Below are positions 1-29,211 of a stretch of DNA of 29,211 nucleotides, one piece after another. The notes under the pieces are model-generated. The model was not told where the DNA came from. It saw only the letters and a program-made list of their open reading frames with translations, and did not search any database. The stretch spans positions 1 to 29,211 of the forward strand of contig JARBTU010000001.1 in assembly GCA_029240015.1 (NCBI GenBank), written 5' to 3'. A program made the translations under genes and the position numbers. The stretch is from Oscillospiraceae bacterium. Lineage in GTDB: Bacteria > Bacillota > Clostridia > Oscillospirales > Ruminococcaceae. Numbering within the stretch: the first letter of the stretch is position 1; each line of letters begins with the position of its first letter.

Positions 1-331
1 TCACCTGCTCATTCCGCTCCCCTTTGCCAATCATTGCGCAAAGTCCCATGTCCAATAGTTTTGGAGTAAACGGATCCATCCTCCCCGATGTTGTCGGTCC
101 GCATGAACCGATTGCAAGCCCCTCCGGTGTTCCCGTAGGACCGGCATAATAAATTACTGCTCCGTCCGGCTCAAAGGGCAATGATTCTCCCCTGTCCATC
201 TGCTCAAAAAAGCGCTTGTGTGCCGCATCCCGCGCTGTGTATACCGTTCCTGTCAAAAAGACCCTGTCAAATACTCTGAGTTTTTTTGCGAACTCTTTTA
301 AATCGCAGGTATTTATCTCATATGTAGCTAT
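1..331 (-). CDS. Fe-S hydro-lyase, class I fumarate hydratase / tartrate dehydratase beta subunit (5' part; runs off window start)
   Basis: Not in the ORF track. Manual translation from 331 gives (I/M)ATYEINTCDLKEFAKKLRVFDRVFLTGTVYTARDAAHKRFF...IYYAGP...GSCGPTTSGRMDPFTPKLLDMGLCAMIGKGER. TARDAAH, GPTTSGRMD and MIGKG are family motifs. The apparent start is ATA, directly after an in-frame TGA. Confidence 0.92.
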   Translation of the reverse strand, partial: MATYEINTCDLKEFAKKLRVFDRVFLTGTVYTARDAAHKRFFEQMDRGESLPFEPDGAVIYYAGPTGTPEGLAIGSCGPTTSGRMDPFTPKLLDMGLCAMIGKGERNEQV

Positions 332-344
332 TCAAACCACTTCC

Positions 345-480
345 TAAGTTTATCAAAAATCCCATTCATCGTTGTCTCAGCAGAAAGTTTTTCCTTTGCG
401 TTATCGGGTTCGCCGCTCACGCTTCGCTTTGAAACTTGCGGCTTAACGAAAAAATTCCTGGTTTGCAGTATTCATAGGCT
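345..480. repeat. Putative palindromic interspersed element (REP/MITE-like) at the 3' end of the DivIVA-like gene
   Basis: Nested imperfect inverted repeats: 381-393 CAGAAAGTTTTTC vs reverse complement of 448-460 CAGGAATTTTTTC (11/13); CGTTA 399-403 vs TAACG 444-448; GCCGC 412-416 vs GCGGC 438-442. Repetitiveness and exact ends cannot be shown from this window. Confidence 0.4.
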
Positions 481-1234
481 CCTGCTCTATCTTTGGCTTT
501 ATCACGCTGTCAACTATATTCTTCTTATACTCTTCAATTTCCTGTTTGGAAGCAATAACGGTTTTTTCAATGTCTTCTATTTGGATTTGAAGCTTTTGAG
601 TGGACGAGGAAACACCTTTTTTAATATCAGAAAGCTCTTGCTCCAAATTTGTTAGCTGATACCCCAGCATTTGAACTGCATTGTCGGCATCCCTTGTCAT
701 ATCTTTTGCTCGTTTTTTGGCACGATCCAGAATTTCCTCCGCCTCTGATTTAGCATTTGAAACGATTCCGTCTGCCACATGTTTGGATTCAAGCAACATG
801 TCGCTCAACTCCACGTTGAACTGGTCGTATTTTTTATTTTTAATTTCAAGTGCTTCCGCCCTAAACTGAAACTGGCGGTTTTGCTCTTTCAAAGAGTTCA
901 TCTCACGGGTTTTGACATCAATATCCACATGGGCAGACTCCAGTTTGAACTTTAAGGACTCAATTTCTTTTTTAAGCTCATCAAAATCTGATAAAAACTT
1001 TTCGTTTTCCTGTTGTTTTAGCAACAGTTCTTCCGCCAACGTTTTGTTGTCATTTTTAGTGCCTTGAATCTCTTGGCCGAGTTCTTCACTTTTCTTCTTT
1101 AAATTATCTATCTCTAAAACTAATTCCTGTTCCGATGCATGGTGCTCCTGTGTCATTTCGTCAATATAAGCCAAGACGTCTTTCCTTTTAAATCCGCCAA
1201 ACAGACTTTTTTTAAAATTTCCGCTATGTTCCAT
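443..1234 (-). CDS. DivIVA-like domain coiled-coil protein
   Basis: N-terminal FKKSLFGGFKRKDVLAYIDE resembles the DivIVA-domain signature, followed by a long heptad-rich coiled coil. GGAG RBS upstream of the ATG. Confidence 0.75.
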   Translation of the reverse strand: MEHSGNFKKSLFGGFKRKDVLAYIDEMTQEHHASEQELVLEIDNLKKKSEELGQEIQGTKNDNKTLAEELLLKQQENEKFLSDFDELKKEIESLKFKLESAHVDIDVKTREMNSLKEQNRQFQFRAEALEIKNKKYDQFNVELSDMLLESKHVADGIVSNAKSEAEEILDRAKKRAKDMTRDADNAVQMLGYQLTNLEQELSDIKKGVSSSTQKLQIQIEDIEKTVIASKQEIEEYKKNIVDSVIKPKIEQEPMNTANQEFFR

Positions 1235-1278
1235 ATTGACATCTCCATTCCGATCAAACTAAACTTTTTCTATTCTTT

Positions 1279-1308
1279 AGTATAGCATTATTATATAATT
1301 TTTGGCAA
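1279..1308 (-). promoter_or_regulatory. sigma-A-type promoter for the DivIVA-like gene
   Basis: TTGCCA-N18-TATACT with extended TGn on the minus strand. Confidence 0.55.
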
Positions 1309-1372
1309 CATCTTTTTATAAATAACAATTTCTGATATAATGGCTAAAAGAATAATCAACACGGAGGTCACA

Positions 1373-2014
1373 ATGAATAACACAAAACTTGTTGTTTTCG
1401 ACTTGGACGGAACGCTCAACAAAACAGATCTTTTCTCCGTCCCCGCGCATCAGAAAGCACTGTTGGAATTTGGAATAACGGACAAATCAGAACAATTTAT
1501 TATGGATACTTTCGGGAGCAGAGCGGAGGACTATGTTCCTTTGCTGTTCTCCAACCCGGACATTGACTCTACAAAATCAAGGTCATATCTTGATAAGGTC
1601 GCGGCTTATGAAAAAGACTTTATCAAACAAAAAGGCAAGCCTTTTGACGGCGTAGTATCAAGTCTTGAGTGCCTAAAACAAGACGGATTTTTGCTTGCCG
1701 TCTGTTCCAATGCATCCGAAAGATATATTCGGCTTTGCCTTGAATCACTGGATTTGATCCGGTTTATTGATGCCATTCAGCCGCTTTTGTCTAATATGAC
1801 AAAAGTGGATACGCTTAAGCTCCTGTTGTCTAAAGTACAGCCTCAGCATGCTGTCATGGTTGGTGACCGGATCTTTGATTGGGAAGCGGCAAAGGGCAAC
1901 AACATTCCATTTATCGGCTGTATGTACGGCTATAATCCCGAAGAAATAAAAAATGCGGAGTATACGGTCGAGTCGGCTTTTCAACTTTATGAAAAAATAG
2001 TATCCGTCCTATAA
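1373..2014 (+). CDS. HAD-superfamily hydrolase (phosphoglycolate phosphatase-like)
   Basis: Motif I VVFDLDGTL, motif II VCSN, motif IV MVGDRIFD. Start moved to ATG 1373 because GGAGG sits at 1363-1367 and TATAAT (1336-1341) overlaps the ORF-track start. Confidence 0.88.
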   Translation: MNNTKLVVFDLDGTLNKTDLFSVPAHQKALLEFGITDKSEQFIMDTFGSRAEDYVPLLFSNPDIDSTKSRSYLDKVAAYEKDFIKQKGKPFDGVVSSLECLKQDGFLLAVCSNASERYIRLCLESLDLIRFIDAIQPLLSNMTKVDTLKLLLSKVQPQHAVMVGDRIFDWEAAKGNNIPFIGCMYGYNPEEIKNAEYTVESAFQLYEKIVSVL

Positions 2015-2017
2015 CGC

Positions 2018-2052
2018 AAAAAAGCTGTTGTTTTAAAAACAACAGCTTTTTT
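2018..2052. terminator. Bidirectional intrinsic terminator between the HAD gene and rpsR
   Basis: AAAAAAGCTGTTGTTTT-AAAAACAACAGCTTTTTT inverted repeat with A/T tails between convergent genes. Confidence 0.85.
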
Positions 2053-2067
2053 GTATAAAAATATTAA

Positions 2068-2307
2068 TTATTCACTAACATATGACATTAACGCGATGTG
2101 ACGAGCACGTTTAATCGCAACTGTCAACTGGCGTTGATGACGGGCACAAGTACCTGTAACACGTCTTGGAACTATTTTTGATCTTTCTGACATGAATCTT
2201 CTAAGCTTTGCTACATCTTTATAATTGATGCTTTCCACTTTGTCGACACAAAAAGAGCAAACTTTTTTACGTGTTCTTTTTCCACGAGCTCTATTGTCCA
2301 TTGCCAT
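2068..2307 (-). CDS. rpsR: 30S ribosomal protein S18 (Zn-binding C+ form)
   Basis: KKVCSFC...[33 protein letters not shown]...IKRAR; located in the rpsF-ssb-rpsR operon. Confidence 0.98.
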
Positions 2308-2333
2308 GCGGATTTCCTCCTTACAAATTTAGG

Positions 2334-2789
2334 TTAAAATGGCAGTTCGCCATCATCGGTATCAACTTCTTCAAATTCTCCGAAATCTCCGATCGAAAAG
2401 CTCGACCCTTTTGGAGGCTCTTCAAACGCCGGAGCGGAAAATGGAGAGTCTGACTGATTCGCGCCGCTTCCTTTGCTCTCTGCAAAATGCACCTGATCGG
2501 CAACAATTTCAACCGCTTTTCTTTTATTCCCGTTTTTATCTTCATAAGTTCTGGTTTGAATCGACCCTTCCACAGCCATAAGCTGTCCTTTGCGGAAATA
2601 TTTTCCCACAAAATCGGCCGTCTGACGCCAAGCAACCACGTCAATAAAGTCGGTCTGACGCTCCCCTCCCTTAGTGGTAAAGGTGCGGTTAACCGCAAGG
2701 CTAAAAGAAACAACGGATACGTTGTTCGGGGTGTGTTTCAGTTCTGGGTCAGCAGTAATTCTGCCCATTAAAATTGCTTTGTTTAGCAT
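2334..2789 (-). CDS. ssb: Single-stranded DNA-binding protein
   Basis: MLNKAILMGRITADPELKHT OB-fold start; acidic C-terminal tail DDGELPF. Confidence 0.98.
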   Translation of the reverse strand: MLNKAILMGRITADPELKHTPNNVSVVSFSLAVNRTFTTKGGERQTDFIDVVAWRQTADFVGKYFRKGQLMAVEGSIQTRTYEDKNGNKRKAVEIVADQVHFAESKGSGANQSDSPFSAPAFEEPPKGSSFSIGDFGEFEEVDTDDGELPF

Positions 2790-2803
2790 TTTTCAACACC
2801 GCC

Positions 2804-3100
2804 TTAGTTTTCTCTTGTAACGATCAAAGAACGAAGTATTCCGTCTGTAATTTTATACACACGGTCAAGCTCAGCAGGGAAATCAGGAGCAGATGTAAAG
2901 TTAAACAAAACATAGTAGCCTTCTGTTTCGTCGTTAATCAAATAAGCCAGTCTACGTTTGCCCCACTCATCAACAGATTCAAGTGTACCGTTTTTTGAAA
3001 TCATGTCACTAAACTTTTCGATAGATGATTTGATTCCTTCTTCACCTAATTTTGTACTTAATATAAGCACAGACTCGTATTTTTCTGATATTTTCGCCAT
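2804..3100 (-). CDS. rpsF: 30S ribosomal protein S6
   Basis: KYESVLIL...VDEWGKRRLAYLINDETEGYY...ELDRVYKITDGILRSLIV. Start at ATG 3100 with AAGGAGGT RBS; the ORF-track extension to 3154 is leader RNA. Confidence 0.97.
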   Translation of the reverse strand: MAKISEKYESVLILSTKLGEEGIKSSIEKFSDMISKNGTLESVDEWGKRRLAYLINDETEGYYVLFNFTSAPDFPAELDRVYKITDGILRSLIVTREN

Positions 3101-3104
3101 TTTA

Positions 3105-3165
3105 AAGCACCTCCTTTTGGACTTTGGCCCTATCTCTTGTTTCGGATAGAGCAAGGAATGACATT
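3105..3165 (-). promoter_or_regulatory. S6:S18 ribosomal protein autoregulatory leader RNA (putative)
   Basis: Minus strand reads TTCCTT-GCTCTATC-loop-GATAGGGC-CAAAGTCCAA-AAGGAGG. The outer CCTT/AAGG stem sequesters the SD, an inner hairpin follows, and the internal loop contains CC. It lies between the promoter and rpsF. Confidence 0.7.
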
Positions 3166-3168
3166 CCG

Positions 3169-3197
3169 ATTATATCAGTAACCCTGTTTTTTGTCAA
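3169..3197 (-). promoter_or_regulatory. sigma-A promoter of rpsF-ssb-rpsR
   Basis: Perfect TTGACA-N17-TATAAT with TGn extension. Confidence 0.9.
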
Positions 3198-3204
3198 TAC
3201 AAAG

Positions 3205-4074
3205 TTACAGGGTCTTTGCGAGGTTCTTAATATATTCTTTTAATCCATCTCCGATATCTTTGTGAGTAATCCCCACTTCGATTGCCGCTTTCATGATGCC
3301 GAGCTTATTGCCCATATCATATCTTGTTCCGTCAAAATCCACTCCGATAATTCCCTCAGTGTGAGCAAGCTCTTTCATAGCATCTGTAAGCTGTATCTCT
3401 CCACCTGCACCTGTTGGTGTGTTCTCAAGAATTGCAAAGATTTTGGACGGCAAAACGCAACGTCCCAATATTGAAAATAATGACATAATCTCTTCCGGTT
3501 TCGGTTTTTCAATCATGTCTGAAATTTTATATAAGTTGTTTTTCAGATGTTCCACTTTCATGGAAGAATATTTTTGAATATCCTCTTTGCTGACTTCTTT
3601 GATTCCTACTGTTCCAAGCCCATATTGCTCATAAGCGGAACAAAGCTGCCTGCAAGTTGGGTTTTCTCCAAGAATCACATCGTCCCCATACAACACCGCG
3701 AAAGGCTCGTCCCCTACAAAAGAACGTGCACACATAATTGCATGGCCCAATCCTTTTGTTTCCTTTTGCCTCACATAAGTGATGTTGGCAAGTTCGGCTA
3801 TCTTCCTTAAATCATTGTATGCTTCAATTTTCCCTGATTTCAGAAGACGTTCTTCGAGTTCAGGTGAACGGTCAAAGTGGTCTTCAACAATCGCTTTTCC
3901 CCTGCTCGTTATAACGAGAATGTCTTCTATTCCGCTTTTAACAGCCTCTTCAACAATATATTGTATAGCTGGTTTATCTACAATAGGAATCATTTCTTTC
4001 GGCATCGCTTTTGAGGCAGGGAGCACTCTTGTCCCCAATCCGGCTGCGGGTATCACCGCTTTTTTTATTTTCAT
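3205..4074 (-). CDS. galU: UTP--glucose-1-phosphate uridylyltransferase
   Basis: KKAVIPAAGLGTRVLPASKAMPKEMIPIVDKP, KGLGHAI, GAGGEIQLTDA, RYDMGNKLG. Confidence 0.97.
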   Translation of the reverse strand: MKIKKAVIPAAGLGTRVLPASKAMPKEMIPIVDKPAIQYIVEEAVKSGIEDILVITSRGKAIVEDHFDRSPELEERLLKSGKIEAYNDLRKIAELANITYVRQKETKGLGHAIMCARSFVGDEPFAVLYGDDVILGENPTCRQLCSAYEQYGLGTVGIKEVSKEDIQKYSSMKVEHLKNNLYKISDMIEKPKPEEIMSLFSILGRCVLPSKIFAILENTPTGAGGEIQLTDAMKELAHTEGIIGVDFDGTRYDMGNKLGIMKAAIEVGITHKDIGDGLKEYIKNLAKTL

Positions 4075-4101
4075 TAAAAATCATTCTCCTTGTCCTATGT
4101 T

Positions 4102-5061
4102 CTATATTAATGTAAAGAAATACAAAACAAATCCCAACACCATCGACATCATGAAATATACTGAAGCAGCAATTAAAACACCAACCTTGGAAACGGATCC
4201 GTATTTAATAAGCATTTCATTATATCGCGGAGTGTCTCCGTACTCTTTCTTAATCTTTCTGATTTTGTTGAAAACATGGTTCATATACCACTTATTTGTA
4301 TAAAGTCCTAAAGTAACTCTTAATGCGAATGACAGGAACGAAAGAAAGAAAAGCCCCGTTTGTGTCGCGACCGAAGTATCGGTCACAGACAAGGATCTCA
4401 CGGTATAAATTAAATTGGGAGCCATGAGCACCATAGAAATGATAAAAGCGACGACCGCAAAGCCCCACATTTTTCTGTATATAAAATAAAAATAGCTCAA
4501 AAAAACGGATGCCCAGTTCCATGTGTTTTTGTTGTTTGTCTTCATTTCTTTAAATTTGGGAATGAAATAATGTGTATTCTCTCCCAGGAATATCGCGAGT
4601 TCTTTGACCGAAATTCCGTCAATTTCTTCGTCCGGACTGAGCCCTCCAAACGGAGTAGTAAACGGATTATACGGAATAAAATGAATGTTGGGAGGGATGT
4701 TATTAGGGTTATTCATGTTTTGATTGATGCCAAACGGCTGCTGCCCGCTCGGGTTATTGTCTTGACCATTTTTAATAAGCGGCGTGCCGCAAACTTCACA
4801 AAACAAGCTTTCATATTTATTCAGTGTGCCGCACCTTGAGCATCGAAGCTGCTCCTGTGCTGTATTAAACTCCGGTCTTTTAGGCTCTGGTTTCTTCCAT
4901 ACAAACCCTTGACTGTGTTTATCTTCAAAGACGCAGTGGTCTTCTTTTATGATACATTCTCTATGATATGGTGCACCGCAATCCGGGCAGACGACCACAT
5001 CATCTTTTTGCTGCAGTTCTTTTTCACAAATAGGACACTTTACTCCGTCAAATTTATTCAT
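4102..5061 (-). CDS. Prokaryotic RING-finger (Prok-RING_1-like) + zinc ribbon + DUF2628-like membrane protein
   Basis: CPIC-x-CPDCGAPYHREC...C RING-like pattern, a second CSRC...CEVC ribbon, an N/P/Q-rich linker, then WNWASVFLSYFYFIYRKMW with about 3-4 hydrophobic helices. Confidence 0.75.
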   Translation of the reverse strand: MNKFDGVKCPICEKELQQKDDVVVCPDCGAPYHRECIIKEDHCVFEDKHSQGFVWKKPEPKRPEFNTAQEQLRCSRCGTLNKYESLFCEVCGTPLIKNGQDNNPSGQQPFGINQNMNNPNNIPPNIHFIPYNPFTTPFGGLSPDEEIDGISVKELAIFLGENTHYFIPKFKEMKTNNKNTWNWASVFLSYFYFIYRKMWGFAVVAFIISMVLMAPNLIYTVRSLSVTDTSVATQTGLFFLSFLSFALRVTLGLYTNKWYMNHVFNKIRKIKKEYGDTPRYNEMLIKYGSVSKVGVLIAASVYFMMSMVLGFVLYFFTLI

Positions 5062-5115
5062 TAAGTACCCTCACTTAAAAATTTAATTGTATACAATAAT
5101 TTACTTTTGTTATTT

Positions 5116-5147
5116 AGTATACCATTAATATATGTATAATTCAATTG
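5116..5147 (-). promoter_or_regulatory. Probable sigma-A promoter for the RING gene-galU unit
   Basis: TTGAAT-N17-TATACT with TGn on the minus strand. Confidence 0.55.
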
Positions 5148-5198
5148 CATATTTTATTCAAATGTAAACAAAATATATCTATAAATCACGGGATAAAC

Positions 5199-5227
5199 TT
5201 TACAACCATCTTCATTTATTTTATAAT
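5199..5227 (+). promoter_or_regulatory. sigma-A promoter of prfB
   Basis: TTTACA-N17-TATAAT. Confidence 0.7.
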
Positions 5228-5271
5228 AGTTATCAATGTGTTGGAAAGCACAAAACGGAGGGTATTATTTA

Positions 5272-6381
5272 ATGATTGAATTTGAACAGATGAAACTGGA
5301 TATGGAAACTTTGGCGCCTCAGCTGAAAGATCTTGAAGCTGCGCTGGCTTTAGATAAAGCGAAAGACGAAATCAAGTCGCTTGAAAAGCTATCTATGGAG
5401 CCAAATTTCTGGGATGATATGCAGAACTCCCAAAAGATACTTAAAAAAACAAGTGATCTAAAAAGCATCGTCTCAAAATTTGAAAAACTCTTGAACGATT
5501 ATAATGATTTGTTAACACTTATTGATATCGCCATGGAAGAGAACGACGAAAGCCTACTTGACGAGGTAAAAGAAGGAGCAAAATCTGTTTCCGCCGAGCT
5601 GGAAGCACAAAAACTTTCCACCCTCTTGTCAGGTGAATATGACAGCAAAAATGCTATTTTGACTTTCCATTCGGGTGCAGGCGGAACAGAGGCGCAGGAT
5701 TGGGTGGAGATGCTTTACAGGATGTATACCAGATGGTCCGAGCGCCACGGCTTTAAAGTCAAAGTTTTAAACTATCTTGACGGAGATGAAGCGGGAATTA
5801 AAAGCGCCTCTATCCTCATTGAAGGATTTAATGCATATGGCTTTTTAAAATCGGAAACGGGGGTTCATAGGCTTGTCCGAATTTCTCCTTTTGACTCATC
5901 GGGAAGACGGCACACGTCATTTGCTTCATTGGAGGTCATGCCTGAAATTGATGATGATGTGGCAATAGATATTAAGGATGACGACTTGAAAGTCGACACC
6001 TACCGTGCAGGAGGTGCAGGAGGACAGCACGTGAACAAGACTGAATCCGCCATACGCATTACCCATCTCCCTACAGGCGTCGTTGTCGCGTGTCAAAATG
6101 AAAGAAGCCAACACCAAAACCGCGATGTAGCGATGAAAATGCTCAAATCAAAGCTTGTAGAAATCAAAGAGCGGGAACATCTTGAAAAAATCGAGGATAT
6201 TAAAGGCGAACAAAAAGACATTGCATGGGGATCGCAAATCCGTTCCTATGTCTTTATGCCATATACACTTGCCAAAGACCACAGAACCAATTTTGAGATG
6301 GGGAATATCGGCGCTGTTATGGACGGAGATTTAGACGGTTTTATTAATGCCTATCTGTCTTATATTCGGAACAAAAATTAA
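5272..6381 (+). CDS. prfB: Peptide chain release factor 2 (single uninterrupted frame)
   Basis: SPF anticodon-mimic tripeptide (RISPFD), GGQ motif (GAGGQHVN), WGSQIRSY. ATG 5272 follows GGAGG at 5257-5261. Confidence 0.97.
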   Translation: MIEFEQMKLDMETLAPQLKDLEAALALDKAKDEIKSLEKLSMEPNFWDDMQNSQKILKKTSDLKSIVSKFEKLLNDYNDLLTLIDIAMEENDESLLDEVKEGAKSVSAELEAQKLSTLLSGEYDSKNAILTFHSGAGGTEAQDWVEMLYRMYTRWSERHGFKVKVLNYLDGDEAGIKSASILIEGFNAYGFLKSETGVHRLVRISPFDSSGRRHTSFASLEVMPEIDDDVAIDIKDDDLKVDTYRAGGAGGQHVNKTESAIRITHLPTGVVVACQNERSQHQNRDVAMKMLKSKLVEIKEREHLEKIEDIKGEQKDIAWGSQIRSYVFMPYTLAKDHRTNFEMGNIGAVMDGDLDGFINAYLSYIRNKN

Positions 6382-6390
6382 TATAAACTA

Positions 6391-6426
6391 AAAAGTGATA
6401 TTTCGCTAATACGAAATATCACTTTT
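6391..6426. terminator. Bidirectional terminator between prfB and dnaJ
   Basis: 15-bp perfect stem AAAAGTGATATTTCG-ctaata-CGAAATATCACTTTT between convergent genes. Confidence 0.85.
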
Positions 6427-6431
6427 ATTTT

Positions 6432-7583
6432 TCATTTATCAAAAGCATCTTTGAGTTTATCGAAAAAGCCTTTTCTTTTTTCATAATGCTTTTCGCTAAG
6501 CTCGTCATCCAACTGCTTGAGAATGTCTTTGTGAACTTTAGACAGATTTTTCGGAACTTCTATTGTCACCTCGACATACTGGTCTCCGCGGGATTTAGAG
6601 TTAATCTGTTGAACGCCTTTTCCCTTCAATCTGAAAACCGTGTTCGGCTGTGTTCCTTCTGCAAGATCATACTTCACCTTTCCGTCAATAGTCGGAACGG
6701 TGATTTCATCGCCCAAGGCGGCTTGGGTATAAGTGATCGGGATTTCCACCCAAATATCATATCCTCTGCGCTTAAAGATTGGGTCTGGACGAACTGTAAC
6801 TGTGATATTAAGGTCTCCCTTTGGTCCGCCGTTAACACCACTGTCGCCTTTTCCCCGAACAGAAAGTGTCTGCCCGTCGTCAATACCTGCTGGAATTTCC
6901 ACCTCAAGCTTTTGAGTAGAGCGGATTCTTCCCGAACCGGAACATTTGTTACAAGGATCGTTAATAATTTTACCTTTTCCCGAACAACGGGAGCAAGGCT
7001 TTGTGGATGTCATTGCGCCGAAAGGTGTCCTCTGCTGCACTCGAATCTGCCCCGAGCCACCACAATCAGGGCAAGTCTGTGGCGAGGTTCCTTTTTTTGC
7101 TCCGTTTCCTCCGCATTCACTGCAGTGCTCCATAGAAGAAACCGAAACGTCTTTCTTAACCCCTTTGCAAGCTTCCATAAATTCGAGCACGACCGTAGTT
7201 CTAAGGTCATCTCCTCTTCGCGGCGCATTTGGGTTCGCCCTTCTGGAACTTCCGCCGAAACCGCCGCCAAAAAAGCCTTCAAAAATATCGCCTATATCCC
7301 CAAAGTCAAAGCCGTTAAAGCCACCGAAACCACCCGCTCCCGCTCCTGCGGAAGGGTCTACTCCTGCGTGACCAAACTGGTCATATCTTGAACGTTTCTC
7401 GCTGTCCGACAACACTTCATAAGCCTCAGAAGCTTCTTTAAACTTTGCTTCTGCGGTTTTATCGTCGGGATTAAGGTCAGGGTGATGTTCTTTCGCCTTT
7501 TTTCGGTAGGCCTTTTTTATATCATCTTCACTGCAGCCTTTTTGAAGCCCCAGTACTTCATAATAGTCTCTCTTATCTGCCAA
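6432..7583 (-). CDS. dnaJ: Chaperone DnaJ
   Basis: J-domain with HPD, G/F-rich region and four CxxCxGxG repeats. TTG start. Confidence 0.98.
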
Positions 7584-7675
7584 AATCAGTTAACCACCTT
7601 CAGGCTTTGTAGAAACACAAAGCAAAATATATGTATTTGCGATAAAGTAAAAGCACAAAAACATCATCTTAATCT

Positions 7676-7712
7676 AATCTAAGGCCTTGGGAAAATTCCA
7701 AAGCCTTAGATT
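7676..7712 (-). terminator. Stem-loop between dnaK and dnaJ (partial terminator or mRNA-stabilising hairpin)
   Basis: AATCTAAGGC(T/C)TTGG...CCAA(G/A)GCCTTAGATT stem just after the dnaK stop, with no clear U-tract. Confidence 0.55.
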
Positions 7713-7727
7713 CTATATTATGCTTGA

Positions 7728-9569
<1,842 letters not shown>

Positions 9570-9635
9570 TTAATTCCTCCAATAAAAATATAATTCTATG
9601 TTCATTTAATTTTTTGGCTTTTTAAAATAATTCTT

Positions 9636-10187
9636 TTAAGGGTTTGCAACAACAACCATTGCGTGTCTGATTACTTTTTCTCCCAGAAGATATCCTTTTT
9701 GAAACACTTGACAAACCGTATTTTCACCGAAGTTCTCATCTTCAATCTGGTTTACAGCATTATGAAGTCTTGGGTCAAACGGATTGCCCATGGCCTCAAT
9801 TTCTGTTACACCGATTTTTGTTAAGCTGTCTTTAAATTGATTAAAGATCATCTCAACACCTTTTTTGAATTCGCTGTCTGAACTTTCATATTCCAAGGCT
9901 CTTTCAAAATTGTCGATCACACCGATAATATCCCCAAGACAGCTCACCGTTGCATCTGCAAAAAGCTCCTGTTTTTCCTTTGCGGTGCGCTTTCTGAAAT
10001 TTTCAAACTCAGCCATTTGTCTTAAAAGTTTGTCTTTCAAACCGGCATTTTCCTCTTCCAAAGCTTTTATCGGGTCCAGGTTTTCTTGCCCGGTTTGTTC
10101 CTCATTTCCCTGAACTGTTTCCTCAACAATCTCTTCTGTTGTCTCATTTTCTTTTATGTCTTCCTTTTTACTTTTGCTCTTCGACAC
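9636..10187 (-). CDS. grpE: Nucleotide exchange factor GrpE
   Basis: AEFENFRKRTAKE, FDPRLHNAV, FQKGYLLGEKVIRHAMVVVAN. GTG start. Confidence 0.97.
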   Translation of the reverse strand: MSKSKSKKEDIKENETTEEIVEETVQGNEEQTGQENLDPIKALEEENAGLKDKLLRQMAEFENFRKRTAKEKQELFADATVSCLGDIIGVIDNFERALEYESSDSEFKKGVEMIFNQFKDSLTKIGVTEIEAMGNPFDPRLHNAVNQIEDENFGENTVCQVFQKGYLLGEKVIRHAMVVVANP

Positions 10188-10190
10188 GTT

Positions 10191-11255
10191 TTAGTCCCCT
10201 TTCTCGTCGTCTTGTTCAATCATTTGTGACAATGCGTTGCTTATTCCGTTAGAAAAATATTCGATGTATGGAATGATTTTCGCATAGTCAAGCCTTATCG
10301 GACCTATCACGCCAAGCGAACCGACATTCGCATTTCCCATACTGTACTGGGATAGGATGAGACTTGAATTCGTAATCGCAAAATTGTCATTCTCTTTCCC
10401 GAATATAATGTTTATTCCGTCAAAAGCAGAATTCAATAAATTTGCAAGTTCATTTTTGCTGGAAATAAATTTAATAATCTCGCTTGCATCAAAATCTTTA
10501 TAGGTCAAAAGGTTCGTTTCACCTTTGATTCCAACATCTCTGTGAAGAAATTCGCCTGAAAGCTCATACACTGCATACAACAGCGGGGATAATGACATCA
10601 TATAGCTTCCCAGAGCCACCGCAAGGTTTTGGATAAACGCCGGATTGAGGTTTTGTGTTTTGATTCCATAAAGGTTCTTGTTGATAAACTTTGCAAAAAA
10701 GTCCAGCTGTTCATAGTTTAAATCAAATTCAACCCGACATATTTTATTTTTAACTTCTCCCACCGAAGTAATGATAAGAAGCGCATAAAGCCTTCTTCCC
10801 GCCGGGACGACCTCCACCCGAGTGATTACCGAAAATTGAGGCATTGCCGACATGTTAATCGTCGCATATCCTGTCAATTCCGCAAGCGCTTCGGCAGCAC
10901 TCCCAACAACAGCTTCAGCAGTTAGATTTTTTTGCAGCAAAAAACTGTCGATCAACTCTTTCTCTTCTTGAGTCAGCGGCTTTTGAACCATAAGCTTTTC
11001 GATATAAAGGCGATATCCCAAATAAGATGGTACTCTTCCTGCGGAAGTGTGCGGCTGTTCAATGAACCCCAGCTTTTCCAAAAGCGCCATATCATTTCTG
11101 ATGGTAGCACTCGAGACCGTGTCTTTTAACAGGGACGCAACCGCCTTTTATCCAACAGGTTCGCCGGTCTTTATATATTCCTCTATGATTACCGCTAAAA
11201 CCCTCAGCTTTCTGTCGTCAACGTTGAAGGCCTTATCATCTTGAAAGACTTTCAT
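10191..11255 (-). pseudogene. hrcA: Heat-inducible transcription repressor HrcA with an in-frame premature stop
   Basis: The frame from ATG 11255 reads MKVFQDDKAFNVDDRKLRVLAVIIEEYIKTGEPVG*KAVASLLKDTVSSATIRNDMALLE...QPHTSAGRVPS. TAA at 11150-11148 sits where HrcA has the conserved Ser of EPVGS. The remainder (GVIGPIRLDY) is intact. Confidence 0.88.
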
Positions 11256-11287
11256 AGTTATCACTCATTTTTTATATTTCTATATTA

Positions 11288-11314
11288 TTAGCACTCTTAT
11301 CTCTTGAGTGCTAA
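11288..11314. promoter_or_regulatory. CIRCE operator (HrcA binding site)
   Basis: Exact consensus TTAGCACTC-N9-GAGTGCTAA, upstream of hrcA and overlapping the predicted transcription start. Confidence 0.98.
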
Positions 11315-11318
11315 TAAT

Positions 11319-11347
11319 AATATATCCCTTTATTATACTGATGTCAA
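11319..11347 (-). promoter_or_regulatory. sigma-A promoter of the hrcA-grpE-dnaK-dnaJ operon
   Basis: TTGACA-N17-TATATT directly upstream of CIRCE. Confidence 0.75.
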
Positions 11348-11416
11348 GTCTAAATTGTTAATATATCATTAAATATGTTCTTATAAAGCAATAGGGGTTT
11401 AAAAATAATATTTATG

Positions 11417-11470
11417 CGAGAAACAACTGTCTTCCGCCCCATAAATGAAGGATTCAGACGATTGTTCCCG
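11417..11470 (-). terminator. Imperfect hairpin just after the GT2/GtrA stop codon
   Basis: On the minus-strand RNA, CGGGAACAATCGTCT pairs with AGACAGTTGTTTCTCG (G-U pairs, one bulge, one mismatch). Confidence 0.4.
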
Positions 11471-11474
11471 ATTC

Positions 11475-12500
11475 TTATATAAATTTTTCTTTTTTGAAAA
11501 TAAATCTTTTTTGAATAATATAACTTACATTAAAAAGAATCAATTCTGTCAATATTTTTGCCGCAATAACAGGAATGTGTGCTTCCTGAACCAGCAAAGA
11601 CAACAGAAGATAATTCGCTATCATAATGACGAGCACCAATCCAAAATATTTAGGAGCAGACTGGGTAAGCGAGATATCCTTTACCTTGAACACCATTTTT
11701 TTGTTCAAATAATAATTTAAGACTGAGCTGACTATTCTTGCCACAACGACGCCAAACAACAAACTTTCCGTCAACGTCTTAAATGTAAATAAAAGCGAAA
11801 AGTCAAGAACAGCAGAAATGGAAGAAGCTGTGCAGAATTTAAGCAGAATCCAATAGATCCTTGCAGAATCCACAACAGGTCTAAAATGCGTTCCCCGATT
11901 GTTATTATCATAAATCGTAAGAATCGGTATTTGTTTAATTTCATATTTAAAATCTATCGCGCTCATCAACAAATTGAATTCATATTCAAACCTGCTGCCC
12001 TCCACCGAGCACAGCCATTTGAGCATTGAACAAGGATATCCTCTGAGCCCTGTTTGCGTATCTGCAATCTTTTTTCCCGTAAACAGGGCAAATGTCCATG
12101 CTGTAATGGTATTGCCGAAGCGGCTCTTGAACGGAACTTTCCCTTTGAATCTCCTAGTCCCTAAGACGATTTGATTTTTGTTCTGTTCGATTGCATTCGC
12201 TACTTTAATAATATCTTCAATATGGTGCTGCCCATCGCAATCTGCACAAACAACAGCATCATTTTCCTTCTGGGAAAGCAGATATGCAAATCCCGTTTTT
12301 AGTGCTTCTCCCTTGCCTTTGTTGCAGAAATGTTTTAAAACTATACAGCCGAATTCCTGCGCCTGATGAAAAATTTCCTGATATTTTTCTCCGCTTCCAT
12401 CATCTATAATCAAAATCTGATAATTCGTTTCGTTTTGAATCTGCTGAATCAGGACAAGCATTTTTTTAGTTGGTTCGTATGCGGGAATCAATACTTTCAT
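11475..12500 (-). CDS. Bifunctional glycosyltransferase family 2 / GtrA-family protein
   Basis: VLIPAYEP, IIDDGS, GKGEALKTG, CADCDGQH, DTQTGLRG (GT2, DPM1-like), then a C-terminal GtrA-type four-helix region (VVARIVSSVLNYYLNKKMVF). ATG 12500 has a GAGGTG RBS; GTG 12509 is an alternative start. Confidence 0.9.
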   Translation of the reverse strand: MKVLIPAYEPTKKMLVLIQQIQNETNYQILIIDDGSGEKYQEIFHQAQEFGCIVLKHFCNKGKGEALKTGFAYLLSQKENDAVVCADCDGQHHIEDIIKVANAIEQNKNQIVLGTRRFKGKVPFKSRFGNTITAWTFALFTGKKIADTQTGLRGYPCSMLKWLCSVEGSRFEYEFNLLMSAIDFKYEIKQIPILTIYDNNNRGTHFRPVVDSARIYWILLKFCTASSISAVLDFSLLFTFKTLTESLLFGVVVARIVSSVLNYYLNKKMVFKVKDISLTQSAPKYFGLVLVIMIANYLLLSLLVQEAHIPVIAAKILTELILFNVSYIIQKRFIFKKEKFI

Positions 12501-12511
12501 ACCCGTCACCT

Positions 12512-13474
12512 CTACTTGACATACAAGATATCACTGGTACCTCGTTCTTTGTCTTTTCCCAAAGGATTATTGATTAGGTGCCCCATAAAATACATTGTAG
12601 AGGATCCTCCTCCATCCATATTGTAAGCTTGGGCACATCCTAAACCCTTAAAAATCTGTGCGAATTCGTCTAACGTTACACCCTTACTATAGCCTTTGCT
12701 CCTACCGTCCGCCACGATAAAAACGAAGTGATTTGCTTCAATTATTCCTACGCCCGTCCGTGGTTGATTTCCTTGGATGGAATGGTTCCCGAAATTTGTG
12801 TCAACTTCGACGCTATCCAACTCCGTGGGAATCGTTCCATCCTGTAAAATCGCCGGTCCGAAAGAATAGGTGTTATAGACTCCGTCTTTTAACAATTGAG
12901 CCGCTGATATTTTTGTTTCATCATATACTCTCATACTTCCATCTTTATAAATAGCAAGCCCTGTCCGGGCGGGGATATTTCTGTATAACACCCCGTTTCG
13001 GATTACAACGCCATCATTTCTGAATCCGTAATAATCCCCATTGATTGCAAATATCGCATCATTGTTCTGCGCAATGACAGAGGTATACTGAGTAATATTG
13101 GTTCCAAATTTGTTTTTGGCAAGTGCCGCTTGGAGGTCTGTTCCGCTGGTTAATTTCACATCGGCTACATAATAAGTAACGATGTCCTGACCTGTTCCTT
13201 TTGTTATTTTTTTGATTGAAATGGATTTTGTATCGCTGACATAGTTCATATCATCCGCTGTATAGGCTTCGGAACTAGCTTCTTTATCAGTATCTTCTTT
13301 TTCTTCTGAAGCTGCACTGCCATTTGATGACTGAACTTCTGTTTGTGATGAAGAAACCACCTCTTTTTCAATATGTTCAATCAGATACCTGTTCGCAAGC
13401 AAATATAAAATAAATCCTACTACTATGATAAAAGCCGCCGCTGAACTAAATATTATTTTTAATTTTTTGGACAT
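12512..13474 (-). CDS. Membrane-anchored phosphodiester glycosidase family (NAGPA-like) protein
   Basis: N-terminal TM helix, S/E-rich linker, AINGDYY, QPRTGVG, ADGR, AYNMDGGGSS. ATG 13474 follows an AAGGTG RBS; the track start is 13483. Confidence 0.88.
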   Translation of the reverse strand: MSKKLKIIFSSAAAFIIVVGFILYLLANRYLIEHIEKEVVSSSQTEVQSSNGSAASEEKEDTDKEASSEAYTADDMNYVSDTKSISIKKITKGTGQDIVTYYVADVKLTSGTDLQAALAKNKFGTNITQYTSVIAQNNDAIFAINGDYYGFRNDGVVIRNGVLYRNIPARTGLAIYKDGSMRVYDETKISAAQLLKDGVYNTYSFGPAILQDGTIPTELDSVEVDTNFGNHSIQGNQPRTGVGIIEANHFVFIVADGRSKGYSKGVTLDEFAQIFKGLGCAQAYNMDGGGSSTMYFMGHLINNPLGKDKERGTSDILYVK

Positions 13475-13629
13475 CGCATACACCTTATTTCTGTTTATGA
13501 AAATAAAACAAACTATCCACCAGAGATAATTTTTGATTTTCTTATTTTAAAGTTTTTATGTGTTAATACAACGTTCACAATGTGATGATTTTTTGAATGT
13601 TATTAAAAGAATGTTTGTTCAAAAAAATT

Positions 13630-13658
13630 TTGACAAAAAATTAAAAATATAATAAAAT
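13630..13658 (+). promoter_or_regulatory. sigma-A promoter of the fluoride riboswitch-fluc unit
   Basis: TTGACA-N17-TAAAAT. Confidence 0.7.
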
Positions 13659-13666
13659 AATACTCA

Positions 13667-13727
13667 GGGAATGAAGTTCTCCCTTGCTTTCATGCAAAAC
13701 TGCTTTTAACAGCTAATGACTTCTGTA
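13667..13727 (+). ncRNA. Fluoride riboswitch (crcB motif)
   Basis: GGGAATGAAGTTCTCCC...AAACTGC...AGCTAATGACTTCTG fits the crcB motif: P1 GGGAA/TTCTCCC, pseudoknot GAAG with CTTC, conserved GAUGA-like/AAUGAC segments. Directly upstream of fluc. Confidence 0.92.
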
Positions 13728-13756
13728 ATGTTCTGATTACAGAAGTCATTTTTATT
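13714..13756 (+). terminator. Riboswitch expression-platform terminator
   Basis: AATGACTTCTGTAAT-gttctg-ATTACAGAAGTCATT-TTTATTT; the 5' arm overlaps the aptamer 3' end. Confidence 0.88.
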
Positions 13757-13767
13757 TCATATAAAGG

Positions 13768-14157
13768 ATGGATAGATTTATGATAAAATGTATTTTTATA
13801 GGATTAGGCGGATTTATCGGCTCTATTTGCAGGTATCTTGTGGGTCTTGCTTTTTTAACAGCTTCGTCCGCTTTCCCCATCTCGACACTAATCATCAATT
13901 TCGTGGGGTCTTTTATCATCGGAATCATCACTGAATTTTCAATAAAAATAGTTCCTATAAATACAAATTTACTAGCCTTTCTGACTATTGGAATCTGCGG
14001 CGGCTTTACAACTTTTTCAACCTTCTCCCTTGAGACCATAAATTTATTTGAAAAAGGAAAATTAGCGCTAGGTTTTGCTTATGCCTTATCCAGTGTGGTA
14101 TTATGCCTCACTGCGGTTATCGCAGGAAAATGTTTGATACGCTATATTGCTCATTGA
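13768..14157 (+). CDS. crcB: Fluoride channel Fluc/CrcB
   Basis: GLGGFIGSICRY, STLIINFVGSFIIG, GICGGFTTFSTF signature. Alternative start at ATG 13780. Confidence 0.96.
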   Translation: MDRFMIKCIFIGLGGFIGSICRYLVGLAFLTASSAFPISTLIINFVGSFIIGIITEFSIKIVPINTNLLAFLTIGICGGFTTFSTFSLETINLFEKGKLALGFAYALSSVVLCLTAVIAGKCLIRYIAH

Positions 14158-14184
14158 TTTATTTATGCTCTTATTTTTTTATGT

Positions 14185-14226
14185 AAAAAAGATATCCTTT
14201 CAAATGAATGAAAGGATATCTTTTTT
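14185..14226. terminator. Bidirectional terminator between crcB and the LysM-CAP gene
   Basis: AAAAAAGATATCCTTTC-loop-GAAAGGATATCTTTTTT. Confidence 0.85.
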
Positions 14227-14228
14227 CA

Positions 14229-14849
14229 CTATTTATATGGTCTGATAAAATGCTGTGTCCAATAAAGTGTTCCGTTTGATTTTTTAGCCGCACCTACACC
14301 GATCTGGCTATATGATGTGGATAAGATATTCGCTCTGTGTCCCGCGGAGTTCATCCATGCATTTACAACTTCCTTGGCTGTTCTTTGACCGTAAGCAATG
14401 TTTTCGCCAGCGGAAGAGAACTTGAGCCCGAAGCTCTGCATCATATCAAAAGGAGAACCATAGGTTGGAGATTGGTGAGCAAAATAGTTTTTATTAATCA
14501 TGTCCTGAGATTTATATCTTGCTACCCTTGAAAGCTGCCAGTTTTCTGTAAGAGCAGGCAGCCCTCTGCTGGTACGCTCAATATTTGTAAGTCTGATGAC
14601 TTCTTTTTCAAACGATTGAAGTGAAGAAGCTTCCGGAATTTTAATCTTTTGTCCCGGATAAATCATGCTGGGATTTTTCAGGCTCGGGTTGGCTGCTATA
14701 AGCTCTGAAATTCCTATCTGATATTTAACAGCAATCTTCCACATAGAATCGCCTTTGGCAACGGTATATGTTGTTCCCTGCGCAAATGCAGTAAGATTTA
14801 CCGCAAGTGCAAGAATAACCGTCACTGCTAATATTCTTAATTTTTTCAT
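14229..14849 (-). CDS. Secreted LysM + CAP-domain protein (SafA/ExsA-type LysM, YkwD-like CAP), probably sporulation-associated
   Basis: Signal peptide (…NLTAFA), LysM YTVAKGDSMWKIA...IYPGQKIKIP, CAP motifs AGENIAYGQ, WMNSAGHRANIL and YWTQHF. Confidence 0.88.
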   Translation of the reverse strand: MKKLRILAVTVILALAVNLTAFAQGTTYTVAKGDSMWKIAVKYQIGISELIAANPSLKNPSMIYPGQKIKIPEASSLQSFEKEVIRLTNIERTSRGLPALTENWQLSRVARYKSQDMINKNYFAHQSPTYGSPFDMMQSFGLKFSSAGENIAYGQRTAKEVVNAWMNSAGHRANILSTSYSQIGVGAAKKSNGTLYWTQHFIRPYK

Positions 14850-15058
14850 GTTTATTCACCTCCTACAATATTTTTTCCTTATCGGACGCAATTATCCTGT
14901 GGGGATTATATTGCCTGTTTTAAAAGAATTTAGTAAACAAACAATGAAAAATTTGCTTTAAAAAATTTTAATATCTTAAATATATTATTCTCAAAATAAG
15001 GTGATTTATAAAAATATAAAAACTAAAATTTTATTGCAAAAGCTGTAAAGCAAAATAC

Positions 15059-15087
15059 TTGACAATCAAATGTTCATGTTGTATACT
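15059..15087 (+). promoter_or_regulatory. sigma-A promoter of ylxM-ffh
   Basis: TTGACA-N17-TATACT. Confidence 0.8.
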
Positions 15088-15142
15088 TGGTAACAGTGTA
15101 AAGAGAAAATCTTTATCCCCTTGTATTTATGGAGGATTTCTG

Positions 15143-15517
15143 ATGAATACAAAAAACTTGGAAGTTTCCGTTCTTCTTGATTTTTATGGCGAAATGCTGA
15201 CCGAAAAACAGCGTGACCTGGTGGAACTTTATTATAATGAGGACTTGTCTCTTGCAGAGATTGCCGAACTTGAAAAAATAACAAGGCAAGGTGTTCGGGA
15301 CAGTATCAAACGCGGGGAAGCTTTTTTGTTTGAACTGGAACAAAAGCTTGGCATGGTCAAACGCTTTCAGAATCTTTCCCAGACATTGGAACAAATTAAT
15401 GAACTTGCAATGAACTCCTACCATATTAACGATCAATATAAATACTCAAAAGAAATTGAAATAAATTTAAAAAAAATCAACGAATTGGTTCAAGATATTT
15501 TGGATGAAAATCTTTGA
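15143..15517 (+). CDS. ylxM: YlxM family DNA-binding / SRP-associated protein
   Basis: LLDFYGEMLTEKQR...YYNEDLSLAEIAE...ITRQGVRD; directly upstream of ffh. ATG 15143 follows GGAGG. Confidence 0.93.
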   Translation: MNTKNLEVSVLLDFYGEMLTEKQRDLVELYYNEDLSLAEIAELEKITRQGVRDSIKRGEAFLFELEQKLGMVKRFQNLSQTLEQINELAMNSYHINDQYKYSKEIEINLKKINELVQDILDENL

Positions 15518-15532
15518 GAGGAATGAAGCAAC

Positions 15533-16870
15533 TTGGCATTTGAGGGACTTTCCGAAAAGCTTTCCGGCGCTTTTAAACGATTAAAGTCAAAAGGAAAATT
15601 AAATGAGTCCGATGTAAAAGAAGCGATGCGCGAAGTGCGGCTTGCTCTTTTGGAAGCGGATGTTAACTATAAAGTCGTAAAAGATTTTGTTTCAAAAGTT
15701 AGCGAACGTTCAGTGGGTGCGGAAGTTTTGCAAAGCCTTACTCCTGCCCAGCAAGTGATCAAAATCGTAAACGAAGAACTTAGCTCACTGATGGGGAGCG
15801 AAAATTCCAGAATCAACTTTCCGTCCAAGCCGCCATGTGTTATTATGATGTGTGGATTGCAAGGAAGCGGTAAAACAACGCACACCGCAAAACTTGCGAA
15901 ATATTTTATTGCTCAGGGCAGACGCCCTTTGCTGGTTGCGTGTGACGTTTATCGTCCCGCTGCGATTACACAACTTCAGGTTGTTGGCGAAAGAGTTGGC
16001 GCAAAAGTTTTTGAAATGGGCAATATCGACCCGGTCAAGATTGCAAAAGAAGCCGTAAAACATGCGAAAGATCACGGCAACGACATTGTAATTCTCGACA
16101 CCGCCGGTCGTTTGCATATAGATGAACAATTGATGGGTGAACTAAAACGCATCAAATCCGAAGTGGAGCCGAATGAGATTTTGTTGGTCGTGGATTCCAT
16201 GACAGGTCAGGATGCTGTTAATGTTGCCACTTCTTTCAACGAGACGCTTGGTATCGATGGTGTTGTATTAACCAAGTTAGACGGTGATACTCGTGGCGGT
16301 GCGGCACTGTCTGTTCTTGCCGTAACAGGAAAACCGATTAAGTTTTCAGGTATCGGCGAAAAGATGGAGGACCTTGAGCCGTTCCACCCTGAACGTATGG
16401 CGTCAAGAATCCTTGGTATGGGCGACGTTTTAACATTGATTGAAAAAGCTCAAACCCAAGTGGACGAAAAAGAAGCCAAGCAGTTGGCTCAAAAACTGAA
16501 AGAAAACAGCTTTGATTTGAATGACTTATTGGATCAAATGAAGCAGATTCAAAAAATGGGTCCGCTTAAACAAATTATGTCCATGTTTCCAGGCATGGGA
16601 AAACAACTTGAAAACGTTGACATTGACGACCGTCAACTGCTTCGTATCGAAGCGATGATTACATCTATGACGCCAAAAGAACGAGCAAAACCAAGTATTA
16701 TCAATCCGGGCAGAAAGCGGAGAATCGCTACGGGCAGCGGAATGAAAGTGGAAGATGTAAACCGTCTTCTCAAGCAATTTGAACAAATGCAAAAAATGAT
16801 GAAACAGTTTAGCGGAAAAAACAAAAAAGGCAAACGAAAAATGATGATGCCGCCCGGCATGCCGTTTTAA
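15533..16870 (+). CDS. ffh: Signal recognition particle protein Ffh
   Basis: MAFEGLSEKL, GLQGSGKTT, DTAGR, TKLDGDTRGGAALS and an M-rich C-terminus. TTG start. Confidence 0.99.
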   Translation: MAFEGLSEKLSGAFKRLKSKGKLNESDVKEAMREVRLALLEADVNYKVVKDFVSKVSERSVGAEVLQSLTPAQQVIKIVNEELSSLMGSENSRINFPSKPPCVIMMCGLQGSGKTTHTAKLAKYFIAQGRRPLLVACDVYRPAAITQLQVVGERVGAKVFEMGNIDPVKIAKEAVKHAKDHGNDIVILDTAGRLHIDEQLMGELKRIKSEVEPNEILLVVDSMTGQDAVNVATSFNETLGIDGVVLTKLDGDTRGGAALSVLAVTGKPIKFSGIGEKMEDLEPFHPERMASRILGMGDVLTLIEKAQTQVDEKEAKQLAQKLKENSFDLNDLLDQMKQIQKMGPLKQIMSMFPGMGKQLENVDIDDRQLLRIEAMITSMTPKERAKPSIINPGRKRRIATGSGMKVEDVNRLLKQFEQMQKMMKQFSGKNKKGKRKMMMPPGMPF

Positions 16871-16955
16871 TTTTTATTTTTGATATTGCTCCCGATAATC
16901 GGGATGTAAATATATATTTCAAAGGGTTTCCCTTTTATCAGGAGGTGACAGTATA

Positions 16956-17198
16956 ATGGCTGTTAAAATAAGACTACGTCGTATGGGCGCTAAAAAAGCT
17001 CCTTTTTATCGTATCGTTGTTGCTGATTCAAGATATCCTCGTGACGGAAGATTTATTGAAGAGATCGGTTATTACGACCCAACCAAAAACCCATCCGTAA
17101 TTAAAATCGACGCTGAGAAAGCTCAGAAATGGATGGCAAACGGAGCACAACCAACCGACACCGTAAAGAAAATTTTAAAAGAGAACAGTTCTCTTTAA
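16956..17198 (+). CDS. rpsP: 30S ribosomal protein S16
   Basis: [42 protein letters not shown]. Confidence 0.99.
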
Positions 17199-17249
17199 TT
17201 TTTAAACCAAATTGCTAATGCTATATTTAAGGATTTGAGGGCAATTGCT

Positions 17250-17483
17250 ATGAAAGACTTATTAATTACGATTGCAAAAGGACTTGTTGAAAACAAGGAC
17301 GCAGTCAACGTTACAGTTGACGAACCAAACGAGGATGGCATTGTGGTTTATCACCTCAACGTCGCTCCTGACGACATGGGACGCGTTATTGGCAAGCAAG
17401 GCCGAATTGCAAAAGCATTGCGAACATTGATGCGTGCCGGTGCAAGTCGCATCAACGAAAAGATCATGGTCGAAATCGACTGA
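17250..17483 (+). CDS. khpA: KH-domain RNA-binding protein KhpA (YlqC)
   Basis: VAPDDMGRVIGKQGRIAKALRT (GxxG loop), between rpsP and rimM. ATG 17250 preferred over TTG 17235. Confidence 0.94.
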   Translation: MKDLLITIAKGLVENKDAVNVTVDEPNEDGIVVYHLNVAPDDMGRVIGKQGRIAKALRTLMRAGASRINEKIMVEID

Positions 17484-17496
17484 TTTTTTCACTTTA

Positions 17497-17539
17497 TATT
17501 TCAAGGGAATGTGAGCTTTGCCTGCATTCCCTTGAAATA
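17497..17539 (+). terminator. Stem-loop between khpA and rimM
   Basis: TATTTCAAGGGAATG...CATTCCCTTGAAATA 15-bp stem with a weak U-tail. Confidence 0.6.
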
Positions 17540-17608
17540 ATTTATTCAGAAAATCCCGTATGTTACGTTTATATATGAAAACAATAGTGTTTAGGAGGTT
17601 TTTAAAAG

Positions 17609-18133
17609 ATGGAAGAAAAAAGCCTTTATCTTGAAATAGGAAAAATCGTTTCAACCCACGGAATCCACGGGGAGGTCCGCGTTCAGCCATGGTGCAATAC
17701 ACCAGAATTTTTAACTGAATTCTATTTTTTATATCTTGACCGTCAAAAGAAACGAATCGAAATTGAACGCTCAAGAGCACAAAAAAATATCGTCATCATG
17801 AAAATTCAGGGAGTAGACGATATAGAACAGGCATTAGCGCTGAGGAACAAAATTGTTTATGCCAGCCGAGAAGACATGGAGCTTGAAGAAGGCTCTTATT
17901 TTATACAAGACCTAATCGGAATAAAGGTCATTGACGCAGACAATTCCGAAAAATCTTACGGCACTTTAACCGATGTTCTTCAAACTGGAGCAAACGATGT
18001 TTATCAAATAACGGATGAAAATAAAAAAGAAGTTTTGATTCCCGCGATTGCTGATGTTGTGATTAAAACGGATTTAGAGAATAATCAAATGGTGATCAGA
18101 CCGTTGAAAGGCTTGTTTGACGATGAGGATTGA
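17609..18133 (+). CDS. rimM: Ribosome maturation factor RimM
   Basis: IGKIVSTHGIHGEVRV, YFIQDLIG, VLQTGANDVY, VLIPAI; conserved gene context. Confidence 0.96.
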   Translation: MEEKSLYLEIGKIVSTHGIHGEVRVQPWCNTPEFLTEFYFLYLDRQKKRIEIERSRAQKNIVIMKIQGVDDIEQALALRNKIVYASREDMELEEGSYFIQDLIGIKVIDADNSEKSYGTLTDVLQTGANDVYQITDENKKEVLIPAIADVVIKTDLENNQMVIRPLKGLFDDED

Positions 18134-18857
18134 TATTGCAACACTGTTCCCCGAAATGTGCGAAACGGTTCTTAACGAAAGTATTGTAGGCAGAGCAAGA
18201 AAAAATAGTCTCGTTGAAATTGTCTGCCACAACATCAGAGATTATACTTTGGACAAGCACCGCCGCGTTGATGACACCCCGTACGGCGGCGGAAAAGGAA
18301 TGGTCATGCAAGCCGACCCGATTTTCAAATGTTATCAGCAAGTTTGTGAAATCATTGGCACAAAACCACACGTTATTTATATGAGCCCTCAGGGCAAACC
18401 GCTCGTTCAGACACGTTCAATGGAACTTTCCAAGTTTGAGTATATTTTTATCCTCTGCGGACATTATGAAGGCGTGGATGAAAGAATTATTACGACTATT
18501 GTTGACGAGGAAGTTTCGATTGGGGATTATGTATTGACGGGAGGCGAACTCCCCGCATTGGTTTTAACCGATTCGATTGTCCGCCTTTGTGATGGTGTTT
18601 TGTCTGACAGTGAGTGTTTTGAGCAGGAAAGCCATTTCAACGGACTTCTGGAATATCCGCAATACACCCGTCCCGAGGTTTGGCAAGAACAACAAGTGCC
18701 TGAAGTGCTTTTATCTGGTCATCACGCCAATATTGAAAGCTGGAGAAAAGAACAAAGCTTAATACGCACACTTAACAAACGCCCTGACATGCTGGAAAAT
18801 GCTGTGTTGACCGAAAAAGATCAAAAGACTTTAAAATATATTATCACGCAAAAATAA
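18123..18857 (+). CDS. trmD: tRNA (guanine37-N1)-methyltransferase
   Basis: MRIDIATLFP, VDDTPYGGGKGMVM, CGHYEGVDER, SIGDYVLTGGE, LLEYPQYTRP. ATG 18123 overlaps the end of rimM. Confidence 0.98.
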   Translation: MRIDIATLFPEMCETVLNESIVGRARKNSLVEIVCHNIRDYTLDKHRRVDDTPYGGGKGMVMQADPIFKCYQQVCEIIGTKPHVIYMSPQGKPLVQTRSMELSKFEYIFILCGHYEGVDERIITTIVDEEVSIGDYVLTGGELPALVLTDSIVRLCDGVLSDSECFEQESHFNGLLEYPQYTRPEVWQEQQVPEVLLSGHHANIESWRKEQSLIRTLNKRPDMLENAVLTEKDQKTLKYIITQK

Positions 18858-19001
18858 TTATTTTTGTAATTCTAATATTCAAAATGTTAATAATGTTGAA
18901 AACTTTATGGTGTAATTGCACAACTATGTGCTTCTATATCCTATAATTATCGGAAAAAAGCAGAAATTCAGCGATTTATTGTTTTTTTGCTTTCCCTTTC
19001 G

Positions 19002-19029
19002 TTGACGGTTGTTTTATTTATGCTATAAT
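19002..19029 (+). promoter_or_regulatory. sigma-A promoter of ptsH
   Basis: TTGACG-N16-TATAAT with TGn extension. Confidence 0.7.
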
Positions 19030-19082
19030 TAAAATTACAATAATATTGAACGAATACATTGATTGTATAGGAGAGAAAAATA

Positions 19083-19346
19083 ATGTTTGTAAAAGAGGTT
19101 TCTGTTCAAAACCAGGTAGGACTGCACGCAAGACCTGCGACATTCTTTATACAAAAAGCAAATGAATTTAAATCTTCCATATGGGTTGAAAAAGACGAAC
19201 GCAGAGTGAACGCAAAAAGCTTACTTGGCGTTTTATCTTTGGGTATAGTTGGCGGCACAGACATCAAAATCATTGCTGACGGCGCAGATGAAAAAGAAGC
19301 TGTTGACGGATTGATTAACCTTGTTGATTCGGGTTTTGCCGAATAA
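19083..19346 (+). CDS. ptsH: PTS phosphocarrier protein HPr
   Basis: GLHARPA (His15) and VNAKSLLGVLSL (Ser46) both intact. Confidence 0.95.
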   Translation: MFVKEVSVQNQVGLHARPATFFIQKANEFKSSIWVEKDERRVNAKSLLGVLSLGIVGGTDIKIIADGADEKEAVDGLINLVDSGFAE

Positions 19347-19364
19347 CTAAGACGTTGTATATTG

Positions 19365-19400
19365 GCGTTGCCCTGAACGTGGGCAACGCTTTTGTTCTTT
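19365..19400 (+). terminator. Intrinsic terminator after ptsH
   Basis: GCGTTGCCC-tgaacgt-GGGCAACGC-TTTTGTTCTTT. Confidence 0.85.
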
Positions 19401-19438
19401 ATAAAAACATATCTTCTTGAGAATTGCGGCGGTTTTTT

Positions 19439-21265
19439 ATGAATGATAGAATTGAATTTTTACAGCAAAAAGCAAGAGATTTAACCACATCCCCGGGGGT
19501 TTATCTGATGAAAGACAAATCCTCCAAAATCATTTATGTGGGAAAAGCCAAAAACTTGACCAATCGGGTAAGAAGCTATTTCAGAAGCTCGGCAAAGCAT
19601 GACCCGAAAGTTGCCAAAATGGTTGAAAACGTTTTTGATTTTGACTACATCGTGACCGATAGTGAGTTTGAAGCACTTGTTTTGGAATGCAGCCTAATCA
19701 AACAGTATAATCCCAAATACAACATCCTTCTTAAAGATGACAAGGGTTATCACTATATCAGAGTTACCAATGAAGAGTTCCCAAGAATCACGGCAGAAAA
19801 AATGAAAACCGAAAATGACACTCATCTTGGACCTTATACAAGCAGTTTTTCGGTCAAACAATCAGTTGATGAAGCAAACCGTGTGTTTATGCTCCCAACC
19901 TGCAAGAGAAAATTCCCGCAGGATTTTAAAAAACAGCGCCCTTGTCTTAATTATCACATCAAAAAATGTGCAGGGATTTGCAAAGGCAATATTTCCGAAT
20001 CAGATTATCAGGATACCATTTCACAGGCGATTGACTATATCAAAAAAGGCAGTGCAAACTCCGTGAAAAGTCTGACCTATCAAATGGAACAGGCGGCGGA
20101 AGATCTTGATTTTGAAAGAGCAGCAAAGCTTCGTGACCGAATTCAAGCGATTTCAAAACTCAATGAATCTCAAAAGGTTATCCGATCCGATGAAAAGGAA
20201 CAAGATGTAATATCCGGCGCACAGAACTACGATATGGCAGCGTTTGTGGTGCTAAAGTTCAGAAACGGTCAGCTTGTTGATAAAGAAAATTTTATTTTCT
20301 CCGATGTTTTTAACCTTTCCGATGCCAGAAATGAATTTTTGACAAGATACTATTCAAACAATGTAGATATTCCGAAAATTATTACGCTGGACGAATCTAT
20401 TGAAAATATCGAGCTTGTCCGCGAATATCTTTGCTCATTGGCAAAACACAGTGTGCATATCAATATCCCACAAAAAGGCGAACAAAAAAAGCTTGTTCTG
20501 ATGGCAATGAACAATGCATCCGAACAGCTTTCTAACAAGGTCAACCTCACAGGGAAAGAAGTCGCGGCTTTAGATGAACTGACCAGGCTGCTTGGGCTTG
20601 CTTCCACTCCCAGATATATCGAATCTTATGACATTTCCAATCTTGGCGACAGCGGAATCGTTGCGGGGATGGTAGTTTTTGAAAACGGTCGCCCGCTCAA
20701 ATCCGCATACAAGCGGTTCTCTTTGCGCGATATGCCAACAAGAGACGATTATGGCGCCATGTCACAGGTTATTGAACGAAGACTCAACCGTTATCTGGAA
20801 CAGAAAGATTCCGGCGAAGGGTTTGGACGTCTCCCCGACCTCATCCTTTTGGATGGAGGAAAGGGTCATGTCAGCACTATTGAACCCATCATCCAACGGG
20901 TTGGGCTTTCCATCCCTGTTTTCGGAATGGTCAAAGATGACAGGCACAGAACTCGTGCCATTGCCACAGACGGTGGAGAGATTTCCATCACAAGCACCCG
21001 CTCCGCCTTCCATCTTGTTTCGAAGATTCAGGACGAAGTTCACCGTTTCGCCATCAGCTATCAACGAAAAACCAGAAAAAAATCTATGTTCCAGATGGAA
21101 CTTACCAAGATAGATGGAATAGGCCCCAAAAAGACCGAAAAAATAATAACTTATTTTAAAACAAAAGACGCACTTAAAGCCGCAACTACTCAGGACCTGC
21201 AAAAAATTGCGGGCGTATCTTCTGAGAAGGCTCAACAACTTTTCGAACTGATTCAAAACTTATAA
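19439..21265 (+). CDS. uvrC: Excinuclease ABC subunit C
   Basis: GIY-YIG-type PGVYLMKD...IYVGKAKNL.NRVRSYF, UVR domain FERAAKLRDRI, IESYDISN, PDLILLDGGKGH, RDE-like QDEVHRFAI, and a C-terminal HhH. Confidence 0.97.
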   Translation: MNDRIEFLQQKARDLTTSPGVYLMKDKSSKIIYVGKAKNLTNRVRSYFRSSAKHDPKVAKMVENVFDFDYIVTDSEFEALVLECSLIKQYNPKYNILLKDDKGYHYIRVTNEEFPRITAEKMKTENDTHLGPYTSSFSVKQSVDEANRVFMLPTCKRKFPQDFKKQRPCLNYHIKKCAGICKGNISESDYQDTISQAIDYIKKGSANSVKSLTYQMEQAAEDLDFERAAKLRDRIQAISKLNESQKVIRSDEKEQDVISGAQNYDMAAFVVLKFRNGQLVDKENFIFSDVFNLSDARNEFLTRYYSNNVDIPKIITLDESIENIELVREYLCSLAKHSVHINIPQKGEQKKLVLMAMNNASEQLSNKVNLTGKEVAALDELTRLLGLASTPRYIESYDISNLGDSGIVAGMVVFENGRPLKSAYKRFSLRDMPTRDDYGAMSQVIERRLNRYLEQKDSGEGFGRLPDLILLDGGKGHVSTIEPIIQRVGLSIPVFGMVKDDRHRTRAIATDGGEISITSTRSAFHLVSKIQDEVHRFAISYQRKTRKKSMFQMELTKIDGIGPKKTEKIITYFKTKDALKAATTQDLQKIAGVSSEKAQQLFELIQNL

Positions 21266-21296
21266 TAAACCTTATTTGAATGAAAGGAACATCTAT

Positions 21297-21962
21297 ATGA
21301 ACATCGTTACTTTTGAAGATATTAAAAACAATCCCGATATTCAAATCTATATAAGAAAAGCAGATGAATCGCTGGGCGCGCTGGGTTATACGGAGCACGC
21401 TTTTGCACATGTAACGAGAACCGCCCAAACAGCAAACTATCTTTTAACCGAACTTGGATATTCGGAACGGGATGCTGAACTTGTAAAAATTGCGGCATAT
21501 ATGCACGACATCGGCAACATCGTTAACCGCGTTGACCATGCCCAAAGCGGAGCCGTTATGGCTTTTCGTATTCTTGATAATCTCGGCATGCCCGCCGACG
21601 AGCTTGCAACCGTGATTGGTGCAATAGGCAACCATGACGAGGGAACAGGCGTTCCGGTCAACCATGTTGCAGCGGCACTTATTATTGCAGACAAGACTGA
21701 TGTCCGCAGGACTCGTGTGCGGAATCAGGACATTGCCACTTTTGACATCCATGACCGTGTAAACTATGCCGTTGTGGATTCCCGCTCGATGTTAAGCGAA
21801 GATAAAAAATATATTACGCTGGAACTGACTATTGATACCCATATCTGCGCTGTAATGGACTATTTTGAAATTTTTCTTCGCCGTATGCTTTTATGCAGAA
21901 AAGCCGCCGAATTTTTAGGGTTGACCTTTAAGCTTGTCATTAACAATAATCAGCTTTTATAG
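21297..21962 (+). CDS. HD-domain metal-dependent phosphohydrolase
   Basis: YTEH, AYMHDIGN (HD), GNHDE, IIADKTD. ATG 21297 follows AAAGGA. Confidence 0.88.
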   Translation: MNIVTFEDIKNNPDIQIYIRKADESLGALGYTEHAFAHVTRTAQTANYLLTELGYSERDAELVKIAAYMHDIGNIVNRVDHAQSGAVMAFRILDNLGMPADELATVIGAIGNHDEGTGVPVNHVAAALIIADKTDVRRTRVRNQDIATFDIHDRVNYAVVDSRSMLSEDKKYITLELTIDTHICAVMDYFEIFLRRMLLCRKAAEFLGLTFKLVINNNQLL

Positions 21963-22048
21963 CTATAAACCAGTAATAAAACCGCCCTTTTTTTTATATA
22001 AATAGAATTGCAGAGATGCAACTATTACAAAGGGGCGTGGTTTTTGTT

Positions 22049-22912
22049 ATGTCAGGATTCAGCATTGCTTTAAGCGGAGGAGGAGCGGCTTGTTCTGCTC
22101 ATGTGGGAGTTTTAACCGCACTTCACGAAAACGGTCTGATACCGAATGCCGTTTCGGGAACAAGTTCGGGGAGTATCATCGCGAGTCTTTTTGCAATGGG
22201 GCTGACCACGACCGACCTTAAATACCTGATTAAGCAGTTTGCAAAAAAACGAAACGGACTTGTTGATACCGATATTTGGGGCATTATCAAAGCAATTTTC
22301 CAATTGATAACCGGTCAAACAGTGACTCTTCCGGGTCTTTTAAAAGGCAATGCATTGGAAAAACTGATGTTAAAATATACGGGTGGCATCAATATTAAAG
22401 ACGTTGAAATTCCGATTGTGATTCCTGCCGTCGATATCCATAGCGGAAAAACAGTTGCATACACAAACTCCCCAAACCATGTCAGTGTCGAAAACGTTAT
22501 TTGGAAACAAGATGTCGACCTTGCTGCTGTAATCCGCGCAAGCTGCTCATTCCCTGCTGTTTTTCGTCCGAAGGATATTGACGGAATGTGCTTGGTGGAC
22601 GGAGGTGTCACCCACAACCTCCCTGTGGATTTGCTTTGTGCCATCGGAGGGAAAAACGTCATCGCTGTGGATGTTTCCGAAATCTATGTCGAACCCGATG
22701 TGGATAATATCTTTGAAGTGACCTCCCATTCGTTCATGCTGATGAGGAGTGAACTTACGAACTATACTGCAAAGTGTGAGCTGTTAACCATCAAACCCCC
22801 TATGCCAAAAGAAATGGGACTTCTAAGCTTTTGCTGTATGGAAAGATGCTTTGAGATCGGCTATGATACAGCCAGCACATTTATCCCTGTGATAAAAAGC
22901 CTTGTTGAATAA
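22049..22912 (+). CDS. Patatin-like phospholipase
   Basis: LSGGGA glycine loop, GTSSG nucleophile motif, RASCSFP and DGG. ATG 22049 follows AGGGG; the track start is 22016. Confidence 0.92.
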   Translation: MSGFSIALSGGGAACSAHVGVLTALHENGLIPNAVSGTSSGSIIASLFAMGLTTTDLKYLIKQFAKKRNGLVDTDIWGIIKAIFQLITGQTVTLPGLLKGNALEKLMLKYTGGINIKDVEIPIVIPAVDIHSGKTVAYTNSPNHVSVENVIWKQDVDLAAVIRASCSFPAVFRPKDIDGMCLVDGGVTHNLPVDLLCAIGGKNVIAVDVSEIYVEPDVDNIFEVTSHSFMLMRSELTNYTAKCELLTIKPPMPKEMGLLSFCCMERCFEIGYDTASTFIPVIKSLVE

Positions 22913-23086
22913 TATCATACCATTATCCGAGCGCTCGTTCTTTTAAGCGCATGATTAAGCCAAACTTTGGGAATACTTTTACATAAAACACAATGTGTGG
23001 GTTGTTTTTAACATTATGATGATTATATTGTTAAAAACAACTCATTCTTTAAACCCAAATCAAGATAAAAACCGTATAAAAAATAT

Positions 23087-23115
23087 TTGAATTTTATGGT
23101 ATACTATGATAGAAT
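23087..23115 (+). promoter_or_regulatory. Probable sigma-A promoter of aspS-gatCAB
   Basis: TTGAAT-N17-TAGAAT with TGn; an overlapping TGnTATACT at 23097-23105 is an alternative. Confidence 0.55.
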
Positions 23116-23153
23116 AAATCTATTAGTAGTTTTTTGAGAGGATTGTTTATATA

Positions 23154-24902
23154 ATGGTGTCAATTAACAAATATCGCACACATTCTTGTGGAGAAATTCG
23201 AGAAAAAGACATCGACAAAGACGTTCGCGTTTCAGGTTGGGTAGAAAATATCCGTGACCATGGCGGCGTCCTTTTTGTTGATTTACGCGACCAGTATGGT
23301 GTCGTTCAAATCGTTGTTCATAATGAAAATATGCTTAAAAATGTTTCAAAAGAGAGCACCATAACTGTTGCAGGAAAAGTAGTTAAAAGGGATGAAGATA
23401 CACTAAATCCTAAAATAGAAACAGGGATGATTGAAATCACGGCTTCCACCCTTGATGTTCAAGGAAAAGCCCTATCGAATCTGCCTTTTGAAGTTGCATC
23501 GTCCAAAGATATCAAAGAAGAATTAAGATTACAATATAGATTTTTAGATTTAAGAAATAAAAAGGTTCATGATAACATAGTGGTGCGTGCAAATGTCATT
23601 TCATTCTTGAGAAGTAAAATGAGCGAGATGGGCTTTTTAGAAATTCAAACCCCTATCCTTTCCGCTTCTTCTCCCGAAGGTGCACGCGACTATTTGATTC
23701 CAAGCCGCAAACATCAAGGCAAGTTTTATGCCTTACCGCAAGCACCTCAAATATTTAAGCAGCTGTTGATGGTATCGGGATTTGACCGTTATTTCCAAAT
23801 CGCTCCTTGCTTTAGGGACGAAGATGCCAGGGCAGATCGTTCTCCCGGCGAATTCTATCAGCTTGACTTTGAAATGGCTTTTGCTACACAAGAGGATGTA
23901 TTTGAAATAGCAGAAAATGTTCTATCCGAAGCTTTTTCAAAATTCTCGGATAAAAAAGTTTCTTCCGCTCCTTTTGAACGGATTCCATATGCAGACGCTA
24001 TGCTCAAATACGGAACGGACAAGCCGGACCTCAGGAACCCACTCGAAATCATTGAACTCAGCGATATGTTTGTTGAAACGGATTTTGCTCCTTTCAGGGG
24101 AAAAACAGTTCGTGGCATCAATGTTCCTGATTGTGCGTCCAAATCCAAAAGCTTTTTCGAAAATATGCTTTCATTTGCGACATCTATCGGTATGAAAGGG
24201 CTCGGATACATTAAAGTAGACGAAAACATGAAATACTTAGGTCCTATCGACAAATTTTTGACCGATGAACAAAGAATTGATTTGAAGAACCGTGCAAACT
24301 TAAAACCTGGAGACGTTTTCTATTTTATTGCAGACAGCAAGAGTATGGCACCAAAGCTTGCAGGCCAAATCCGCACCGAACTTGCCAATCGTCTTAACTT
24401 ACTGGAAAAAGACGCTTATCGCATGTGCTTCATTGTTGACTTCCCGATGTATGAAATTGACGAAGAAAGCGGAAAAGTCATTTTTACACACAATCCGTTT
24501 TCTATGCCACAAGGCGGAATGGAGACGCTTTTAAACAAAAATCCACTTGATATATTAGCATATCAGTATGATATCGTCTGCAACGGTGTTGAACTTTCTT
24601 CGGGAGCTGTACGAAACCATGATTTAGACATCATGATAAAAGCTTTTGAAATTGCTGGATACACCGAAGAAACCATTGAGGAAAAATTCTCTGCGCTTTA
24701 TACGGCGTTTAAATACGGTGCTCCTCCTCATGCGGGGATGGCTCCCGGCATCGACAGAATGATAATGCTTCTGACAGATGAAGAAAACATCAGAGAAGTT
24801 ATTGCCTTCCCGATGAACAGCAATGCACAGGATCTTTTGATGGGCGCTCCTTGCGAAGTAACAGAAAAACAACTTAGAGAAGTACACATTAAACTCAGAT
24901 AG
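23154..24902 (+). CDS. aspS: Aspartate--tRNA ligase, probably non-discriminating (Asp/Asn)
   Basis: YRTHSCGE, RDHGGVLFVDLRD, LQYRFLDLR, YFQIAPCFRDED, GAPPHAGMAPGIDR; first gene of an operon with gatCAB. Confidence 0.96.
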   Translation: MVSINKYRTHSCGEIREKDIDKDVRVSGWVENIRDHGGVLFVDLRDQYGVVQIVVHNENMLKNVSKESTITVAGKVVKRDEDTLNPKIETGMIEITASTLDVQGKALSNLPFEVASSKDIKEELRLQYRFLDLRNKKVHDNIVVRANVISFLRSKMSEMGFLEIQTPILSASSPEGARDYLIPSRKHQGKFYALPQAPQIFKQLLMVSGFDRYFQIAPCFRDEDARADRSPGEFYQLDFEMAFATQEDVFEIAENVLSEAFSKFSDKKVSSAPFERIPYADAMLKYGTDKPDLRNPLEIIELSDMFVETDFAPFRGKTVRGINVPDCASKSKSFFENMLSFATSIGMKGLGYIKVDENMKYLGPIDKFLTDEQRIDLKNRANLKPGDVFYFIADSKSMAPKLAGQIRTELANRLNLLEKDAYRMCFIVDFPMYEIDEESGKVIFTHNPFSMPQGGMETLLNKNPLDILAYQYDIVCNGVELSSGAVRNHDLDIMIKAFEIAGYTEETIEEKFSALYTAFKYGAPPHAGMAPGIDRMIMLLTDEENIREVIAFPMNSNAQDLLMGAPCEVTEKQLREVHIKLR

Positions 24903-24935
24903 CCTGTTGATTAATTGGATTGGAGTTGATCTATT

Positions 24936-25214
24936 TTGATTACCCGTGAAGAAATACAAAATATCGCGATCCTAAGCAAACTTTTTATTGACGAAAATGA
25001 GTTAGACACGCTTACTCAGGATATGGCTCAAATTATTACGTTTGCAGACACGATAAACACTGCTGTTGAAGAGTTGGAAGATTTTGAAGATATCAACAAT
25101 CTGTCCAACGTCTTCCGCGAAGACGAAGTGCTCCCGTCTTATGACCGTTCTCTTATCCTCAAAAACGTGGACGGTGGCGAAAACGGATACTTCCCTGTTA
25201 AAAAAAGAGTTTAA
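24936..25214 (+). CDS. gatC: Asp/Glu-tRNA amidotransferase subunit C
   Basis: ITREEIQNIAILSKL...NVFREDEV...NGYFPV; directly before gatA. TTG start. Confidence 0.92.
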   Translation: MITREEIQNIAILSKLFIDENELDTLTQDMAQIITFADTINTAVEELEDFEDINNLSNVFREDEVLPSYDRSLILKNVDGGENGYFPVKKRV

Positions 25215-25244
25215 CCAATCCTGTTATGTTAAGGAGAATCGCAA

Positions 25245-26717
25245 GTGGAAAAGACAAAAGGAAAAATTAAGTACCTTGGAGAACTTTTAAGAAATAAAGA
25301 AATCTCTTGTCAGGAACTGACGACCAAATATCTTGAAAGCATCAATCAGGATAACGGAAAACTGAACGCTTATGTAAGTGTCACAGAGCAAGAAGCACTT
25401 GACACAGCAAAAGCAGTAGATAAAAAAATTGCTTCAGGTGAGGAACTCTCCCCTCTTGAAGGAATTCCGATGACGTTAAAAGACAATATCTCTACAAAAG
25501 ATATTGAAACAACTTGTTGTTCCAAAATTCTTCAAGGATATGTTCCGATTTATAATGCAACTGTTTGGGACCTTTTAAAGAGCCAAAATGCGGTTTTGCT
25601 TGGAAAAACCAACATGGATGAATTCGCGATGGGCTCGTCCTGTGAAACATCCTGCTTTGGGGGTGCAAACAATCCTCACAATTTAGCACACGTTGCAGGA
25701 GGAAGCTCCGGCGGAGTTGCTTCTGCTGTGGGTGGAAACATTGCGGCTTATGGGCTTGGATCTGACACGGGCGGTTCTATCCGCCAACCGGCAAGCTTTT
25801 GCGGTCTGGTTGGGTTAAAGCCAACCTACGGCGCAGTTTCCCGTTACGGTTTGATTGCATATGCCTCCAGTTTGGATCAAATCGGTCCTATCACCTCAAC
25901 AGTGGAAGATGCTGCTTTGGTGTTTGACGCAATCTCCAAAAAAGATCCGATGGATTCGACCTCTCAAGGCGGCGCTGAGCCGACCTTGGCTAAATTGAAT
26001 CAAGATATTAAAGGACTTAAAATCGGAGTAGCAAAAGAATATTTTGAAGGTGTTCGGGATGATGTAAAAAAAGCGCTCGAACAATCGATAAAGACCTATG
26101 TATCACTGGGTGCACAAATTGTATATTTTGACCTTCCTGTTCTAAAATACGCCCTCCCTGTTTACTACATTCTGGCCTGTGCGGAGGCTTCTTCCAATCT
26201 TGGGCGATATGACAGTATCCGATATGGATACCGAACAGATGAAAATTATCATAGCATTCATGAAATGATTTGTAAAACAAGGAGCGAAGGATTTGGAAAG
26301 GAAGTTCAGCGAAGGATTTTACTTGGCACCTACGTATTAAGTTCAGGTTATTATGACGCTTATTATAAAAAAGCACAACGACTACGTGGAGCTGTGGTTA
26401 AAGCATTCCAAAACGCTTTTCAAAGCTGCGATGTAATTTTGACGCCGACCGTTCCGATGACTGCTTTTGAACAAGGATTTTCTTCTAAAGACCAAATCGA
26501 AACCTATCAAACCGATATCTGCACCGTTCCAATTAACATTGCAGGGCTTCCTGCAATTTCGATTCCTTGCGGCTTTGATTCCAAAGGATTGCCAATCGGG
26601 ATGCAGCTCATCGGCAACACTTTTTGTGAGAGTACAATTCTAAATGCAGCATATCAGTTTGAAAATGCTTGTGCTAATCAAATCTATAAAAACGTTGATT
26701 TGGGGGTTAAGTTATGA
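25245..26717 (+). CDS. gatA: Asp/Glu-tRNA amidotransferase subunit A
   Basis: KDNI, GKTNMDEFAMGSS, GGSSGG, LGSDTGGSIRQPA amidase signature, RRILLGT. GTG start. Confidence 0.98.
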   Translation: MEKTKGKIKYLGELLRNKEISCQELTTKYLESINQDNGKLNAYVSVTEQEALDTAKAVDKKIASGEELSPLEGIPMTLKDNISTKDIETTCCSKILQGYVPIYNATVWDLLKSQNAVLLGKTNMDEFAMGSSCETSCFGGANNPHNLAHVAGGSSGGVASAVGGNIAAYGLGSDTGGSIRQPASFCGLVGLKPTYGAVSRYGLIAYASSLDQIGPITSTVEDAALVFDAISKKDPMDSTSQGGAEPTLAKLNQDIKGLKIGVAKEYFEGVRDDVKKALEQSIKTYVSLGAQIVYFDLPVLKYALPVYYILACAEASSNLGRYDSIRYGYRTDENYHSIHEMICKTRSEGFGKEVQRRILLGTYVLSSGYYDAYYKKAQRLRGAVVKAFQNAFQSCDVILTPTVPMTAFEQGFSSKDQIETYQTDICTVPINIAGLPAISIPCGFDSKGLPIGMQLIGNTFCESTILNAAYQFENACANQIYKNVDLGVKL

Positions 26718-28126
26718 CATATGAACTCGTCTCAGGACTTGAAACCCATATAGAACTGTCCACCAAAACAAAAATATTTTGCGGCTGTACGACCGCTTTC
26801 GGCTCCGAGCCGAATACCAACTGCTGCCCGATCTGTATTGGATTGCCGGGCACCCTCCCGAAGCTGAATCACCAAGTCGTTCGATATGCCATTATGGCAG
26901 GTCTTGCGACCAACTGCCAGATTAATAATATTTCCAAAATGGACCGCAAAAACTATGTTTATCCCGACCTTTCCAAGGCATATCAAGTATCTCAGTTTGA
27001 CAAACCTCTTTGCAAAAACGGATATATCACGTTAGACAGCGGTAAAAAAATAAACATCCTGCGCATCCATATTGAAGAAGATGCAGGCAAGCTTGTCCAC
27101 GAACGCGGAGATACTTTTGTTGATTATAACCGCGGCGGTGTTCCGCTTATTGAAATCGTGACCGAGCCCGATTTCAGAAGCATTGATGAAGTAAAAGAAT
27201 ATGTTGAAAAACTCCAACTAATTATGAAATATGTTGGCGTTTCGGATTGCAAAATGCAGGAAGGTTCGCTCCGTTGCGACGTGAACATCTCTGTTCGCCC
27301 GCAAGGCGAAGAAAAGCTTGGAACAAGAACCGAAATCAAGAACATGAACTCGTTTACCTTTATGGCCAAAGCGCTTCAATACGAGTATGATCGTCAAATC
27401 GACGTGATTGAAAGCGGCGAACAAGTTATTCAGGAAACCAGAAGATATAATGATGACACCGGAGAAACCGAAAGCATGCGCGGAAAAGAAGATGCTCACG
27501 ATTATCGGTATTTCAGAGAGCCTGACCTTGTGACTATTTCAACAACGGATGAAGAGATTGAACAGATTCGTTCTTTGCTCCCTGAACTTCCTTCCGCTAA
27601 GCTTGACCGTTACATTAACGAGTACGGAATCTCTGCTACCGATGCTGCTATTATTGCGAAATACCGAAAAGTGGCGGAGTTTTTCGATGAGGCTTGTGAG
27701 GGCGTAAAAGCTCAAAAGATTGTTTCTAACTTGATTATCAGCCAGATTTTCCGCCGTTTTCCTACTGATGGTGAAAAAGAAGATTTCGAAATCTCCATTA
27801 CAGCCAAAATGCTGAATGACCTTGTTTTGCTCATAGATAACGGGAAACTCAACATGAATCTTGCAAAATCCACTCTTGAAAAAATGCTTGATACAGGCAA
27901 ACCTGTATCCGAGCTTGTTTCCGAAAAAGATTTGAGCGGTGTGGATGAAAGTGCACTTCGCCAAATTTGTGAAGAGATTGTTTCTGCTAATCCTTCTGCA
28001 GTAAGCGACTTCAAAAACGGGAAGACAAATGCCTTTAAATCTTTGATTGGCGGCGTCATGAAAGCTACAAAAGGTCGAGCGGACGCAATGCTTGCTACAA
28101 AAATTCTTGAAGAACTGATTAAGTGA
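26714..28126 (+). CDS. gatB: Asp/Glu-tRNA amidotransferase subunit B
   Basis: GLETHIEL, RKNYVYPDL, HIEEDAGK, DYNRGGVPLIEIVTEPD, MRGKEDAHDYRYF. ATGA overlap with gatA. Confidence 0.98.
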   Translation: MTYELVSGLETHIELSTKTKIFCGCTTAFGSEPNTNCCPICIGLPGTLPKLNHQVVRYAIMAGLATNCQINNISKMDRKNYVYPDLSKAYQVSQFDKPLCKNGYITLDSGKKINILRIHIEEDAGKLVHERGDTFVDYNRGGVPLIEIVTEPDFRSIDEVKEYVEKLQLIMKYVGVSDCKMQEGSLRCDVNISVRPQGEEKLGTRTEIKNMNSFTFMAKALQYEYDRQIDVIESGEQVIQETRRYNDDTGETESMRGKEDAHDYRYFREPDLVTISTTDEEIEQIRSLLPELPSAKLDRYINEYGISATDAAIIAKYRKVAEFFDEACEGVKAQKIVSNLIISQIFRRFPTDGEKEDFEISITAKMLNDLVLLIDNGKLNMNLAKSTLEKMLDTGKPVSELVSEKDLSGVDESALRQICEEIVSANPSAVSDFKNGKTNAFKSLIGGVMKATKGRADAMLATKILEELIK

Positions 28127-28134
28127 ATATATTT

Positions 28135-28179
28135 AAAAAGCCCTAAAACAGCAATTACTTGCCGTTTTAGGGCTTTTTT
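28135..28179 (+). terminator. Intrinsic terminator after gatB
   Basis: AAAAAGCCCTAAAACAGCAA-ttac-TTGCCGTTTTAGGGCTTTTT. Confidence 0.88.
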
Positions 28180-28204
28180 ATGATTAAAAACAAGTTAAAA
28201 TTGT

Positions 28205-28231
28205 AACAACAAATAAATTATACCATACTAT
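28205..28231 (+). promoter_or_regulatory. Putative mother-cell sporulation (sigma-E/sigma-K-type) promoter
   Basis: AC(28206-7)-N16-CATACTAT(28224-31) fits the sigma-K/E -10 consensus CATAnnnT. It is a short motif in AT-rich DNA. Confidence 0.45.
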
Positions 28232-28289
28232 AGAAGTAATAAAACTTGAAAAACAAGTTCTTAAAATAATACATAAAGGTGTGATAAAA

Positions 28290-29150
28290 TTGGTAATATA
28301 CACAGTAAGACCCGGAGACAGTGTTTATTCCATTGCGCGTAAATACGGCGTTTCTCCTCAGACGATAATTACCAACAACAATATCCAAAATGATCGTCGT
28401 CTTATGGTCGGGCAAGCTTTAATCGTAGATACCGGTGATGTTCGTCATCGCGTGACTGCCGGTCAAACACTTTATTCTTTAGCAAGAATGTATGGCACAA
28501 CTGTGAACAGTATTCTAGCAGCAAACCCAGGGGTTAACCCCGAAAGACTTCAAATTGGGCAAACTCTTGTGATTCCTACCGATCCTCAAGAAAAGCGAAC
28601 CATTGATGTAAATGGGTACGCTTTTCCCAATATCAACAGAGATACGTTAAATCGGACCCTTCCTAATCTTACATACTTAAGCATTTTCAGTTATCAAGTC
28701 AAACCGGACGGAAGCCTCATTCCAATCAACGATACCCCGTTAATCCAATCTGCGCGCCAGAGAGACGTAGCTCCTATGATGGTCATCACCAACATTTTGG
28801 AAGGCGGCAGTTTCAATAGTGACTTAGCCCATACGATTCTAACAAGCGAAAGTGTTCAAGACACCCTGCTTAACAATGTTCTTCAAACATTAAGAACTAA
28901 AAACTATTATGGATTAGACATTGATTTTGAGTTTATTCTTCCTGACGACCGTGAAGAATACAATAACTTTTTAAGAAAAGCTGTCAATAAACTTCGCCCA
29001 CTCGGCTATACCATTACAACCGCGCTTGCCCCAAAATTACGTGGAGATCAGCCTGGGCTTTTGTATGAGGCGCATGACTATCCTGTCCATGGAGAATTGG
29101 TCGATCATGTAATTATCATGACTTATGAATGGGGATATACTTATGTATAA
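28290..29150 (+). CDS. yaaH: YaaH/SleL-type spore cortex-lytic protein (LysM-LysM-GH18), 3'-truncated or interrupted
   Basis: Two LysM repeats (YTVRPGDSVYSIA..., HRVTAGQTLYSLA...), then GH18 TYLSIFSY, GLDIDFE (DxDxE), ALAPK, YEAHDY, MTYEWGYTY, then V-stop. Likely start TTG 28290 (AAGGTG RBS); the track start is GTG 28281. Confidence 0.88.
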   Translation: MVIYTVRPGDSVYSIARKYGVSPQTIITNNNIQNDRRLMVGQALIVDTGDVRHRVTAGQTLYSLARMYGTTVNSILAANPGVNPERLQIGQTLVIPTDPQEKRTIDVNGYAFPNINRDTLNRTLPNLTYLSIFSYQVKPDGSLIPINDTPLIQSARQRDVAPMMVITNILEGGSFNSDLAHTILTSESVQDTLLNNVLQTLRTKNYYGLDIDFEFILPDDREEYNNFLRKAVNKLRPLGYTITTALAPKLRGDQPGLLYEAHDYPVHGELVDHVIIMTYEWGYTYV

Positions 29151-29211
29151 ACATCATATAACCTATGGTCATTACAAACAAAAAGCCCCAAGGAACTTTG
29201 TAACTGCCTTT
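29145..29211. mobile_element. Putative left edge (att junction) of an element inserted in yaaH
   Basis: Family similarity ends abruptly after GYTY. The junction carries TATAC-ttat-GTATA, followed by non-coding AT-rich DNA. No recombinase gene is visible in the window. Confidence 0.4.

Follow-up and report, generated by a model that had tools for sequence, protein, structure and literature searches.

A premature stop codon in the hrcA gene of an uncultured Oscillospirales bacterium: recent null allele or assembly error?

Introduction

The class I heat-shock operons of the Firmicutes share a recognisable organisation, in which a sigma-A type promoter is followed by a perfect CIRCE operator and by the genes hrcA, grpE, dnaK and dnaJ, with a second CIRCE located before groES-groEL. 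The locus described here follows this pattern in gene order, in promoter and operator, and in the HrcA_C domain and conserved N-terminal motifs of the encoded repressor, but differs from it in one respect: the repressor gene is broken by a TAA at codon 36. This raises the question of whether the stop codon is present in the cells from which the DNA was obtained, in which case they would lack HrcA, or whether it is an error in the assembled sequence.

The sequence comes from a metagenome-assembled genome (MAG; designated G000) comprising 264 contigs with an N50 of 7.9 kb, a G+C content of 39.5%, 79% completeness and 0.5% contamination. The window, that is, the whole stretch of DNA analysed (29,211 nucleotides), is an entire contig that at 29 kb is among the longest of the MAG, and the hrcA stop lies in the middle of this contig, not at an end. 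At around 60% identity, the named homologues of the HrcA protein belong to Oscillospiraceae, Massiliimalia and Paludicola, and these similarities place the organism, which is uncultured, in the order Oscillospirales.

An otherwise ordinary class I heat-shock operon

The operon is encoded on the minus strand. Its sigma-A type promoter, TTGACA-17-TATATT (11319-11347), matches the consensus at 11 of 12 positions and is overlapped by a second candidate promoter, TTAACA-18-TATAAT (11361-11332). Between promoter and first gene lies the CIRCE operator (11288-11314), a perfect consensus of the form TTAGCACTC-AAGAGATAA-GAGTGCTAA with an N9 spacer; that both elements are intact had been claimed in the original prediction and is confirmed here. 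Downstream of hrcA, three intact genes follow in the usual order: grpE (9636-10187, 183 amino acids; Pfam GrpE, E 4e-48), dnaK (7728-9566, 612 amino acids) and dnaJ (6432-7583, 383 amino acids, with a J domain, a CXXCXGXG domain and a C-terminal domain). The grpE gene begins with a GTG at 10187, three nucleotides past the hrcA stop codon, and its ribosome-binding site, AAAGGGGA, is found within the 3' end of hrcA, as had been noted previously. A terminator-like hairpin on the same strand (6391-6426), with a 16-pair stem followed by a T-rich tail, closes the operon.

When the whole MAG was searched for CIRCE with up to three mismatches, two copies only were found, both of them perfect. The second (G000:C35:4694-4720) is located 36 nt upstream of groES in a groES-groEL operon. 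The locus therefore has the arrangement of an HrcA-CIRCE regulon, with CIRCE sited between the promoter and the first gene, hrcA-grpE-dnaK-dnaJ in that order, and the dnaK and groE operons both carrying the operator. In a regulon of this type, bound HrcA represses these operons and heat lifts the repression. Elsewhere in the window, on the plus strand, a fluoride riboswitch (Rfam RF01734, 41 bits; 13658-13732) is found directly 5' of crcB (Pfam CRCB; 13768-14157), the pairing usually seen for this riboswitch.

The hrcA gene and its in-frame stop

Translation of hrcA would start at the ATG at 11255, from which the frame reads MKVFQDDKAFNVDDRKLRVLAVIIEEYIKTGEPVG, then TAA at 11150-11148, then KAVASLLKDTVSSATIRNDMALLEKLGF. 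Codons 1-35 (11151-11255, minus strand) encode helix 1 of the winged helix-turn-helix together with the EPVG motif. The in-frame TAA at codon 36 (11148-11150, minus strand) replaces a nearly invariant serine that starts helix 2. The remainder of the frame, codons 37-354 plus the normal stop (10191-11147, minus strand), is fully conserved and stays open, with neither a second stop nor a shift, as far as the TAA at 10193-10191, giving 354 sense codons in all.

That this is hrcA is evident from the protein that the read-through frame would encode. The Pfam HrcA_C domain (PF01628) is matched over the entire length of its profile (1-215 of 215; residues 114-328 of the frame; E 3e-43), and the Thermotoga maritima HrcA protein of known structure (1STZ) aligns with residues 11-339 (E 2e-24). 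In this alignment the stop falls opposite Ser39, in the N-terminal winged-helix domain. The two proteins are only distantly similar, and the gene of T. maritima has no interruption. The N-terminal winged helix-turn-helix is itself readily identified by its GEPVGS and VSSATIRNDM motifs, in which every invariant residue is present bar the serine at the position of the stop. What the locus lacks is the uninterrupted frame of ~340-370 codons expected of an hrcA gene, because of the TAA at codon 36. Judged by these features, the locus is an hrcA gene, but one that is non-functional as written.

The affected residue is almost without variation. Among 119 homologues, drawn from a search of 5.8 billion proteins and aligned, 118 have serine at position 36 and one has threonine. 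In the DNA of 37 relatives, all of them uninterrupted at this codon, the serine is encoded by TCA (14 genomes), TCC (13), TCG (7), TCT (1) or AGY (2). From TCA, the commonest of these codons, one C>A change suffices to produce the TAA seen here. The original prediction, that a stop replaces a conserved serine in a gene with no other lesion and that a single TCA>TAA change is enough, is thus borne out by the reading frame, by the alignment and by the relatives' codons; its coordinates and all its other statements about the sequence are also correct. The simplest description of the locus is accordingly that of an ordinary Firmicute operon in which a single base change would have converted the Ser36 codon TCA to the ochre codon TAA.

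Consequences of the stop for HrcA and its regulon

An AlphaFold model of HrcA, built from 43 sequences, was used to place the stop within the structure. The model is confident in the N-terminal domain only, with block means of pLDDT of 74-90 across residues 11-130 and a whole-model mean of 58. Within this domain helix 1 spans residues 14-30, helix 2 residues 36-42 and the recognition helix residues 49-62, so that in the model the stop falls on the residue with which helix 2 begins. Should the cells themselves have this base, translation would end after 35 residues. The first in-frame ATG, GTG or TTG beyond the stop is the ATG at 11090 (Met56), located within the recognition helix, and it is preceded by no GGAGG-like or purine-rich ribosome-binding site, in agreement with what had been proposed for this codon. 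A protein restarted at Met56 would, going by the model, be missing helices 1 and 2 and half of the recognition helix and, for this reason, no DNA-binding HrcA would be made. As written, then, the allele is null.

Could another protein stand in for HrcA? A search for a second hrcA copy, suggested earlier as a check, found none in the 79%-complete MAG. CtsR gave the same outcome: nothing in the genome matched the Pfam CtsR family, nor did the window show a CtsR box. The assembled part of the genome thus offers no obvious back-up repressor.

Deletions of hrcA in Bacillus subtilis are loss-of-function mutants, and the allele described here, if real, would resemble these and other engineered or selected hrcA mutants in being a null allele of the same repressor, differing from them in that it is known from a metagenome assembly alone. 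[quoted passage not shown] More speculatively, the ~1 kb of hrcA mRNA left untranslated might exert some polarity on grpE, dnaK and dnaJ.

These effects presuppose that the TAA is recognised as a stop, and an alternative is that it is read through or bypassed, whether by recoding of TAA, by a suppressor tRNA or by efficient reinitiation, so that functional HrcA persists. One observation is in keeping with this, namely that the frame downstream of the stop is intact. Genome-wide recoding is ruled out by the use of TAA as the terminator of 344 of the 524 long open frames (66%), hrcA itself included, and the earlier view that TAA is a normal stop here, making recoding unlikely, is upheld. ARAGORN identified 22 tRNAs, an incomplete set, and one tmRNA in the MAG, with no ochre anticodon and no suppressor among them. 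Reinitiation would have to make use of Met56, the only restart codon, lying as it does in the recognition helix with no ribosome-binding site. Lastly, in-frame stops elsewhere in the MAG (see below) stand opposite a mixture of unrelated amino acids (His, Tyr, Thr, Phe and Asp), which speaks against any consistent reassignment. We regard read-through or bypass as extremely unlikely.

The age of the lesion and its absence from relatives

How long might the gene have carried this stop? To judge from its other conserved positions, hardly any time at all. Of 85 columns that are at least 95% conserved in the homologues, the hrcA frame departs from the consensus at the stop alone and matches at the other 84, compared with a mean of 0.7 departures in the homologues themselves. 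Both CIRCE operators are likewise perfect. With gene and operators otherwise undecayed, the change must be very recent if it is real at all, and the original description of it as a recent event is supported to this extent. A fixed, long-standing trait of the lineage is not what the allele looks like.

The distribution of hrcA points in the same direction. Nearly all genomes sampled from the family carry the gene (391 of 401; 314 of the 315 of high quality), and no internal stop was seen in the relatives inspected; loss of the gene would therefore be unusual in this group. The hrcA matches of several relatives (G020, G021, G040, G281, G218, G192, G167 and G052) were initially flagged as containing one TAA, but these flags were rejected: no stop lies within residues 10-348, and those retained by BLAST sat at the edge of the alignment, either before the start codon or beyond the C-terminus. 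The closest relatives of this hrcA are only 72-73% identical to it, and no conspecific sequence was found, the best other protein among the 5.8 billion being 72% identical; the 299-residue ORF downstream of the stop is a singleton in the same protein collection. A 29-nt pattern, exact but for an N at the variable base, had no match in metagenome contigs; a scan of such contigs guided by the protein recovered one locus, at 61% identity, and nothing closer.

These observations bear on the suggestion that the allele is real and was fixed by selection, HrcA repression having been given up in favour of constitutive chaperone expression as an adaptation to stress or temperature. In its favour, the allele is null as written, and there is no second hrcA and no CtsR among the genes found. 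Loss of HrcA is also tolerated in other Firmicutes: an Enterococcus faecalis hrcA::Tn mutant is viable and has been used in evolution experiments (bioRxiv 10.1101/2023.07.31.551240). In addition, one clinical study named hrcA as a pathoadaptive gene in Achromobacter xylosoxidans (PMC8269239). A long-standing loss, however, should be accompanied by decay of hrcA and of the two CIRCE sites, none of which departs from expectation; moreover, the stop is shared by no related genome examined, and the assembly contains several other disruptions besides it. Beyond the stop itself, nothing computed here favours an adaptive loss, which is, in our view, very unlikely. A broader reading is that this lineage has truly, if recently, been left without its sole class I heat-shock repressor and maintains high levels of DnaK and GroEL constitutively, no CtsR having been found in the assembled 79% of the genome; this too seems improbable.

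Other disrupted genes in the assembly

If the stop is not an old one, the alternative to a young allele is an artefact of sequencing or assembly, in which case the organism would have TCA (serine) at codon 36 and a functional HrcA, the wrong base having arisen in a low-coverage, fragmented MAG. The contig count, N50 and completeness given above make this plausible, and a flawless set of conserved columns accompanied by two perfect CIRCE operators is just what would be seen if a working gene had been miscalled at one base. To see how the hrcA stop compares with the rest of the assembly, we searched all of the MAG for in-frame stops with coding-like sequence on either side and compared the candidates with Pfam, with paralogues and with the complete DNA of a relative, G123 (1.33 Mb in 17 contigs). 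An intrinsic codon-score screen for split genes proved noisy, with 187 candidates, and the paralogue- and relative-based screens were dominated, prior to filtering, by off-frame 'shadow' alignments. The lists of disruptions were curated by eye from this noisy output and the counts that follow are therefore lower bounds and partly subjective.

At least five further conserved genes of the MAG contain in-frame stops. A class I/II aminotransferase gene has a TAG (L046:454-456 on contig G000:C176, plus strand) that is spanned by the Pfam domain and is occupied by histidine in the uninterrupted genes of G127 and G258, which are 64-66% identical. In ogt, encoding O6-methylguanine-DNA methyltransferase, a TAG (L064:367-369 on G000:C212, plus strand) lies inside the DNA-binding domain where a paralogue has tyrosine. 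A gene of ~1,050 codons for a putative glycoside hydrolase of the GxGYxYP family contains a TGA (L063:901-903 on G000:C106, minus strand); a paralogue on contig C34, at 43% identity, spans this position with a threonine, and the Pfam N-terminal domain also runs across it. The ruvA gene has a TAG in the sequence GNEV*FFTYLYVRED (G000:C236:77-79, plus strand), a mere 77 nt from the end of the contig, a closeness that makes assembly error a reasonable suspicion. Finally, the ATPase gene of an ABC exporter has a TAG in its C-terminal region, GTH*ELLSIKEGLY (G000:C240:9740-9742, minus strand), 26 codons before the normal stop, where the relative has aspartate.

Two more cases are less clear-cut. 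A gene for an AraC-type regulator is probably split by an in-frame TAA (L065:571-573 on G000:C261), several paralogues aligning across it. At the junction of sirC and hemC a TGA (L043:721-723 on G000:C185, minus strand) is preceded by the start of the HemC domain match, 23 residues upstream; HemC proteins typically begin with ~45 residues that seem to be absent here, and this odd junction may represent a further disruption. Four other candidates, designated NuoC/NuoD-like, HisKA/ABC, MerR/Fe-ADH and Sua5/CoaE, were rejected as ordinary adjacent genes.

A search for changes of frame against the ~1,100 long ORFs of G123 returned one true case, in the gene for pyruvate:ferredoxin oxidoreductase (PFOR; G000:C63, ~3375-3378, minus strand). 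Here the sequence reads TCC AAA AAT CAG GTG where SKKSGG is expected, a -1 frameshift in a run of five A residues; a run of six would restore the frame. The shifted gene, whose product is 71-79% identical to that of the relative, encodes the only PFOR detectable in the MAG, and the frameshift probably stems from an error in the consensus.

Applied in reverse, to the 17-contig G123, these screens yielded a single clear in-frame TAG and one ambiguous case, but no frameshift. The clear case (L123:7421-7423; G123:C17:87421-87423, plus strand) reads SEEYSLIPYEMGKVA*FFGKQYL, and G000 has lysine at this position (46% identity, E 4e-75).

Allele or error?

The hrcA stop is not, then, singular in its assembly, and some of its companion lesions look like consensus errors, above all the one-base homopolymer frameshift in the sole PFOR gene and the ruvA stop close to a contig end. 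The stops in the aminotransferase, ogt, GxGYxYP and ABC ATPase genes add to this picture, as does the smaller yield of disruptions, one or two stops and no frameshift, from the better-assembled G123. There are arguments on the other side. The hrcA stop lies mid-way along a contig that ranks among the longest. Errors do not pervade the assembly, since the comparison with ~1,100 long ORFs of the relative revealed a single disruption of the indel type. PFOR excepted, the disrupted genes are of kinds that can usually be dispensed with, as would be the case for real pseudogenes, albeit in a small sample. Even G123 has at least one in-frame stop, so cleaner genomes have them too. Balancing these points, we put the chance that the TAA is an artefact somewhat below even.

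For a real allele, the same mid-contig location can be cited, together with the viability of hrcA knock-outs elsewhere. Counted against it are the poor state of the MAG, the error-like cases of PFOR and ruvA, the otherwise perfect condition of hrcA and its operators, and the universal presence of the gene in the family. If it is real, the allele would be very young, and would most likely be a loss-of-function variant, segregating or confined to a strain, that was captured in the MAG consensus alongside several other disrupted genes. That the stop is such a real, young and probably segregating null allele is a reading to which we give an even chance.

Concluding remarks

The hrcA stop most plausibly belongs to the class of ordinary nonsense pseudogenes and MAG consensus errors, being like them a one-base lesion that puts a stop in frame within a conserved gene left intact elsewhere, and differing from them in no respect. 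The literature searched contains no direct precedent for natural nonsense alleles of hrcA, only viable knock-outs and one pathoadaptive report. Whether the stop proves to be a nonsense mutation in the gene of a dispensable repressor or a wrong base in a MAG, it is of an already known and ordinary kind, and no new biological system is involved.

The practical lesson is a simple one. Several conserved genes of this MAG hold single in-frame stops and one a frameshift, and isolated lesions in assemblies such as this therefore need the support of reads before they are taken as biology. Should the hrcA stop prove real, it would add another to the natural loss-of-function alleles of a repressor that is well studied and dispensable, and would change no concept. 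It would be of mild interest for chaperone dosage in gut-type anaerobes and, were it a recent true loss, would offer a natural experiment in unregulated chaperone expression.

Follow-up and report, generated by a model that had tools for sequence, protein, structure and literature searches.

Interruption of the spore gene yaaH/sleL at an insertion hot spot in an uncultured soil bacterium: a candidate skin-like element seen at its left junction

The sporulation genes that appear as interrupted in reviewed lists are sigK, spsM, spoVFB, spoVR, gerE, and yabG, and the examples that have been tested are few. The skin element resides in sigK and is served by SpoIVCA in B. subtilis and by CD1231 together with the RDF CD1234 in C. 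difficile (PMC5025042; bioRxiv 10.1101/2022.02.25.481979). In B. subtilis, SPbeta (SprA-SprB) occupies spsM, and its excision in the mother cell rebuilds this spore surface maturation gene (PMC4191935, PMC5499854). In B. cereus ATCC10987, gerE is interrupted by gin, which is not a prophage and has a serine recombinase; its rearrangement has been shown experimentally (PMC5595907). The prophage-like yin element in yabG of C. botulinum coexists in integrated and circular forms within one culture (PMC10747680). Elements of this kind, which leave mother-cell genes during sporulation, are an established type of programmed genome rearrangement; every characterized case encodes a large serine recombinase of its own, and excision is governed by a recombination directionality factor (RDF) or by expression of the recombinase specifically in sporulation. 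The gene considered here, yaaH, already figures among the known targets of integration: Kohm et al. (bioRxiv 10.1101/2021.11.22.469490) name it with reference to Abe et al. 2013 (Mol Microbiol 90:415), and the yaaH examples listed in that passage of the preprint come from species outside the Subtilis clade.

The stretch of DNA that we analyzed (the window; 29,211 nt) is the entire contig C51 of a soil MAG (G000; 264 contigs, 1.8 Mb, 79% complete) in which Spo0A was found; SpoIVA was not found in this incomplete MAG. Its yaaH gene is broken near the end of the contig, and the locus shares features with each of the systems above. As with skin, a sporulation gene is interrupted, one that B. subtilis expresses in the mother cell; skin has a large serine recombinase (LSR) at one end, and its precise excision restores the open reading frame. 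The LSRs at the yaaH site are only 22-29% identical to one another, and no RDF was found for them. The skin target is a sigma factor gene, whereas the target here is an enzyme gene, and yaaH excision would therefore not gate the sporulation program. The likeness to SPbeta lies in a probable LSR-borne element within a spore gene, and a possible free attP form here would resemble an active prophage; the yaaH elements of relatives include non-phage cassettes as small as 5 kb and reach ≈44 kb. Small elements such as those in yaaH of two relatives (8.6 kb in G009 and 5.2 kb in G181) and in cotJC of G000 (≈4.9 kb) resemble gin, from which they differ in target gene and cargo. The two assembly contexts described below may be comparable to the integrated and circular forms of yin, although the target gene differs. 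The yaaH elements listed by Abe et al., so far as the citing text describes them, share the target gene; their hosts lie outside the Subtilis clade, the host here is an uncultured soil Clostridia-type MAG, and in G000 both yaaH and cotJC are split. The G000 yaaH element would add to a known class; beyond that, what stands out is how widely the hot spot is used and that yaaH and cotJC are both split in one MAG.

The product of the interrupted gene is a LysM-LysM-GH18 spore cortex/coat hydrolase. The features of the 5' piece are as follows.

28206..28232, plus strand: sigma-K-type promoter motif (AC, 16 nt, CATAnnnTA), a consensus match only, 49 nt upstream of the TTG
28275..28281, plus strand: AAAGGTG, ribosome-binding site read from the sequence, 8 nt upstream of the TTG start (28290)
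28290..29150, plus strand: yaaH/sleL 5' piece, 285 yaaH-derived codons followed by GTA and TAA from inserted DNA
28917..28931, plus strand: GH18 catalytic DxDxE motif (DIDFE), intact, from sequence and alignment

The open frame runs from a GTG at 28281 or a TTG at 28290 up to the TAA at 29148-29150. The TTG appears the likelier start, since AAAGGTG lies 8 nt upstream of it and both the homologs and the database entry P0001 begin there. The frame contains GLDIDFE at 28911-28931 and MTYEWGYTY, which ends at 29144, and it closes with GTA TAA at 29145-29150. Pfam places two LysM domains in the 5' piece (E 8e-30), and the GH18 match is limited to profile positions 72-182 of 317. The piece is 70% identical to the full-length homolog P0002 over residues 3-287 and 63-71% identical to proteins named YaaH. 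Full-length homologs have 425-428 aa, and nearly all of the best 120 database relatives listed have 423-432 aa and continue past the break as GPPxAVxP; ≈137 residues (32%) are therefore missing. No frame resumes the protein in the final 61 bp. The preliminary description of this DNA had reported the same broken frame, had estimated that about a third of the enzyme is missing, and had seen no resumption downstream, all of which agrees with these data. It had also read a sigma-E/K-like promoter upstream as fitting mother-cell expression: a sigma-K-type match to the consensus does lie there and may point to mother-cell expression. The pattern AC-N16-CATAnnnTA has two matches on both strands of the 29-kb window against 0.48 expected, one of which precedes yaaH; the other lies at 10320-10346 on the plus strand. 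In B. subtilis, yaaH is expressed in the mother cell under sigma-E.

The DNA of C51 stops 61 bp beyond the break, and two features can be delineated at the junction.

29135..29145, no strand: putative recombination core ATATACTTATG, the last yaaH-matching bases and the first bases common to a second assembly context
29146..29211, no strand: left end of the inserted element (attL P' arm and beyond), non-coding-looking, cut by the contig end

The comparison with an empty-site relative, which the preliminary description had proposed, locates the end of homology to the base. The relative, L054, reads ...TGGGGGTATACTTACGGCCCG, and the window reads ...TGGGGATATACTTATG and then TATAAACATC...; the two match through 29145 apart from two synonymous third-codon sites, and homology ends after that position. 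A short dyad, TATAC..GTATA, flanks the break. The putative core overlaps the proven 9-bp core of the G181 element, TATACTTAT, which occupies the same position as the window break. Precise rejoining is predicted to yield an attB that reads GGGGATATACTTATGG-CC...

As an independent check, we used the Logan k=31 assembly of the source run, a soil metagenome and the sole public run that holds this DNA. One Logan contig (depth 5.7) crosses the junction without mismatch (29134-29164) and ends at 29164. A second, of 535 bp (depth 7.2), starts at 29135 and extends 458 bp past the window, and a third, of 2673 bp (depth 7.6), joins a different left flank to 29135-29164. The assembly graph therefore branches at 29134|29135, and C51 ends exactly 77 nt from 29135 on, as at a k=77 graph vertex. 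Because base 29134 is the second base of an invariant Gly codon, the second left flank is not a yaaH allele. This second context shares 11 yaaH-like bases together with the element end, and the two contexts could possibly represent attL and attP, the latter in an excised circle, a free element, or a tandem copy. What the second context represents is uncertain, since the depths of 5.7, 7.6, and 7.2 are not additive. The tail had no exact-pattern match in the viral, genome, or metagenome contig collections scanned, a BLAST search of 400 genomes of the order with its 66 nt gave chance-level matches only, and the left end resembles no other element that we examined. A look-alike near the start of contig C76 (18/19) lies inside the argH coding sequence and was set aside as chance.

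A GH18 search of the MAG, in which the preliminary description had suggested looking for the missing half, returned one other piece, at the end of C74 (5919-6221, minus strand). Read inwards from the contig end, it encodes the final 101 residues of the protein (WTLPF...NKVI, then a stop), matches Pfam GH18 at positions 253-315, and is 87% identical to the nearest full-length homolog, P0002. The MAG thus holds a single yaaH, its 5' piece on C51 and its 3' piece on C74, neither with internal stops, and the two together have the YaaH/SleL architecture of two N-terminal LysM domains and a GH18 barrel with DxDxE. The intervening ≈37 codons (≈288-324; GPP... to ...PNYGYD) have no tblastn match in the MAG, no MAG contig overlaps the open end of C51 or of C74, and the head of C74 has no second match in the MAG. 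A search of other assemblies for this organism's 3' piece found none, the best other match being 79% identical. The synteny comparison was uninformative: the genes flanking the pieces on C51 and C74 are shared by neither the nearest full-length relative nor ten related loci.

The position of the window break is not random, as two sets of observations attest: unrelated proteins end at this very codon, and in many genomes of the order the cut falls within the same ≈35 bp. The former are the metagenome proteins P0040 and P0046, which are 64-65% identical to the protein of the window; their contigs continue into foreign DNA, as seen in the unrelated metagenome contigs L005 and L006. Among 401 sampled genomes of the order, 155 have a yaaH match, and in 14 of these, G000 included, the gene is cut at query residues ≈282-289, and a same-family genome found in a search of relatives (G009) is a fifteenth split case. 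These cuts fall within the ≈35 bp that code for MTYEWGYTYGPxQ. A 3' piece that starts at residues ≈273-285 was seen in 10 of the 14 split genomes. Both halves lie co-oriented on one contig in G009, G181, G122, G154, and G250; they are 8.6 kb apart in G009 and 5.2 (G181), ≈20, ≈40, and ≈44 kb apart in the other four. The protein database also contains dozens of clusters of 134-155-aa fragments that start with MAV(A/S)P or MTYEWGY, which fit the called 3' pieces of split yaaH genes.

The elements that occupy this site in relatives (5-44 kb) can be described from both ends. Their attL and attR carry direct-repeat cores of 9-14 bp: ACCCGCTCA in G009, the G181 core already given, ATGACTTACGAAT in G122, ATGAATGGGGAT in G154, and CTATACATACGGCC in G387. 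At 8 of the 10 resolved attR junctions (positive in G009, G181, G122, G154, G387, G250, G067, and G178; negative in G405 and G209), the 3' piece is immediately preceded by an LSR gene in the same orientation, which places the recombinase at the attR end of the element. The LSR frames encode 510-580 aa with Resolvase and Recombinase domains and, in most, a zinc ribbon. Recombinases that align to that of G009 by BLASTP are 21-29% identical to it; this low identity, together with the differing element-side arms, indicates that several lineages use one target. On-paper deletion at the core was tried in five cases, and each gave an open frame that reads MTYEWGYTYGPP..AVAP and is 431-506 aa long.

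The same MAG contains a second split gene, cotJC, a Mn-catalase-type spore coat gene interrupted by a ≈4.9-kb LSR element. Its 5' piece (...GTEELAH) lies at the end of C129 (L037:1-4663), beside a convergent gene for a 545-aa LSR, and the 3' piece begins at about position 388 of C256 (L036:1-760). The direct repeat GGCACGGAAGAATTAGCGCAT, of 21 bp, is common to the two junctions, as are inverted element arms, and C129 and C256 join through an 8-nt in-frame overlap. The element is non-phage and carries a PadR-like gene and a gene for a secreted carbohydrate-binding-type protein. The C129 LSR, which we had considered as the recombinase of the yaaH element, belongs to the cotJC element instead. 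C256 has another LSR gene in mid-contig (L036:2036-3535), which follows the 3' piece of cotJC at a distance of 1.3 kb and encodes 499 aa with Resolvase, Recombinase, and zinc ribbon domains; we recognized no split gene next to it.

We consider it likely that an LSR-borne element has integrated into yaaH and that its attL forms the end of the window. In the mechanism that we propose, a mobile element would enter yaaH by site-specific recombination at about ATATACTTATG, within the conserved EWGYTYG codons, and integration would leave the 5' piece on C51 and the 3' piece on C74. The element most likely carries an LSR gene at the end that adjoins the 3' piece, on the upstream side of that piece, and we infer from the relatives that its overall make-up is the same as theirs. 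Precise excision at the core would probably rejoin yaaH. If the element behaves as skin, SPbeta, gin, and yin do, excision would occur during sporulation in the mother cell, which does not pass on its genome. We know of no experimental demonstration of excision for any yaaH element. As a new example of a skin-like gene switch, the locus is a credible but incomplete candidate that consists of the left junction in one genome. The preliminary description had taken the window end for an attL/attR edge of an excisable integrative element. Most of the refuting conditions that it had set could be put to the data, and none went against this reading. The junction, the putative core, the hot spot, and the recombinases and restorable frames of relatives support the part concerning an integrated element, and the body of the G000 element, its recombinase, and its attR were not recovered among the MAG contigs.

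Several other explanations of the break can be weighed against these data. Three do not survive them: an intein would leave the frame open, whereas here it stops; an inversion would reverse one half, whereas the halves are co-oriented in all same-contig relatives; and natural short isoforms, homologs ending at GYTYV as the preliminary description had put it, are themselves genes cut by insertions, with foreign DNA after the truncated homolog. A misjoin, in which the assembler attached the final 61 bp to an intact yaaH from this strain or a different one, would be in keeping with a fragmented MAG of ≈6x depth, with a break only 61 bp from a contig end, and with the many other yaaH homologs in the same soil sample (one Logan record at depth 56). 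Such an artifact, and with it the chimera that the preliminary description had raised, is nevertheless very improbable: the independent k=31 assembly crosses the junction without mismatch and carries the tail further, the break coincides to the base with the proven G181 core, and none of the listed contigs has this organism's yaaH continuing into GGxCCxCC. An IS or other transposon, whose multiple copies would break the contig and whose target-site duplication would account for the shared bases, deserves scarcely more credence. It would explain why C51 terminates at a graph branch after 77 nt of inserted DNA and why the left end occurs in two contexts, as is typical of repeats, and one passage of the literature does speak of "phage or transposon related integrations" in yaaH. 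A multi-copy IS would, however, end several contigs, whereas the 70-nt tail occurs once in the MAG, on no other contig, and in 0 of 400 genomes of the order. Two IS copies would moreover have unrelated flanks, whereas the second context shares 11 yaaH-matching bases, and at the resolved hot-spot junctions we saw no transposase, the neighbor being an LSR in 8 of 10.

A more substantial alternative, which we nonetheless regard as unlikely, accepts the integration and holds that the element no longer excises or never did, so that yaaH is a pseudogene and germination proceeds without it. A yaaH match was found in only 12 of 24 same-family genomes when any match was counted and in 4 of 26 at E≤1e-15; since orthologs were not found in many same-family genomes, yaaH is dispensable in the lineage on this view, and its simple loss would be tolerated. 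The missing recombinase and attR of G000 are also as expected of a dead insertion. The condition of the gene argues otherwise. Both recovered pieces are without stops or frameshifts, and DIDFE is intact; the pieces are 70% and 87% identical to P0002, versus 61-65% for the intact genes of other families; and in every split relative checked the halves are open and rejoin in frame, as for a gene still in use.

A broader reading would join the separate strands, and we offer it tentatively, as its combination of claims is rather doubtful. The second context would be the attP of an excised or free element at about the depth of the integrated form, and the element would be active in situ; the spore envelope enzymes of this organism would need two excisions, of the yaaH and cotJC elements; and the dyad-symmetric EWGYTYGPP codons would have been captured independently, at different crossover points, by at least six serine-recombinase lineages. 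The window's own value is modest, since it contributes the left junction only. The wider significance lies in yaaH/sleL as a frequent target in uncultured Clostridia, with ≈9% of the yaaH-bearing genomes split in the sampled order, in the many unrelated serine recombinases that converge on the same ≈35 bp, and in a single soil bacterium in which both yaaH and cotJC are split in this way. Natural pairs of recombinase and att site on one conserved sequence would be useful for studies of the evolution of site specificity and could supply integrases.

Some further observations concern the elements of relatives. In G239, yaaH is broken exactly at the hot spot between the end of C209 (L028) and the start of C164 (L029), and the two ends, ...GGGGATATAC and ACCTACGGTCC..., fit together into an intact gene, which suggests a mixed population in which some members carry an element and others lack it. 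The junctions in L044 (G405), L045 (G178), L032 (G129), and L043 (G067) have element-side arms that are alike (CACATTYAAGWTAYA-like) beside cores that differ by a few bases, and the four elements look like one yaaH-targeting family. G122 and G236 have another arm in common, AAGTCATTGT, at an ATGAC.TA.GA.T core. The cargo is varied: L005 carries an ABC transporter, and the 8.6-kb G009 element carries an HTH regulator and, at L017:2288-7477, a gene for a 1729-aa GH97/F5_F8 type C/FIVAR surface glycosidase, which is unusual for a skin-like element.
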